Positions 1 to 60,906 of a stretch of 60,906 bases of DNA are shown here, in pieces. Made by a program: the position numbers and the translations under genes. Each line of letters opens with the position of its first letter. The first letter of the stretch is position 1. The stretch is from a virus (taxonomy: Duplodnaviria; Caudoviricetes). The stretch is taken from positions 1 to 60,906 of the IMG/VR virus record IMGVR_UViG_3300036766_000064. The stretch is one strand, 5' to 3'. The notes beneath the pieces were generated by a model. It was not told where the DNA came from and ran no database searches. It was given only the letters and a program-made list of their open reading frames with translations.

Positions 1-126
1 GTGGCGCAATCGACAGGCTGCATGAAATCGTGCGCGGTGACGTTCATTCCGAGGGCGAAATAATCTTCGTCGTCAATAACGCACAGAACGCCGCCCGCGC
101 AATACTCGCGCGCTACAAGGAGTAGG
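1..126. repeat. Terminal direct repeat, copy 1 (identical to 60741-60866)
   Basis: 126 bp exact match to 60741-60866; the sequences diverge right after AGTAGG. Confidence 0.97.
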
Positions 127-129
127 GTC

Positions 130-504
130 ATGCCCATTCGCGTTCAATTGTCTCGTAAGAAAGGTTGGAAGATGCCGTCGAATACGGTGAAAGTTGATCG
201 CTCGACGTTGTGGGGGAATCCGTTTAACGTGGTCAAAGGTCGCGTCTTGCGCGGCGGCGCTATCAACTGGTACACGGCGTATTTTGTCGGCAGTAATCTA
301 AAAGACTTTGCGTTCAAGGAAGAAGCTGTCGCTGTTTCGATTCGATCATTCGAGAAATGGATTCAGCACCCGGCGCAACGTAAATTAAGAGATTTGATAA
401 AACTAAACATTGGTCTACGCGGCAAGAATCTCGCCTGCTGGTGCAAACTCGATCAGCCGTGCCATGCCGACACACTGCTCGAAATCGCAAACTCTAAGGA
501 GTAG
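130..504 (+). CDS. DUF4326-family phage protein
   Basis: Motifs VDRSTLWGNPF and LRGKNLACWC...CHADTLLEIAN; RBS AAGGAG. Confidence 0.85.
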   Translation: MPIRVQLSRKKGWKMPSNTVKVDRSTLWGNPFNVVKGRVLRGGAINWYTAYFVGSNLKDFAFKEEAVAVSIRSFEKWIQHPAQRKLRDLIKLNIGLRGKNLACWCKLDQPCHADTLLEIANSKE

Positions 505-506
505 TC

Positions 507-557
507 ATGCCGAATGAATGGATCAGTGTGAAGGATTTTCAACGTAGTACCAACTAG
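507..557 (+). pseudogene. Truncated relic of a DUF551-like gene
   Basis: 16-codon ORF MPNEWISVKDFQRSTN*; WISVKD is the typical DUF551 N-terminus; has an RBS but stops early. Confidence 0.5.
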
Positions 558-566
558 GAGAATGAC

Positions 567-839
567 ATGATTGGAACTATCGGATGGGCGGTAAAGGAAA
601 TGTACAATGGAGAACGAGTTTGCAGGTCTGGATGGAACGGCAAAGGAATGTTCTTGTTCCTCGTTCACGGCAGCAAATTCATTGTGAATCGCGCTCCGTT
701 GCTTGGTATCTATCCAGAGGGGACGGAAATCGACTACCACGCGCACGTCGATATGCGTACCGCAAACGGGCAAATTGTGCCGTGGCTGTGTTCGCAAACA
801 GACCTATTGGCAACTGATTGGGAAATAGCGCAACCATAA
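567..839 (+). CDS. tad2: DUF2829 / Tad2-family anti-defence nucleotide sponge
   Basis: RSGWNGKGMFLFL and VPWLCSQTDLLATDW signature motifs; 90 aa. Confidence 0.82.
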   Translation: MIGTIGWAVKEMYNGERVCRSGWNGKGMFLFLVHGSKFIVNRAPLLGIYPEGTEIDYHAHVDMRTANGQIVPWLCSQTDLLATDWEIAQP

Positions 840-891
840 CCTTATCGCAGCCGCCGAAGGAATAGGGTCAGCGCGGCTGCGGTGCCCCTTG

Positions 892-920
892 TTGCCACCC
901 AGGCCAATGCGCCATATACT
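892..920 (+). promoter_or_regulatory. sigma70-type promoter, leaderless
   Basis: TTGCCA-N17-TATACT; ATG 7 nt after the -10 box with no RBS. Confidence 0.6.
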
Positions 921-927
921 TCCGCGC

Positions 928-1056
928 ATGACAATCGGCTTGATCATTGGGGCACTGCTGTTCCTCGTTGCCGCGCGGCTCGCGGAAGCTCACGCATTCA
1001 TGATCCTGGCTGTGGTCTTAATCTTCGCGGCCGGCGCTAATATGGTGTTCGGATGA
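928..1056 (+). CDS. 42-aa two-TM membrane protein (not in ORF track)
   Basis: MTIGLIIGALLFLVAARLAEAHAFMILAVVLIFAAGANMVFG*; stop overlaps the next ATG (ATGA). Confidence 0.65.
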   Translation: MTIGLIIGALLFLVAARLAEAHAFMILAVVLIFAAGANMVFG

Positions 1057-1256
1057 ACCGTCAACAACAATCTCCTCAATGGACAATCGTGATCCAGAGT
1101 ATGCCAATACCGGCCATCAAGGATTTCTTTGGTCGCGTACAACGCACTCGCAAACGGTTTATCCAGATTGGATTCAACGGTCGCATAGAACTTGTACAAA
1201 GAGCAACAGTACGGGATTATCTGCGCGAGTTGATCGCGAATAGAGAACCAACATGA
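1053..1256 (+). CDS. Hypothetical protein
   Basis: ATGA-coupled to both neighbours. Confidence 0.5.
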   Translation: MNRQQQSPQWTIVIQSMPIPAIKDFFGRVQRTRKRFIQIGFNGRIELVQRATVRDYLRELIANREPT

Positions 1257-1540
1257 ACCGCCGCGGATTTATGGGTGCAATCCTCGCATCCGGTGTCGCG
1301 CCCTACGTTTCCACCATGGCGGGAGTGTTGATGCCGGTCAGGGCGATTGCGCGGATTGACTATACTCGCGTCCTAGGTTACAAGCGATTCGATGGTTCTT
1401 ATGCCGCGTGGCTCGATTTAAATACCGGAGACTATGTACCAGGACTCAAGACCCCAATATCGGAGTTCGTATCGGTCGAGAAATTCCGCAACAGTGAGCC
1501 GCTAATTGGAGAGGTGTACTGGTGGCGCAAGCGGAACTGA
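1253..1540 (+). CDS. Hypothetical protein with twin-arginine-like N-terminus
   Basis: MNRRGFMGAILASGVAP resembles the Tat consensus S/T-RRxFLK followed by a hydrophobic stretch. Confidence 0.6.
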   Translation: MNRRGFMGAILASGVAPYVSTMAGVLMPVRAIARIDYTRVLGYKRFDGSYAAWLDLNTGDYVPGLKTPISEFVSVEKFRNSEPLIGEVYWWRKRN

Positions 1541-1580
1541 ATCGTCAAATCAGGACGGCGATGGATTCACTTCCGGTAAC

Positions 1581-1610
1581 TTGCGCTAAAAAGTAATTTG
1601 CAGATAAACT
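1581..1610 (+). promoter_or_regulatory. sigma70-type promoter, leaderless
   Basis: TTGCGC-N18-TAAACT; ATG 6 nt downstream. Confidence 0.5.
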
Positions 1611-1616
1611 CCGGGC

Positions 1617-1787
1617 ATGGTCGAAGCCATGATCGTTCTCGGGCTATATGTCCTATACGAAGTGACCCCGCGCCGCATCCGCGGCACGACACTTTGGTAT
1701 GGGTGGACCGGCATCCTGATCGCAGGGGCAATCGGCGCCATCATCATGTTCGCCGCAACAGGTTCCCTACCTAGACCACCTGGCTAA
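1617..1787 (+). CDS. 56-aa two-TM membrane protein (not in ORF track)
   Basis: MVEAMIVLGLYVLYEVTPRRIRGTTLWYGWTGILIAGAIGAIIMFAATGSLPRPPG*; converges on the giant gene with overlapping stops. Confidence 0.6.
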   Translation: MVEAMIVLGLYVLYEVTPRRIRGTTLWYGWTGILIAGAIGAIIMFAATGSLPRPPG

Positions 1788-4700
1788 CGCGCCAATCCTT
1801 CTGTCAACCTGTTTTTCTGTGCATCCAGCGCGTCCAGTAGCCCGCGCTTCGTGTCTGTGGAATAAGTACGGTTTGCTTCGATCAAACGCTCTTTCTCGTT
1901 GATCTTGCCGAGCGCACGCTTGACCTGTTCGGTACGATGGTATTGCACGATCTTATCGCCTTCGCTTTCCCTGATACCAGTTGCTTTCTCCCTGTCCCCA
2001 ACCTTCAAGGCTGCATGGTAATCGGCGTAGGCTTCCTCGATCACCTTGGCTTGGTCGTAGAATTGCGTGACATACCGGCTTGAGTTTGTTGGCAGGGTTT
2101 CAACAAAGTTTCCGGCAAGGAACACGTCTTTCAGCTTCATGGCTGGTTTGTCCGGCTTGCCGGCCATCGGGCGCATACCGTAGTCCAATGCGGTCATTGC
2201 CGAGGATCCAACCCATCCGAAATAGGCCCGTATCATGAAATCGATCTGTACCGGGGAAAGTTGGTCGCTCACATCCAGCATGGCGAGTAATTGCGCTGGC
2301 AGCGAAGTACGGCCACCGATACGTTCATCCTTGGACAATCGTTCCATGCCCTGCGTCTCGATATCGCGTCCGGTAAAACTATCCTTGTTGGCGTAGAGGT
2401 CAATAAGAGGTTTGACGATTTGCGGGACCGGATTCATGGAAAGGTTGTTGGAAATAATGCCGCCAAGCGATTTTGCAAACCGCTTGCCTGGATCACGTTC
2501 GTCTGAGGTAAAGGCTTCCAACACGCGCTCTGCAATGCTGGCAACCGCCCCTATTTCAAAGGGCTTGGGAATACGGAACGCCACGCCCCCAACCTTGAAC
2601 CACCAGTACGAATCCCTGTCCCATTCCTCGCGTTTTTTCCAATCGTCGTCGTCGTGATTCCAGAGGAACAGGGCGAGCGATGCGAGGGTGACGGCGCCCA
2701 CAACATAGGCCATCCGCTTTGGATCGTTCTGCGCCGCGCGGCCTAGTTTGTAGAGGCCCTGCAGCCTTGCGTTCATGAAGGGTACGGTTTGCGTCAAGAA
2801 ACGAATCGCCGCCCACTGACCGCCCATCGAGAAGTCCAGCATATCCCGAGCCTGATACGAGGCTTCCAGGTGGTCCATTCCACGTTCTCGGAGTTGCATG
2901 TAGAGGGCAACCCGATTGGCGTTCTCTGAGCGATCCCCCTGCTCCTGGTAGTAGTCCCATGCCTTTTGCAGCATGGCGACAACTTTGTGCTGCTTGTCGA
3001 GGATGGTGTTTTCGTGGACCCCGGATTCAATCAAGCGTTTGACGTGTTCCGCCCGGTTTCCTTCAAGCATGGTTCCAAAGCGAATGATTCCACCGCCGGC
3101 CATCGCCTGGGCTCGCACTTCGCTTTCGTGTGAGGTCGCTTTCCAGCCAGTTGCAATGTTCTTGATTGGGTTGTAACCGATATCGCTTTGCGCAATAGCG
3201 GCCACCGAATCCCGGATGATGTTGCGAATACGAAAGGCCGGGTTGACCGTAACCCCTGTCGTGAGCCACCGCTTGAAGGTTGCCAGAGCTTTCATGGCCG
3301 ACCCGCCAAAGCCAGAGAATTCCATCGACGTGATAGCGTCAAGCAGGAATGGGTCGTTGACTTCATAGAAATGCTGCTTGCCATCGACCAGGACCGCGAC
3401 AGAGCCTTTAACCTTCTCCGGGATCTCCGTTGCCACCCCAAGCTTCGCCGCGGCTTCGAGAGAGGCCCGAGCCGCTTGATTGCGCATCGATGCAGAAAGC
3501 AGGTGCGACCAGTTCTGCAGGGTATTTCCGAGCAAGTCGTGTAACCCCTCAGACCCCCCTTTGAGTTTCTTGAAGGCGTATTGATTGACCAGCCCCGAGG
3601 AGATTGAGGGACCGCCTACGCCATCCTCCATGACACGATAGAACGGGACGTAAAAATCCTTCTCCCAAATCTTCCTTGATTCCCGGTCAATGAGACCGGT
3701 CTGTTCGGCAATGTCGAGCACGCTCTTGGCGTAGCCATCGAATTGCACTTTGGTCTTGAAATACTGCGCCTGTCGGCTCGTGCCATCCGGCATTTTGCCG
3801 AGGTTCAATTCTTTGAGCGCGGAAATGTCGTCGTCGGTGAACAGGTTTTCCTTGCCAGCCAATTTGAGTTGAGCAGCACGGTTACCGGCGATCCATGCAA
3901 AGAAACGGTCATGCTCGCCTTGTAGGGTTTGGAGCAGGCCCAGGACCCCGCCATCCTTGTTTTCGATGTTGAGAGCGCCGCTGTCGAGCTTGAGCTTACC
4001 GTAAAGCATCATGGCTTCCAGCCCGCCATCGGTTGCTTTGGTGAGCCTGGCGAGCATGTATTCCCGGTGCCCGAGTTCTTTGATCGGATCAAACTGATCG
4101 ACCAGCCCTTGCCGGAATATCTTGCCGAAATTCGTACGAAGCTCTCTGGCACGTTCTCCGAGAGTTTTTTCTTCGATGATAACGCCAGCCTTTTTCAGCG
4201 CTGCCTGGACTTCTGGCGATTCGGATTCCGCCCACTTCGGCATCGTGACTTTGGTAGCGGGTGGCGTCCCCTCTGCGGCTTCGTCAGCCCGTGAGTTGTT
4301 CAACAATCCACCGGAAAAGTTTATTTGTGTTGGCATTTCAACCGAAAGTAGTTGCTGTACCGGCGCGTTAAGAAGCCGATCTGTGATGCGAAGAATTTCA
4401 GACAATGTTGTATCTGCGCTTACTGGTAATCCAAGAAACTTCCTAATCGCCGATACAAATCGCGTCCACAAGTTGCCGCCTTGATACGGGATACTTTCAA
4501 GATATTCCTGCATGGAGCGATTCGTAAGTCCCCATGAAACTACTTCACCCAAGTCGCGCAGCGAGTTATGTCCCTGTGCAACGATGCGTTCTATACGGTT
4601 ATCCAATTCACCAACCTTCTTACCGGAAATTCGTTGGTTAAAGTGATTCTGGATAGCTTTATGTACGTCTTCTAAATCTGCAATATCTTTATGCAGTGCA

Positions 4701-7700
4701 GCATTTCCGGGCTGTTGTCCAATATAGATGGCAGATTGTGTTACTGCGTGCAACAGTTCGTGCAAAACAGTTTCATAAGATACGCCTACCAGTCCTGTTA
4801 CATCCGCGCCCTGTACCCAAATATCGGTTTCCTTAGACCCGAACGCACGCCAGGTAATACCCCTCATTTGTCCTGCCAATTGCGAGTGAACAGGTTCCCC
4901 CAAGTGGGCAACCTTGAGGTTGAATCCCATGCCAGCGGCTTCCAATCTGCGCAACTGCATCGCGACGCGCAACGCTATCAATTTGTAATCCTTGGTAGGC
5001 GCGGTCTTGACAATAAACTGCGCAGCATCTATCGCACTCTTTCCTTCAATGCCGACTTGGACTCGAATAGCTTCTTCCGGTGAGGGGTCATTGGTCAAAG
5101 CTCCGAGGCTTGGGGCTTCGCGCGCAAACGCTGGTGCAAACGATGGTACTCCCCGTTCCATCCCCGCCCGTTGCACGCTACCGCGCGCCAACGATGCCAG
5201 ATCATCTGCCGTGAGTTTGTTCGCACCAATACCGAATTCGCGGAACAAGAATGCCTTGATCGCGGCAATGATCTCCTTGACGAAATTCATCGTTGGCCGG
5301 TTCTGCACGAGGTACGCCAATGTCTCCTGCGGGACCTGTGCGGCATTGACCGATTCTTTTTCCGCATTCGTGCGCGCTTCGATAGCGTCCTTGTTCCCCA
5401 TCTTCACCATCGCGTCGAGGCGCTTCATGACTTTGGCGTATTTTGTAGCACCAAGCATTTTCTCGAAACCGTAATGGACGCCCAATTCATGCATCACCAA
5501 GCCGCGCACGTTCTCCGCATTGAGGTTGGACAACACGGCGTAGGTTTTGTCCGTTTTGTCGTCGTAGAACCCGTACACGGTGTCACCTTGACGCACGAAT
5601 GGGACAACATGGGCGGGTAGCTGAGTTTGATCGGCAAGCGGGATCAGGACATTGCCGATAATCCGATCAGCAACCTTCTCACTGAACGCTTTGGCAATCT
5701 CGGAGCGCAGGGTTTGCTCGGTGATACCGGTTATGCCACCCGCTGCGGATTCGTTGCCGCGATTGAATAGAGCCTGCCCGCCAAGCGCAGCCTCGCGCAT
5801 CTCGGGCGTGATGTCGAAAGAAGGTTGCGCCGTCGCAGGCGGTTTGGCAGAAAGCCTATCGCGTTCCGCCATCGCTTCATCCAGCGTGTAATGGTATGAA
5901 TTTGGTTCCTGCATTCCGCGCCGCGTTACTCCGTACCTCCGATCGCCATCTCTGCGCCCAACCGAATACTCGACGTGTTTCCCGGTATCTAGTTGCACTT
6001 CCCCGACTCTCCCCCCGCCCAACTTTTTCAACACATCGTTCGCCACGTTCGGCACGATCTTGTCGTAGAAATCCTGCATCCCCTTCCCGCCAACCGTGAA
6101 GTCTTTGCCTGCAATCTCGCCGCTCTGTTCATTGAGCACGCGCTCGGCCATCGGTTTACCAATCAGTTCCGACAGGTCTTTTCCGAAGGCTTTGGACTCA
6201 TTCGAGTCGAGCACCTTGCCGTCTTTGCTGACCGTTGCGCGGACAAGCAATTCCCCATTCTTCTTGATCTGCACTTCCCGATTTGTTTCCTCCGATGCCT
6301 TCCAGCTAATGTGGTCAGCAACTTGGCGGAGCGCTTCCGGGTATCGGTTGATCTGCTGAATCCCCGTCGTCCAAGCAACACGGTCGAACCCGTTCTCGGC
6401 GGCGTAGCGGATCATGCGCTTCAGGGAGAGCGCGACCCAGGCTTCGGTCTTGGTGACGAAGGGGGCGGAGGGAACGCCACTGTCTGATGCTCCTCCAAAG
6501 TGTTCGAGCGCCACGCCTGCGTCGGTTGCCTGTTCGACCGCCGCGCGGCGTGCCGCTGCCTCAGTCATGGTTCCCGGCCCAACCGGAACCACCATCTCGT
6601 TCGTACTGTCGAAAAGGGCCCACGATCCTTCCTGCTCTCCGTAGATTTCCGCTTCTTCACGGTCAACCTTTCGGACCTGCATGTCGGACGGCAACTTGCC
6701 CTCGCGCTTGCCGGTGAATCCCTCCTTCTTCCCCTTCTGCGCCCAATCCGATTGAAACTCCTCAACGAACAGCACGCGCTTACCTTGTGCGTCCGTGCGC
6801 TCATTAAACCTAATGTGCGCGAGTACGTTCGGCTGGTCGAAGTGGGAGGAGCGGAACACCGATTGCTTCTCACCGTAGTTAGCGAATACAGATTCGCGGG
6901 CGGCGGCTTCCGTCGTGTGGTCGTCAATCACCATGCCATCGCGGTTGTACGTCAGCCACTGGTGTTCTTCTGGGCCTTTCTCAATTCGGTATCCATCAGG
7001 AATCTTCGCTGTGTCGGGCAACCTCAACAGCAACTCCCGGTAGTTCTCGCCGCCGGGGAGTTGGTATAAGGAGTGCTTGGGATCGCGTCCAGCCTCTACA
7101 CCAAAACCATTTTTTATCGCGTTGAGGTCGGCAAGTCTAGCCGCTTCCCTATCGGATAGACTGCTTTCTCGCGCCAGCAACGCATCACGCTCTGCACGAA
7201 GTTCCGAAGTAAAGTCGCTATTTCCAAGTTCTGTCTCCGTCACCTGCACCCCGTTCTGCGCGAGGAAGTTGGATACCTGTTCCTTCGTAACCTTTGCCCC
7301 TTGCAGGTCCAACCAATCGTTTATTCCGGTCGCGTCGATTTCGGCCTGCTTCACACCTTTTTTAACCAGTCCGCGCAACACTTCCTTCCATCCTGCGGCC
7401 GGTGCAATCTTCATGTTGAGCGCATCAATCTTGCGTGCGAGTTCGGAATAGAAGATTGGCGCGGGTTGTTCAGCCTGGCCGCGCGAGAATAGCGGTGCGG
7501 GTGGTTTCGGTTCGGGTTGTGCCGCAGTGTTGTTTACCATGCCGCCAGCACGATTGATTTGGGTCGGCATTCCAATTTGATCTGCCATCGAAAGTAGTTG
7601 CACCGCCGGCGTGTCTAGCAAATTGTCGGTAATGCGCAACACTTCTGACAAGGCGCTTTCGGATTTCTCTGGGAGTCCGAGAAACTTGCGAATAGCGGAG

Positions 7701-10700
7701 ACAAACTCGCTCCACAAATTTTTACCCTTGACTTGAATCCCATCAAGGTAGGTTTGCATTGCTCTATTGGTAAGCGCCCACGAAACAATTTCACCTGGGC
7801 TTGCCGTCGCATTGTTCAAACTGCGCGCGACGTATTCCTCGAATTGTGACAGTTTTCCGAAATCATTCCCAACCGCCGCAATACGCTCGCTTAGGTGACG
7901 TTGAATCGCTACCGTTACCGCATACAGATCGGTTACATTCTCCTGCAACTTAGTTCCAGTGGCGATGTTGCGTGCACCGACATAGATGGCAGTCTGCGTA
8001 GCCGCATGTAACAATTCGTGCAAGACAACCTCATAAGACGCACCAACAAGACCGCCAACGTCAGCGCCCTGCACCCAGACTTGCGTCGTTTCGGAATTTC
8101 TTAGGCGAAGCGTCAAACCACGAGTTCCAATCAACTCGATAGGAACCTGTTCGCCAATGTGCGCGACATGAAACTCGAATTGCATCCCCGCCGCTATCAA
8201 GTTTTGCAATTGCACAAGTACGCGCTGCCCAATCAATCTGAAATCTTCCGATGGCGCCGACTCTGCAATGAATCGTGCAGCGTCAACTATAGTCTTTCCC
8301 TCTACCGCTGCTTGTACCATTTGCGCTTCCGCTGCAGACGGATCGTCGTGCGGACCAGTCTCCTGAGCTTGCTTCATATTGTTTGCGAGACTGGGCGCGG
8401 GCCCCTGTTCTTTTGGCTTGGCTTGTTCGTCCATCTTCGCAGCCGCAGCGCGCAGCAGATCAGCGGGCGAAAGGGTATTTGCAGGTTGCGAGAATAGATC
8501 CTCTTGGCCCGCAGCCTCAGTGGGCGTTACCTTTTTGACTACAGGGGCCGGAGCTTCCTGCCCGAGTTCCAAAGGTTGCGCAGCAAGCGCATCAACTTCG
8601 GCTTTCTTGGCGGCCTCGCGCTCGGCAATTATTTCAGCGGCGCGGCGGTCCTGCTCGGCTTTGTTTGCTGCGCGTCTCTGGCGAGCGGCAGCATTGGTTT
8701 CATCGGCAGCTTCACGCGCTGCAATATCTGCAATGCGCTCAGCTTCTAGCCGGGCTTCTTCGGGGGATTGGGCTTCGAGTTCGAGAGAATCTTGATTTCT
8801 CGCAGCAGGCTTTTCAGCAACCTGCGCCAGATCGGTCGCGTTTTCTCCGATGGCTTGTTCTGCAGAATGCGCGTCACTTCCTGCAGCCGCTTGCGCGTCA
8901 GGCTCAATCGATTCAAAGTCGGCAAGGTCTGCATAGTCTTCCTCTGAAAGTATATTATCCGCCTGAATCGCCTCGCGTTCAAGCCGCGCTTCTTCGTTCG
9001 ACTCAGCCTCGGCAATCGTCGCTTCCGTCTCGTCTGCCTGTTGCACCGCAGCGCGAATCTGGTCCAAACTCATTCCGGTGTCGTCAATACGCAGGCGGTA
9101 GGCGTCTTTCATCAGGGCATCGCCTTCGGATGGCCCGGTAAAAGCCGCCCCATTGTAGGTCGAATGATGCAACTTATGCCCGTCGAATTCCTCCCGAATC
9201 CTGGCTTTCAGCGCCGCCACCCCACCATCGACATCGTTGATTTCTTCGTCGGTCAGGTAGCCATCTTCATGCGCCCGGCTTGCCAGTTCGTCAACCTGCT
9301 CCCCGCCATTCCGGAATAGCCATTGCGTCGCGTTGTAGGCCCGATTCTTGTCGTCGCCGGTGATATCCATGCGTTCGGCCAGGGTGATCCCGCCACGTTT
9401 GGCAATCCATTCGTTCAGACTGTCCTTGGCGGGGTTCGGTCTGCGTCGATCTGCATTCGCCTTTTTCCAGCGATCGGAAGCCGCAGCTCGGGCGGCCGCT
9501 TGCTTCGGCGTCGCTTCCGGCCTCGGTTCGATGGCAAAAGCACCCTTCTTCGTCGGGTGCGGCACAACCACCTGGGCGCCACCGCCCGCCTTCTCGATCT
9601 TTTTCGCCGCCTTGGCCGCATCCAACTTGGTCCGGAATACCGGCGTTTCGTCGGATTGGTCGATTGCGGGCGCGGGGCTTGTCGGCGCCACCAGCATGGC
9701 CTTGGCTTCGTCCAGAGTGGTCGCATAGCCCATTGCCTCAGTCTGCCCCGGCTTGAACGCGGCAAAGGACGTTCTGTCGGCCGTGATCGGGGTTCCCCGG
9801 ATGGTCCCGGTATCCCCTGTGTGCAGGGTCGCGCCAGTGGGCTTGCCATCAACCAGAACCGGCCCGGAAGTCCATGCGCCGGATTGCTGCGGTGCAATGG
9901 TGTCACGGGAAACAATTGCCGAAACACGTTCACCATCAGGGACGTATAGCGGTGTACGCCCTGATTTGTACGGTCCAGGCTCCCATACCCTGCCGTTGTA
10001 CGACACCAGGGCGACCTCTTTCCCGGTCTGGTCAACGACAACCACACCATTCCCAACCTCGGATACCCCGGCACCAGACTTGTCCCGAAATGCCTCCCAC
10101 TTCCGGCTGGCATCCTCAATGGAGTCAACCGGGTGCGATTGATCTCCCCATTGGGCGAACAACTGCTCTTTGACTGCGGGTAGTGCCCGCCGGTCAATCT
10201 CAGCCTGCTCAACCGGCTTTCCAGCGATTGTAGGGGTGGCGGGCTCGGCGGAGGAGTGCGCCGGCCGCGCTTCTTCTTGTTGTCCGGTGGCAACGGTCTC
10301 CTCGGAAATAGGTGCGGTAACGGCAGGAATAGGGGAAGGTTGCGCTACCGGTTCACCGGCAGGCGTCTGAGCGGGGGCAGGTGCTTCGATTGATCCTGGG
10401 GCTTCCTGCGGCTTCATCAACTGCATTCTGCGATATAGGGCATCCCCGCCCTCAGTCCGGATCAGGTCGTCGAGTTCGGCCTGATCCTTGGCAACCCGAG
10501 CTTCTCTGGCCCGCTGCATGGCGAGTTCCATAGCCGTAGGTTCGGCACCTGGAGTAGCTTGTGCAGGGAGTACAGTCCTGAGTCCAGCGCCTATTCCTAC
10601 CCTTGATTCCTCGGCAACTTGGGCGGCATTCGCATCCTCGGCTTGCGCAATAGCTTCGTCACCTTGTTGGTTACGCGCGCCACGGACAAGTTCATTCGCT

Positions 10701-11803
10701 TGGGCGGTGGTAAAGGCAGGGGCGGTAACCGGAGCGGCCGATGTGGAAACAACCTGATTGGCGGCAGCGACAGCTTCGCCTACGCTACCGGTGTTGAGGA
10801 TGAGAGTGACGCCAGCGACGAGATCGGCGGGGGTCTCAACCTTGGGTTGAGCGGGCGGTGCAGGTACGGCTTCCTGCCGACCCGGCAATATGTTTGCCCC
10901 GCCGCCCATGACGCCGCCGACCAGCATTCCCATTGCCGCTTGATTGCCGACTCCCTCATCCCACGGTTTTCCAAGGGCGACGTTTTGCGCAATCGCTTCC
11001 TGTGCGGACTGCGGCAATTCCTCAAAAATGCCTTCCGACAATATCCCGCCGGATACACGTTTGAGCAAGCCCGGTTGTTTGGCAAGGGCAGTGGTTGACC
11101 CACCACCGGCGAGCCATGTATCGATGTCGGCGATTCCGAGTTTCTTGGCGAGTCGCCCACCGGCGAACCCAATAGCCCCGGTCAGCGCGCCACTTCCAAC
11201 CATGAGCGCAGATTGCGATCCGGTCAACAAGCCATCCGGCGTTTCTTGCCTGAGTTGTTCGGTATTCTGCCCGGCTGTTACGACACCCTCGCCGATCGCA
11301 CCGGCAACCAATGGCGAGATAATACCTGGCGCGCGCTTTACAAATTCTCTCGCGACGCCGGCACCACCGAGCATTGATGGCGCAGATTCAACCGCGGAAT
11401 GCAATATGGTTGAAGGATTCTGAAGCGCCGCCTTGATTGTGGCAAAAAAGCCCGGGACCTTAACCGCCTCGTTCGCCGCCTGCTGTGCTGGTGTGTAATA
11501 TTGATCCAGCAATGCCTTGGCTTCTTTGGGACGGAAACCCGCTTCTTCTGCGAGTTTTCCGGCGTGGCCAAAGGTCAATAAATCGGCGATGCCGACTATT
11601 GCTTCTGGCACACCGATTGCGCCCTTTGCGGCGGTCAACCCAAGATCGGCAATACCTCCAACAAAACCACGGGTAGCGGTCGCGGATTCTGATGGCTCAT
11701 CGTGTGGAACATCGAAGCCAAAAAGGCTCTTGCGCACCGGTTGATCCGGTACTGCAATCGATGGTTCATCCGGCGAAACATCAAAGCCGAAAATACTTTT
11801 CAT
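1784..11803 (-). CDS. Giant polyvalent / internal virion (ejection) protein, 3339 aa, with zincin-like metallopeptidase modules and a C-terminal LPD38-like region
   Basis: Last gene of the virion operon; Gly/Ala hydrophobic N-terminus; HELLH x2 and HELGVH; VLFVEEFQSDW module; C-terminal FRIPKPFEIG region typical of LPD38. Confidence 0.8.
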   Translation of the reverse strand: MKSIFGFDVSPDEPSIAVPDQPVRKSLFGFDVPHDEPSESATATRGFVGGIADLGLTAAKGAIGVPEAIVGIADLLTFGHAGKLAEEAGFRPKEAKALLDQYYTPAQQAANEAVKVPGFFATIKAALQNPSTILHSAVESAPSMLGGAGVAREFVKRAPGIISPLVAGAIGEGVVTAGQNTEQLRQETPDGLLTGSQSALMVGSGALTGAIGFAGGRLAKKLGIADIDTWLAGGGSTTALAKQPGLLKRVSGGILSEGIFEELPQSAQEAIAQNVALGKPWDEGVGNQAAMGMLVGGVMGGGANILPGRQEAVPAPPAQPKVETPADLVAGVTLILNTGSVGEAVAAANQVVSTSAAPVTAPAFTTAQANELVRGARNQQGDEAIAQAEDANAAQVAEESRVGIGAGLRTVLPAQATPGAEPTAMELAMQRAREARVAKDQAELDDLIRTEGGDALYRRMQLMKPQEAPGSIEAPAPAQTPAGEPVAQPSPIPAVTAPISEETVATGQQEEARPAHSSAEPATPTIAGKPVEQAEIDRRALPAVKEQLFAQWGDQSHPVDSIEDASRKWEAFRDKSGAGVSEVGNGVVVVDQTGKEVALVSYNGRVWEPGPYKSGRTPLYVPDGERVSAIVSRDTIAPQQSGAWTSGPVLVDGKPTGATLHTGDTGTIRGTPITADRTSFAAFKPGQTEAMGYATTLDEAKAMLVAPTSPAPAIDQSDETPVFRTKLDAAKAAKKIEKAGGGAQVVVPHPTKKGAFAIEPRPEATPKQAAARAAASDRWKKANADRRRPNPAKDSLNEWIAKRGGITLAERMDITGDDKNRAYNATQWLFRNGGEQVDELASRAHEDGYLTDEEINDVDGGVAALKARIREEFDGHKLHHSTYNGAAFTGPSEGDALMKDAYRLRIDDTGMSLDQIRAAVQQADETEATIAEAESNEEARLEREAIQADNILSEEDYADLADFESIEPDAQAAAGSDAHSAEQAIGENATDLAQVAEKPAARNQDSLELEAQSPEEARLEAERIADIAAREAADETNAAARQRRAANKAEQDRRAAEIIAEREAAKKAEVDALAAQPLELGQEAPAPVVKKVTPTEAAGQEDLFSQPANTLSPADLLRAAAAKMDEQAKPKEQGPAPSLANNMKQAQETGPHDDPSAAEAQMVQAAVEGKTIVDAARFIAESAPSEDFRLIGQRVLVQLQNLIAAGMQFEFHVAHIGEQVPIELIGTRGLTLRLRNSETTQVWVQGADVGGLVGASYEVVLHELLHAATQTAIYVGARNIATGTKLQENVTDLYAVTVAIQRHLSERIAAVGNDFGKLSQFEEYVARSLNNATASPGEIVSWALTNRAMQTYLDGIQVKGKNLWSEFVSAIRKFLGLPEKSESALSEVLRITDNLLDTPAVQLLSMADQIGMPTQINRAGGMVNNTAAQPEPKPPAPLFSRGQAEQPAPIFYSELARKIDALNMKIAPAAGWKEVLRGLVKKGVKQAEIDATGINDWLDLQGAKVTKEQVSNFLAQNGVQVTETELGNSDFTSELRAERDALLARESSLSDREAARLADLNAIKNGFGVEAGRDPKHSLYQLPGGENYRELLLRLPDTAKIPDGYRIEKGPEEHQWLTYNRDGMVIDDHTTEAAARESVFANYGEKQSVFRSSHFDQPNVLAHIRFNERTDAQGKRVLFVEEFQSDWAQKGKKEGFTGKREGKLPSDMQVRKVDREEAEIYGEQEGSWALFDSTNEMVVPVGPGTMTEAAARRAAVEQATDAGVALEHFGGASDSGVPSAPFVTKTEAWVALSLKRMIRYAAENGFDRVAWTTGIQQINRYPEALRQVADHISWKASEETNREVQIKKNGELLVRATVSKDGKVLDSNESKAFGKDLSELIGKPMAERVLNEQSGEIAGKDFTVGGKGMQDFYDKIVPNVANDVLKKLGGGRVGEVQLDTGKHVEYSVGRRDGDRRYGVTRRGMQEPNSYHYTLDEAMAERDRLSAKPPATAQPSFDITPEMREAALGGQALFNRGNESAAGGITGITEQTLRSEIAKAFSEKVADRIIGNVLIPLADQTQLPAHVVPFVRQGDTVYGFYDDKTDKTYAVLSNLNAENVRGLVMHELGVHYGFEKMLGATKYAKVMKRLDAMVKMGNKDAIEARTNAEKESVNAAQVPQETLAYLVQNRPTMNFVKEIIAAIKAFLFREFGIGANKLTADDLASLARGSVQRAGMERGVPSFAPAFAREAPSLGALTNDPSPEEAIRVQVGIEGKSAIDAAQFIVKTAPTKDYKLIALRVAMQLRRLEAAGMGFNLKVAHLGEPVHSQLAGQMRGITWRAFGSKETDIWVQGADVTGLVGVSYETVLHELLHAVTQSAIYIGQQPGNAALHKDIADLEDVHKAIQNHFNQRISGKKVGELDNRIERIVAQGHNSLRDLGEVVSWGLTNRSMQEYLESIPYQGGNLWTRFVSAIRKFLGLPVSADTTLSEILRITDRLLNAPVQQLLSVEMPTQINFSGGLLNNSRADEAAEGTPPATKVTMPKWAESESPEVQAALKKAGVIIEEKTLGERARELRTNFGKIFRQGLVDQFDPIKELGHREYMLARLTKATDGGLEAMMLYGKLKLDSGALNIENKDGGVLGLLQTLQGEHDRFFAWIAGNRAAQLKLAGKENLFTDDDISALKELNLGKMPDGTSRQAQYFKTKVQFDGYAKSVLDIAEQTGLIDRESRKIWEKDFYVPFYRVMEDGVGGPSISSGLVNQYAFKKLKGGSEGLHDLLGNTLQNWSHLLSASMRNQAARASLEAAAKLGVATEIPEKVKGSVAVLVDGKQHFYEVNDPFLLDAITSMEFSGFGGSAMKALATFKRWLTTGVTVNPAFRIRNIIRDSVAAIAQSDIGYNPIKNIATGWKATSHESEVRAQAMAGGGIIRFGTMLEGNRAEHVKRLIESGVHENTILDKQHKVVAMLQKAWDYYQEQGDRSENANRVALYMQLRERGMDHLEASYQARDMLDFSMGGQWAAIRFLTQTVPFMNARLQGLYKLGRAAQNDPKRMAYVVGAVTLASLALFLWNHDDDDWKKREEWDRDSYWWFKVGGVAFRIPKPFEIGAVASIAERVLEAFTSDERDPGKRFAKSLGGIISNNLSMNPVPQIVKPLIDLYANKDSFTGRDIETQGMERLSKDERIGGRTSLPAQLLAMLDVSDQLSPVQIDFMIRAYFGWVGSSAMTALDYGMRPMAGKPDKPAMKLKDVFLAGNFVETLPTNSSRYVTQFYDQAKVIEEAYADYHAALKVGDREKATGIRESEGDKIVQYHRTEQVKRALGKINEKERLIEANRTYSTDTKRGLLDALDAQKNRLTEGLAR

Positions 11804-11806
11804 TGA

Positions 11807-12907
11807 TCAAGGGCCCGGGTAGATGCGCGCGGAATTGGTCGACCCTACCGATTTCTCGTAAGCCGTTTGTGCTTTGCCGGCCGCCTCCTGCGCGTTTGCA
11901 AATTCCTTACTCGCCGCCTCGTATCCGGTCGGATCGCGTTGTCGTTGCGCGAGTCCGTAACCACGCAGTTTCGCGCTGGCAGCGGAAAGCCTTGAGCGCG
12001 CCGCATCGAGTTCCGGACCACCGGCAATGTCCGGCGCTTGCGGTTTTGCGGCTTGTGGCGGTGCCGCGGGAGAGTCTGGCTTCTTCTCAGCAGACGCCTT
12101 GCCTCCAGCCGCATCGCTCGCTTTGTTCTTGTCGAAGTTCGCCACGATACCGTCAAGAATCTCATCGCCGCCGACGATCTTGGATGCTTCAGCGTAACGC
12201 TTCGGATCGCTCTTGATCAGGTCGATGTCCTGGCGGGTAATCACAAAACCGGAATTACTTTGCGCGCCCATGCCCTGACCCTTCATGTGCGGGTACAGGT
12301 CATTCAGTCCATTCGGCAGCGTTTCCCCGTTGACGGACCAAGAAATAGATTTGTCTTTGCCCGGAACGGCCGGTTTCTTCCACCACAAACTCCCGCTTTC
12401 TGGTTGGTTTGCGACTGCGGGGTTCACCGTGCCAATGGCGCCTGATCGCGTATCAAGCAAGGTCACATTGCCATCGGCATCCTTCTCGAATTTGATATCC
12501 GGCAGGAGTGCTTTGTCGCCCTTGCCAATCCCCGCGCGCATGCTTTCCGCGTGAGCCTTGTAGTAATCGAGCAACTCAGGCGGTGTCTTGTCGGGTGCCG
12601 TGACAACAATCTTTCCATCCACGATTTCTGAAGCCCCGGGTGAAAGCGTGCGCGGCTCGCGCCTCTTGGTATCGACTTGGATATCTGCTTTCGCCTTCTC
12701 CAACGCGATGGCGCCCGGCAGCGCCGCAGCGTCCATCAACGGCCTGTTGATGATCCCGCGCTGTTCCTTGCCAATATCACGTTTGCCAGCCAATTCGTCT
12801 GCGAGTTTTAGCTTTTCCTCCTCGAGCGTTGCCTTGATGCCTTGAAGGCCGATATCGGCCGTAGCGTAACCAGCCGCTGCCAATCCCTGCCCGAAATTAA
12901 AGCCCAT
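11807..12907 (-). CDS. Putative internal virion / ejection protein
   Basis: Start re-called at MGFNFGQGLAAAG (RBS AGGAGG); lies just before the giant gene. Confidence 0.6.
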   Translation of the reverse strand: MGFNFGQGLAAAGYATADIGLQGIKATLEEEKLKLADELAGKRDIGKEQRGIINRPLMDAAALPGAIALEKAKADIQVDTKRREPRTLSPGASEIVDGKIVVTAPDKTPPELLDYYKAHAESMRAGIGKGDKALLPDIKFEKDADGNVTLLDTRSGAIGTVNPAVANQPESGSLWWKKPAVPGKDKSISWSVNGETLPNGLNDLYPHMKGQGMGAQSNSGFVITRQDIDLIKSDPKRYAEASKIVGGDEILDGIVANFDKNKASDAAGGKASAEKKPDSPAAPPQAAKPQAPDIAGGPELDAARSRLSAASAKLRGYGLAQRQRDPTGYEAASKEFANAQEAAGKAQTAYEKSVGSTNSARIYPGP

Positions 12908-13457
12908 TTTGTCCTCCTGGCGGGGGCGCCCCAGACGCTTGCGGTTGCCCATTCGAGGTCAACGGCACCTTTTTAAGCGCCGCCATCTTTGCCGGATCTC
13001 CCATGATGCCGTGAACCTGTTGCGTCAACTTCGCCATTTGGTCGTGGCTCACTCCAACGAACGGCAGGATTGTTTCAGTGAACAGTTGCGTCGCTTGGTC
13101 AAGCTCGTCTTTGCCAACCGTGACAATTCCAGCCTTGTCTGCGTAGTCGAGAGCCTGCAACATGAGCGTCGCGGCAGCCGGAATCATTGCCTTCACCGGC
13201 ATGGTTCCCTTGGCCCGGCGTTTCAATAGCCCGATCACACCGATCGCACCCTTGACACAATCAGTGATCGGGTCTCTGCTCTGGTGAAGCGAAGCGAGAA
13301 TGCTGTCCTTGCCCTTGTCGAGCCCGACCTTCAACCCGGCGATGACAATTTTCATGTAGTCATTCCGCAGTTCGGGCTTGAGATTATTCTCGATATATTG
13401 CTCGGCTTGCTTCAACAAAGGGTTGGCAATATTCGCACTGTTGATGAGTCCACTCAT
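12897..13457 (-). CDS. Hypothetical virion-operon protein
   Basis: 186 aa, overlaps both neighbours. Confidence 0.65.
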   Translation of the reverse strand: MSGLINSANIANPLLKQAEQYIENNLKPELRNDYMKIVIAGLKVGLDKGKDSILASLHQSRDPITDCVKGAIGVIGLLKRRAKGTMPVKAMIPAAATLMLQALDYADKAGIVTVGKDELDQATQLFTETILPFVGVSHDQMAKLTQQVHGIMGDPAKMAALKKVPLTSNGQPQASGAPPPGGQNGL

Positions 13458-14458
13458 ATCGGTTTCCCCGTGACGGTGTTGATGACCTGGGCTTGGCGGT
13501 TGGACCCTGGCGGCGTGTAGGACGGCGGCGGTTGCCCGACCCTGAATACGTCTCGGCGATTCGGGTCAACGACCGCAGTAGGTAATGGACGGTTGATGTT
13601 CTCGATCTCGGCATTCGTAAGATTCGCATTTGCGCTGTAATAATCCGCCTGCGCGGTCTTGCTCTTGTCGAAGGCACCGCCGACAAAGGAGCCAACGGTT
13701 TGCATTGCGCCGTATGCCACCATCGGGTTGTCCTTCGCAAATGTCGATAACGGTTTTGCGTAGTCACTGAGCGTCTCGAATATCCCCTTCGATGCAACTT
13801 TTTCAATATCGCCGCTGATCTTGGCCGCGTCTCCGAGCGTTGCGGCATTGCTGGCACCGGTAGCAGCATTTGTGACAGGCACCTCGCCGGTAACGGGGGC
13901 GGCGGTTTGCAAAGGCGTAGCTTGCGCGGCAGAATTAACTAGCCCGGTCGCTGCAGGATTCGCCGTCGTTGCAGGAGTCACAGCAGGTGGCGCGGCTGAT
14001 CCAGCCGGCCCTTGCCCGACCGGTAATGTATCTTCCATACCGACGCTCAACTGCTCCGGTGTGAGTTTGCTGACCAAACCTGCATCGACGCTCGCGGCTT
14101 GTGTCCCGGTCAAGTCGCCCATGGTGGAAGTACCAAAATCCCCAAGCATCCCGGCGCTGCTCGCCAATGCCCCCACTCCACCGACCAGTCCGATGATGCC
14201 GCCGATCTTCACCAGCTTGTCATTGCCGGTGATAACCCCGATCCCCGCTGTAATCGCCCCGACTGCCGCCATTACTTCAAACGCGGTCATGGCCATAATG
14301 CCGACCGTCGCAATCGTGGCGCCGGCATACACTGCCGCCGCGAGGACGACCACCGGCATTTCACGTCTACCGAAGGCAGGACCGCCATACGGGTCCCCTA
14401 CCGGATACTCCGCAGACAGGGCGCGGGATACCGCGATGCTCATATAGGTTTTACGCAT
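13454..14458 (-). CDS. Putative ejection (pilot) protein
   Basis: Start re-called at MRKTYM (RBS AGAGG); basic leader followed by long Gly/Ala hydrophobic segments, as in podovirus ejection proteins. Confidence 0.65.
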   Translation of the reverse strand: MRKTYMSIAVSRALSAEYPVGDPYGGPAFGRREMPVVVLAAAVYAGATIATVGIMAMTAFEVMAAVGAITAGIGVITGNDKLVKIGGIIGLVGGVGALASSAGMLGDFGTSTMGDLTGTQAASVDAGLVSKLTPEQLSVGMEDTLPVGQGPAGSAAPPAVTPATTANPAATGLVNSAAQATPLQTAAPVTGEVPVTNAATGASNAATLGDAAKISGDIEKVASKGIFETLSDYAKPLSTFAKDNPMVAYGAMQTVGSFVGGAFDKSKTAQADYYSANANLTNAEIENINRPLPTAVVDPNRRDVFRVGQPPPSYTPPGSNRQAQVINTVTGKPI

Positions 14459-14478
14459 GGCAATCCTCTTGGTTTGTC

Positions 14479-15249
14479 TCACACGATCCACAGGTGAGCG
14501 GTTTTTGCACCGACGATGTAGGTCTTGTTTGGGCGCCAATTCCCCATGTCAAAGCCGTGGGACACGATGCGGGTGCCTCGTTTCAGCTTGAACAGCGCAG
14601 GGCGCAGGCGCAAATTGAGGTCCGGGAGCAGGTACATTGAGATGACCGTGGCCGACGACAGATCCGCATTAAACAGGTCGTCATGCACGAACGATGCAGG
14701 AACGTTCGCGCTAACCGCAGCCTTTCGCGCCATCGACACCAAATCCGGGTTCGCTTCGTAGCCGATGGCTTCGGCGCCGCGCCTTGCTGCCTCGATCACG
14801 ATGCGACCATCCCCGGAACCAAGGTCAATCAAGGTATCTTCTGGTCCGAGTTCCGCCATGTCGAGCATACGATTCACCACGGCCCGCGGGGTCGGCCACC
14901 AAATCACGTTTTTCCCGGGCTGCCCGATTGCAGGAATGAATCCGGTTTCACTATCGCCGGTCGTGAAGGTGTCCTCCGCCGGATTGAAATGCTCTTTGGT
15001 AATGCGCAATTCGGCTTGCAGAACTTCATTCACCGATGGCAACGGCAGGGCATCGACTTCCGCCTCAGTGGTCTGCGGCCGGATCTGCCGCAGCATGAAC
15101 AGGACGTAATGGAAGTCCCCGATTGCATTGAACTTCAGGCAGTAATCCACCTTGGATTGCGCGAACAGCCCACGGCGCATCCCCACATTCATCGGGGGCA
15201 AGGTATCCAGATCCACTTCATCCGTACCAATCGTCAAAATGGTGCTCAA
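14479..15249 (-). CDS. Class I SAM-dependent methyltransferase (FAM173/DOT1-like protein-MTase type) with an unrelated ~100-aa N-terminal domain
   Basis: WWPTP...DLGSGDGRIVIEAA...GYE...YLLP motifs; TTG start at 15249 after GAGGAGG. Confidence 0.8.
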   Translation of the reverse strand: MSTILTIGTDEVDLDTLPPMNVGMRRGLFAQSKVDYCLKFNAIGDFHYVLFMLRQIRPQTTEAEVDALPLPSVNEVLQAELRITKEHFNPAEDTFTTGDSETGFIPAIGQPGKNVIWWPTPRAVVNRMLDMAELGPEDTLIDLGSGDGRIVIEAARRGAEAIGYEANPDLVSMARKAAVSANVPASFVHDDLFNADLSSATVISMYLLPDLNLRLRPALFKLKRGTRIVSHGFDMGNWRPNKTYIVGAKTAHLWIV

Positions 15250-15269
15250 GTGCCCTCCTCTCAGGTTTG

Positions 15270-15647
15270 TCAAACGTGCCGCAATTTTTCCATCTTGTAA
15301 TAAATGCAATACTCGTCCTGCCGTTCTGGCTTGAAACCAATTAGGCGGTTAAATCGGTGCTGGCGCTCGTCCTCGATCGGCGTCTTGGTTCGCGCGCAGC
15401 CATACCGTTCGATCAACGGTGCAAGATAACGCCTCACATCAGCCCGCGTGATTCGATGCCCGGTGCCAAACGTGGTGAAATGAAACTCCTCGCCCTTGGT
15501 CAATGTCACCCAAACCAAGGTGCCATCCACTTCGTGCGGGGTAATGGTCCAACCATCGAGACTTTGCAGAAATTGTTCTTTCGTGATGTAAAGTAAAGGC
15601 TCTGTCTGTCGCCATAGCAGATCGGTAAGGTGGCTAGTCTGGTCCAT
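15270..15647 (-). CDS. GNAT-like virion assembly protein (T7 gp13 / P22 gp14-like position)
   Basis: RFNRLIGF resembles GNAT motif B; sits among ejection genes; start re-called at MDQTSH. Confidence 0.55.
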   Translation of the reverse strand: MDQTSHLTDLLWRQTEPLLYITKEQFLQSLDGWTITPHEVDGTLVWVTLTKGEEFHFTTFGTGHRITRADVRRYLAPLIERYGCARTKTPIEDERQHRFNRLIGFKPERQDEYCIYYKMEKLRHV

Positions 15648-18132
15648 CACCACTGCCTGGGCCGCCGCTGGCATCACCACCTGGGCCGCCGGTACCACTC
15701 GGACCACCATCACCGCCTGGGCTACCAGCGCCATCGCCGCCCGCGTTGGTATTATCGACAGTCGTGTTTGTCTTGGTGGTTGTGGTATCCGTAGTTGTCA
15801 TTTTGTCTCCGCCAATACCATCGAACGTGAGATAGGTTCCAAGGTCGAGCCCTTGCAGTTCGCCGACGATCTTCAAACCATCGTTCAACTGGTTCATAAC
15901 CAAATTCATCGCACCCGTTTTGTCGGCAATATCCTTGTTGCCGATGATGGATGCGACATTGGTCATAGCCTGCCGGTAGAGATCCGTTGCCGCGGCCGAG
16001 GTCTGCATCAGCGTGTGATAGGCGGCATCCGTATCGGCAATACTTTGCTTGATCTTTCCGTCCGCCTTGATCTTCTGCAAATCAGCGTCAAGCTGGAACT
16101 CCTGCATGGTGGTCTTAGTTTTGGCATCGCGCTTCGACATGATTTCATTCTGCGCATCCACTTTATCCTGCAAGGACAACGAGGTATCGGACTGCACTGT
16201 GGCGATGGCACTCTTTGCCAAGTTGTCCGCATTGGTGACGGCCAACTGCCCCGCCGCCTGTTTGTCGGCCACCGAGAGTGTGGTGTCCTTCTGAATGCCA
16301 GCCAGCGTTGTCTTTAAAATATTCTCGTTGGCAGCGATCGTGGTTTGGGTGAGAGCCTGTTTGTCGGCGACGGAAAGGCTGGTGTCCTTCTGAATGCCGG
16401 CCAATGTATTTTTCATTACGTTATCGGCTGCCGCAATGGTGGTCGCGGCCAACGCCTGCTTGTCGGCAACCGACAGGCTGGTGTCCTTTTGAATGTTCGC
16501 CAGCGCTTTCCGCGTCACGTTGTCGGCTGCCGCAAGCGTGGTCTGTGTCAACGCCTGTTTGTCGGCGATCCTGAGCGACGTATCGGATTGGATATTGGCC
16601 AGCCGTCTCTTGGTAGCGTCATCGAACCTGGCGAGCGCCTCGGCGGAGGCCGCCTGCTTGTCCGCAACGCTCAGGGTGGTATTGGATTGAATGTCCGCCA
16701 ATTCCTTCTTCGTGGCGTTATCGGCTGCCGCCAACACTGTTTGCGTCAATGCCTGCTTATCCGCAATTGAGAGCGAGGTGTCCGACTGAATGTTAGCCAG
16801 CGTGAGTTTATTGGCATTCTCATTGTCGGCAATGACCTTTTGCGTGGCGGTCTGCTTGTCCGTCACGCTGAGAGTGGTATTGGATTGAATGTCCGCCAAT
16901 TCCTTCTTCGTGGCGTTATCGGCTGCCGCTAACACTGTTTGCGTCAATGCCTGCTTGTCCGCAATTGAGAGTGAGGTGTTCGACTGAATGTTAGCCAGCG
17001 TGAGTTTACTGGCATTCTCATTGTCGGCGATGACCTTTTGCGTGGCGGTTTGCTTGTCCGTCACGCTGAGAGTGGTATTGGATTGAATATCAGCCAGCGT
17101 TTTCCGCATCGCAAGATCAGTGTCGGACAGATATTTTTGCGTCGCCGATTGCTTGTCGGCGATGTTCATTGACGTGTTCGATTGAAGCGTCGCCAGGTCC
17201 TTCTGTCCGGCGATCTGCGCGGACGTAAGTGCCGCTGTATTCGATGCGCCAACAGTGAATCCGGCCGCTGTATTCGACGCTGCCGAATTGGCGAGACCTG
17301 TTTGCGTCCCGAGAGAGGCGTTCTGCAGTCTCGCGGTGTTACCGGCCTGCGCACCAAATTGGGAGGCCGTATTCTGCGCGTTCGTGGTATTGGTCGCAGC
17401 GCGGTCGTAGGTTGCTGCATCCGCGGTCGCAATCGGAAGTGCAGCCTGGTATAGCGCAGCTTGACCGGCTTGGGTATTCATCGTGGTATTGATGAGTCCC
17501 CGCGAATTCATCGCTTCATTAGACCGCGCTTGCGCTTGTTCCTGTAGCGGCCCACCTTCGTCGATGATCTGGCGGATCTGCTCGGACACGGTGGCGTTCT
17601 TGTCCACGCCAAAAGCGTTCGCGTTGTAGCCGGTCGAGGTTGCGTTGACCGCTGTCGCCGGGGTCGCGGTGTACCCGGCTGATGGAATGGCGTTCGGATC
17701 GTTCGCGACGGCATTGCCTGCCGAAGCAATCAAACCACCGCTTCCGGCGAGGCCAGTAGATTGCGTTTGCTGCGCCGCCAATGCCGAACCATCCTTGCCA
17801 GAGCCAACATTTGCGCCGCCGCCCAGCGCAGCCATCTGTCCCGCCAATTGGTTTGCGCTTGACTGTGTTCCAACCACCTTTCCGGCATTGTCGCTCTGCC
17901 CCGCAGTAGCTTTCGGCGCCTGCCACCCATTGATATCGTCGTACGACCATGTTGGATCGCGAACGTACTGCGCTATGTATTGCATGTTGCCGATGCCAGA
18001 ACCACCCTGGTTTTGCGCCGCGGGGTTTGTGATCCACCCGGCACCACCAATATCAGCAGGATTCGCTGCGCGCGTTGGTTGCTGGCTTTTCAGCAAGGCC
18101 GACTGCTGTAGCAGGTCAACGGTCGTTGGCAT
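15634..18132 (-). CDS. Ejection / DNA-transfer protein with 33-aa repeats
   Basis: 832 aa, Ala/Gln/Thr-rich; NSRGLINTTM motif; long repeat block. Confidence 0.7.
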   Translation of the reverse strand: MPTTVDLLQQSALLKSQQPTRAANPADIGGAGWITNPAAQNQGGSGIGNMQYIAQYVRDPTWSYDDINGWQAPKATAGQSDNAGKVVGTQSSANQLAGQMAALGGGANVGSGKDGSALAAQQTQSTGLAGSGGLIASAGNAVANDPNAIPSAGYTATPATAVNATSTGYNANAFGVDKNATVSEQIRQIIDEGGPLQEQAQARSNEAMNSRGLINTTMNTQAGQAALYQAALPIATADAATYDRAATNTTNAQNTASQFGAQAGNTARLQNASLGTQTGLANSAASNTAAGFTVGASNTAALTSAQIAGQKDLATLQSNTSMNIADKQSATQKYLSDTDLAMRKTLADIQSNTTLSVTDKQTATQKVIADNENASKLTLANIQSNTSLSIADKQALTQTVLAAADNATKKELADIQSNTTLSVTDKQTATQKVIADNENANKLTLANIQSDTSLSIADKQALTQTVLAAADNATKKELADIQSNTTLSVADKQAASAEALARFDDATKRRLANIQSDTSLRIADKQALTQTTLAAADNVTRKALANIQKDTSLSVADKQALAATTIAAADNVMKNTLAGIQKDTSLSVADKQALTQTTIAANENILKTTLAGIQKDTTLSVADKQAAGQLAVTNADNLAKSAIATVQSDTSLSLQDKVDAQNEIMSKRDAKTKTTMQEFQLDADLQKIKADGKIKQSIADTDAAYHTLMQTSAAATDLYRQAMTNVASIIGNKDIADKTGAMNLVMNQLNDGLKIVGELQGLDLGTYLTFDGIGGDKMTTTDTTTTKTNTTVDNTNAGGDGAGSPGGDGGPSGTGGPGGDASGGPGSGDGPD
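16108..17196 (-). repeat. ~11 x 99-bp (33-aa) intragenic tandem repeat with 11-residue periodicity
   Basis: Unit e.g. LADIQSNTTLS/VTDKQTATQKV/IADNENASKLT. Confidence 0.9.
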
Positions 18133-18156
18133 GGCGATTACTCCGAAGGATCAAAT

Positions 18157-18179
18157 AAAAAAGCCCGGCGAACCGGGCT
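18157..18179 (-). terminator. Intrinsic terminator
   Basis: AGCCCGG-TTCG-CCGGGCT followed by a T run. Confidence 0.8.
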
Positions 18180-18198
18180 GTGAAGGAGGTTGGTTGGC

Positions 18199-18531
18199 TT
18201 ACTGGCCGACAGGGACCGCCACCGTGTAGTTCGGATTCAGTGGGAAAGCTGCCAGTGCCGCCGCACGGTTGGCGAAGTACGGTGCCGCTTGACGCAAAAG
18301 ACAACCTGGACTGCCGCAGTATGGGCTTGGCTTGAGTACCGCCGTTTGGACGTGATAGATTCCAACCGTCTGCGTCACATCATAGACAATGGCGACATCA
18401 CCATATCCTGCCGCCCGATTCGCCTGCGTAATCAAAACGGCCTGGCCATCAGTCGGGATCGCCTGCGCGAACACGGGCATTGCGAACAGTGTTGCCAAAA
18501 GCAAAGTGCAAATTGCGATGATTCGTTTCAT
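18199..18531 (-). CDS. Exported protein (moron)
   Basis: Sec signal MKRIIAICTLLLATLFAMPVFA; own promoter and terminator. Confidence 0.75.
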   Translation of the reverse strand: MKRIIAICTLLLATLFAMPVFAQAIPTDGQAVLITQANRAAGYGDVAIVYDVTQTVGIYHVQTAVLKPSPYCGSPGCLLRQAAPYFANRAAALAAFPLNPNYTVAVPVGQ

Positions 18532-18574
18532 GGTTACTCTCCTCTGAAAAGTTGAATTGCCCGAAGGCGAAAAT

Positions 18575-18603
18575 ACTCTACTCTTGTCTGTTCAAAAGCG
18601 CAA
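18575..18603 (-). promoter_or_regulatory. Putative moron promoter
   Basis: TTGCGC-N17-TAGAGT upstream of RBS GAGGAG. Confidence 0.45.
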
Positions 18604-18604
18604 C

Positions 18605-21091
18605 CTACCCGCGCTTCCAAATACTCAGCATCGTGTTGCGGTAGAACGGCCGGTCGCTGGTGGTCGTGATCGCGATCCCATCGTTGCCGGAAGTGCAATT
18701 GATCTGCAGGACGAGGGTACTCTGTGCGGTCAGGGTGAAGTCGCCTGAGATTGCATTCAGCAACGAGGTACCGGAAGTCGTGCTGTGCAACAATGCTGTA
18801 CCCGCTGTCGAATTGTAGAGCCGCGCAATAGCGTTCGTGCCTGAGGCGTACACCACCCCCTCAACGTTATACCGCCCCGCTGGTAACACCAACTGGTTCG
18901 ACGTGTTCAGTGCGGTAAAGCCGTGCTGGTCCTGAACCACGGTGTTCAACGTCGCTGTGGTCCAAGTGTTTGCAGTCATGGCTGCTGTAACGCTGTCGTT
19001 CGATACCCGCGCAAGTGACCCGTTCTCGTCCATGCGGATCGCGCGCAGGGTGCTGGCGTCCGACTGCACGGCAACCATCTCGCCCGGAAGCAACACCTGA
19101 TCCGAGCAGCGATTCAGGGATACCGCGCTTACCGAGCCATTGAATGGCACATCTAGACTGTTACAGTAGAACCCCATCGTGGTATGCGCGGCGGAGGCAA
19201 CGATGTATTCCGTGTACGTCCCGCTCACATACCGACGAGGTAGCTGTTGAGACCCGATGTATGGGGCAACCCCACCCGTGCCAACGCCCACGGTGTAGGT
19301 CAGCTTGTACGTCGCACCTGAAGTGAGAGCCGAGATGGTCTGCACTGCGGAGGCGGTCGTATCTCCGAACCACGTCGCGATACCGAACCCTTGATCCGTT
19401 GCCGAACTCAGGTCTCGGATCACTACGTTATCCAGCGTCCCGGTGAAGGTGCCCACCCCGTCGAATGCCGGTTTCGTCGTGTCCGTTGCATAGAGTACAT
19501 CACAGTAGGTTCCAGAGACCCCGTGTGTGTACCCATTGTTTCCGCCCAACTGCACCCGGACGCTACCGGATGTCACAACTACGTCATACGTGACACTGTA
19601 GAAATGCCCTGCGGTAATGAAGGTTGCAGCGGAGGGCGTGATTGTGTTGCCTGTGGCTGTCGCTACCGCGACCCCGCCCGCAATCGTCCAGCCCCCGCCT
19701 TTCGTCCAGTCGGTATCGGCAGCGAACGTGCCATTCACCGCGAGGTCTGTGCCCTGATACATCCACCGACCGGACAAGTCTTTGCAGGTGACGTTATCGA
19801 CCGTGCCGGTGAAGCTCCCCGAACCGCGTTGGAAGGTCAGGTTGCCCGTGGTGGTCGTGACAACAGTTTCAACATATGACCCTGTGGTCTTGTTGGTCGA
19901 AGTAACGCCGCCGAGGATGGCATTTACATTGTTGATACTCGCCGTTACATCGAACGTCAAAATGTAGGTGTGCCCGACGGTGATACTTAGTGCGGCAGTC
20001 GGCGCAAGTGTAATTCCTGATGTGGTAGCCGTAGCAACCGCCGTACCTGCAGAGATCGTCCAGTTCGTTCCCTTCGTCCAATCCGTATCTGCCCCGAAAC
20101 CGCCGTTCACGATCATGTCGGTTGGCGTACCAGCCACCGTGAACGCATTCGTATTCACAAGGTTCGATCCGCCAGAGGTAGCGGATAGATCAAGTTCAAC
20201 CGTACCAGTACCGGAGTTGCGAAGGTAGGCGTACCAACCATCCCCCAACGTCGCAGCCGCAGTGAAGGTTTGCGTAAAACTTCCACTGGTAATGTCGATT
20301 AATTTAGTGGTATCAGCAGCAGCAAGAATCGTGTTCGAGGTTCTGGCCGATCTGGAAATTGATGCCGTAATATTGGCGCCCCACGAAGCAGTAGCCCCAT
20401 CTGTGGTGACATACTTCCCCGCATTCCCTGCCTGATTCGGCAACGCAGCCGACATACCAACCCCATCCACATACCCCTTCGTCGCCAGTTGCGTCGAAGT
20501 CGTCGGAACAGGGCCAACAGGGGAAGCCGTGAAGGTTGCTATCCCGGTAACTCCGAGCGTCCCGCCGACCGTCAGATTCCCGGAGAACGACGCAACACCG
20601 CTTGTCGCATTGACCGTGAACTTGGTGCTCGCTACCGCAAAGTCGCCTGCGCAGGAAAGCGTGGTCGAGAACGTTCCCGCCTTCGCGGCAAGCGTTGTAT
20701 TGTTGACGGTGAGCGTACCCGTAGCCGCCCCAATACTCGCAGTGGTTGCAGCTGCCCCAATCACTACCGTAGTTGATGCAGCCAACAGATTGAACGTCGC
20801 CGAGGTACTCGTCAGGTCCCCGCCATTTACAGCAAGGTCCCCGGTAATCGTTGCATTGTTCGTGACCGCAAGAGCCGGTGCGGTGAACGTAGTACCATCG
20901 AACGTAAAGCCTGCGGTTGTGGTCGAAGCCGTCGCCCCTGCATTGATATGCAGCACACGATTCGCCGCCCCGGTGTAACTCGCGATCTTGGCAAACCCGG
21001 CTTCAATCTCCGTGAAAACAGCGCGAATGACGGACGAATCGCCATCCGAGTCGTTGGCCGGGTCCTGGGAGAATGTGAAGTAATCGCTCAT
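18605..21091 (-). CDS. Tail fiber / receptor-binding protein with repeated carbohydrate-binding-like modules
   Basis: Thr/Gly-rich; repeated NGxFxADTDWTKG.xWTIxxG modules; start MSDYF is ATGA-coupled. Confidence 0.75.
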   Translation of the reverse strand: MSDYFTFSQDPANDSDGDSSVIRAVFTEIEAGFAKIASYTGAANRVLHINAGATASTTTAGFTFDGTTFTAPALAVTNNATITGDLAVNGGDLTSTSATFNLLAASTTVVIGAAATTASIGAATGTLTVNNTTLAAKAGTFSTTLSCAGDFAVASTKFTVNATSGVASFSGNLTVGGTLGVTGIATFTASPVGPVPTTSTQLATKGYVDGVGMSAALPNQAGNAGKYVTTDGATASWGANITASISRSARTSNTILAAADTTKLIDITSGSFTQTFTAAATLGDGWYAYLRNSGTGTVELDLSATSGGSNLVNTNAFTVAGTPTDMIVNGGFGADTDWTKGTNWTISAGTAVATATTSGITLAPTAALSITVGHTYILTFDVTASINNVNAILGGVTSTNKTTGSYVETVVTTTTGNLTFQRGSGSFTGTVDNVTCKDLSGRWMYQGTDLAVNGTFAADTDWTKGGGWTIAGGVAVATATGNTITPSAATFITAGHFYSVTYDVVVTSGSVRVQLGGNNGYTHGVSGTYCDVLYATDTTKPAFDGVGTFTGTLDNVVIRDLSSATDQGFGIATWFGDTTASAVQTISALTSGATYKLTYTVGVGTGGVAPYIGSQQLPRRYVSGTYTEYIVASAAHTTMGFYCNSLDVPFNGSVSAVSLNRCSDQVLLPGEMVAVQSDASTLRAIRMDENGSLARVSNDSVTAAMTANTWTTATLNTVVQDQHGFTALNTSNQLVLPAGRYNVEGVVYASGTNAIARLYNSTAGTALLHSTTSGTSLLNAISGDFTLTAQSTLVLQINCTSGNDGIAITTTSDRPFYRNTMLSIWKRG

Positions 21092-23208
21092 TGTTGTATG
21101 TACCGGCGCGGCGCCCACATGATCAATGCACCCGAGTAACGCACGGCTTCATGGTAGTCAGAATTTCCTCGAATGATGATGGAGAGATTCTCCCCCTCCC
21201 CGCCCATGTCCACCTGCGAAGGCATCAGGGTTTGTCCGTCCCAAACAAAGTCATCCCACGTCATTGAATCCCACTGCGCGTAGGAGAAACTCGTAACCTC
21301 CTCATCCGGGTCCAGATCGGCAACCGCCGTATCCGACGAAGGCTGCGCAATCGAGGTCGAGCCATACCCCAACTTGTAGGTGAACGAAAACGACGAGTAC
21401 CCGGTTCCGGCCACTTCCAAAGCGGCTGAGTGAAACCGCTTGATCAACTGCGGGGAGCCAAGGAAATCCCACGTCAGGTTGATGTTCGACACAATGGCAT
21501 CGCCATCGAAGCTCGTCCCCTTCTCCATCTGGTAGACCATGCCATCGGTCGAGCCAAAGAAGATACTTTCCGTCCCATCCGATTCTTCAGACGAGAATGC
21601 ACAGGACACAACTTTCGGAAACCGTACCACCATGATCGCCGGTTGCTTCCCGGAAACCGTGATGAACAGCGCGTAGCCATCCGAGAAGAACACCCGGTAC
21701 TGGCTCTTGTCCCGCGAAACACAGGATTCCGTGATGGTGGATCGCCGCGAATTCAGCCAGGTCCGCACCCGTGTCGTAATCGCGGAATGCGTGAAGTTTC
21801 CGAATTCCTGCGCCGTCCTCAGAGTCGTTACCCCCCTGTCGTCCAGAAACAGCGTATAGCCCACGTCCTGAATCGAATAGGCATACGCCCCGAGCTCGCG
21901 CCGGTATGGCACAAGGTTCCAATCCGACACCCCGGAGCCATAGAGCGTGTATGTCAGGTTCCGACAGAAAATCGTCATGGCGCCGGTAGCCACAGTGCCA
22001 ACCCCGCTTGAACCACCCGGCTGCGATTGAAACCCCGTCCCGTTGTCGCCTACCGCAATCTCGGAAGCCCCGAGCACCGCGGACCAAACATACGGAAAGC
22101 CTGGCGCTGAGTGCTGCACTGAGCTTGCGAAGAAGTAGAACAACTGCTTTTTGTGGCATTCGACGTGCGTCGGCGCGTCCGTTGTCATGCCGGTCGTGAT
22201 CGGCACATAGATGTCATCGGCAAATTCAAATCCCCGATTCACACAATCGCATCCATAGACTCGCTTGGTCGATGAACCGCCGCTGAAATTATCAACCTTG
22301 CATTCGTACCGGCCTGTCGGCAGGATCACGATAGCGGTCTGGATTGCGGTCAACGTGAAATTGATCGCACCATCCGTAGCGGCACCACCGGCAAAGTTTC
22401 CTCCGGCCGGTGTGGTAATGATCAATCTCCCGGCCGCCGTATTCGCCGCCCATGACCCCGAGGTACGGACCACGCGCTTGATGGTCGCCGTCACTCCCCC
22501 TTGCGTGAGGGTCGTTCCTTCCGCCGGTTCGGTCGCTCCCCCTGCGGTAAAGGCAATTTCCTTGTGCAGCGTGACCTGAGTCCAACCAGCGGCCGACGAC
22601 TTCCAGAGATTCGCCGCCGTACCCCCGGCATTGTTCCGAAACTGGTAGGTGTAGCCGCCAAACCTGAAAACCCCGAGAACCCCACCAGATCCTGTCGGCA
22701 CTGCAATGTCCGCCCGATATACGTCCGCGGCAAGGTTCTTGTACTGCGCCCGGAGTAAGGCCGTCGTCGCCCGATACCGGGTCGAGGTCGTGGTAGCTTG
22801 CGCCACCCCCGCGACCTTCAATGTCTCCCCGGATTGAAAGGTGCCCGTGATCTTCGTAATCACGACGGACACCGAATCCGGCAGGGCAATGACTACCCCC
22901 GTAGCCGCAGAGGTACCGCCAGTGACCGTATTCCCAACCGCCAGCGTCCCGGTCAGGGTGATATCCAGAACGTAAGCCACGCCATCCGAAGGGCTGGTGT
23001 GCCCATCAGATCGCTCGTAACCCATGACCCTGGTGTAACCGCCAAGCACGTCCTGCTCATAGTTCAAGGCTGAGCGCACGAAGCCCGGCAGTTTCGACAA
23101 TGGGGGAGTTTCAAAGTCGGCGCCCCCATTGAACCGCAAGGCGTAGGGCCTGGGCTTCGCCTGCTGTAGCCCACCCATTGCGCGCTGAAGCTGGCTCTTG
23201 CTGATCAT
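21088..23208 (-). CDS. Tail tubular protein B / nozzle (P22 gp10-like)
   Basis: 706 aa, beta-rich propeller-like C-half, WDxxxWD motif; precedes the fiber. Confidence 0.7.
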   Translation of the reverse strand: MISKSQLQRAMGGLQQAKPRPYALRFNGGADFETPPLSKLPGFVRSALNYEQDVLGGYTRVMGYERSDGHTSPSDGVAYVLDITLTGTLAVGNTVTGGTSAATGVVIALPDSVSVVITKITGTFQSGETLKVAGVAQATTTSTRYRATTALLRAQYKNLAADVYRADIAVPTGSGGVLGVFRFGGYTYQFRNNAGGTAANLWKSSAAGWTQVTLHKEIAFTAGGATEPAEGTTLTQGGVTATIKRVVRTSGSWAANTAAGRLIITTPAGGNFAGGAATDGAINFTLTAIQTAIVILPTGRYECKVDNFSGGSSTKRVYGCDCVNRGFEFADDIYVPITTGMTTDAPTHVECHKKQLFYFFASSVQHSAPGFPYVWSAVLGASEIAVGDNGTGFQSQPGGSSGVGTVATGAMTIFCRNLTYTLYGSGVSDWNLVPYRRELGAYAYSIQDVGYTLFLDDRGVTTLRTAQEFGNFTHSAITTRVRTWLNSRRSTITESCVSRDKSQYRVFFSDGYALFITVSGKQPAIMVVRFPKVVSCAFSSEESDGTESIFFGSTDGMVYQMEKGTSFDGDAIVSNINLTWDFLGSPQLIKRFHSAALEVAGTGYSSFSFTYKLGYGSTSIAQPSSDTAVADLDPDEEVTSFSYAQWDSMTWDDFVWDGQTLMPSQVDMGGEGENLSIIIRGNSDYHEAVRYSGALIMWAPRRYIQQ

Positions 23209-23408
23209 CGCCGGCCCCTTCTACGGGCGCGGATGATCCATTCTCGGGCAGAACTTGTTGGCGTACTCCTTGCAGCTTCCCCGGAAATAGAAGCTCCTCC
23301 ACCAGCAAGGACCCCGATCGCGTTGTAGGTCAGCGGTTGCCTTGAAGTTGGGTTGTGACTCGCGTAGCACGTCCCAAAACGACTTGGATTGTTCGCGTAG
23401 TACGTCAT
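23205..23408 (-). CDS. Hypothetical protein
   Basis: 67 aa, ATGA-coupled on both sides, Arg-rich tail. Confidence 0.5.
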   Translation of the reverse strand: MTYYANNPSRFGTCYASHNPTSRQPLTYNAIGVLAGGGASISGEAARSTPTSSAREWIIRARRRGRR

Positions 23409-24124
23409 ACCACCGTGTCCTTGACCAATAGGGATTCAGCAACGCCCCCGGGTGCGGTTGTGGGTATCTCCACCACGGCGACGTAGGCGAACCCACCAAC
23501 AGGAACAAGACCGGTGTATTGCATGTCGAACTGGCCAGCGGCATCGGTGACGACGGTAGCCTTGTCAGTGCGCGCGCCAAACAACCTTTGCGGTGCATTT
23601 TCCACCACGCCAGAATCGTATTCGGCAATCCATGCCTTGACCGATTGACTAACCACAAGGGCATCACGCGAATCGCAAAGCAGGAAGCGGACGCGCTTCG
23701 ACAGCTCGTCGAACTGGATCACGCTGGCGAGCTTCTTGATCTCGATGCCGCCGGTGACGGCGACGGTGCCGCCGGTGGCCTGGTCGTAGCTGATCTTGAC
23801 CACGTCGCCCGCATGCAGCGTGGTGTTGACCTGGAATATCGCGTCGCTGGTGCCGGAGCCGGAGACGTAGGTCAGAGTCTTCGCCACGCCGTTGACCGTG
23901 ATCGACCAGCCCGAGGCGTCGATGGTGACCGCCTCGGTGAAATACATGGTGACGTTCTGCGTGCTGCCGGACCAGGAACGCCCGTCGTCGGTAGACTTCA
24001 TGCGCATCAGCGCGGGCGCGAGGACCTCTGGGATTTCCGGGTCGAGGTCGGTGAATCGGTAGCGGTTCGGAAAATCGTTGAACGACTGCGGTTCGATCTG
24101 CATCCCGACGCTGTTGAAGATCAT
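23405..24124 (-). CDS. Virion accessory protein with SwmB/Ig-like domain
   Basis: VTMYFTEAV...WSITVNG...GDVVKISY resembles the SwmB repeat. Confidence 0.55.
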   Translation of the reverse strand: MIFNSVGMQIEPQSFNDFPNRYRFTDLDPEIPEVLAPALMRMKSTDDGRSWSGSTQNVTMYFTEAVTIDASGWSITVNGVAKTLTYVSGSGTSDAIFQVNTTLHAGDVVKISYDQATGGTVAVTGGIEIKKLASVIQFDELSKRVRFLLCDSRDALVVSQSVKAWIAEYDSGVVENAPQRLFGARTDKATVVTDAAGQFDMQYTGLVPVGGFAYVAVVEIPTTAPGGVAESLLVKDTVV

Positions 24125-24125
24125 G

Positions 24126-25346
24126 CTACTCGCCGCAGAACGTGAGTGTTCCGCTGTAGCTTGTCGCGGTAGTCGCGGCTTTAGGCATCTCGATCATCGA
24201 CAGGCAGGCGTTGTCTTCGATGTGGGCCAGATTGAATGAGCCACGCAATCCATCTCTAACGCATACAAGTAGCGCAGCCCAATGCGGCAACATCACAATC
24301 GGATGACCAATGCAGATGTCCATAGTACCGGTAGCGACCGCTGCCGACAGCTCGACCTTGGTCATCTCGCGTACCCCGTAGTCGCCGGCGGCGAGCGGCA
24401 TGAACCAGCCCGGCGCGTTGACTACGATGTCGATCTGCGCCACCGGGCAAGCCGAAATCCCGGCGATCAGCGGCAGGTTTGCGCCAGTGTTGCCGTCTTG
24501 GTCGGTGTAGACGCAGCCGCCGTTGGCGGAGCCACCGAGGACCCAGTTATGCGCGGTGCCGGCGAGGACGGTGGTCGGGTTGGCCGGAAACAGGAAGTTG
24601 CCGCCGCAGAAACTCAAGCTTGACGGGGTGGTGCTGGTATAACGGCTCGGGACGCCAGTGATGGCTTGGTTTGCGGTAGAGTTTGGATTGATGGCGGCAG
24701 CAAATAAACGGTCGATCAACATCAAATTCATGTTGATGACGGTCGCCATCGGCTCGGCCAGAACGAAGTGACCAGTACCAGCGCTCGCCGGATTGACATA
24801 CGGTATCGCTCCGGTGGAGGCATTTGTGGGAACCGTCCCCCCCGGCACGGCGGCGCCGGCAGCGCCAGCCACAGGTTGAGATGCGCGGGTCCACAGGTCC
24901 ATTGCGCCACCGATCGCGGAGGCGCCGACGCCGGTCTTGGCGTAGTAGAAGAACTGCGCCTTGCCGCCGGTCATCGCCGCATAGACGGCATCGGCGGAGG
25001 CGAAGGCGTTGTAGGTGCGGTCCCGCGCGGAGAATTTGCCGCGGCCGCGCGTGTTGACCATGCGATGCACGGCGGCGCGGCGCGCGAGCTTTTCACGGCG
25101 AACGCTCTCGCCCAGGCGATCGACCGCTGACGCCTCGCCGCTGGTGAGAATCTTCCCGCAGAAGTCCCCGCCGGGCATAGCGTACACGTTACCCGGAACA
25201 CCAGCGACCGCAATCGGGAAATAGAAGTCGCGCATATTTCTGGATAACTGCTCGACCACCTCGCCCCCGAGCCATTTTTCGAGGTGCTGCGAGTTGGTCG
25301 GCTTCCAGTTGTCGAGCCCGGGGCGAAGCAGGATTTCAGGATTCAT
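24126..25346 (-). CDS. Putative virion structural protein
   Basis: 406 aa, Gly/Ala/Thr-rich beta-type body behind a basic N-terminal segment. Confidence 0.6.
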   Translation of the reverse strand: MNPEILLRPGLDNWKPTNSQHLEKWLGGEVVEQLSRNMRDFYFPIAVAGVPGNVYAMPGGDFCGKILTSGEASAVDRLGESVRREKLARRAAVHRMVNTRGRGKFSARDRTYNAFASADAVYAAMTGGKAQFFYYAKTGVGASAIGGAMDLWTRASQPVAGAAGAAVPGGTVPTNASTGAIPYVNPASAGTGHFVLAEPMATVINMNLMLIDRLFAAAINPNSTANQAITGVPSRYTSTTPSSLSFCGGNFLFPANPTTVLAGTAHNWVLGGSANGGCVYTDQDGNTGANLPLIAGISACPVAQIDIVVNAPGWFMPLAAGDYGVREMTKVELSAAVATGTMDICIGHPIVMLPHWAALLVCVRDGLRGSFNLAHIEDNACLSMIEMPKAATTATSYSGTLTFCGE

Positions 25347-25521
25347 TGCACGGCCTCATGTAAATGTCCGCGCATTCCGGCGCGACCCACATTCCGTTGA
25401 TTTTTTCCGGGCATGGCGTACCTATCCCGGGACGGTTGAATTGAATCGGCGTGCCGCACACTTCACACACAAAATGCACGTCCTGCGGGTCTTCATCGGT
25501 GTAAATCAGAACGTGGCTCAT
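25336..25521 (-). CDS. Small Cys-rich protein
   Basis: Start MSHVLIY (ATGA overlap); CEVC plus further Cys. Confidence 0.5.
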   Translation of the reverse strand: MSHVLIYTDEDPQDVHFVCEVCGTPIQFNRPGIGTPCPEKINGMWVAPECADIYMRPCNES

Positions 25522-25907
25522 GCCGGTAACGCCGTGTAGGTGAGACTTGTACAAGTCACGATATCGCCCGCAAGAATGGTCAAGCCCGCAGCAAGATTGA
25601 TATCCCCGGTGGCGACAGTTACATCACAGTGAATGACCAACGTACCCCCAGAGGTTTGCAATGAAGCTGCGGCCACCGGAGCAGCGTTCCCCGTAGCGTT
25701 TCCATCCTGAGTGATGGAGTTAGCCGTTGCGATACCAGCCACGGCATCGGCGAAACCATCGGCGGAGAGTACAAGGGTTGAAACCGCAGTACCCGGAGCG
25801 CCAATCGTTCCGGCAAGCCGAAAGACGAGTTTTCCGCTGACTCCGAGGAGAGCCGTTACCGCGTCAGTCGCCGCGTTCCGCGCTGGTGTCGAGTGCGTGG
25901 TCGTCAT
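25518..25907 (-). CDS. Putative virion structural protein
   Basis: 129 aa; RNAATDAV...GDINL pattern common in phage minor structural proteins. Confidence 0.6.
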   Translation of the reverse strand: MTTTHSTPARNAATDAVTALLGVSGKLVFRLAGTIGAPGTAVSTLVLSADGFADAVAGIATANSITQDGNATGNAAPVAAASLQTSGGTLVIHCDVTVATGDINLAAGLTILAGDIVTCTSLTYTALPA

Positions 25908-26019
25908 GTTTTTCTTCTTGTACCGTGCCCACCAAAGCGAATGTCTCCACCTTGCCGTTCGCCCTCTGAATGGTCAGGGTGAAGTGCAGTTCAGCGGGTT
26001 GCCCCTGTAGATCGTTCAT
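25864..26019 (-). CDS. 51-aa hypothetical protein (not in ORF track)
   Basis: MNDLQGQPAELHFTLTIQRANGKVETF...; ATGA overlap with the 26016 stop. Confidence 0.5.
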   Translation of the reverse strand: MNDLQGQPAELHFTLTIQRANGKVETFALVGTVQEEKHDDHALDTSAERGD

Positions 26020-26573
26020 TCCGCGAGCGCGGCCTTCATCGCCTCTTTTGCCTTGGCGAGCCTGGCAGTGACCTGATCGAGCTCTGCACCGGTTGAATCC
26101 AAACGAGCCTGCGCATCGTCGGCTTCCCTGCTGCGCTGGTTTGCAAGTTGGGTAATACTGGCTTCACGCGCGATGGCAGTATCAAGTATTTCCTGTGCCT
26201 GTCGCCTTGCCGTGCCAAGGATAGCCCCCGCTTCCGCATTCGCGTCAGCGGTGATCTTGCCCACACCAGCCAGAATGTCCGCCTTTGCCACCTGCCCCTC
26301 GTTGATCAGGGATTGCCTTGTATCCTTGGCGATGGCGTTCTGCCGGTCGATATCGTCCTGAATGGCAGTGAGGTTCCCGGTCAACCGGTCCGCTTCGGCA
26401 TTCGCTGCCGCCGCGCGCCGTTCCGCTTCTTCGGCGGAACCGGTCAGGGAGCCGATCTTGCTCACGACTTCCTGAATCAGCACCAGATCCTTCTGCTGCT
26501 GCGCGAGCCGGCCAAGGGTATCCGCGGCGCGCGCGAGGTCCGCCGCCGGCACAATGGGTTTGTTCTCGTCCAT
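26016..26573 (-). CDS. Coiled-coil protein
   Basis: 185 aa Ala/Gln/Glu-rich heptads. Confidence 0.65.
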   Translation of the reverse strand: MDENKPIVPAADLARAADTLGRLAQQQKDLVLIQEVVSKIGSLTGSAEEAERRAAAANAEADRLTGNLTAIQDDIDRQNAIAKDTRQSLINEGQVAKADILAGVGKITADANAEAGAILGTARRQAQEILDTAIAREASITQLANQRSREADDAQARLDSTGAELDQVTARLAKAKEAMKAALAE

Positions 26574-26957
26574 TTATCTCTCCTGTCCAGACCGCGGCCG
26601 GCGGCAAATCGCAATGACCTTGAGGTTCGTTGTCCCGTCCGCCGAACTGACCAGCGGCCTCATGTGTCCAATGACTTCCGTTACCTGCTTCACCAATCCT
26701 GACGTTGTCGCAAACGTCAATGCCTGGCCGAAAGCGTCGTTGAGCGTCCCGTACGTCGTTCCGTCGTCGTTGGAACCCTGCATGGTGACGGTCGCCCCGC
26801 CATAGGTTCCGATGACCTGAATCGAACGGTCAACGTAATCCATCCATTTTGCAGGCAATGGGGCGCCGTCGAGATCAGCGGCCACCAACAAATTCCATGT
26901 CACCTTGATGGCATTGGCCTGATAAACAGGATCGACGACGGGTAGGATAGTTGCCAT
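26574..26957 (-). CDS. Putative virion structural protein
   Basis: GTYGGATVTMQGSNDDG motif typical of small phage beta-sandwich proteins. Confidence 0.6.
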   Translation of the reverse strand: MATILPVVDPVYQANAIKVTWNLLVAADLDGAPLPAKWMDYVDRSIQVIGTYGGATVTMQGSNDDGTTYGTLNDAFGQALTFATTSGLVKQVTEVIGHMRPLVSSADGTTNLKVIAICRRPRSGQER

Positions 26958-27001
26958 TTCGTACCTCTCAAAAATGAAGGGCGCCTAAACGCCCGTTGTT
27001 G

Positions 27002-27415
27002 TTACGCTGCCGGTGACTCCACCAACTTGAGATCCGCCCGCACCGAAAAGAATGGTTCGAGCAACGCCAGGTCGGATTCCGAAATCTGGTTGCCAGCCTG
27101 AGAGTCCAGCCCTTCGACCAGCGCATCCATGTCGATGCCAACCGGGCCAATGTCAGATTCCATTTCCATCGCCGCATTGAATGCGACCATGAAAGCATCG
27201 AATTCCGGCTGCCCGGCATTGAGTTCAACCTGAGAACCTTCCGGCGCCCCGGCCGCTTTCCACAGGATTTGCAGGCGCACCGCGTTGATATCCTCTTGCT
27301 CCCGGTCCCACTTGCGGCCGTACTTCATCAGCCGATACGCCAGCTTGGGCGGCTTTTTCAGTTGCCCAAGATTCTTCCACGCAAATTGCGCGTTCCAAAT
27401 TTGTATCAGTTTCAA
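27002..27415 (-). CDS. Putative fiber assembly chaperone
   Basis: TTG start after GAGGAG; KLAYRL motif; follows the fiber/GT genes. Confidence 0.45.
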   Translation of the reverse strand: MKLIQIWNAQFAWKNLGQLKKPPKLAYRLMKYGRKWDREQEDINAVRLQILWKAAGAPEGSQVELNAGQPEFDAFMVAFNAAMEMESDIGPVGIDMDALVEGLDSQAGNQISESDLALLEPFFSVRADLKLVESPAA

Positions 27416-27431
27416 GGTACTCTCCTCAGAG

Positions 27432-28124
27432 TTACGCGACACCAATCTTGCGCTCCGGCAGATGTTGCGCTTGCGCGCGCGCCAGCCAGTCCGCAAAGTT
27501 CCCGGTCCACTTCTTCACGCCGACGTGGCCCGGATTCATGCTTTGGTCCAAATAGGTCTGGATGCCGTGCTCTTTCAGCTTCATGCCGACCATCGTGTCC
27601 TCGCCCACCAACACGCCGTTCACGGGCCTGATATCAAAAATCCAAGCGGATTCATCGCCGCCGGAAATCCGATACTTCTCCGAGTGATCCCAAAGCGTCT
27701 GCAGCGCCTTGCGCGAGTACCGAATGAAGCCGCAGCCCAAGGCATCCACCATCAGTAGCCCGGTCTTAAGATCGACCGGGATATTGAACGTCGAGGATTT
27801 GACGTTGTAGAGTTCTTGCGCGTCGCTCTTTTTCCGGACCGGCGCCCCGACGCAATCCACCGGGTAACTCAGCAGTTTCAGGATCCACTCAGGTTCCCAC
27901 TCCTGATCGGCGTCGATGAAAATCAGGTCATCGAAACCGTTGCGCAGGGTGATCGCCACCAGGTCGTTGCGAGCATTTTGGATCAGGGAGTCGTATGACA
28001 GGAAAATCTGGCGAAGTTCTACGCCAACCTTTGTGCAAAGCCGGATGGATTCGCACAGACTGTTGGCGTAGAAAACTTCCACCTGCCCGGTATGGGCAGG
28101 CGTCCCGATTACAACCCGCCTCAC
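27432..28124 (-). CDS. GT-A fold glycosyltransferase
   Basis: VVIGTP, SLIQNARN, LIFIDAD (DxD), GCGF, GED motifs. Confidence 0.85.
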   Translation of the reverse strand: MRRVVIGTPAHTGQVEVFYANSLCESIRLCTKVGVELRQIFLSYDSLIQNARNDLVAITLRNGFDDLIFIDADQEWEPEWILKLLSYPVDCVGAPVRKKSDAQELYNVKSSTFNIPVDLKTGLLMVDALGCGFIRYSRKALQTLWDHSEKYRISGGDESAWIFDIRPVNGVLVGEDTMVGMKLKEHGIQTYLDQSMNPGHVGVKKWTGNFADWLARAQAQHLPERKIGVA

Positions 28125-30127
28125 TTGCCTTCCAGTTCGGCAACCTTGGCGGCAAGCTCCTTCACCGCATTGATCAGCGGGTAGATGAAGGCCGCTTCGC
28201 CGACTTGCTGGCGACCGTTATCCTCCACACCCCAGCCGTGGAATACCGTTTCGCCTTCGGCGTCCATTGCCGCCTTCACGTCCTGCGCGCCTAGACCGAG
28301 AATACTTTTTTCCGTGTTTGGCGTGGAGCTTGGATCGACTCCCCACTCCTTCGGCCATTCGGATGCCGGCTTGAAGCGGTACTCGATCGGGTTCAGGCGC
28401 AGCACGAACGACAGGCCCAGCGGCGAGGCGCCAAGCACGTCCTTCATTCTGAGATCCGACGGGGCATCCCAGGTCTGGTCCGTGTCGTAGTTGCAGGTGA
28501 TGGCGCGCACGTTGTTGCCCAGCGTGATTGCCGCGTTTGCCACACCCGTTACGCCGGTGCCAGCCGATAGCACGATCTGATCGACCGCGCCAACCGCGGA
28601 GCCGGCCGCACCAATGCCGATCAAGACGTTCCCGGTGCCGACCGTCAGGGCAGTTCCGGAGCCCGAACCAACCGCCGTGTTCTTGATGCCTGTGGTGACG
28701 GCAGTAAGGCTGCCGAAGCCGATGGCGGTGTTGTCCATGCCGACGCCAAGCATTGCGTCAAGAGCAGTCGCCCCGACAGCCACGTTCTGCGCGCTCGATA
28801 CCGCAACCAACATGGCATCTTTGCCGATCGCCACGTTGCTCGAGCCGGTCGTGGTTGCCCCAAGCGAATTGAACCCGACCGCCACATTGTTCGTGCTGGT
28901 CGTGCTGGCGTCCATCGATGCCGCCCCTACTGCCACGTTGTTATCGCCTGCGGTTGCCACCAACATTGCATCTTTTCCAACGGCCACGCTTGCGGTAGCA
29001 GATACCGTGGCCTTCATGGCATTAGCGCCAACGGCGACATTGCTCGATCCCGTGGTTGTGGCGCCCAATGCATCGACACCGACACCGACGTTGAGCGTTG
29101 AAGTGGTAGAGGCGTCCATAACCCTCGCCCCCACAGCCACATTACTGTCGCCGGCAGTGGCTACCAGCATCGCGTCTTTTCCGACGATCACGTTGTCGAT
29201 CGCAGACACCGCCGCTTTCATGGCGTTTGCCCCGATTGCCGTATTGGATACGCCGGTCGTGTTGGCGCCAAGGGAATCTAGGCCTACCGCGGTGTTGTTG
29301 GTGCCGGTGGTCGTGACATCCGCTGCCGCCGAACCAACAGCGGTATTACCGGTGCCGACCGTAAGCGCGCTCAGGGAACTGGTGCCGACCGCCGTGTTGT
29401 AGTCGCCCGTGGTGCAAGCATCCAATGAGAGCGAGCCGACCGCCGTGTTGGAGATCGTTGACACTGCCAACAGCAGCGCGTCCTTCCCGACTGCGGTATT
29501 GTCCACCCCGGTCGTGTTCGCTGACAGAGCACCCACCCCGACAGCGGTATTCCGTGCCCCGGTCGTGTTCGCGTCCAGCGCCGTTGCCCCCAACGCTTGA
29601 TTGGTCGCCACCGCGCCGGCGCCGAGCACGTTGATCTGCGCGATATCGCCGATAGCCTTGTTGGCGTCCAGCACCAGGCACTTCGACGCTGCCGCCGTGC
29701 CGGCAACCGCATCGGTCAGGTAGGCGATTTGAGCAGAGGTTGCACCAACAATGCCGGTGTATATCTGTCCCGGTGTCCTGAAAATGAAAGACCCTTCTTG
29801 TGCCGCGGCCAGGGTATAGGCCGCATCCACGCTCAGGGAATTGATCGTTCCGCCGACAGGCGGGTAGATTTTCAGGGCATTCGAGGCGTTCGTGTTGATG
29901 ATCTTGTAGGTGTCGTCTGCCTGTCCCGCCGGCAGCACAACGGCCTTGGTGCCATCCGCGCCCGTTACCGCAGTCTTTGCGGCCTGGATGAATGCGGCCG
30001 TCGCTTGCGAGCTGCCAAGCGCGGCAACCGTAGACGACCCGTAAATCTTGTCCATCAGCTTACCGATGGTTTTTCCGTCGCCCTTGTCGTGCATCGAATT
30101 CAAAATCTGGTTCACTGTTTGAGTCAT
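28121..30127 (-). CDS. Trimeric fiber with NxAVG beta-helical repeats and C-terminal S74 intramolecular chaperone
   Basis: About 20+ 14-aa NTAVG/NVAVG repeats; PSDLRMKD cleavage motif; GLGAQDV; LINAVKEL. Confidence 0.85.
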   Translation of the reverse strand: MTQTVNQILNSMHDKGDGKTIGKLMDKIYGSSTVAALGSSQATAAFIQAAKTAVTGADGTKAVVLPAGQADDTYKIINTNASNALKIYPPVGGTINSLSVDAAYTLAAAQEGSFIFRTPGQIYTGIVGATSAQIAYLTDAVAGTAAASKCLVLDANKAIGDIAQINVLGAGAVATNQALGATALDANTTGARNTAVGVGALSANTTGVDNTAVGKDALLLAVSTISNTAVGSLSLDACTTGDYNTAVGTSSLSALTVGTGNTAVGSAAADVTTTGTNNTAVGLDSLGANTTGVSNTAIGANAMKAAVSAIDNVIVGKDAMLVATAGDSNVAVGARVMDASTTSTLNVGVGVDALGATTTGSSNVAVGANAMKATVSATASVAVGKDAMLVATAGDNNVAVGAASMDASTTSTNNVAVGFNSLGATTTGSSNVAIGKDAMLVAVSSAQNVAVGATALDAMLGVGMDNTAIGFGSLTAVTTGIKNTAVGSGSGTALTVGTGNVLIGIGAAGSAVGAVDQIVLSAGTGVTGVANAAITLGNNVRAITCNYDTDQTWDAPSDLRMKDVLGASPLGLSFVLRLNPIEYRFKPASEWPKEWGVDPSSTPNTEKSILGLGAQDVKAAMDAEGETVFHGWGVEDNGRQQVGEAAFIYPLINAVKELAAKVAELEGK

Positions 30128-30138
30128 GTCGATCTCCT

Positions 30139-30170
30139 AAAATGAAAGCGGCCCGGGAAATCCCGAGCCG
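30139..30170 (-). terminator. Putative intrinsic terminator
   Basis: CGGCTCGGGATTTCCCGGGCCG hairpin then CTTTCATTTT. Confidence 0.5.
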
Positions 30171-30300
30171 AGTTGCTTCAGCTTACGATCAATGGTCTTG
30201 GAAGACCGTCATGCACCTGCTTGCTTCAAATTCTGATGAAGGTAAAGAGGTTCGCGCGCTCGCCCCAATTACCACTGCGTCGATCATGTTTTCCTCGAAA

Positions 30301-31002
30301 TCACGCCAGCGGCATCCCGTAGGACATCCGCGGCAATTGGTTTAACTCCAACGCGGAACGCAATGGCCCACCCTCTGCAATGGCCCGGAGCATGGCTTCC
30401 GGTGCTACCCGATTACCCCCGTACTTGCTCATGGCCTCGTAGACGATAAGCATGTGAAACCTGCTCGGCATTTCCGGCGTGTCGCTGTTCGCTGCGAGGA
30501 TCTGCGGCCCCTGCTGGTAGATGCCGTTGACGGTGTAAATGGCACTCGGCACCGGACCGAGCACAAGATTTTGCTGCGGGTCCACACTGAAAAACACGGG
30601 CTGCCCATCGGTCTGAGTCCCGCGCCGGTAGATGAACCGAAAGGTGTCCCAATCCATCCACTGCAGGAAGTATTCTCCTGCAACCCCCGCCGATGTCAGG
30701 TAACACCGCCAATCGAATTGCCCGGTATGCCAGCGCGAAAACCTGGAAATCACTGCAGCCGCAAGCACGTCCGTAAAATCACCGAAGGCGTACACCCCAT
30801 CCGCAGCCACGGTCTGAATCGTGCAATCCTTCCTCAACCACTGCCAGTTTTCGTTTGCCTGTTGAATCTCAGTGTAGGAATCCTTGACCCATTTCACCAT
30901 TCTCGCCAGTTCGCCGGTCTGCGCGACAACCGTTGATGGACCTGTGCCAGAGTCTACTGTTTCTTGTCGCAAAAACTGGCAGAGCTCCAGGTAATTGCTC
31001 AT
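30301..31002 (-). CDS. Head-tail adaptor / tail tubular protein A
   Basis: MSNYLELCQ start, WQWLR, GPVP, DTPEMPSRFHMLIV motifs of podovirus adaptors. Confidence 0.75.
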   Translation of the reverse strand: MSNYLELCQFLRQETVDSGTGPSTVVAQTGELARMVKWVKDSYTEIQQANENWQWLRKDCTIQTVAADGVYAFGDFTDVLAAAVISRFSRWHTGQFDWRCYLTSAGVAGEYFLQWMDWDTFRFIYRRGTQTDGQPVFFSVDPQQNLVLGPVPSAIYTVNGIYQQGPQILAANSDTPEMPSRFHMLIVYEAMSKYGGNRVAPEAMLRAIAEGGPLRSALELNQLPRMSYGMPLA

Positions 31003-31005
31003 TTC

Positions 31006-31566
31006 TTAGACCGTTTGCGCCCAGGTGTTGTAGGCAGCCCGACCCTTTGCCGTGTCGCTGATCACGACAATCCGGTGTGTCCCCACGCTCGGGCCCGCAA
31101 GCCGGTTGAATTCCTTGCCATCGGCATTTTTCCCGAATGAGGAAACCAACCTGGCCTGCTTGCCGGCGATCAGCGAATACAGGAACTTGCGCTTGATGGT
31201 CTGAGGTTCACCCCGCTTGACGTATTGCGTGACCCCGTTGTGTCCAGACTCGATGAAAAGCGGCTCGTTCGGATCGTCTGTGCTCTCGATCTGAATCTCG
31301 ACCAGCTCGTTCATGAACGCCTCATCCGCAGCCTTTGCATCGAACTTGGCTGGATCGACAATTGCAATGCCAACCCCCACCGCCTCCGATCCACCGCCAT
31401 CCGGCGTGATGATCTTGATGGTTTGCTGAGGCTGGTCAACGTCGTCCGGCCCGAGCAGGTTCTTCTTGACGAAGATATCCGGACCCGCCTTTGATCGTTC
31501 GCGCAATCGTTGGTCGTTCGCCAGTTGCTTGGCCGATCGTGCTTTGACATGCTTGACTCGTGTCAT
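31006..31566 (-). CDS. Hypothetical head-module protein
   Basis: Start re-called at MTRVKH after GAGGAG. Confidence 0.6.
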   Translation of the reverse strand: MTRVKHVKARSAKQLANDQRLRERSKAGPDIFVKKNLLGPDDVDQPQQTIKIITPDGGGSEAVGVGIAIVDPAKFDAKAADEAFMNELVEIQIESTDDPNEPLFIESGHNGVTQYVKRGEPQTIKRKFLYSLIAGKQARLVSSFGKNADGKEFNRLAGPSVGTHRIVVISDTAKGRAAYNTWAQTV

Positions 31567-31578
31567 TTCTCCTCCTCG

Positions 31579-31605
31579 AAAAAAAAGCCCGCACAACGCG
31601 GGCTT
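31579..31605 (-). terminator. Intrinsic terminator after the capsid genes
   Basis: AAGCCCGC-GTTGT-GCGGGCTT followed by a T run. Confidence 0.85.
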
Positions 31606-31622
31606 CGTTTGGTTTCCGACGA

Positions 31623-32144
31623 CTAGCTGGTCTGCGGCGTCACCGGCAGTTGTGCAACATGCACAATCGCATTGGTGAAGTAGTCACCCGCCGCCCAATC
31701 GGTTGTCCCGAACAGCGCCGCCTGACTCTCCTGACTGGTCTGCTTCAGGATCATGTAGGCGAACGGGCAGATGTTGTTCGGAATCGCCGGGAATTGCGGC
31801 GGCCGCTGGAAGTCGGTTGAGCCGACAACCAGACTTTCCACAGATCCCTGCATGCACTTCACCGAACCGATCGCATCTGAGCCGCCTTCGAGGTAGCCGA
31901 ACACGACGACCGTGCCTTGTCCACTGACACCGGAAACCCCGGTAATCGGACGGAAAGCTAAACCGGTGTTGTAGTCGAGTACCGGCGTCGTGGCATTGGT
32001 CAGGGCGGTTTGCGGCGTTTGGAACTTGCCATTGCACACATGGCTGGAAGTCACCGTTGTGGTGATGCTAGCAACAGTGCCAGTCACCAGCGCCGGTTTG
32101 TTCAACGCGATGGTAATCCCGCGTTGCGTGGTTTGGTCGAACAT
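31623..32144 (-). CDS. Putative capsid decoration protein
   Basis: 173 aa immediately after the major capsid gene and before a terminator. Confidence 0.55.
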   Translation of the reverse strand: MFDQTTQRGITIALNKPALVTGTVASITTTVTSSHVCNGKFQTPQTALTNATTPVLDYNTGLAFRPITGVSGVSGQGTVVVFGYLEGGSDAIGSVKCMQGSVESLVVGSTDFQRPPQFPAIPNNICPFAYMILKQTSQESQAALFGTTDWAAGDYFTNAIVHVAQLPVTPQTS

Positions 32145-32218
32145 GGTGTTCTCCTTGATTGATTGATAGAGCTAAAACGCTTCGTAAAATGTTCCAGCAC
32201 TACAAGTTGCTGATTGCG

Positions 32219-33247
32219 TTACAGATTCGTTACCCCGAATTCTGTAACACTCATCCATCCGTGATTGGTTACCAATCCTGCATCATAAAAAGTCCCGGAA
32301 ACGTAACCGCGTTCGCCGGTCGGGTCGGATTTGTCCTTCTGCTTAACCGGAATATGGTTGAAGTCGATGGAATCCAGGCCGCGGAAAGCGGTGTGACCCC
32401 ATGCGTCTTTTCCCACGGTGAACATCTGGTAGACATCAACCAGCGTGCTTGACGTTTTGAGGCCAGTACCAGCCGCGGTAGCCCCGGAGTTCGTGAACTT
32501 CGGAATGTCCGGAGACACGACAAAGCGGTGCGAGCCCACGCAGCCCAGCTCGAGCTCGTGAACCGTCTCCATCTTGCCGTAGTCGGCCACCGCCTTGTAG
32601 CCGGCGATCGCCTCGATATCCCGTTGCGCATCGGTGTGCGTGAAGTCCAGGAACGCCGGCTGCAGCGACACCGAACCGAAGTTCTGGCTCGATTTCAGCG
32701 TCTTGCGCACAAACGACGCGTGATTGCCGCGGAGACTCCGGGTAATGCTGTCCAGCACGTTCAACGTCAGGCTCTCGTCCACCGTGAGCCGGGTTGTGCC
32801 GCCGGCATAGAAGCGGTTGGTACAGCCCTGCATGGCGCCGCCGTAGATCAGTTCGCGGACCAGGCCGAGCCGTTCGCCCAATTGCTCCTCCATCCAGTCG
32901 GGCATCGGATCCTCGCCCAACGAAGCCTGACGCTCGGTGTAGCTGTAGAGCGCGCCGTACTTCTGGACCTGGACGGTCGTATCCAGCACCGACAAGCTGT
33001 CAGCCGTCGGGTTCTGCCCTTCCTGCATCAGGTGGGCAGCGGCCGTGGTGGTGAAGGTGTTGGGAGCCGCAGCAGTGGCACCGAACGGGACGACTTGCCG
33101 GAAAATGACGGTGTCGCCCATCTTCAGGGGTTGCTTCCAGACCTCGCCCGAGATTTCCAGGGTCGAAACGTGCATTGCGTGTTTCATGATCTGGCCGAGG
33201 ATCGTCCCGCGTCTTTGGCCAGGAGTGGTATAAGTGACTCCGCTCAT
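32219..33247 (-). CDS. Major capsid protein (N4 gp56-like family)
   Basis: 342 aa; QKYG, HTD...DI, ELG, DKSDPTGERG motifs; follows the scaffold gene. Confidence 0.9.
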   Translation of the reverse strand: MSGVTYTTPGQRRGTILGQIMKHAMHVSTLEISGEVWKQPLKMGDTVIFRQVVPFGATAAAPNTFTTTAAAHLMQEGQNPTADSLSVLDTTVQVQKYGALYSYTERQASLGEDPMPDWMEEQLGERLGLVRELIYGGAMQGCTNRFYAGGTTRLTVDESLTLNVLDSITRSLRGNHASFVRKTLKSSQNFGSVSLQPAFLDFTHTDAQRDIEAIAGYKAVADYGKMETVHELELGCVGSHRFVVSPDIPKFTNSGATAAGTGLKTSSTLVDVYQMFTVGKDAWGHTAFRGLDSIDFNHIPVKQKDKSDPTGERGYVSGTFYDAGLVTNHGWMSVTEFGVTNL

Positions 33248-33258
33248 GTGATTCTCCT

Positions 33259-34101
33259 TTACGCCGAAGCGAACGCTTTCTCAGCGGCATCGCGATCGGA
33301 CTCAGTTGGTTGTCGCTGGGAATTGGTCCCCTTTGCAGGGATAGCCGCCTCCAGGCGTGCTGTTTTCTTCGCGCGCGCTTCCTCGATCTTGCGATGGTCG
33401 TAGTACATGTCGAGCATCTTGATCGCATCACGAGCGTTGTTCGACTCGGCGAGCGCCTGAATCTCAGGGGCCTGCGCTTTAGTCCATGCGGCGAATTCCG
33501 GCGCACGAACATCAACTTCCCAATTCTCGTATTTCAGGTCAACGCGGGCAAACTCGCGCGCTATTTTTGTGACCCTTACTTCCGATTGCTTGATGGCTTC
33601 CGACATCGATGCGGACACGTCCCGTTTAATGCCGTCCACATCCACCGCGGGCATTTGCTTGAGTAGTTCGGCGCGCTCGGCGGCGAATCGCTCATCAAGC
33701 TCCGTTGCCCATTCGGGAAACGTGTCCTTCAGATTCTTCCAGTTGTCCGGGTTCTTCGAGGCTTCCGAGATTTGGCTTTGCGTCGGCGCGACCTCAACGA
33801 CTTTGGCAGCCGCTTGCGCAGACGCCATTTCCCGTTGCATCGCGGCAATTCTGCCGGTGCCAGCCTTCACCTCGTTGGTGAGCGCGTCAATCTTCCCGAG
33901 TTTGCTGTTGATCCCCTCGATGGTTTGGCGCAAAACTGGCGATACACCATCCCACGGATCGGCTTCCTTGACTTCTTCCTTCGGCGCTTCGACCGCTTTT
34001 ATTTCCGCTTCCGCCTCTACGGGCGCTTCGGTTGTGGCAGCAAAAGCGGCTTCGGCAGATTGCCGTTCCTGTTCCGGGGTTTGCTCGTTTTCTTCGCTCA
34101 C
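33259..34101 (-). CDS. Scaffolding protein
   Basis: Acidic coiled coil, 280 aa, directly upstream of the capsid gene. Confidence 0.75.
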   Translation of the reverse strand: MSEENEQTPEQERQSAEAAFAATTEAPVEAEAEIKAVEAPKEEVKEADPWDGVSPVLRQTIEGINSKLGKIDALTNEVKAGTGRIAAMQREMASAQAAAKVVEVAPTQSQISEASKNPDNWKNLKDTFPEWATELDERFAAERAELLKQMPAVDVDGIKRDVSASMSEAIKQSEVRVTKIAREFARVDLKYENWEVDVRAPEFAAWTKAQAPEIQALAESNNARDAIKMLDMYYDHRKIEEARAKKTARLEAAIPAKGTNSQRQPTESDRDAAEKAFASA

Positions 34102-34112
34102 TCGTGACCTCC

Positions 34113-34138
34113 AAAAAACAAAACCCGCTCAAGGCGGG
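34113..34138 (-). terminator. Intrinsic terminator-like hairpin
   Basis: CCCGC-CTTGA-GCGGG followed by TTTTGTTTTTT. Confidence 0.6.
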
Positions 34139-34145
34139 CACTTAC

Positions 34146-34370
34146 TCACAACGCAGGGGATTTCTCGCCCGCGACCATCGCCAGTGGATCAGGTTCATCC
34201 AGTGACAGAATATATGCGACCTCAGCTATCCGCCCCCGAAGGTGCGCCGTCTCTATTTCACCCAAGTTGCGCGAATCATTGCTGCGCCGGAGCTCGTCAA
34301 GCCGCACCTCCAAATGCTTCCTGAGCTTGATCCATGTTTCCGAGTGTCCGTCGGCGTGATTGATCAGCAT
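34146..34370 (-). CDS. Small portal-adjacent protein
   Basis: 74 aa; TAHLRGRIAE motif typical of genes between portal and scaffold. Confidence 0.65.
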   Translation of the reverse strand: MLINHADGHSETWIKLRKHLEVRLDELRRSNDSRNLGEIETAHLRGRIAEVAYILSLDEPDPLAMVAGEKSPAL

Positions 34371-34636
34371 CAGTGCAATCTCATCGCCGATTTCCGGTCG
34401 CGCTTGGCTTTCGCCAACCGTTCCAGTGCCCGTTCCAGTGGCGTCAAGACCTTCTCACCACGATACCAATCGCTTCCCCTGTCGCCGACTTTCGCATCCA
34501 TGCACTGCTCGCCGGCCACCAGGCGCCCCATCACGTCAGGCGCTTTCACCCACTCCGGGACATGCTCAGGGGCAACCGGCTTCCACCCGTTGCGGCCGTT
34601 TTCGGAAACGTAGATCACCAGCATTGCATGTTTCAT
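34370..34636 (-). CDS. Hypothetical protein
   Basis: Start re-called at MKHAML. Confidence 0.55.
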   Translation of the reverse strand: MKHAMLVIYVSENGRNGWKPVAPEHVPEWVKAPDVMGRLVAGEQCMDAKVGDRGSDWYRGEKVLTPLERALERLAKAKRDRKSAMRLH

Positions 34637-34646
34637 GTCATCCTCA

Positions 34647-36914
34647 TCAATGTACGAAAGCCTCACCCGGTTTCGCACGCCCCGCTGGTTCTGCAGCCGG
34701 GGTAATCACCTGCGGGTTCCGATGCTTGTGCATATCGATCGCATGATCAGACACCGCGATATCCTTCTGGTGCGCAATACCATCACGCGACAAATTCTGC
34801 TGTACGTTCAACTTCATGGCGGTCCCGGCCAGCGTCGCCTTGATCTTCTCAAGGTTCGTGCGCTCATCACTGGTAAGTTGAGTGCTGTTCATGCGTTCAT
34901 CGATCGCGGCAATCACCAGTTTATTCTGCCGGTCGGCCTCATTTTGCGCCTGTTCAAAGTCCTGCTCCATCTTGGTGAGCTTCGCTTCGTGCTCATTGTT
35001 AATTTGCGCAACCTGAATCCGCGGATCTGCCGGACCCTGCTGCTTCTGCATCTTCGCCCACTCCTCGTCAGAGTATTGAATGCGCTCAGGGTCAAACCGG
35101 TTCGATTTCGCAATCTCGGCAAAGAATTTGGCAAAGTCCACCCTCGATGCAGGGTTGCCGGCCAACTGCCCCATTTCCTTGATCGCCGCCTTGTCCCCCG
35201 CCATATCCGGTGGCGTCAGTACGTCGATCGTGTAATCCCCCTTCTCGGAATCGTCCTCGCCGTACTGCATCAGCCAATCGTAGTACCGGCCAATATGGGG
35301 CTCCAGCATGTTGTCATCGAACATCTTTGCAACACGTCTTGCTACACTCGTCGCATTCGCATCCAGAATCTGCACCACACCCAACACGTCAGGCGCGGCA
35401 CCCTGCTGCCCCTGCAGAATGGACGGCAACCCGGTTACGTCCTCGGCCATCTTGAGGTGAAACTGGATGATGCCCAACAATTCAACCTGGCGGCTCTCGA
35501 TCTGGAACGAGAAGATGGCGTTTTTCGCCTCATTGATATCCGTACCCTTTGGGATCACGAATATCTTCCCGCCATACAACGAGGTATTTCCATCGGCCGG
35601 CGTCAACAGGCCCTGCATGATGGCCAGAATCGGCTTGGCCGACAAACCTGCATTCTCGGCAAGCGCACGTTCTGCCCCGGTAATCATGCGCTGCGGCGTT
35701 CTCAGGTCCCGCGCAATCCCGATACCAGCCCAATACCCCTCTCGCCTCGAACAAGGGGCAACGTCGTACGGGAACTTCCCATTGTCCAACGGATTCCGTG
35801 ACGCTCGGATTACATGGTCATTCACCATCGCTACAATCGCGGACTCCGTATCGTTCTCGGTCTCGCAAGCGCAGCCTGCGGCTTCAAGATCGTCCTTGTC
35901 CAGATTGCCGGTCATGTACCAAATCTGGAACGGCTTCGACTTTTGCGCTGGATCGGTTGGCCGGCTCGCGTCGTACTCGACATCCGGCGACCTTGGTCCC
36001 TCCTCCAACACCGCATCGATCTGCTCGGCGATGTAGATCGGATTGCCTTTCGCGTCCCGGAGGTCCTTCAAGTCCTTCAACCGCTTGGCGGTGAGGTTGT
36101 CACACTCCCAAATATAGTCGCCGTCGTGGATATTCTCGCCACAAGCCGGGTCCGGGAACAGGTTACGCGCGCCGATCCGCTTGCTCCTAGGCTCAATCAC
36201 TTCCTGGCGCACCATGGCGCCGTCCTTGAACATCACGTAGACGCATTTCTCCGGGAACGGTCCTTTCAGGACACCCGTTCCGATTCGCGCCATGTCGTCG
36301 ATAGCCTGCCTGGCCTGAGAATCCCATTTGGATTGCGTCAGCCAATCGTCAACCCGCTTCTGCGCCTTCTCCGCGGCGGCCCGGGCAGTGTCCATGTGCA
36401 TCTTGGCAACGTCAGCGACCGTCGCCTGCCGGGGTTGCCCGTCCTCATTCACCGTTACCGGTTGCCCGTTTTGGGTAACTGCATTCTTGTTCTTTTCCTG
36501 ACTTCTGATCTCGGGAACAGGGGTAGGCTTGAACGCCCAAGCCCTGTCGTTGATCTGCAACCGCATGTCGATGATTTTCGATGCGAATGCGTTACAGTAT
36601 GGCTTCGTGATGTTGAGTACCACGGTTGAACGTACTTCCCCCTCCACCCTCGGCATAATCTGGCCGGGCGGGCGGGTTCTCCTCGAATTGCGTTCCGCGG
36701 CCGACGCCTCGTCGATGCCCTCGTAGGCATCTTCATCCTCATCCCACTCGATTTCAATGCCGGTCTGCTTCCTGTATTCGATCGCTTCCCGGCGCTTCTT
36801 GGCGAGCGAGGATCCGAGCGAATCCAACCTGGCAGCCCGCGCCTGCATTACCTGTTCGTCCTGTTCAGGCGTGCGCGTTACCTCTGCCTTGCCCGCAACT
36901 TGATTCAAGGACAC
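34647..36914 (-). CDS. Portal protein (P22-like)
   Basis: 755 aa after the terminase; GTGVLKGP, GIGIARDLRTPQR, AEDVTG; C-terminal coiled coil. Confidence 0.9.
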   Translation of the reverse strand: MSLNQVAGKAEVTRTPEQDEQVMQARAARLDSLGSSLAKKRREAIEYRKQTGIEIEWDEDEDAYEGIDEASAAERNSRRTRPPGQIMPRVEGEVRSTVVLNITKPYCNAFASKIIDMRLQINDRAWAFKPTPVPEIRSQEKNKNAVTQNGQPVTVNEDGQPRQATVADVAKMHMDTARAAAEKAQKRVDDWLTQSKWDSQARQAIDDMARIGTGVLKGPFPEKCVYVMFKDGAMVRQEVIEPRSKRIGARNLFPDPACGENIHDGDYIWECDNLTAKRLKDLKDLRDAKGNPIYIAEQIDAVLEEGPRSPDVEYDASRPTDPAQKSKPFQIWYMTGNLDKDDLEAAGCACETENDTESAIVAMVNDHVIRASRNPLDNGKFPYDVAPCSRREGYWAGIGIARDLRTPQRMITGAERALAENAGLSAKPILAIMQGLLTPADGNTSLYGGKIFVIPKGTDINEAKNAIFSFQIESRQVELLGIIQFHLKMAEDVTGLPSILQGQQGAAPDVLGVVQILDANATSVARRVAKMFDDNMLEPHIGRYYDWLMQYGEDDSEKGDYTIDVLTPPDMAGDKAAIKEMGQLAGNPASRVDFAKFFAEIAKSNRFDPERIQYSDEEWAKMQKQQGPADPRIQVAQINNEHEAKLTKMEQDFEQAQNEADRQNKLVIAAIDERMNSTQLTSDERTNLEKIKATLAGTAMKLNVQQNLSRDGIAHQKDIAVSDHAIDMHKHRNPQVITPAAEPAGRAKPGEAFVH

Positions 36915-36915
36915 G

Positions 36916-37182
36916 TTACGCCGCCGTGAACGCCGTCTGCGCGGCCATCGCGTCTTGCGATTGCGCGCCGGTCTGCCCGGACAACAGGTCTTTTGCGATG
37001 CTCAGGGCCTCGTCGATGGACGCAACCGTTTGCATACCCGAATCCTCCTGCGCTTCGGGCGGCATGGACATGCCAGGCATCATGGGTTTGCCGGCAGCCA
37101 TCCCCTCATCCTGATCCCCGGCATCCACGCCAACGGAAAACTGGCCCTGGTCGTCTTTCTCGATTTTTACCGTGATACCCAT
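36916..37182 (-). CDS. Hypothetical protein
   Basis: 88 aa acidic; RBS GAGG. Confidence 0.6.
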   Translation of the reverse strand: MGITVKIEKDDQGQFSVGVDAGDQDEGMAAGKPMMPGMSMPPEAQEDSGMQTVASIDEALSIAKDLLSGQTGAQSQDAMAAQTAFTAA

Positions 37183-37296
37183 TTTTTCTTCCTCTCAGGA
37201 TCGCTCAGGTTGCACTTTCAGACTGGCAGCAATGGGTTGATGTCTCCATGTGCCACCGCATACATAACTGTTTATTAAGGGAAACGTGGTTTTGCC

Positions 37297-38577
37297 CTAA
37301 AATCCCAATCCTGGGTCGGCCGGGCGGTATGGCTTGACCGGCGGCAACCGAAACTCGTCGGTGTCATTGGTCAACTGGTCAACAATCATCGCCAGCCCGG
37401 CGAACGCATCGGCGCCGTGAGAATATTCGTCATGCACCGGACTACCAGGCTCTCCGGTCGATTCCGGTACGCCGCGTCTGTACCGCTTGAGACAGGTCAT
37501 CAGGCGGTCGGCCTTTACCTCGTCGGCGTAGACCCTGGGGAACATCATCCGCGCCGCCCGGATTGCGTTTTCCTTCACCGATGCACGAGGAATGATTTTT
37601 GGCCGCATCCGCAATAACGGGGTAAGCAGCGTCTGCGCGCTCAACCCCTTGGCGGCCTGCGTTTCATTCTCGCCATCGTGCGGCAGCCAGTGCGAACCGT
37701 ACAGATATGGCTTGTCCCGCAACCGTTTCGCCCACTCATCGAACCGCAGAAACGACTCCTCGGCGTAGTCGATGAGCCTGACCTCAGACATCAGTCGTTG
37801 CACGAAAATGATACTGGTCTGATCGTTCCAACCCAAATCCCAAATCGTATGCACCGGCATCTTCGGGTCATATGGGACCGGTCTTACCCGCCGGTCCTCG
37901 ATCATCGTCGTAACCTCGCCGGCGTAGATCGCCCCGACTACAACCGTCCTGGGCTTTCCCTCCCAAACGTGCTGGTATTCAACCGGATCGCGCTTTTGCA
38001 GGGATAACCGCTCGGCCTCCAACACCGCTGGGAACCACGGGTTATCCCGCCACGTCACCCGCTGCACCCATGCTTCCTCTGGCGGATGCACTACGAACCG
38101 CTGATAGGTGTCGTCGGTGTCGAGCTCTGGATTCCATGTCACCCAAATCTCGGAATCCTCAGCCCGAATCGTCGGGATCAACGTCTCCCACGACTTTTTA
38201 CTGACCGCTTGGCCCTCCTCGACCCAAGCGACATCAACGCCCTCGAACGACTTGATCTTGTGGGCATCCATCGCCCTGAGACCGGCAAACAGGAACTCAG
38301 CGCCATTCCGCCCGGTTATCGACCCATCCGTGATAGTGAACCAATCATTTAGCCCCAGGGCCTCAATCTGGTCCGCCAGCAGCCGGTGCACGGAATCCGC
38401 AATCGTCCGCATCACCTCGCGCGCGCAGAGCACCCGCAGCGGGTCCAGTGTCGATTGATAGATCAAAGCCCGCGCCGCCTGCCACGACTTGCCTGATCCA
38501 CGGCCCCCGTACATGACCTTGTACCGACGCGGCTCCAGCAACGGGCCAAACGCCTTCGGCAACTGCAGCAGAGGCAT
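37297..38577 (-). CDS. terL: Terminase large subunit (PBSX/SPP1-like)
   Basis: GGRGSGKS Walker A, WVEEG Walker B, TWNP, WDLG nuclease motif, HDEYSHGADA. Confidence 0.95.
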   Translation of the reverse strand: MPLLQLPKAFGPLLEPRRYKVMYGGRGSGKSWQAARALIYQSTLDPLRVLCAREVMRTIADSVHRLLADQIEALGLNDWFTITDGSITGRNGAEFLFAGLRAMDAHKIKSFEGVDVAWVEEGQAVSKKSWETLIPTIRAEDSEIWVTWNPELDTDDTYQRFVVHPPEEAWVQRVTWRDNPWFPAVLEAERLSLQKRDPVEYQHVWEGKPRTVVVGAIYAGEVTTMIEDRRVRPVPYDPKMPVHTIWDLGWNDQTSIIFVQRLMSEVRLIDYAEESFLRFDEWAKRLRDKPYLYGSHWLPHDGENETQAAKGLSAQTLLTPLLRMRPKIIPRASVKENAIRAARMMFPRVYADEVKADRLMTCLKRYRRGVPESTGEPGSPVHDEYSHGADAFAGLAMIVDQLTNDTDEFRLPPVKPYRPADPGLGF

Positions 38578-38951
38578 TACGGCTTTACGAACTGGACCGT
38601 CCAGTGCATGTCCATCGGGCCACCATCCTTACCGGTGTGCTCGATCGCCGCCAAACGTGCGTGACAGTATGGCGCAGCAGCCTTGGCCGCCTCGAACCTC
38701 TGCCCGATCATCTCCACCTTCACCAATGGTTCTACATCTACCGGAATCGGGTTGCGCATCACGTTGAGCAGGTACGCCAGTGGGGTTACGCCGCTTTCCT
38801 CGACCGCCTTGATTACGGCCGCGCTCTTTTTATTCGGTGAGCCCTTCTTGCGGCCTGAACCTGGGCGCTTTCCACCACGATTGATTTTTTTTTCTATTTT
38901 TTCAACCGTGTTGATCTTTTTACCCTTCTTTTCCACGCGCTTTGTCATCAT
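38577..38951 (-). CDS. terS: Terminase small subunit
   Basis: GGKRPGSGRKKGSPNK, TPLAYLL, AAKAAAPYCH, EHTGKDGGP; adjacent to terL. Confidence 0.85.
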   Translation of the reverse strand: MMTKRVEKKGKKINTVEKIEKKINRGGKRPGSGRKKGSPNKKSAAVIKAVEESGVTPLAYLLNVMRNPIPVDVEPLVKVEMIGQRFEAAKAAAPYCHARLAAIEHTGKDGGPMDMHWTVQFVKP

Positions 38952-38992
38952 CGCTCACCGCGCGCATCGCTGATTATTAAGGGAAAGTGCAT

Positions 38993-39178
38993 TTACACGG
39001 CCTTCGTCAGAAACTCAATCGGCGTGTTGTAGACGATATGCCGAATCAGGTTGATCGCCTTCATGCAATCGGTGCGATGGTGGTAGGACTCACCGGCGTT
39101 GGCGATGAGCCGGCCATTCTTGGCGCGGAGCCGCCAGCGCCATTGCCTGTTGCGCGCCAGGTAGACTTCGAAGCGCAT
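38993..39178 (-). CDS. DUF1508 / YegP-family protein
   Basis: FEVY...QWRWRLRAKNGRLIA..GESY. Confidence 0.8.
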   Translation of the reverse strand: MRFEVYLARNRQWRWRLRAKNGRLIANAGESYHHRTDCMKAINLIRHIVYNTPIEFLTKAV

Positions 39179-39179
39179 G

Positions 39180-39449
39180 TCAAGCGCTCCATTCCGCACT
39201 GTAATTGGTGACGCGCTCACCTTGATCGGCATCGTGGACGGTCATTTTCACGATCAAGTCGACGCGCGGCGGATGGACCCCCTCGGCAAGCTCATTGAAC
39301 TCGGGTGACTCAACCAGCAGGTCAATCCTACGCGCGATGGCGTCCCAGTGGGCGCCGATCACCTGGCTACCTTCCGGCAGCAGCAAGGACTTGGCGAGCT
39401 GCCGCGGACCCACTTGCAGTACACCGACTCGATCACCCACGGTTGACAA
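39180..39449 (-). CDS. Hypothetical protein
   Basis: 89 aa, in operon. Confidence 0.5.
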   Translation of the reverse strand: MSTVGDRVGVLQVGPRQLAKSLLLPEGSQVIGAHWDAIARRIDLLVESPEFNELAEGVHPPRVDLIVKMTVHDADQGERVTNYSAEWSA

Positions 39450-39511
39450 TCCATCCCCCTAAATGTTGAACCATCTTGCCGACCCCGGCAAAATGGTAAA
39501 TCCCTTCCACG

Positions 39512-39712
39512 CTACCCGCCGCTTTTTAACGAAAGCCAGCCCACTTTGGCGACCACGGCGAGCACCATGACTACACCGGCCACCAAGAGCCAGCAAGCTG
39601 CGATATCCCGCCGGCGCCCACCATTGAGGCCGGAAGCGACCAGGCCGCCCATCATCATTGCCACCCCGCCGGCAAATGTCACCAGCAGCGCTATGACTTC
39701 GTTGAAGGTCAT
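39512..39712 (-). CDS. Two-TM membrane protein
   Basis: 66 aa, two hydrophobic segments. Confidence 0.55.
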   Translation of the reverse strand: MTFNEVIALLVTFAGGVAMMMGGLVASGLNGGRRRDIAACWLLVAGVVMVLAVVAKVGWLSLKSGG

Positions 39713-40017
39713 GGGTGGCCGTTTCGCTCGTAGATCGCGGCCAACAATTGTTGATGCTGATCATTGTTCCGGCGTTCCATTTCGTTCAGCCGATTGTTGA
39801 ATGTCTCCTTCATTTCCTCGATTTTCTCAAAGATGGACTCAACATGGCCTTTAGTTCTCAGGTGTTCAGCATGATCCGCCTTCGTGCTGGCCGTCGTCTC
39901 GACGGTGTCAATTCGCTTATGGGTGTGGTTCCATCCCCACCAGAATGCGGCTGACAGACCAGCCATGAGCGCCCCAACTATCTCCTTGAAGATTCCAGGT
40001 TCACCCTCCACTGCCAT
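39709..40017 (-). CDS. TM plus coiled-coil protein (lysis-region, holin/XhlA-like)
   Basis: N-terminal TM then coiled coil; start MAVEG after GGAG. Confidence 0.55.
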   Translation of the reverse strand: MAVEGEPGIFKEIVGALMAGLSAAFWWGWNHTHKRIDTVETTASTKADHAEHLRTKGHVESIFEKIEEMKETFNNRLNEMERRNNDQHQQLLAAIYERNGHP

Positions 40018-40040
40018 GTCCGCGCTCCCGTTTTTGGTTT

Positions 40041-40625
40041 TTATGGTGCGTTGCACAAAGTTCGATCCGAAAGGATGATGGCCTGCGCCGCGGTCAGTTG
40101 CTTCACTACTTCGTCGGCGCGACTGGCTTCTTCGAGGAGAAAAACTCCAGCAGCCGCGCTGAGAAATTCGCCTCCCGCGGCACCATCACTTCGGGCGGCG
40201 GGTCCGGGAGCTTTGCCCGCGCCAGCTTGGCAATCACGGGCGGCGCCGGCTCGGGCCCCTGGGTCGCGCAACCCCAGACTCCCATCACGCACAGCAGCAA
40301 TATTCCGCTCAGTTTCGAGTTTCCCATCCTCCACCCCCTGTTTGTACCGGGCCACGGCGGCCAGATCGGCCTTCCGCTTCGCCCCCTCGATCTCGGCGGC
40401 GCGCGCTACAGCCCTGTCCTTCTCGACGATCACCTTGACCAATTGCGCGTTGTCGCGCTTCTCGAAACTGGCCGTGGTTTCCGATACGCCACGGTCGTAA
40501 CCCCGCTTCTCGACGCCGGTAATAAACCCATCCCAGGCCTTGACCGCAAAGGCGATGGCGAGGAGCAGAGCGATGGCGCCGGCCAGGTACAACCACCCGG
40601 TCGCGATCACCCCGCGTTGATTCAT
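40041..40625 (-). CDS. Inner-membrane spanin (Rz-like)
   Basis: N-terminal TM, coiled coil, ASRADEVVKQLTAAQ C-terminus; start MNQRG. Confidence 0.85.
   Translation of the reverse strand: MNQRGVIATGWLYLAGAIALLLAIAFAVKAWDGFITGVEKRGYDRGVSETTASFEKRDNAQLVKVIVEKDRAVARAAEIEGAKRKADLAAVARYKQGVEDGKLETERNIAAVRDGSLGLRDPGARAGAARDCQAGAGKAPGPAARSDGAAGGEFLSAAAGVFLLEEASRADEVVKQLTAAQAIILSDRTLCNAP
40106..40327 (-). CDS. Outer-membrane spanin lipoprotein (Rz1-like), embedded in Rz
   Basis: Lipobox VWGC, Pro-rich, in an alternate frame inside Rz. Confidence 0.8.
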   Translation of the reverse strand: MGNSKLSGILLLCVMGVWGCATQGPEPAPPVIAKLARAKLPDPPPEVMVPREANFSARLLEFFSSKKPVAPTK

Positions 40626-40780
40626 TTCCAGAAAATGTGCCCGACGACCAGCACAAACACGGTGTAAATGGCGAAGATCACCCAATCCGTACCGGTCAAG
40701 TGGTGCAGAAACGTATTCCCGGCCGATTTCGACGCTGCGGCTGCATCCAGCGCCATACCCTTGAGTTGTTCACGGTCCAC
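40622..40780 (-). CDS. 52-aa single-TM protein in the lysis cassette (not in ORF track)
   Basis: GTG start; ...DWVIFAIYTVFVLVVGHIFWK*; ATGA overlap with Rz. Confidence 0.55.
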   Translation of the reverse strand: MDREQLKGMALDAAAASKSAGNTFLHHLTGTDWVIFAIYTVFVLVVGHIFWK

Positions 40781-40791
40781 AGATCACCCCC

Positions 40792-41769
40792 TTACATCAG
40801 CAAGCCAACATACTTCGCCGGGCGCGTAATGGTGACGGCACGCACATGACCCCGGTTGATATCGAAAGCCGAGGCCCCGTATCCGCGCCATTTTTCCTTT
40901 GATTTCATGGAAAAGCGTTCGACGTTGCCAAACCAAATCGAGGGATTGCAACCTGCCGACGCGGCGCACATTCGGCGGTCGGTCTGAACACCGTCAAAGC
41001 CGCCGTTGTACGCCGCATCGCACATGGCCAGCGCATTCGGTCCGATTCCGATGGTCTTTGCCATGCGCAGGTAGCAGGCCCTATTGTCCAGAACCACCGC
41101 GCGCAACTGCATTCGCGCATCGTAACGGTTCTCCCAGGTCCAGCCGGCGAGCTCGGCACGAAACGCGCGCCGCGAATCCGCCCAAGCGTTGAACCGCTCC
41201 GACCCATCCGCCCGATACGCCACGGTTTTCTGCCCGAGCCCGAAGCCGTACTCCCGCGGCGTCTTGAGTTCCACCTTCGGGCTCCAACACTTCGGGTGCG
41301 TCAGGGAAATACACGACTCCTGTTCGACCAGGGCCGCAAGGATCTCGCGGCGCGGATGGTCCGGCCAGAATTTCTCCACTTCCTTGACCAGCGACGGCAG
41401 GTAGAGTTTGGCGCCGACCGGCAGATCCGCGGCGTGACTTCGAGCCGAGAACAGCATGATCAGCCCCACCATCAGGATGCACAGCCCCAAGAACACCAAA
41501 CCGGCCCCTACGGGCTCATCGAGCGCGCGCCGGTAGGCGGCACTCAACCGGGAGCCGTTCGCCAGCACGCGGCGCGACAGGTACACCACCGGCAGGATCA
41601 CGATGCCCCACGCGAGGGAGCGCAGGCGTTCCAGCGTTTCAGCCCCCCCATCGACCTCGGTTTGCATGTACCACAGGAGCACAACGATCGGGAGCATGAT
41701 GCCGCCCCAAAATCGCCAATTCTTGTACCAGTGGAGAATGTCAGTCGCGCGGTGTCCGAACAACTGCAT
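40792..41769 (-). CDS. Endolysin: lytic transglycosylase (SLT-like) fused to a 3-TM holin-like N-terminus
   Basis: Three hydrophobic segments in aa 1-110; VEQES catalytic Glu, GLGQ, AAYNGG. Confidence 0.85.
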   Translation of the reverse strand: MQLFGHRATDILHWYKNWRFWGGIMLPIVVLLWYMQTEVDGGAETLERLRSLAWGIVILPVVYLSRRVLANGSRLSAAYRRALDEPVGAGLVFLGLCILMVGLIMLFSARSHAADLPVGAKLYLPSLVKEVEKFWPDHPRREILAALVEQESCISLTHPKCWSPKVELKTPREYGFGLGQKTVAYRADGSERFNAWADSRRAFRAELAGWTWENRYDARMQLRAVVLDNRACYLRMAKTIGIGPNALAMCDAAYNGGFDGVQTDRRMCAASAGCNPSIWFGNVERFSMKSKEKWRGYGASAFDINRGHVRAVTITRPAKYVGLLM

Positions 41770-41937
41770 GGCATCCTCCGTTGAAATTCATGCCCGGTAG
41801 TGCATCGGGCGCGATCTTCGAGCACCCTTGCCCTGAGAAAACAGGTCAGGCGTCGCACATGAGCCGTTTGCGCGGCTCGACCGAATTGTCCGCAGCGAAT
41901 CAGTCTGGCGAAAGTCGCCGCGGTCCTGCAGGATGGG

Positions 41938-42009
41938 AAGCGCCTGGTGGGATCGAACCACCGACCTCCAGCTTATGAGACTGGCGAGCTGCCCCTGCTC
42001 CAAGGCGCA
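41938..42009 (-). tRNA. tRNA with CAT anticodon, initiator-like but non-canonical
   Basis: TGCGCCT TG GAGC-AGGGGCA-GCTC G CCAGT-CTCATAA-GCTGG AGGTC GGTGG-TTCGATC-CCACC AGGCGCT T, followed by CCCA. Confidence 0.9.
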
Positions 42010-42023
42010 CCAAATCAAAGAAT

Positions 42024-42455
42024 TCAGCGCCGCCTAGTGACTGGAAACGCCAATCTATTTTTGTCACGATATTTGATTGCCCCGGTTTCCCGTAGCAGAT
42101 CAAATTCGTCCTCACTAAGTACGTCATCGCGGGGTTCTTTCGACGATCCCCACATCAGCGCATCCAAATACGCTTGGTGTTCTCGCGCTGCTTTGTCCGT
42201 ATTGCGCTTACGCTTGAGATTTCCAGCGGTCCGCATATTTTCCTGCGCGGTACCCTTGTAGATATTGCCAAGGGCGTATGATCCAGCGTCACCGTTACGG
42301 CACATTTGCAGATCGCCCGGCCGACTTCCACGCCTGCCAAGATCATCTCCCCACCACGCCAACCATTCATCGAAGGTTAATTCCCACGCAATACCACGAC
42401 TCTTGCTTCCGGATCGTTGATTTGAGAACTTAACTCGCGCAACTTTCGGGTTCAT
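42024..42455 (-). CDS. Putative HNH-like (His-Me finger) endonuclease
   Basis: RGIAWELTFDEW...MCRxxDxGxYxxGNI...EN; start MNPK. Confidence 0.7.
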   Translation of the reverse strand: MNPKVARVKFSNQRSGSKSRGIAWELTFDEWLAWWGDDLGRRGSRPGDLQMCRNGDAGSYALGNIYKGTAQENMRTAGNLKRKRNTDKAAREHQAYLDALMWGSSKEPRDDVLSEDEFDLLRETGAIKYRDKNRLAFPVTRRR

Positions 42456-42468
42456 GAGTCTCCAAAAT

Positions 42469-42500
42469 GCAAAAACCCCGGTAGCCTTCGATCCGAGGTT
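42469..42500 (-). terminator. tR'-like terminator downstream of the late promoter
   Basis: AACCTCGG...CCGGGGTT followed by TTT. Confidence 0.5.
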
Positions 42501-42539
42501 ATATTCCGTTGGACAATAGAACGCCCAACCCATTTTTTA

Positions 42540-42569
42540 AGTGTCCCATACACTCGCTTCGCGTGTCAA
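42540..42569 (-). promoter_or_regulatory. pR'-like late promoter
   Basis: TTGACA-N18-GACACT immediately after the Q-like gene. Confidence 0.5.
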
Positions 42570-42573
42570 CCCC

Positions 42574-42954
42574 TCAATAGAAATCATTTTTCCTCAATTT
42601 CTGGCCTATCTTTTCCCGCGCACGCAGGTACACAACCTCCACAGGCTCCCGAAACTGGTACACGGATTCAAGGTGCACCGAGGAGACCGCCATGCGCTCA
42701 ATGGGAGAACATCCATCCAACGCGGCCTCGATCACCTGGATAGACCTCCACCCAGCCTCATCCTCGATTTCCTTGTGTACGTCACGGTATCCCCCGGTCC
42801 CGCCCCCTACAAAGCCTACGGTCTGCCCGTAACCGAGTTTCAGGGAGGGGCGCCGCATCCACTTCGCCCATTCATGCAGGTAGGTTTCCACCCACTCGAA
42901 TTCATCCGTGGTTGTCTCGATTGACTCCCCGTACTGCCTATAGAACACTGCCAT
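42574..42954 (-). CDS. Antiterminator Q-like late regulator
   Basis: LHEWAKWMR..LGY, IEAALDG pattern; last gene before promoter, terminator, tRNA and lysis. Confidence 0.65.
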   Translation of the reverse strand: MAVFYRQYGESIETTTDEFEWVETYLHEWAKWMRRPSLKLGYGQTVGFVGGGTGGYRDVHKEIEDEAGWRSIQVIEAALDGCSPIERMAVSSVHLESVYQFREPVEVVYLRAREKIGQKLRKNDFY

Positions 42955-43156
42955 TTTTATTGTTCTCCGCGTACAGCATTTCACCGATCGCCAGCACCAT
43001 TCTTCTACCCTCGTCCGTCAATCTTTCGTCGTAGTACGAGACGGCGAGGTACTTGTGTCCGAACCAGTGATCCTCTTTCATCTTTCTCAGGTTCACGGGC
43101 TCCATCGGCTCGGATATCATCGATCCGAGCGAGCAGGTAGGATGGTCGCGGCTCAT
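42938..43156 (-). CDS. Hypothetical protein
   Basis: 72 aa, overlaps the start of the Q-like gene. Confidence 0.5.
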   Translation of the reverse strand: MSRDHPTCSLGSMISEPMEPVNLRKMKEDHWFGHKYLAVSYYDERLTDEGRRMVLAIGEMLYAENNKNGSVL

Positions 43157-43223
43157 CGGTGAATCCAGTTGAATGCCCGCCGTAACAGGTCATACATAGG
43201 CCAGACTCCGGCCCTTGCATGAC

Positions 43224-43319
43224 TTATTGATGCCAAGTGCGTTGTACGATATTTGAAGATTGCCCAACGTAGCATAACCCGCTCACTGTATTTCTAATCA
43301 AATAAATTCCGCAAGTCAT
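43224..43319 (-). pseudogene. Truncated GIY-YIG homing endonuclease relic
   Basis: MTCGIYLIRNTVSGLCYVGQSSNIVQRTWHQ* (31 aa); GIY-x10-YVG and catalytic Arg, then stop; AT-rich. Confidence 0.75.
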
Positions 43320-43528
43320 CGTTCGTGGAGCCGTGAGAATATGCGTCTAAGTATATAACTTCTGGCCAAGGACACCACCGTAAAGGCAACCGTAATCGCA
43401 ATGTTCTGGTCAAGGCGTACCGCAAGCCCAAGCGCGGGGAATACGATCAGCTGCGCACCGAAAGCTATCCCCATGCCAATGACGATATTGGCGATGGATT
43501 CGATCAGGGATTGCAGCCGGGATTGCAT
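43316..43528 (-). CDS. Small two-TM phage protein (QSRLQSLIES family)
   Basis: 70 aa; usually found next to phage methylase genes. Confidence 0.7.
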   Translation of the reverse strand: MQSRLQSLIESIANIVIGMGIAFGAQLIVFPALGLAVRLDQNIAITVAFTVVSLARSYILRRIFSRLHER

Positions 43529-44526
43529 TAGGCGACCTCGGTTTCTTCCGCAATAAACTCAATGCTCTGCTGCAATTCAATGACCTTGCCGGCATATGCC
43601 GCTTGCACATTTTTCTCGGCTTGCCGGTAATAACTCGGCTTGAGTTCTATGCCAATACCCTTGCGGCCAGCGCAGATTGCGCCATAGACCTCGGAGCCGA
43701 CCCCCATGAACGGCGTCAACACGGTTTCGCCGGGATTCGACCACAGCACCATCACCCGGTCGATCACGTCAAGCTGCAGCGGGTGGACATGCTTCTCGTC
43801 CTCTGAATCACGCGCCGCCTTGAACGGCAACACGCGACCAATACGAATATCATCCCAAAACGCAGAGGCGTAGTTCCGCCAAATCCAATGCGAGTAGCGG
43901 TTCTCGATCTGGTTTCCTTTCCATCCGCGGTACGGCAGGAGTTCGCTTGGCATCTTGCGCGCCCCGGCGTATTCGTCTAATCCGGTCGGGTGCGTGATCG
44001 GAACTGGATTCTCGCCATGCCTGCGGAACACCAGCAAGTAATCCGCGCTGGCAACGCTACAACGCGACGAGTCGTCAACAATGGTTTTGTGCGCGAGGTT
44101 CTTTGCCATCGTCCGATTGCGGACGGCGAGAGGTTCTTTCCATATCGCATAGCGGGCAATGTAGTTCCATCCCTCTTTTTCGTGCAGCCGGATAATGTCT
44201 CCGGGAAAGTCGATCAGATGATCTTTGCCGCAGTTCCCGCTTGGCACGTCCATGCAATGCACGGCAGTCATGCGCCCCGGCATCGTGATCCTTGCGAGTT
44301 CGCGCACTACGAAAGCGTAATGAGAAAAGAATTCGTCGTAACTCTTGCAGTTGGATAAATCTCTTTCGCTTGACGAATAGGTAAATAAACCACCCCCCGA
44401 TGTTGCAAATGGAGGCGAGTACACGGATAGATGGATGGATTGATCCGGTATGCTCGCCATCACATCAATCGCGTCACCATTGTAGATACAATATTTGTCC
44501 GTCAGTTTTTGATCATGCACAAGCAT
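43528..44526 (-). CDS. N4-cytosine/N6-adenine DNA methyltransferase (beta class)
   Basis: Motif IV SPPF precedes motif I TPFMGVGS; KHVHPLQLDVI. Confidence 0.9.
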   Translation of the reverse strand: MLVHDQKLTDKYCIYNGDAIDVMASIPDQSIHLSVYSPPFATSGGGLFTYSSSERDLSNCKSYDEFFSHYAFVVRELARITMPGRMTAVHCMDVPSGNCGKDHLIDFPGDIIRLHEKEGWNYIARYAIWKEPLAVRNRTMAKNLAHKTIVDDSSRCSVASADYLLVFRRHGENPVPITHPTGLDEYAGARKMPSELLPYRGWKGNQIENRYSHWIWRNYASAFWDDIRIGRVLPFKAARDSEDEKHVHPLQLDVIDRVMVLWSNPGETVLTPFMGVGSEVYGAICAGRKGIGIELKPSYYRQAEKNVQAAYAGKVIELQQSIEFIAEETEVA

Positions 44527-44546
44527 TGTTCTGCTCCCTTAAAAAT

Positions 44547-44859
44547 GGGATTTATATTAACTTCCGTCACTCCGCAGGTTCATAGGTAGCCGCGAAAATG
44601 TCGGGTTTGCATGGGTAATACTCGCCCTGCACACCGCGAATAATCCAGTCGCCCTCACTCGCGCGCATGTTTCCCTCCCTTGTGTGAATGATGATGCTGT
44701 GATTCGGCTCAAATTCATTTACCGGAGCATCAATATCACCAGCACAGAACTCCGCCGCTTGTTTGAGCGTTTCTTTCGTGAACTGAAATGCCTCAATTAC
44801 TACTGGTTTTTTACGAAATTTCATTTTGAATATCCTAGGTAGTTAAATATGTAATTCCC
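44547..44859. mobile_element. Degenerate TIR-bounded non-autonomous cassette 2
   Basis: Left end GGGATTTATAT---TAACTTCC; right end (rc) GGGAATTACATATTTAACTACC; same family as the ends at 47502/48258; flanks match only 5/8. Confidence 0.6.
44567..44824 (-). CDS. Conserved small phage protein (RKKPVVIEA...GDWII...YPCKPDIF family)
   Basis: 85 aa; cargo of cassette 2. Confidence 0.8.
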   Translation of the reverse strand: MKFRKKPVVIEAFQFTKETLKQAAEFCAGDIDAPVNEFEPNHSIIIHTREGNMRASEGDWIIRGVQGEYYPCKPDIFAATYEPAE

Positions 44860-44933
44860 CTAAATAGGCGGCGCATCAATCCAGAGCCACATTGACCGCA
44901 CGAAACGCTATGCTTTTTCCAATCTATAGCCAT
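44835..44933 (-). pseudogene. Truncated CxxC ORF running into the cassette-2 TIR
   Basis: MAIDWKKHSVSCGQCGSGLMRRLFR|GITYLTT*; the last residues are TIR-encoded. Confidence 0.45.
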
Positions 44934-46318
44934 GCAGGAACCTCTACCGGCTTGGTAAATGGCACGCTGCGTTCGATTCTTTCGGCTTCGTGCATGTGCT
45001 TGACCAACTCTGAAAACATCTTGTCCGCCGCCGCGGATTTGCGTTGCAGATTCTTGAGTACCTGCTGCTCGCCCTCAGTGGTCACAATGTCCACGCGCAC
45101 CGGTTTAGTCTGACCGAAACGCCAGCAACGGCGAACCCCCTGGTAGTGCTGCTCATAACTGTGGGACGGAAAAAAGGTAACGTGTGCGCAGTGTTGCAGG
45201 TTCAATCCCCATGCGCCTATTTTCGGCTTCGTGATAAGGACGCGCTCGTCGCCGTGCGCGAAGTTAATCAGCTTTCGTTCTTTTTCTTCGTCGGAATCCT
45301 TGCCGCTCACCTGCACCGCATCCGGTATTAGCTTGGCGAGTAGATCGCCCTCGTCGTTGAGGTGACACCAGACTAATGCAGGTTGTCCGGTATCAACGAG
45401 TTCCGCGACCTTTTCGCATCGTTCGGTAACGGTGCGGCGGCGTTCGTCGCGTTGCTCTTTCAAGCCCACGGCAGGCAATGAAAATAGCATTCCATCAGCC
45501 AGCGTCGAAGCTGATACGAGATATTCCTTCTCGATCAGCGGCGGCAGAATGAATCTTGAGTCATCGAATCCGAGGTCGGAAGGCTTACGCGTGGCTCGCG
45601 CCCATGAGCAAACCCAACGCCAGAACGGGACTTCCGCATGGCCCTTGAGTCGCCATTTGGCGCCATCATCCAGTTGCGCACAGTTCGCGCCGTGGTGCCG
45701 ATTCGTCATTGCCTTGATCGTGTTGCCCTGATCATTTTTGAAGAACCGCGACAACATGTCCATGTAGCCAAGCTCTCCTAGCGCCTCGCTGCTTGTCCCG
45801 AGTTCGATGTAATCATTTGGCGCGGCGGTCGCGGTCGCCAATAACCGATATTCCATCTTGCGCATAAACTCAGTGATCTGCGATTTTCGCGTACCGTCAA
45901 AGTTTTTCAGGATGCTCGACTCATCGCACACACACCCGGCGAAGTCATTGGGATTGAAGTAGTGCAGGCGTTCGTAGTTCGTGACATTGATACCGGGATA
46001 GACTTTTCCATCCATCGTGCGGTGCGCTTCGATGCCGAATTTATCGGCCTCGGCAATCGTCTGGAATGACACCGCCAGCGGCGTCAGAATCAACACGGGC
46101 CTGTTCGTATGCCTGACCACGTTCTCCGCCCAAACCAAAAACTGCGGGGTCTTGCCAAGCCCGCAATCCTCGAACAAAGCGCCGCGTCCTTTGCGAATCG
46201 ACCAATCGACCAGCGATTCCTGAAAATCGAAAAGGAAATCAGGCATCCAAACCGGATCAAACCCGGACATGCTGCCAAGCTGCGTCTTGCGATCAATAAA
46301 ATCAACGTAGTCCATCAT
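44924..46318 (-). CDS. SNF2-like superfamily 2 helicase
   Basis: DCGLGKT, DESS, ATAT, GLNLQ, RRCWRFGQ; start MMDY. Confidence 0.9.
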   Translation of the reverse strand: MMDYVDFIDRKTQLGSMSGFDPVWMPDFLFDFQESLVDWSIRKGRGALFEDCGLGKTPQFLVWAENVVRHTNRPVLILTPLAVSFQTIAEADKFGIEAHRTMDGKVYPGINVTNYERLHYFNPNDFAGCVCDESSILKNFDGTRKSQITEFMRKMEYRLLATATAAPNDYIELGTSSEALGELGYMDMLSRFFKNDQGNTIKAMTNRHHGANCAQLDDGAKWRLKGHAEVPFWRWVCSWARATRKPSDLGFDDSRFILPPLIEKEYLVSASTLADGMLFSLPAVGLKEQRDERRRTVTERCEKVAELVDTGQPALVWCHLNDEGDLLAKLIPDAVQVSGKDSDEEKERKLINFAHGDERVLITKPKIGAWGLNLQHCAHVTFFPSHSYEQHYQGVRRCWRFGQTKPVRVDIVTTEGEQQVLKNLQRKSAAADKMFSELVKHMHEAERIERSVPFTKPVEVPAWL

Positions 46319-46617
46319 GCCGCCCTGATCCTGTGGAACTCGAATGCCCACGCAAGGTAACGCTCATGCGCCTTGAGCCAAGCAGATTCGTATCCTTCGC
46401 GCCCCAAATGTGCGCGGGTGAAAATAGCGTGACAGGCGGGGCACCCGGCTACTGCGAATACGGGATTTGATTTGTGTCCGATACCTCGCCCATGCCGCAG
46501 GAGGTCTGAATGGCAAGGAACGGATGGATGATTCCCGCAACCATCGGCACCGAGTAAGAGACAGCATGGCGCGTCGTGGGCAATATCCAAAAGTTGCCGG
46601 TCTGTGTGGTCGGTCAT
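46315..46617 (-). CDS. DUF1364-like Zn-binding nuclease
   Basis: C..C..CH...GRGIGHK...GCPACH; start MTDH. Confidence 0.7.
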   Translation of the reverse strand: MTDHTDRQLLDIAHDAPCCLLLGADGCGNHPSVPCHSDLLRHGRGIGHKSNPVFAVAGCPACHAIFTRAHLGREGYESAWLKAHERYLAWAFEFHRIRAA

Positions 46618-46802
46618 AAATCCAACTGTGGTGATCGTTTCTCGATGGTTTTCCAGAACGCGGCAGGCGCAAGCCAAACGCGCTCATCCGCACTTTTTTC
46701 CTCACGACCGCAGGCCGCGCATTTCCTTGAATAGACCGTAATCCCCATTGTCTTGTTCAAATGATCACTGTTTCCGACGATACCACCGCACGGACAAATC
46801 AT
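46614..46802 (-). CDS. Small Zn-ribbon protein
   Basis: CPC...CAACG; ATGA-coupled. Confidence 0.55.
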   Translation of the reverse strand: MICPCGGIVGNSDHLNKTMGITVYSRKCAACGREEKSADERVWLAPAAFWKTIEKRSPQLDL

Positions 46803-47140
46803 GCTGCCCTCGCATACGCTTCAATAGGTGGTTGAGTCGGATCGCTCCAAACAATTCCGTGTTCGGCGCCAAACGCGAACATCAGCTCGATCAACTCGCT
46901 CATTTCCTTTTTCTTCATCCGACTAGTCGAGATGCCGAGCACCACGAATCCACCCCAAATACCCTTTGCGATTCGTTGCTCCCGTTTCAACCCGGCGGTC
47001 ATCATCGTTTTCCAATCCTCCGGCGTGAGCCATTGCAACTCACCATCTACCAGCCATTGAAGTTGCTTGCTGATATCCGTCAGCATCGGCCACATACGCG
47101 AATTCTGGTCAAGCGTTCTCGGCGGGTCGGCAATCTCCAT
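46799..47140 (-). CDS. ninB: NinB/Orf recombination mediator
   Basis: RTLDQNSRMWPMLTDIS, EDWK, STSRMKKKEMSELIE..FGAEHG. Confidence 0.9.
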   Translation of the reverse strand: MEIADPPRTLDQNSRMWPMLTDISKQLQWLVDGELQWLTPEDWKTMMTAGLKREQRIAKGIWGGFVVLGISTSRMKKKEMSELIELMFAFGAEHGIVWSDPTQPPIEAYARAA

Positions 47141-47481
47141 CAGATATATCCAATCTCGACCGCGAGCAGTCCGTGCTTTTCGATAACGCCCCTACGTATT
47201 TCCAATCGGTCGAATTGGTTGTCGTCCTCGATCACGCCGACATGCTGCAGGGCATCGAGGATCGCTTTCCAAAGATTGTCCAGATCGCGCCGACGGGCGT
47301 CCGGCGGGCAGGCAATGACCTCGATGTATAGCCGCCCCTTCATCTTGCGAACCCTGGCGTTGTGGCAGGCTACAAAGACCTCCTTGCGGTACGCCAATCC
47401 CTCGGCACCAATCCGCATTGATCCATTGCGATTGCGCTGCCAGTAGTGATTCACACTCGGCGGGTACGGCAGACGAAACAT
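47140..47481 (-). CDS. rusA: RusA Holliday junction resolvase
   Basis: LPYPPSVNHYW, RRRDLDN..K..LDAL, DD. Confidence 0.92.
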   Translation of the reverse strand: MFRLPYPPSVNHYWQRNRNGSMRIGAEGLAYRKEVFVACHNARVRKMKGRLYIEVIACPPDARRRDLDNLWKAILDALQHVGVIEDDNQFDRLEIRRGVIEKHGLLAVEIGYI

Positions 47482-47501
47482 CACGCCACCCCCATTGTTT
47501 T

Positions 47502-48258
47502 GGGACTTATATACTTAACTCCACTAACCGATTCAACGGCTTGGCTAGTGGGCTTCATCACGCGAACATCCGGGCTTGCCGCTGCGCGTTTTCGATACGC
47601 TGGCAGGCGATGTCGAAGTAGCGCGGATCAATCTCGATCCCGATGAACTTGCGGCTTAAATCCATGCACGCCACGCCAGTCGTGCCGCTGCCCATGAAGG
47701 GGTCGAGGATGGTTTGCGGGTTGCCTGCTTTCTCGATGCACCATTTCATTAAGGCTTCCGGCTTTTGTGTCGGATGCTCTTTCGCAATCTTCGTGTTTAT
47801 GTAAGCATCAGTCCTTGCCATGTCGAAGATGGAAACTTGCCCGCTGAGGTTTGTCCACGCCATTTCGCCGTCGGTCATTAGCGACCGTTGAACTTTATTC
47901 CAAACAAGCCACTTCGATTTAGCTGGGAGTGGAAAGTAATTTCCGCCCCAAATAATAGATACATTCGCGGCGGCAATAACAAGTTTCAATAATTCTTCGT
48001 TTGGTGGCGCTGAGTCCCAATCTGTTGAGTCATACTTTTTCCAATAGCCACCATTTGAAACTCTGCCAGCTACAGCCATGTCAGTCTGCTGCTTATCGTA
48101 GCCAATCCCATACGGCGGATCAGTAATGACGCAATCCACCTTCGGCAGCGTCGGCAGAATCTCAAGGCAATCACCGAGATACAGCGTCGCATTTCCGATG
48201 ACCACGGGGCTATTCATAACCCGCTGATTCCGCTGTGGGAGTCAAGTATATAATTCCC
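47502..48258. mobile_element. 757-bp non-autonomous IS1595-like mobile insertion cassette carrying a DNA methylase
   Basis: TIRs GGGACTTATATACTTAACTCC / GGGAATTATATACTTGACTCC (19/21; 31/41 extended); perfect 8-bp flanking duplication ATTGTTTT (47494-47501, 48259-48266); no transposase. Confidence 0.85.
47558..48217 (-). CDS. N6-adenine DNA methyltransferase (beta class)
   Basis: TDPPYG, HPTQKP, DPFMGSGTT. Confidence 0.92.
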   Translation of the reverse strand: MNSPVVIGNATLYLGDCLEILPTLPKVDCVITDPPYGIGYDKQQTDMAVAGRVSNGGYWKKYDSTDWDSAPPNEELLKLVIAAANVSIIWGGNYFPLPAKSKWLVWNKVQRSLMTDGEMAWTNLSGQVSIFDMARTDAYINTKIAKEHPTQKPEALMKWCIEKAGNPQTILDPFMGSGTTGVACMDLSRKFIGIEIDPRYFDIACQRIENAQRQARMFA

Positions 48259-48758
48259 ATTGTTTTGTCGATCAGCAGGATCAGCGCCTTGATTCTGGCG
48301 CTTGGCTTCAACTTCTTCCCGGGACGGCCTACCGGGTGTCGGGGAGCCTTGGAAACGACTGGCGCCCCCTTGGGCGGTCTAGGTTTTGGTGTTTTGGCCT
48401 TTTTCACCTGCTTCGCGGGCGGCACAAACTTGATTTCCTCGGGAAGCGGCTTGCGCAGCGGGACGGTCACGATGTCCGGTCCCTCCCATGGACAGGGCAA
48501 ATGTGGGGGAGTGCGTTGGTGGTCCAGCACCCGCCATTTGTTCGCCACCATGCCCCCAGCACTCTCCCGGTATTCCGTTTCCGCGGTCCCGTTGACAATC
48601 ACCCTGCAGCTGATCAGCGTTCCATTCGCGCAGTACGGAGCCAGGGCCGGGCCAATCGCTTTACCGGCAACCCCAAGCGCCTCGGCGATCTGCGAGGAGC
48701 GCATTGACCCATTCGCTTTGATAAGCGCAAGACAACGTTGGGCGATGGATTCAGTCAC
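48210..48758 (-). CDS. Winged-HTH protein with Lys/Pro-rich tail
   Basis: MRSSQIAEALGV; GTG start; C-terminus is now supplied by the TIR. Confidence 0.6.
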   Translation of the reverse strand: MTESIAQRCLALIKANGSMRSSQIAEALGVAGKAIGPALAPYCANGTLISCRVIVNGTAETEYRESAGGMVANKWRVLDHQRTPPHLPCPWEGPDIVTVPLRKPLPEEIKFVPPAKQVKKAKTPKPRPPKGAPVVSKAPRHPVGRPGKKLKPSARIKALILLIDKTMGIIYLTPTAESAGYE

Positions 48759-49011
48759 CAAGCCTCCCCTGCATGTACGCAATCCGTTTCTTCCCCTTGC
48801 GTATTTCAACGCGCACCAGGTCGGATACGTTCATCGGTTTGCCGAGGAGTACGCCACCCTCTTTAACGTAACTTGGACGAAGATCAGCGCCGAATGCGTC
48901 ACGCATCGCGGATACGAAAGCTGCGCAGAGGGGGGCGACGGCGTGATTTGTTGACGCCAGTGTTTTACGTTTCGCGCGAGCAGAATCGATGCGATCGGTA
49001 AGGGATTTCAC
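48751..49011 (-). CDS. Hypothetical protein
   Basis: AFVSAMRDAFG motif; GTGA-coupled. Confidence 0.55.
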   Translation of the reverse strand: MKSLTDRIDSARAKRKTLASTNHAVAPLCAAFVSAMRDAFGADLRPSYVKEGGVLLGKPMNVSDLVRVEIRKGKKRIAYMQGRLGD

Positions 49012-49406
49012 GATGCCTCCCGCAATTTGCACTCGCCGCGCTTGATCGCATCCAAATGATCGTAACAGGCATTACCGTGACCGGTGGCTTTGGCGCCCAT
49101 CACAACATCATTCCCACACCCAGGCCAAACACAGGACAATTTTGGAGGTTCCACCGGATCAACCTCTAACTCATCATTCCATTGTTCAGCCCGTAACCAA
49201 GTTGCCGGGTGCGGTATGTAATTTCCCCCATCCTCATAGTTGAAATGTCTGAGGTGCGCCGGCATCGACGCAAGAATTTTCTGGTGTTCGGACGCCGGGA
49301 TTTTTGACCATGCTTTCATAGCGTCGATTTTCTTTACCCTCCGCGGATAAATTTTCCACCACGCCCCAAAGGAATTATCCATATTTCCTTTTAATTTATT
49401 TGACAT
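49008..49406 (-). CDS. Replication protein (replisome-organiser C-terminal type)
   Basis: WKIYPRRVKKIDAMKAW...YIPHPATWL...W.DE. Confidence 0.75.
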   Translation of the reverse strand: MSNKLKGNMDNSFGAWWKIYPRRVKKIDAMKAWSKIPASEHQKILASMPAHLRHFNYEDGGNYIPHPATWLRAEQWNDELEVDPVEPPKLSCVWPGCGNDVVMGAKATGHGNACYDHLDAIKRGECKLREAS

Positions 49407-49436
49407 TTGCTATGCTTTTCAAGTTATGCCTTGAGC

Positions 49437-49616
49437 GGTGGGCGCACCTAGCCATCCCGACTAGGATACGCCTTCAGCCATGCCCTTGATGGAGCCTGAC
49501 ACCCGGAAGCCTTTTCGTCTCAGGCGCTTCCTTCGCCACCTTTTCCGGTATCTCAGACTATCCCACAGTACCGGCTATCCCGTATCCCTGCCGCTGAGTC
49601 CGCGACAAATACGCGG
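49437..49616 (-). ncRNA. Candidate structured RNA (or ssDNA origin element) upstream of the replication gene
   Basis: Nested stems GGTGGCG/CGCCCACC, GCCTGA/TCAGGC, CCTAG/CTAGG, CCGGTA/TACCGG, CCGCG/CGCGG. Confidence 0.5.
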
Positions 49617-49632
49617 CTGTTTCCGTTTCGCC

Positions 49633-49748
49633 AATAGAAAAAGCCCTAGGGAGGCGGGCGGACTGGATACAGTTATGAGCAACTGTGCGAGAGACTTCCC
49701 CGCTTCCGGCCCGCTTTCCTAGGGCTTCTATTCTCATGGCTGTATCCA
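49633..49748 (-). ncRNA. c4/CI-like antisense RNA with upstream target
   Basis: Long closing stem 49633-49650/49718-49732; inner ACAGTT/AACTGT hairpin; 16-nt segment 49664-49679 complementary (14/16) to 49733-49748. Confidence 0.65.
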
Positions 49749-49785
49749 AACAGCACTTACCATTTTCCCCCTTTTTTAACCATTG

Positions 49786-50118
49786 TCAAGCCCTTTCCCA
49801 AACTCGACCCGGCGAACAATGACGATTCGGTGAATTACGCCACCCCACGAATCGAATAATCCCGAGTTTCGCGGCCTTCATGAACACGGGTCCGAAAGCC
49901 TTGGGATTGTCTGGCTGGATCAACCCGTACTCTCTCGACGCAGCGACAAGCTCCTCGGCGATAAATGGGGCACTGTGGTGCATCGCGTAGAGCCGAACGT
50001 ACTCGACGGCTACCCCGGTCCAGCCAGGTGTATCGCGCTCGGTTTTAGCCTGTACGCGGGCTATACCGAGGTCGCGTTCTACGATGGCATCGAAGTTCAA
50101 GGTGGCTTGTTCGCTCAT
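49786..50118 (-). CDS. Hypothetical DNA-binding protein
   Basis: FIAEEL...KAFGPVFMKAAK.GII motif common in phage early genes. Confidence 0.65.
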   Translation of the reverse strand: MSEQATLNFDAIVERDLGIARVQAKTERDTPGWTGVAVEYVRLYAMHHSAPFIAEELVAASREYGLIQPDNPKAFGPVFMKAAKLGIIRFVGWRNSPNRHCSPGRVWERA

Positions 50119-50348
50119 TACGCAGTGCGTTCCGTAGCAATGGCGCGGGCGAACATTTCAGGGAAAAACTCAGAGCACGGGATACCAATCTCGCGCTCGA
50201 TCACTACAGCGAGATCCGGCGTGACCTTACGATTCCCATTCTCGATGCTGCGCAACGTCGATTCGGCAATGCCGAGGCGGAGCGCGAGATCCTTGGGTGG
50301 AATATCGTGAGTTGTGCGGTAGGAGCGAATTCTTTGGCGAGCATGCAT
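50118..50348 (-). CDS. Cro-like XRE HTH regulator
   Basis: DLALRLGIAESTLRSIENGNR; no peptidase domain; first gene of the leftward operon. Confidence 0.85.
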   Translation of the reverse strand: MHARQRIRSYRTTHDIPPKDLALRLGIAESTLRSIENGNRKVTPDLAVVIEREIGIPCSEFFPEMFARAIATERTA

Positions 50349-50355
50349 AATACGC

Positions 50356-50460
50356 ATTGTATTGTCATATACAATCAGTTGTCAATACCCCGCGTATCAG
50401 ACGGGATTTCGACCAACCAACACAATGGGTATTGACATGTACCGATTCTGGTAGTATCGT
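50356..50460. promoter_or_regulatory. Divergent sigma70 promoters with operator palindrome
   Basis: Minus: TTGACA(50385)-N18-TACAAT; plus: TTGACA(50432)-N17-TATCGT; both preceded by GGGTA; palindrome ATTGTAT-N6-ATACAAT at 50356-50375. Confidence 0.8.
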
Positions 50461-50500
50461 TATCCCATCGCCCCACATTTCGGGGCACCGGAGTGACGGC

Positions 50501-50737
50501 ATGACCATCGGCAACGTCCTCAGCATCGTCCTCGGCATCGCCGGCGTCTCTGGCGCATTGATGATTCAGGCGACGTACGAGAAGGGGATTGCTCAAAGCC
50601 GGGCGTTGCCAACGTGCCGCGCGCCGCAGGTGGATGGTGAAGTAACGGTGATCACGATCACGGTGCGCGAGAAAGTTCTCGTGTTCGAGTGCGCCGAGGC
50701 GACCGTTAGGCCAACAAAAAAACGCAAGGGAGGATAG
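50501..50737 (+). CDS. Membrane-anchored hypothetical protein
   Basis: N-terminal TM; RBS GGAG. Confidence 0.6.
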   Translation: MTIGNVLSIVLGIAGVSGALMIQATYEKGIAQSRALPTCRAPQVDGEVTVITITVREKVLVFECAEATVRPTKKRKGG

Positions 50738-50741
50738 AGCC

Positions 50742-50957
50742 ATGCAATCGTTCCGCGAAAAAATATTTTTTGCATTCGGCCTGCACCGGAATACCGGGCG
50801 CACAACGCCGGTGTCCCTGCAGGCGCATCGTGTCGTAGTGCTGCCGTTTGTTCGCACCCGCGGCGTACAACGTCCCGCTTCGTTCAAGATCGGCTTCGAA
50901 AACCGCGACGGCTTGCTCTACATCAAGCCGCTGGCTGCGCAGCCGAGGACCGCATGA
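50742..50957 (+). CDS. Hypothetical protein
   Basis: RBS GGAGG. Confidence 0.5.
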   Translation: MQSFREKIFFAFGLHRNTGRTTPVSLQAHRVVVLPFVRTRGVQRPASFKIGFENRDGLLYIKPLAAQPRTA

Positions 50958-51102
50958 ACAAATTCCGCGCATGGATTGCCCGCACATTTGGCGAACCGCC
51001 GAAGGTAGACCGCCGCATCACCAAGAACGGGAAGCGCGTTCTGGTCGTGCGCAAGGATGATTCCGTGAGGATGCCGCGCGTTGTCCGAGTGAAAGCGCCG
51101 TC

Positions 51103-51372
51103 GTGAATCGACCGGCCTACAACACGAAAGCAGGAAAGGCGTTGGCATTGGTTCAGCAGGGTTTCGTAATCGAACACGACATACCAATCCCACCGGTAGG
51201 TTTGCGCGATGGCAGCGTGGCAAGCACGTTTCGAAAAATGTCGGTCGGTGACTCGGTTGTGATGCCGAACACCAGGCGCAGCTGCATCGCCAGTGTTTCA
51301 AAACTGTGCAACATCAAGGTTACGGCGCGGAGGATCGACAAGAATTCATTTCGCGTTTGGCGCGTGGCGTAG
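51103..51372 (+). CDS. Conserved small phage protein (IEHDIPIP...FRVWRV)
   Basis: 89 aa; MSVGDSV motif. Confidence 0.65.
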   Translation: MNRPAYNTKAGKALALVQQGFVIEHDIPIPPVGLRDGSVASTFRKMSVGDSVVMPNTRRSCIASVSKLCNIKVTARRIDKNSFRVWRVA

Positions 51373-51462
51373 GAAGCCTGCAATCCCTACAGGTGGAAAT
51401 CGGAAACCCTTAGCCCGGAGGTAGGTCGGAAAGACGGTCAAACAATCAACCAAGGAGCAACG

Positions 51463-51804
51463 ATGGAAACGAAACAACTGATTCTGCGCCAAGGCGATGT
51501 TCTGCTGATCGAAGTCGCTTCGATTCCGGAACACTGTAAGCCGGTCAAAAACGAGGGAGAAAGGTGCATTCTCGCGTACGGCGAAGTCACCGGCCATGCA
51601 CATGTTATTCCGGCCAGGTCGGTGCAGCAATTCTGCGATAAGCCGGTGTTCAGTGCCGATGCGGAACGCTACATCCAAATGCTGAATGACGATGCGCTCA
51701 CGCATGAAGAGCATACGGCGCATCCGCTGCCTTCCGGCAAGATGTTTCGCGTGGCAATCCAAAACGAATATTTCCCGCTAGAACTCCGGCGCGTGGCGGA
51801 CTGA
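51463..51804 (+). CDS. His-rich partner of DUF6745-like protein
   Basis: RQGDVLL, GEVTGHAH, LTHEEH, RRVAD. Confidence 0.8.
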   Translation: METKQLILRQGDVLLIEVASIPEHCKPVKNEGERCILAYGEVTGHAHVIPARSVQQFCDKPVFSADAERYIQMLNDDALTHEEHTAHPLPSGKMFRVAIQNEYFPLELRRVAD

Positions 51805-51805
51805 C

Positions 51806-53398
51806 ATGAGCAAAATTGTTCGCACACCATCAAAGGTACTCGGTGGTATAACTGCTGCCGAGCAAGTGCTGCTAAAAGCGCATTCCGCGAAATGGATTGA
51901 CAACGCCATATCAACGGCGCCTGTCGTTCCCAATAGATTGACGGAGGCTATTCAATCTCTATACAAAGCGGTCGGACTGAACCGCCCGCGCGTTGTAATT
52001 GTAGCGAGTCCGTTGGTAATGGCATTTGCCGGAGGATTCGCTGCGGCAATCTGGTGGGCCAGAAAGAACGGTGGGAAATTGAATACGTACGACGCAACGC
52101 GCGACGCAACGTACGCCGCAACGGACGACGCAACGTACGCCGCAACGTACGCCGCAACGCGCGACGCAACGTACGCCGCAACGCACGTCGCAACGGACGA
52201 CGCAACGCGCGTTGCAACGCACGCCGCAACGGACGACGCAACGCGCGACGCAACGCACGCCGCAACGCACGTCGCAACGCGCGTTGCAACGGACGACGCA
52301 ACGCGCGACGCAACGCGCGACGCAACGGACGACGCAACGCGCGACGCAACGCGCGACGCAACGCACGTCGCAACGCGCGACGCAACGTACGCCGCAACGT
52401 ACGACGCAACGCACGTCGCAACGCGCGCCGCAACGTACGCCGCAACGGACGACGCAACGCACGACGCAACGTACGACGCAACGCACGTCGCAACGCGCGT
52501 TGCAACGGACGACGCAACGCGCGACGCAACGCGCGACGCAACGGACGACGCAACGCGCGACGCAACGGACGACGCAACGCGCGTTGCAACGCACGCCGCA
52601 ACGGACGAATACATTTTTTCTTTAATCGCCAAACAACTCGGGGCGGAATTTGGTGTTTCTCCTGCATTTATGCTTCAGTGCGCGCAATCATGGTATCGCA
52701 TGTATCAAGGGGGGAATATGTGGTCAGCGTGGGACTCGTATATCACAGCATTCCGTGATGTGCTTGGCCTAGTATTACCACAACACGAGAAATACAAAGC
52801 GTGGGAGGCATGTTCGGTCGAGGGTGGGTTCCGAATCATGCACGAGGAGTTTTGTATCGTGTGTGATCGCCCCGAGATACTGTTGAAAGACGATCAGAAC
52901 AGGCCACACTCTGCGGTCGGGCCATCGCACCGCTGGCGGGATGGATGGTCACTGTATTATTTTCACGGCGTCAAGGTTCCTGAGTTGATAATCGAACATC
53001 CAGAACAGATTACGATTGTCATGATCGAAACCGAATCGAACGCCGAGGTCCGTCGCGTGATGATGAAGCGTTACGGGTATGAGCGGTACATGGCCGATTG
53101 TGGGGCAAAGGTGATCGAGGAATGTCCTGCCGACTATTCAGCCGTCGGTTTGCGCACGGCGCGTTTGCTCTACAAGGAAGTGAAGGACGACGAACCGATC
53201 TGCTACGTCGATATGCTGAATTCGACGCCAGAGCCTGATGGTTCGGTCAAGCGTTATATGATCCGTGTCGATCCGAATGCGTATGGCGGCGCAGCGTCAA
53301 AATCGCTACTGGCTGGCATGGCGTCAACGTGGCGCGATGGGAAGGGTGGTATGCTGTTCGAGCGCCCGCAGGACTATCAGCCCGTGATCGAGACTTAG
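51806..53398 (+). CDS. DUF6745-like protein with central xxAT tetrapeptide repeats
   Basis: HSAVGPSHRWRDGWSLYYFHGV, ESNAEVRRVM, NSTPEPDG motifs. Confidence 0.8.
   Translation: MSKIVRTPSKVLGGITAAEQVLLKAHSAKWIDNAISTAPVVPNRLTEAIQSLYKAVGLNRPRVVIVASPLVMAFAGGFAAAIWWARKNGGKLNTYDATRDATYAATDDATYAATYAATRDATYAATHVATDDATRVATHAATDDATRDATHAATHVATRVATDDATRDATRDATDDATRDATRDATHVATRDATYAATYDATHVATRAATYAATDDATHDATYDATHVATRVATDDATRDATRDATDDATRDATDDATRVATHAATDEYIFSLIAKQLGAEFGVSPAFMLQCAQSWYRMYQGGNMWSAWDSYITAFRDVLGLVLPQHEKYKAWEACSVEGGFRIMHEEFCIVCDRPEILLKDDQNRPHSAVGPSHRWRDGWSLYYFHGVKVPELIIEHPEQITIVMIETESNAEVRRVMMKRYGYERYMADCGAKVIEECPADYSAVGLRTARLLYKEVKDDEPICYVDMLNSTPEPDGSVKRYMIRVDPNAYGGAASKSLLAGMASTWRDGKGGMLFERPQDYQPVIET
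52088..52603 (+). repeat. 43 x 12-bp tandem repeat (NNC GNY GCA ACG)
   Basis: Invariant GCAACG core; 9 unit types. Confidence 0.95.
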
Positions 53399-53406
53399 GA
53401 GTCACT

Positions 53407-53754
53407 ATGCACCCTTCCGGATCTTTTGTGCGTGACGCCCAAGCCGAGTACGACAGTATGGCGAGTATCGGCGAACTGATCGACCGCTACTGTGAGGATC
53501 ACGTATCCTTGGTGCTAGTCGATGGTGGAGCGTTGCGAGAATTATCCGCCGAATACGAACCCGACTTCTGGAACGAGCTCGCGGTTGTATTCTCGCTGAT
53601 CGACAAAGCAATCGCCGGTGAGCGCCGCGAACAGAAATTATTGTTCGGCATGGTCAACAGCATCCGGGATCGGTTCGCTGCGGCTGCACGAGTGGACTAC
53701 ACGCCCACCGCAACGAGCGCCGCCCATGAAGCGCAAGGGGCTGACCGTGAATGA
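53407..53754 (+). CDS. Hypothetical protein
   Basis: Start MHPSG after AGGAG. Confidence 0.55.
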   Translation: MHPSGSFVRDAQAEYDSMASIGELIDRYCEDHVSLVLVDGGALRELSAEYEPDFWNELAVVFSLIDKAIAGERREQKLLFGMVNSIRDRFAAAARVDYTPTATSAAHEAQGADRE

Positions 53755-53908
53755 CGGGGGTATTCAGTGGTACGCCCAACAAGGCCAGTGGGAGGAATAC
53801 CAAGAATGGCTTGCTGACCCCAAAGCGCAAGCCGAATACCGGGAATATCTGACTCAACACGAAACCAACCAGGAGAATAGAAATGAGCCGTCACGCATCT
53901 GGAAGTGA
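53747..53908 (+). CDS. Hypothetical protein
   Basis: GTG start, overlaps neighbours. Confidence 0.45.
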   Translation: MNDGGIQWYAQQGQWEEYQEWLADPKAQAEYREYLTQHETNQENRNEPSRIWK

Positions 53909-54530
53909 TTTCAAACAACCCCCTACCGGCACCCATATCGCACGGTGCATCCGGCTGGTGGACCTCGGGACGCAGCATTCCGAGTACATGGGCGAACCCA
54001 CGTCAAACCCGCAAGTTCTGGTGACGTGGGAATTACCCGGAGAACAAATGGAGGATGGTAAGCCATTCACCATTTCCAAGTTCTACAACATATACCTGTC
54101 GTCCAAAGCGACGTTGCGCAAGGACCTCGAAGGTTGGCGCGGCCGATCCTTCACCGCGGAGGAACTGAAAAAGTTTGACCTGCAGAACGTCTTGGGAAAA
54201 CCCTGCATGTTGAACGCCGTCGAAAACGACAAACAGAAAACGATTGTCGCCAGTGTGTCGGGACTCCCGAAGGGAATCACTTGCCCGCCGGCGATCAACG
54301 CGCTTTCCGCCTTCTGGCTGGACGAGTGGGACGAACAGAAATATTCGGCGTTGCCCGAGGGGCTGCAAAAGCTGATCGCTAAATCCGACGAGTTCAAGGC
54401 GATGCACGCACCCGTCAAATCCGGCAATGGGTTCGACGACATGGAAGATGATGGGCCCGGAAGCCAGCAGTTTGAGCAGACCAGGAAGCAAGAGGCAGAC
54501 GCCGACATTCCTTTTAGGCGCGCGGCCTAG
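53883..54530 (+). CDS. Putative single-stranded DNA-binding protein
   Basis: GTHIARC..VDLGTQ, LRKDLEGWRGR, LGKPC; acidic tail with DIPF. Confidence 0.7.
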   Translation: MSRHASGSDFKQPPTGTHIARCIRLVDLGTQHSEYMGEPTSNPQVLVTWELPGEQMEDGKPFTISKFYNIYLSSKATLRKDLEGWRGRSFTAEELKKFDLQNVLGKPCMLNAVENDKQKTIVASVSGLPKGITCPPAINALSAFWLDEWDEQKYSALPEGLQKLIAKSDEFKAMHAPVKSGNGFDDMEDDGPGSQQFEQTRKQEADADIPFRRAA

Positions 54531-54550
54531 GATAACCGCGACAACAACCT

Positions 54551-54997
54551 ATGAACAAAGTTTGTTTCAAGTGCCATCAAGAAAAGGATGCCGAGGATTT
54601 CTATCGGCATCCAAAGATGGGAGACGGGCATGTGAGTAAATGCAAGGAATGTACCAAAGATGATGTATCAAAAAATCGGCATGAAATGGCAGATTACTAT
54701 CGTGCCTATGATGTGTCGCGAGCGATACTTCCGCATCGAAAGGCAATGGCTTTAACAAACTCACGGCGCCTTAATAAAGAGGTTCCAGGCTATATGAAAT
54801 CACATAACGCCGTTGCCAGGGCCGTTAAGAGTGGGCGCCTTATTCGTCAGGCATGCCAAATGTGTTCGCGCATTGACGTACACGCGCACCACGACGATTA
54901 CAGCAAGCCACTAGAGGTTCTGTGGCTATGTCCAGTTCATCACAAAGCACGACACGCTTTTCTTGAATATATAGACTCGCAAAAGGAATCCGCATGA
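54551..54997 (+). CDS. HNH-type endonuclease with Zn fingers
   Basis: CxxC x3, HAHHDDYSKPLEV.WLC..HH; lower GC than neighbours. Confidence 0.8.
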   Translation: MNKVCFKCHQEKDAEDFYRHPKMGDGHVSKCKECTKDDVSKNRHEMADYYRAYDVSRAILPHRKAMALTNSRRLNKEVPGYMKSHNAVARAVKSGRLIRQACQMCSRIDVHAHHDDYSKPLEVLWLCPVHHKARHAFLEYIDSQKESA

Positions 54998-55641
54998 CCC
55001 ATCTATTCGTAGATATTGAAACCCTCCCGGACCTTCGTGATGGTGCGAAGGATCGGGCCCGCGCCATCCTCAAAGCCCCGGCGAACTACAGCAAGCCGGA
55101 AACGATTGAGAAGTGGAAGGACGAGAACGCCGAAGAATCCTGGCGCAAGACCGGGCTGGATGGTGGGTACGGCTCGATCTGCGTGATCGGGTTCGCGATC
55201 GACAAGGATCCCGTGGTAACCATCATCAACGAGGCCGACGAACACAACCTGCTCACGAATTTCCATGCCGCTCTGCAAGTCGAAGCGAACCGCAGGAACA
55301 TCGTATGGAGTCAGTGGGAATGGATCGGTCACAACGTCATTGGCTTCGATCTGCCGTTTTTATGGAAACGCTGCGTGGTGAATAACCTCCCACACAATTT
55401 TCCAAAGGACTCGCGTCATGGGTCTGGACGAGTCTACGACACCATGCAGGCGTGGTCCGGGTGGAAAGACAGGATCAGCCTGCGTCAGCTTGCCGACATT
55501 CTCGGTTTTGCGCATCACAAGGACGACATGGACGGAAGCCAGGTGTACGACACATGGGCGGCCGGGGACCACGCAAAGGTCGCCGACTACTGCGCCAAGG
55601 ACGTTGAATTGACGCGCCAGATTTTTAAACGATTGACCTGA
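54994..55641 (+). CDS. 3'-5' exonuclease (DEDDy, PolB-exo-like)
   Basis: DIET, GHNVIGFDLPF, YCAKDV. Confidence 0.88.
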   Translation: MTHLFVDIETLPDLRDGAKDRARAILKAPANYSKPETIEKWKDENAEESWRKTGLDGGYGSICVIGFAIDKDPVVTIINEADEHNLLTNFHAALQVEANRRNIVWSQWEWIGHNVIGFDLPFLWKRCVVNNLPHNFPKDSRHGSGRVYDTMQAWSGWKDRISLRQLADILGFAHHKDDMDGSQVYDTWAAGDHAKVADYCAKDVELTRQIFKRLT

Positions 55642-55645
55642 CGAC

Positions 55646-55930
55646 ATGGATGACCAGATCTACGCCGAACGCGCCGAGGCCGAACTTTCCGACCTCAAGC
55701 ACGACATTGCTCGCGCCGCGCAGACGGCCAGTGAACTGGCCACTGAGCTTGCGCGGTACAGAAACGCGATCAAAAAAGCGGTGGAGCATCACGAAGCGGA
55801 GGGGCGAGCGTTTCGGGTGTGCGCTGGATTGTCTATGACGCCGACAGAGCGCGAGCAACACGAGAAACGCGCCGACTACCACGCCACCCGAGCCGCCGAA
55901 CTGCGGAAACTTTTACCGGAAGGGGAATGA
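55646..55930 (+). CDS. Hypothetical coiled-coil protein
   Basis: 94 aa, in operon. Confidence 0.55.
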   Translation: MDDQIYAERAEAELSDLKHDIARAAQTASELATELARYRNAIKKAVEHHEAEGRAFRVCAGLSMTPTEREQHEKRADYHATRAAELRKLLPEGE

Positions 55931-56103
55931 AGATGAACGATTTTGAATGTGGGGTTGGTATGGGGGTATTATTTATTGCTTTGCTGATTTCAATATTTTC
56001 ACTAGGGAACTATATGGCCGATGCCGCGGTGAAACAGGGGTGTGAGGACTTCGGTAAGATCAAGATCGGCAAGACGTTCATCGAATGCAAGGTGCTGAAA
56101 TGA
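55927..56103 (+). CDS. Small TM protein
   Basis: Start MKMND (ATGA); one TM then two Cys. Confidence 0.55.
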   Translation: MKMNDFECGVGMGVLFIALLISIFSLGNYMADAAVKQGCEDFGKIKIGKTFIECKVLK

Positions 56104-56540
56104 CCACCCACACCGACACCGAACTCGACGGGCTGATTGCGTCCATGCTGAACGCCTCGCATTGCATCGTGGAGGATGGCGCGATGCGGGTTCATCCTGC
56201 TCGCAAGGTGAAACTTGCTGACATTGAGAAACTCGCCACCGCCCTGCGCCAGTTGCGGGAGGAGAATGCGAGGTTGCTGTATTGGTTGGATAACAATACG
56301 ACGTTCTTCGACACAATCGCGCCAGTAATTGAAGGGCCGAATGTTCCTGTCCTTGCCGCCGTATGCAGGCGCATTTGGTATCACGCGACTGACGATCAAT
56401 CATCCTATCCGTTCAGCGCGGTAATAGCCCTCGCCAAGCCGGATCGCAGGGTGGCGCAGAGGCGCGTTGTACGGACTCTAAGAATAGGTTTTCGAGACGA
56501 GCGCAATGCTGACCGACGCAAACAGGAGGGATCGAAATGA
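56100..56540 (+). CDS. Hypothetical mosaic early protein
   Basis: ATGA-coupled; C-terminal DRR repeats. Confidence 0.55.
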   Translation: MTTHTDTELDGLIASMLNASHCIVEDGAMRVHPARKVKLADIEKLATALRQLREENARLLYWLDNNTTFFDTIAPVIEGPNVPVLAAVCRRIWYHATDDQSSYPFSAVIALAKPDRRVAQRRVVRTLRIGFRDERNADRRKQEGSK

Positions 56541-57448
56541 CCGAATCAAGAGAGATTGCGTTGCTGCGGAGGTTGGTGGGGTGGCGGGTACAGATAATTG
56601 CCGATGTGGCGTCAACAGAAGCATTCAACGAAATATGCAACGACGCTCGCCAATGCCTCGCAGCGCACGACGCGAAGAATGCCGCAGCACAGGGTAACGA
56701 AGTATCTGAAAGGGATCGTGGGCAACTCGCGCGTTCGGCTAACAAGCCGCCGCTGAGTCCCACCACAGACCGGACGGAATCTCCTGTGTCTGCGGCACCT
56801 GTTGAGCGGAGGACAGCACAACGGCGCGAGGAAGAGGAAGTACTATTCGTTTACGACGCTCGTTCCTGCATTGACCGTCGCAAACGGAACACTGTGTCTG
56901 CGGCACCTGATACTCCTACGCCTGTGGCTACTGCTACAACAATGGACGTGATGGTGCAGCGTTTTCTAGGCTGGCCTGTGCCGTTCAGCGTATGCGCCGA
57001 CCTGTGCGCAACACGACAGGAGAAAGGTCGCAGCGGCACGAACCTGTTGAGCGCAATAGAGGCGCGAGAAATGCTGACATATGTAACCGACGCGAAGGTT
57101 ACCACCCCTGCTACTCCTGCACCTGCGGCGGTTGTGCCGAGGGCTGTCTGTGGTCTGCACGAATGGTATCAAGGTTCATGTGCTCACTGTCATATTACAC
57201 CGGAGGAATACAAAGCCATGCTCGCCGCCGCCCCTCCCACCGATGCGCGGGATGCGGAGAGGTATCGGTGGCTGCGGGAAAGATACTCTGCCGCAGATAT
57301 GGCGTTCAAAGATTTTGGTGAAGGCCAAGTTGCTAGACCAGTGGCAATCTTTTCGGTCGAAAATCCGTGGCCGTTCTCATTTGACTATGAGGAAGCCAAG
57401 ATATTGCTAGACGCTGCTATCGACGCCGCCATGAAAGGGAAGAAATGA
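56537..57448 (+). CDS. Mosaic early protein (DAERYRWLR...AIDAAM)
   Basis: Patchwork of short motifs common in proteobacterial phage early genes. Confidence 0.65.
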   Translation: MTESREIALLRRLVGWRVQIIADVASTEAFNEICNDARQCLAAHDAKNAAAQGNEVSERDRGQLARSANKPPLSPTTDRTESPVSAAPVERRTAQRREEEEVLFVYDARSCIDRRKRNTVSAAPDTPTPVATATTMDVMVQRFLGWPVPFSVCADLCATRQEKGRSGTNLLSAIEAREMLTYVTDAKVTTPATPAPAAVVPRAVCGLHEWYQGSCAHCHITPEEYKAMLAAAPPTDARDAERYRWLRERYSAADMAFKDFGEGQVARPVAIFSVENPWPFSFDYEEAKILLDAAIDAAMKGKK

Positions 57449-57744
57449 AAACTGACCAACAGTTGCGTGATATTGATAACGCGGGGCAGCAAATGAAACC
57501 GCACGACTATCCGTTCGCCGCAGGTCGTCGCGCCCTCTACAACGCAGGCAGCGCGGACAGCGAACGGGCAGGGTATCTGCGCGGGTTGGAGGCGGCGAAG
57601 ATCGAATGTAGCAAGTTCGTACTGGCACATAAACATTCAGGTTCGGCCATAAGCCAAGTGGCGGTAACAATGTGCATTGAATCTATCCAACGTATCATCG
57701 ACGCGGAGAAGCCACCAGCGAGTCAGGAGGGGGGAAGGGGATGA
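57445..57744 (+). CDS. Hypothetical protein (chimera of 58292 and 58537 ORFs)
   Basis: Shares RALYNAG and IDAEKPPASQE segments at DNA level. Confidence 0.6.
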   Translation: MKTDQQLRDIDNAGQQMKPHDYPFAAGRRALYNAGSADSERAGYLRGLEAAKIECSKFVLAHKHSGSAISQVAVTMCIESIQRIIDAEKPPASQEGGRG

Positions 57745-58304
57745 GGGTCTTGGTGGCCTGCGAGTTTTCCGGCATTGTGCGCGATGCGTTTGCTGTGCGT
57801 GGACACGATGCCTGGTCGTGCGACTTGCTGCCGAGTGAGAGGCCGGGACAGCATATTCAAGGTGATGCGATTGAAGCGATGCGGTCGCGGGAATGGGATT
57901 TGATGATAGCGCACCCGCCATGTACGCACCTTTCGGTAAGTGGTGCGCGCTGGTTCAAACACAAACAACGCGAGCAGGCCGCCGCCCTTGCGTTTGTTGT
58001 GTTGTTATTGGACGCGCCAATTAAAAAACTCGCCCTTGAGAATCCGGTGAGCATCATTTCAAGCAGAATCCGTAAGCCGGATCAAATCATCCAGCCGTGG
58101 CAATTCGGGCATGGCGAAACGAAGGCAACCTGTCTGTGGCTCAAGAGGTTGCCGAAGTTAGTGCCGACAAACATCGTCAATGGGCGCGAAGCAAGAGTCC
58201 ACAGGATGCCACCTGGACCGAATCGCTGGCGCGAACGCAGTCGCACATTTCAAGGCATAGCCGACGCAATGGCAGATCAATGGGGTGCGCCATGCCCCCG
58301 CTAA
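57741..58304 (+). CDS. Short C5-cytosine methyltransferase-like protein
   Basis: VLVACEFSG, AHPPC (catalytic PC), ENP, RSRTF. Confidence 0.8.
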   Translation: MRVLVACEFSGIVRDAFAVRGHDAWSCDLLPSERPGQHIQGDAIEAMRSREWDLMIAHPPCTHLSVSGARWFKHKQREQAAALAFVVLLLDAPIKKLALENPVSIISSRIRKPDQIIQPWQFGHGETKATCLWLKRLPKLVPTNIVNGREARVHRMPPGPNRWRERSRTFQGIADAMADQWGAPCPR

Positions 58305-58540
58305 CCATGACCGAGTTGCGGGACATCCGCTTGAATGCGGCAATGAAATCGCCAGAAGCCAACAATGCTTACGGAGATCGCGCCCTCTACAACGCAGGCC
58401 GCAAGGACGCATTCGAGGAGGCGAAGTTGCAGAAGCCGCATCTTAGAAATCCAAGTGGCGAGTTTGCAAAAGGATATGCGGGTGGCGTGTTTGACTTCAC
58501 AGAGCGCATACAAGCGCTCATCGACGCGGGGAAGTCGTGA
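58292..58540 (+). CDS. Hypothetical protein
   Basis: Start MPPLTMTELR. Confidence 0.5.
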   Translation: MPPLTMTELRDIRLNAAMKSPEANNAYGDRALYNAGRKDAFEEAKLQKPHLRNPSGEFAKGYAGGVFDFTERIQALIDAGKS

Positions 58541-58719
58541 TGTGGTATCTTCTACAGTTGTACGACGCTGGCTATGCTCGTGGCGACAAGGACGGGTATC
58601 GCAGAGGGTTGGAGGCGGCGCTATCGCATTGCGATGCCGACTCTTACGAGTTCGACGCCATCCAACGCCTCATCGACGCGGAGAAGCCACCAGCGAGTCA
58701 GGAAAGGGGAAGGGGATGA
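58537..58719 (+). CDS. Hypothetical protein
   Basis: GTGA/ATGA-coupled. Confidence 0.5.
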   Translation: MMWYLLQLYDAGYARGDKDGYRRGLEAALSHCDADSYEFDAIQRLIDAEKPPASQERGRG

Positions 58720-59195
58720 GCGCCGTGTTGTCAAAAGACAGGAAGTATCGCTACCGGCTTACTCGTGATTTTGGCGTGGGCAATGGCGCATGCTGTTTCG
58801 TTATGCTGAATCCATCGACCGCCGACGAGCACGTTAATGATCCCACAATTCGCCGTTGTATAGACTTTGCCAAACGCTTCGGATGCGGAAGCCTAGAAGT
58901 CGTCAACCTGTTCGCGCTGCGCGCCACCGACCCGAAGGCATTGCGCATCGAAGGCGCGGGCGCAATAGGGCCGGACAACGATCAGCACATCGCCGAGGCG
59001 TGCAACGCTTCCCACATCATTGTGTGCGCATGGGGAAACCACGGCTCGTACCTTGACCGCGCAAAGGACGTGTTGGCCGTGATTCGAGCGCAACAAGGCG
59101 CATCGCCGCAGGCGCTCAAGATCAATCGCAGCACCGGTCAGCCTGCACACCCGTTGTACCTACCGGCTGCATCTAAATTGGTGCAGTTGCCATGA
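58716..59195 (+). CDS. DUF1643-family protein
   Basis: YRYRL, MLNPSTAD..DPTIRRC, NLFALRATDP, AWG, HPLY. Confidence 0.88.
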   Translation: MSAVLSKDRKYRYRLTRDFGVGNGACCFVMLNPSTADEHVNDPTIRRCIDFAKRFGCGSLEVVNLFALRATDPKALRIEGAGAIGPDNDQHIAEACNASHIIVCAWGNHGSYLDRAKDVLAVIRAQQGASPQALKINRSTGQPAHPLYLPAASKLVQLP

Positions 59196-59365
59196 CCCCG
59201 CTAACCCTCCCCGAGTTGCGACGACAGTTTGAGCATGGCAGCGGTATGTCGGCATCGTTATTCTTGCGGATCAAACATTCGGCGTCCTACGAATACCGCG
59301 AAGTACAACTGCGATGGGCTGGCTACCTAGCCTGCGCGCGGGCCAACGGGGTGCTGAAGAAGTGA
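59192..59365 (+). CDS. 57-aa hypothetical protein (not in ORF track)
   Basis: MTPLTLPELRRQFE...VQLRWAGYLACARANGVLKK*; ATGA/GTGA-coupled. Confidence 0.55.
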   Translation: MTPLTLPELRRQFEHGSGMSASLFLRIKHSASYEYREVQLRWAGYLACARANGVLKK

Positions 59366-60336
59366 ATGTACGCCTCACTCAGTTGGACGGAGCATTGCCG
59401 AATCTTGCGCTGATGAAGTTGTCGCATTGGTACAAGGCGCATGGCCACGAGGTTCACTTGACGCGCGAGATTCATCCTGACATTTGGGAGGGAGGCTACG
59501 AAACAGTTTATGGCTCCGCGATCTTCGGATTCAGTCAGGAACGATTGATGCGATTTCAGCGGCAATGGCCGCACGCAATAATCGGCGGGACAGGAACGCC
59601 GTTTGTGCAGACCGTCGAGGATTTGATCGGGGACTACGAGCATTACGATTACAGCGGTTATCCAGGCTTCACGGCCTCAATCGGATTCACGCAACGCGGG
59701 TGCCGACTCAAGTGCAAATTTTGCGTGGTTCCGACAAAGGAAGGAAAGAATCGCAGCGTCAACCGTATCGCCGCAATCTGGCGTGGCGTACCGCACCCGA
59801 AGAAATTACACCTGCTGGACAACGATTTTTTCGGTCAACCGGAATGGCTCGAGCGCGCGCAGGAAATCATCGACGGTGGTTTCAAGGTCTGTCTGACGCA
59901 AGGAATAAATGTTCGCCTCATCAACGACGAGAGTGCAACCGTGTTGGCGAGGATCGAATACCGCAACAGCAAATTCAATAAACGCAAGCTCTACACCGCT
60001 TGGGACAACCTGGGTGACGAGGCCGTGTTCTTCAAAGGCGTAGATTGCCTTGAACGTGCCGGTATCCCACCAACGCACCTAATGGCCTACATGCTGATTG
60101 GCTACGACAAAGCGGAAACGTGGGAGCGAATCTGGCACAGATTCAATCGAATAGTCGAGCGCGGAATCGAACCCTACCCGATGGTGTACGACAGGTCGCG
60201 CGCTGATCTTTTGTGCTTTCAACGATGGGTGATTACCGGCCTTTATCGCATCGTGCCGTGGAACGAATACGAGCGCAGCACAAAATCAATCGAGTCAATG
60301 GACGCCTACAACGGGGTGCTGAAGAAAGGGAAGTGA
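59362..60336 (+). CDS. Radical SAM enzyme
   Basis: RGCRLKCKFC (CxxxCxxC); PNLALMKLS N-terminal motif; LLDNDF. Confidence 0.9.
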   Translation: MNVRLTQLDGALPNLALMKLSHWYKAHGHEVHLTREIHPDIWEGGYETVYGSAIFGFSQERLMRFQRQWPHAIIGGTGTPFVQTVEDLIGDYEHYDYSGYPGFTASIGFTQRGCRLKCKFCVVPTKEGKNRSVNRIAAIWRGVPHPKKLHLLDNDFFGQPEWLERAQEIIDGGFKVCLTQGINVRLINDESATVLARIEYRNSKFNKRKLYTAWDNLGDEAVFFKGVDCLERAGIPPTHLMAYMLIGYDKAETWERIWHRFNRIVERGIEPYPMVYDRSRADLLCFQRWVITGLYRIVPWNEYERSTKSIESMDAYNGVLKKGK

Positions 60337-60337
60337 G

Positions 60338-60574
60338 ATGAAGGATGAAGGGTTCTGCTACGTCGCTGGCGATCCAACGCAACCTGGATCAGCATGGGCG
60401 GCAACGGTCGATTTGCCTGAATACGCGAAAGATACGGCGAAATGCGTTGCGCAATGGATCAAGAAGGGCGCGGTTATTGAACGTGTCCCGACGCAGACCG
60501 CTATTGACATGCTGAAGAAGTGGAAACGGCCTGCAAAGGCGTCTAGCAAGCAAACATCGCTGCTACCGGATTAG
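60338..60574 (+). CDS. Hypothetical protein
   Basis: 78 aa, in operon. Confidence 0.5.
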   Translation: MKDEGFCYVAGDPTQPGSAWAATVDLPEYAKDTAKCVAQWIKKGAVIERVPTQTAIDMLKKWKRPAKASSKQTSLLPD

Positions 60575-60583
60575 GAGACAATC

Positions 60584-60865
60584 GTGAGCGATACGCCTAC
60601 ACCGAGGACGGATGACCTGACCAACGCGGCAATGATCTTGGACGGAGCCACTTTGCTTGTTCGATATGACACATTAGCGAGACATGCCCGCCAACTCGAA
60701 CGCGAACTTGCGGAGGCTGTCGCGGCTTTGCTGTTAGTCAGTGGCGCAATCGACAGGCTGCATGAAATCGTGCGCGGTGACGTTCATTCCGAGGGCGAAA
60801 TAATCTTCGTCGTCAATAACGCACAGAACGCCGCCCGCGCAATACTCGCGCGCTACAAGGAGTAG
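60584..60865 (+). CDS. Hypothetical protein (TPRTD...ARQLEREL family)
   Basis: RBS AGGAG; its 3' part is the terminal repeat. Confidence 0.65.
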   Translation: MSDTPTPRTDDLTNAAMILDGATLLVRYDTLARHARQLERELAEAVAALLLVSGAIDRLHEIVRGDVHSEGEIIFVVNNAQNAARAILARYKE

Positions 60866-60866
60866 G
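60741..60866. repeat. Terminal direct repeat, copy 2
   Basis: Identical to 1-126; followed by 40 bp not found at the start. Confidence 0.97.
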
Positions 60867-60906
60867 TCATGTTCTGGATAATCGAATGCTTCGATGATGG
60901 CAGATG

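What the first reader, a model, noticed from the sequence alone, without database searches (positions are those of the whole stretch)
47494..48266. Transposase-less IS1595-like cassette that delivered a DNA methylase without breaking the operon
Seen: a 757-bp unit with TIRs (19/21, 31/41 extended) and a perfect 8-bp duplication ATTGTTTT, containing only an N6-MTase. Removing it in silico restores the upstream gene as ...IDKTMGVA* with its TGA overlapping the rusA ATG (TGATG), a clean ancestral junction. With the insert, the upstream frame reads through the TIR and stops overlapping the MTase start, so translational coupling is kept. Established: 8-bp duplications and GGnnATTAT-type ends characterise the IS1595 family (ISNwi1-like group), and passenger-only derivatives (MICs) are known in bacteria. 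Inference: host transposases act in trans to load anti-restriction genes into phage genomes. This is my best candidate for an undescribed system here.
Basis: partly seen in the sequence, partly recalled or inferred. Interest (0 to 1): 0.85.

Follow-up and report, generated by a model that had tools for sequence, protein, structure and literature searches.

The report
Transposase-less IS1595 methylase cassette in phage
A 757-bp mini-transposon that has lost its own transposase dropped a DNA methylase gene into the last codons of a phage gene; the element type is already known, but a related phage still has the uninterrupted gene, so the insertion can be seen directly.

Summary
A 757-bp unit (47502-48258) has inverted ends matching at 19 of 21 bases. 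It is flanked by a perfect 8-bp duplication, ATTGTTTT, and holds one gene, an N6-adenine-type DNA methylase.

The predicted empty site exists in nature. The only homologue found for the upstream protein is 92% identical and ends ...LLIDKTMGVA, exactly the product predicted by removing the insert in silico.

The same 21-22-nt ends bound 132 units in fetched viral and bacterial contigs:
- 79 of the 132 carry a full IS1595-family transposase.
- 88 of the 128 testable units have perfect 8-bp duplications, against 0 of 127 in a control.
- 15 of the 24 non-redundant transposase-less units in viral contigs carry DNA-modification genes.

The cassette is therefore a non-autonomous derivative (a mobile insertion cassette) of an IS1595-family element, inserted by transposition. 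It needs a transposase supplied in trans. Whether that enzyme came from the host or from a phage is not shown.

The operon is kept by overlapping stop and start codons.

The kind of element is known. This scan has already reported the same phage-borne family on at least eight other genomes. I found no paper describing its home in phages or its methylase-rich cargo.

The parts
47494..47501 (.). Target-site duplication, copy 1 (ATTGTTTT)
   Evidence: an identical 8-mer lies at 48259-48266.
47502..47522 (+). Terminal inverted repeat at the cargo-distal end (GGGACTTATATACTTAACTCC)
   Evidence: 19 of 21 to the family consensus GGGAATTATATACTTGACTCC(C).
47481..47558 (-). 25-codon exit ORF (MKPTSQAVESVSGVKYISPKTMGVA*). 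Its ATG shares the A of the methylase TGA. It reads out through the inverted repeat and the duplication, and its TGA overlaps the rusA ATG.
   Evidence: translation; sequence. That it is translated is inference.
47558..48217 (-). Cargo: orphan DNA methyltransferase, 219 aa, with DPPY near the N-terminus and FMGSGTTG near the C-terminus
   Evidence: PF01555, 3.7e-25; best solved relatives: DpnA-type adenine methyltransferase 5hek at 8.5e-19, and CcrM; phrog_67 DNA methyltransferase, 4.2e-54.
48237..48258 (-). Terminal inverted repeat at the cargo-proximal end (GGGAATTATATACTTGACTCCC)
   Evidence: 22 of 22 to the family consensus..
48259..48266 (.). Target-site duplication, copy 2 (ATTGTTTT)
48210..48809 (-). 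Upstream phage gene of unknown function. Its last two codons (VA) are replaced by 14 codons read from the inverted repeat (IIYLTPTAESAGYE).
   Evidence: The natural uninterrupted allele P0001 ends ...DKTMGVA.
47140..47484 (-). Downstream gene rusA (Holliday-junction resolvase family). Its ATG at 47481-47479 overlaps the ancestral TGA.
   Evidence: PF05866, 2.2e-13.
44547..44859 (-). Second, older-looking 313-bp cassette with related ends, carrying an 85-aa gene (44570-44824) between the helicase and another methylase
   Evidence: third match to the end pattern, 3 mismatches; the upstream end is 18 of 22 to the consensus, and the downstream end matches over 15 consensus positions with a 2-nt insertion; the cargo matches phrog_419 (unknown function) at 3.9e-36. 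No clean duplication was seen and no exact relatives were found.

Best explanation
The 757-bp unit is a non-autonomous derivative of an IS1595-family insertion sequence, a mobile insertion cassette. It consists of two 21-22-nt terminal inverted repeats enclosing one orphan N6-adenine-type DNA methyltransferase gene and no transposase.

A DDE transposase of the same IS1595 clade, made elsewhere, recognised the two ends. It could have come from a host copy, a co-infecting phage, or the unsequenced 19% of this genome. It inserted the unit into the A+T-rich 8-mer ATTGTTTT inside the last codons of a phage early or middle gene just upstream of rusA, duplicating the 8-mer.

The cassette has no promoter-like or terminator-like site on the coding strand. 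It is therefore most likely transcribed as part of the phage operon. Translation can pass along a chain of overlapping stop and start codons:
1. upstream gene to methylase (ATGAATAG);
2. methylase to a 25-codon exit ORF (TGATG);
3. exit ORF to rusA (TGATG).

The likely benefit to the phage is methylation of its own DNA against host restriction.

Shown: the anatomy, the natural empty allele, autonomous relatives with the same ends, and transposition of transposase-less units elsewhere in the family. Inferred: the source of the transposase, expression by read-through and coupling, and the anti-restriction role.
For: 1. **Anatomy.** Inverted ends, a perfect 8-bp duplication and a single methylase gene.
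2. **Natural empty allele.** The only homologue found among 5.8 billion protein clusters is P0001 (178 aa, 92% identical, from another assembly). It ends ...ARIKALILLIDKTMGVA, which is the in-silico excision product. The window's own copies end ...DKTMGIIYLTPTAESAGYE.
3. **The ends occur widely.** The 21-nt end pattern occurs in at least 119 stretches of viral contigs and at least 120 of bacterial genome contigs.
4. **Family counts.** In those loci plus the window I found 132 end-bounded units. By tblastn, 79 carry a full-length transposase (44 viral, 35 genome), 9 a partial one, and 44 none (25 viral, 19 genome).
5. **The transposase is IS1595-type.** It matches DDE_Tnp_IS1595 (1.3e-38) and the IS1595 zinc ribbon (7.9e-10). 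NCBI names close relatives 'IS1595 family transposase'.
6. **Target duplications.** Perfect 8-bp duplications flank 88 of 128 testable units. Control 8-mers taken 20 nt further out match in 0 of 127. The duplications are 84% A+T.
7. **Transposase-less units move as units.** L073 and L080 hold the same 1069-bp methylase cassette (91% identical over its whole length) in unrelated flanks with different perfect duplications. L039 and L150 share a 313-bp unit at 87.5% identity.
8. **The cassette occurs in other samples.** In three other sediment runs, contigs cover only cassette-internal sequence and stop at or within a few bases of the tips of the inverted ends. One 596-nt contig matches from 47502 inward and continues for 392 nt that did not align to the laid stretch.
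9. **Foreign composition.** GC is lower inside the unit.
10. **No signals on the coding strand.** No promoter-like or terminator-like site lies on the - strand inside the unit.
11. **Published family traits.** 8-bp direct repeats, 25-bp inverted repeats, A+T-rich targets and passenger genes are reported for IS1595-type elements (PMC5704250 and PMC12561309, passages read).
Against: - The empty site is shown only at protein level.
- No transposase was found in the window and none can be tied to this event.
- 40 of the 128 testable units lack a perfect duplication. This may reflect mispaired ends, nested copies or recombination.
- The loci were collected with an exact 21-nt pattern, so conservation of the ends is partly built into the sample. 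Several loci are the same insertion seen twice: L009/L040, L032/L072, L043/L092, L041/L068, L046/L184 and L059/L147.
- Methylase activity, its target motif, and translation of the exit ORF are untested.
- Contig breaks at the tips could be assembly breaks at a repeat rather than other insertion sites.
Confidence: 0.9

Rival explanations
1. A full transporter IS (transposase plus methylase) inserted here, and the transposase gene was later deleted in place. On this reading the cassette never moved as a transposase-less unit.
For: Full elements carrying a transposase plus an N6_N4-type methylase exist, for example L101 (2769 bp: transposase 1737-2660, methylase 2790-3746). In addition, 9 of 132 units hold only partial transposase remnants, so decay in place does happen.
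Against: - No transposase remnant is present. The cargo ATG lies 41 nt from one tip and its stop 56 nt from the other.
- Equally compact methylase-only units of 700-805 bp recur: L121, L043, L044 and L038.
- Other transposase-less units demonstrably sit at different sites.
- Parts of this cassette occur in other samples, with contigs ending at or within a few bases of the tips.
Confidence: 0.07
2. The cassette entered this phage by homologous recombination with a related phage that already carried it at the same site. The transposition event happened in another genome.
For: Phage genomes are mosaics, and the flanks would offer homology (general knowledge). The nearest relative with the empty allele is only 92% identical in protein, so the date and the lineage of the insertion are open.
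Against: This concerns history only. The duplication and the ends still show that the insertion at this site was made by transposition. No second phage with the filled site was found beyond the window's own sample.
Confidence: 0.02
3. The inverted repeats are conserved phage operators or other regulatory sites flanking an ancestral methylase gene, and the 8-bp repeat is coincidence.
For: The repeats are strongly conserved, and the cargo-proximal one contains TTGACT, a -35-like hexamer (read).
Against: - The same ends enclose unrelated cargo and IS1595 transposases in contigs assigned to many phyla.
- 88 of 128 testable units have perfect 8-bp duplications, against 0 of 127 in the control.
- A natural allele lacks the insert.
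- No promoter-like site was called in the unit.
Confidence: 0.01

Closest known systems
Mobile insertion cassettes (MICs): transposase-less, gene-carrying derivatives of insertion sequences, such as the IS231-derived MIC231 of the Bacillus cereus group.
   Same: Ends of an insertion sequence, a target duplication, passenger gene(s), no transposase, and a presumed need for mobilisation in trans.
   Different: The parent family is different (IS1595 rather than IS4/IS231). The unit sits in a phage genome, the cargo is a DNA methyltransferase, and trans-mobilisation is not shown experimentally here.
Transporter IS (tIS) of the IS1595 family: MTnSag1/tISSag10 of Streptococcus agalactiae and tISCpe8 of Clostridium perfringens (PMC5704250, passages read)
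   Same: IS1595-type DDE transposase in the autonomous relatives, terminal inverted repeats of about 25 bp, 8-bp direct repeats, A+T-rich targets, and a passenger gene inside the ends.
   Different: Those elements keep their transposase, carry lincosamide-resistance genes, and live on chromosomes or plasmids of Firmicutes. This unit has no transposase, carries a DNA methylase and lies in a phage.
IS1595 family, ISNwi1 subgroup (Siguier, Gagnevin and Chandler 2009; cited, paper not read; the subgroup end motif 'ggnnatTAT' is recalled from ISfinder)
   Same: The tips GGGAATTAT and GGGACTTAT fit the recalled motif. The duplication is 8 bp, and the autonomous relatives have a transposase of about 305 aa with a zinc ribbon and a DDE domain.
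   Different: Subgroup membership was not tested. There was no ISfinder comparison and no ISNwi1 sequence in hand.
MITEs (miniature inverted-repeat transposable elements)
   Same: Non-autonomous, bounded by the ends of an insertion sequence, with target duplications. Gene-less units of 101-371 bp with these same ends exist in bacterial contigs.
   Different: MITEs carry no gene, whereas this unit carries a complete methylase gene.

Membership tests
IS1595 family (as a derivative) | DDE transposase with the DDE_Tnp_IS1595 domain and an N-terminal zinc ribbon | tested here: not met
   The cassette and the whole window lack it. Units bounded by the same ends do carry it: PF12762 at 1.3e-38 and PF12760 at 7.9e-10 in L006, and 79 of 132 units by tblastn. 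The cassette is therefore a non-autonomous derivative, not an insertion sequence.
IS1595 family (as a derivative) | 8-bp target-site duplication | tested here: met
   ATTGTTTT on both sides. Family-wide, 88 of 128 testable units have a perfect duplication, against 0 of 127 in the control. Literature: PMC5704250 and PMC12561309.
IS1595 family (as a derivative) | Terminal inverted repeats shared with autonomous members | tested here: met
   19 of 21 and 22 of 22 to the consensus of both ends of the transposase-bearing units.
IS1595 family (as a derivative) | Preference for A+T-rich targets | tested here: met
   The target is 7 of 8 A/T. Family duplications are 84% A+T. The same preference is reported for MTnSag1, tISCpe8 and ISApl4.
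ISNwi1 subgroup of IS1595 | Subgroup-specific end motif and transposase clade as defined in ISfinder | not testable with these tools
   ISfinder is not available. The motif is recalled only. Two papers in the library mention ISNwi1, and I read neither.
Mobile insertion cassette (MIC) | Ends of an insertion sequence plus a target duplication, passenger gene(s), and no transposase | tested here: met
Mobile insertion cassette (MIC) | Mobilised in trans by the parent element's transposase | tested here: inconclusive
   Comparative support only. The same transposase-less unit lies at two unrelated sites with different duplications (L073/L080). There is a natural empty allele for this insertion. No experiment was done.
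Transporter IS (tIS) | Transposase and passenger gene together inside the ends | tested here: not met
   There is no transposase in the unit.
Composite transposon | Cargo flanked by two complete IS copies | tested here: not met
   The ends are single 21-22-nt repeats, and the cargo starts 41 nt from the tip.
N6/N4 DNA methyltransferase (PF01555), adenine-specific type | Family domain with a DPPY catalytic motif and an AdoMet-binding FxGxG motif | tested here: met
   PF01555 at 3.7e-25. DPPY and FMGSGTTG are read in the translation. The nearest solved chains are adenine methyltransferases, DpnA-type 5hek at 8.5e-19 and CcrM at 6.2e-17. The base and motif specificity cannot be tested here.

The most novel reading that the evidence does not exclude
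The cassette may be one instance of a phage-adapted clade of IS1595 elements that acts as a shared delivery vehicle for DNA-modification (counter-restriction) genes among phages of many bacterial phyla. Its transposase-less mini-cassettes may be built to be expressed from whatever operon they land in without polar damage.

Features that fit this reading:
- The cargo start lies about 26-53 nt from the tip.
- The inverted repeat is open in two of three reading frames in both directions.
- Here there is a relay of three overlapping stop and start junctions that hands translation back to rusA.
- Cargo in viral contigs is mostly methylases of four different families, plus Mom (15 of 24 non-redundant transposase-less units).
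- Transposases from viral and bacterial contigs intermix on a tree.
Probability: 0.35. Interest if true: 0.7.

Novelty: new member of a known kind. Interest (0 to 1): 0.45.

Why it matters
How phages acquire orphan methyltransferases is usually left to unspecified recombination. Here the route is visible at base-pair resolution: a transposon-derived cassette with a target duplication, and a natural relative that still has the uninterrupted gene.

At family level, the data point to a widespread IS1595 clade that moves DNA-modification genes into and between phage genomes, often as single-gene units without a transposase. If that holds, transposition is a regular source of counter-defence genes in phages. 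The conserved 22-nt ends could then serve as a simple marker for finding new counter-defence cargo, since 8 of the 24 non-redundant transposase-less viral units carry genes of unknown function.

The cassette itself is an ordinary member of a known kind of element.

Tried and rejected
**Searches for a DNA-level empty site**
- The search for related loci with the upstream protein in viral contigs found no relative.
- The same search with P0001 in metagenome contigs found no relative.
- RusA relatives in viral contigs were at most 47% identical, too distant to be informative, and I did not examine them further.
- blastn of 47100-48850 against 50,697 phage records gave only short matches to the methylase core, covering at most 9% of the query.
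- Read laying on four runs showed no joint across the whole insert. In X2 and X3 the flanks had no cover. In X4 the rusA-side flank had none and the other flank only scattered low-depth cover (for example record 32, 48653-48812, no differences). This says nothing either way. One X4 joint, 47522 to 48237 with a side of 22, joins the two inverted ends with unknown content between them and is not an empty site.

**Analyses dropped or corrected**
- A crude ORF-based test of whether insertions are co-oriented with flanking genes or lie between genes was dropped. It assigned the wrong strand to the window's own flanks, because high-GC DNA gives spurious long ORFs.
- My first transposase count was too low (40 of 73 viral and 36 of 59 genome units). 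Greedy ORF picking had kept antisense ORFs of 339-702 aa ('cluster 1', with no Pfam or PHROG match) in place of the transposase. tblastn corrected the counts to 44 and 35. As a result, the 77 viral 'cargo' ORFs scanned include 8 such artefacts.
- For the genome cargo scan I passed 61 of 79 ORFs. I left out 7 near-duplicate 100-aa ORFs of a multi-copy IS and 11 short or duplicate ORFs.
- The careful tree did not finish in 288 s, so the quick tree was used.

**Ideas rejected**
- A 12-bp duplication is rejected as chance.
- The repeats as operators are rejected; see the rival explanations.
- The cassette B end as an exact pattern had no match in viral contigs, and its cargo has no homologue among the other cargos.

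**Literature**
Five searches found no paper on phage-borne IS1595 cassettes with methylase cargo. The library lacks most subscription journals, Siguier et al. 2009 was not readable, and supplements were closed, so this is not proof that the topic is out of print.
Full report
**What is there**

The genes in this part of the window run on the - strand. The order is: an unknown 199-aa ORF (48210-48809), a 219-aa ORF (47558-48217), rusA (47140-47484) and ninB (46799-47140).

The 219-aa ORF is a DNA methyltransferase of the N6_N4 family (PF01555, 3.7e-25). DPPY lies near its N-terminus and FMGSGTTG near its C-terminus. Its nearest solved relatives are adenine methyltransferases: DpnA-type 5hek at 8.5e-19, and CcrM.

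It is bounded by GGGACTTATATACTTAACTCC (47502-47522) and, inverted, GGGAATTATATACTTGACTCC (48258-48238). These match at 19 of 21, and the arms extend to 42 nt at 76%. ATTGTTTT lies directly outside both ends. The degenerate 21-mer gives 3 matches in the window, at up to 3 mismatches, and 0 in shuffles. GC dips to 0.445-0.46 inside the unit, against 0.56-0.63 outside.

The exact repeat is 12 nt. Such an extension occurs in 6 of 88 family members with perfect duplications, so I treat it as chance and the duplication as 8 bp.

**The junctions**

With the insert, the upstream ORF ends ...DKTMGIIYLTPTAESAGYE*. Its TAG lies inside codons 2-3 of the methylase gene.

The insert plus one duplication copy is 765 bp, or 255 codons. 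Removing it keeps the frame and gives ...DKTMGVA*, whose TGA overlaps the rusA ATG (read).

The methylase TGA shares its A with an ATG that opens a 25-codon ORF, MKPTSQAVESVSGVKYISPKTMGVA*. This ORF reads out through the distal inverted repeat and the duplication, in the ancestral frame, and ends on the same TGA that overlaps the rusA ATG. Three overlapping stop and start junctions therefore link the upstream gene, the methylase, the exit ORF and rusA.

No promoter-like or terminator-like site lies on the - strand inside the unit. The nearest promoter-like sites on that strand are upstream, at 49422, 49789 and 50385. Expression by read-through and coupling is an inference.

**The empty site exists**

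A search of about 5.8 billion protein clusters with the upstream ORF returned one cluster. Its representative, P0001 (178 aa, 92% identical, from an ENA assembly on a 1064-nt contig), ends ...ARIKALILLIDKTMGVA. That is exactly the predicted pre-insertion product. The other two members of the cluster are the window's own gene call and a copy on a 3825-nt contig, matching record 6 of run X1, the window's probable source sample. Both carry the filled ending.

The empty allele is therefore shown at protein level only.

**The ends are those of a large IS1595 clade**

The 21-nt end pattern occurs in at least 119 stretches of IMG/VR viral contigs and at least 120 stretches of bacterial genome contigs. 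The bacterial contigs are labelled as many phyla, mostly MAGs of Acidobacteriota, Alpha-, Beta- and Gammaproteobacteria, Planctomycetota, Chloroflexota, Verrucomicrobiota and others. Two are isolates, Nitrosospira briensis and Sphingopyxis indica.

Pairing inward-facing ends (at most 4 mismatches, 60-6000 bp apart) gave 132 units: 73 viral, counting the window, and 59 bacterial. By tblastn:
- 79 units carry a full-length transposase (44 viral, 35 bacterial);
- 9 carry a partial one;
- 44 carry none (25 viral, 19 bacterial).

The transposase is of the IS1595 type: PF12762 at 1.3e-38 and the PF12760 zinc ribbon at 7.9e-10. It is very common in metagenomes, with 7860 clusters at E of 1e-20 or better among the 8000 candidates scored. 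NCBI annotates close relatives as 'IS1595 family transposase'.

Perfect 8-bp duplications flank 88 of 128 testable units (51 of 71 viral, 37 of 57 bacterial). Control 8-mers taken 20 nt further out match in 0 of 127. The duplications are 84% A+T. Both ends share the 22-nt consensus GGGAATTATATACTTGACTCCC, and nothing is conserved further in.

Three caveats apply:
- The loci were collected with an exact pattern, so conservation of the ends is partly built into the sample.
- Several loci are the same insertion seen twice.
- 40 of the testable units lack a perfect duplication.

**Transposase-less units move as units**

L073 and L080 hold the same 1069-bp methylase-only unit, 91% identical end to end. 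Their flanks are unrelated and their perfect duplications differ (AATCTGAA and AAATTAAA). L039, a viral contig, and L150, a bacterial MAG contig, share a 313-bp unit at 87.5%.

For the window's own cassette, contigs from three other sediment runs cover only cassette-internal sequence and stop at or within a few bases of the tips. For example, one 596-nt contig matches from 47502 inward with 2 differences and carries 392 nt that did not align to the laid stretch. This fits other insertion sites, but assembly breaks at a repeat could look the same.

**Cargo**

Among 24 non-redundant transposase-less units in viral contigs, 15 carry a DNA-modification enzyme:
- N6_N4 methylases: L010, L038, L043, L044, L119, L121 and the window;
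- Dam-type: L050 (27.4 bits, just under Pfam's 28.1-bit cut-off), L066 and L078;
- D12 class: L073 and L080;
- C5 methylases: L074 and L084;
- Mom: the second unit in L038.

One unit holds a TnpB gene and 8 hold genes without a Pfam match.

A tally over all 77 non-transposase ORFs of viral units gave C5 methylase 10, N6_N4 8, Dam 3, D12 2, Mom 1 and Eco29kI nuclease 1. Eight of those 77 ORFs turned out to be antisense artefacts of the transposase gene.

In bacterial contigs (61 of 79 ORFs scanned) the cargo is more mixed: N6_N4 5, HSDR_N_2 2, and one each of dCTP deaminase, PAPS reductase, MqsR toxin, HNH nuclease and nested IS genes.

The cargo methylases related to the window's are only 28-53% identical to it, while the ends are nearly invariant.

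On a quick tree of 61 transposases, viral and bacterial rows intermix, with 14 label changes of which at least 7 are forced by well-supported branches. The source of the transposase that moved this cassette therefore cannot be assigned to host or phage.

**Second cassette**

A third match to the end pattern, at 44859-44839, opens a 313-bp unit (44547-44859) holding an 85-aa gene of a phage family of unknown function (phrog_419, 3.9e-36). Its upstream end is 18 of 22 to the consensus. Its downstream end is degenerate, and I saw no clean duplication. No exact relative of its end was found. It looks like an older or more divergent member.

**Comparison with what is known**

IS1595-type elements with 25-bp inverted repeats, 8-bp direct repeats, A+T-rich targets and passenger genes are in print: MTnSag1/tISSag10 and tISCpe8 (PMC5704250, passages read), and ISApl4 (PMC12561309, passages read). 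Transposase-less, gene-carrying derivatives (MICs) are a known category, recalled here. The cassette meets the structural definition of a MIC of the IS1595 family. It fails the definitions of an insertion sequence, a tIS, a MITE and a composite transposon. The ISNwi1 subgroup assignment rests on a recalled end motif and was not tested.

This scan has already followed up the same phage-borne family on at least eight other genomes and reached the same reading. Five literature searches found no paper on its home in phages or its methylase-rich cargo. The library's coverage of subscription journals is limited.

**Verdict**

The insertion is real and well supported. It is a new member of a known kind. 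Its value lies in the clean natural empty allele, the stop-start relay that keeps the operon intact, and further support for the family-level picture of transposon-borne methylase delivery into phages.

Noticed in passing
window 47481-47558 (-): A 25-codon ORF starts on the methylase stop (TGATG), reads out through the distal inverted repeat in the ancestral frame, and ends on the TGA that overlaps the rusA ATG. It may relay translational coupling across the insert.
   Followed up: partly
window 44547-44859 (-): A second 313-bp cassette has related but more degenerate ends and no clean duplication. It carries an 85-aa gene matching phrog_419 (unknown function) and lies between a helicase-like gene and a second N6_N4 methylase (43528-44526).
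   Followed up: partly
L125, L143, L195, L202, L203, L210, L223, L225 (at least L125, L143, L195 and L202 lie on contigs of one Gammaproteobacteria MAG): A 1451-1458-bp IS with these ends (309-aa transposase plus a 100-aa ORF, GC 0.42) is present in many copies, most with different perfect 8-bp duplications. It looks like a currently active IS in that genome.
   Followed up: no
L160, L162, L173, L179, L229, L181, L216, L232, L156 (genome contigs): Gene-less units of 101-371 bp bounded by the same ends, resembling MITEs, occur in bacterial MAG contigs. Several have perfect 8-bp duplications.
   Followed up: no
L038:11961-12588; a member of alignment A1; L026:3433-4595: Unusual cargo lies inside these ends in viral contigs: a Mom-family DNA-modification gene alone in a 628-bp unit, an Eco29kI-type restriction nuclease in one unit, and a TnpB (OrfB_IS605/Cas12f-like) gene alone in a 1163-bp unit without a clean duplication.
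   Followed up: no
24 non-redundant transposase-less viral units: Unit lengths are 3n+1 in 13 of 24, so that the unit plus its 8-bp duplication adds whole codons. Among the 18 non-redundant bacterial units, 7 are 3n+1. The bias is weak and may be chance.
   Followed up: no
viral units L004, L039, L046, L067, L069, L081, L106, L118: Single small genes of 64-186 aa with no Pfam match (those tested had no PHROG match either) ride in transposase-less units beside the methylase-carrying ones. They are candidates for unknown counter-defence functions.
   Followed up: no
window about 43352-43371 (-): A stretch resembling the core of the repeat (TTATATACTT) lies in direct orientation inside a small membrane-protein ORF downstream of the second methylase. 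It has more than 3 mismatches to the 21-mer and is probably chance.
   Followed up: no
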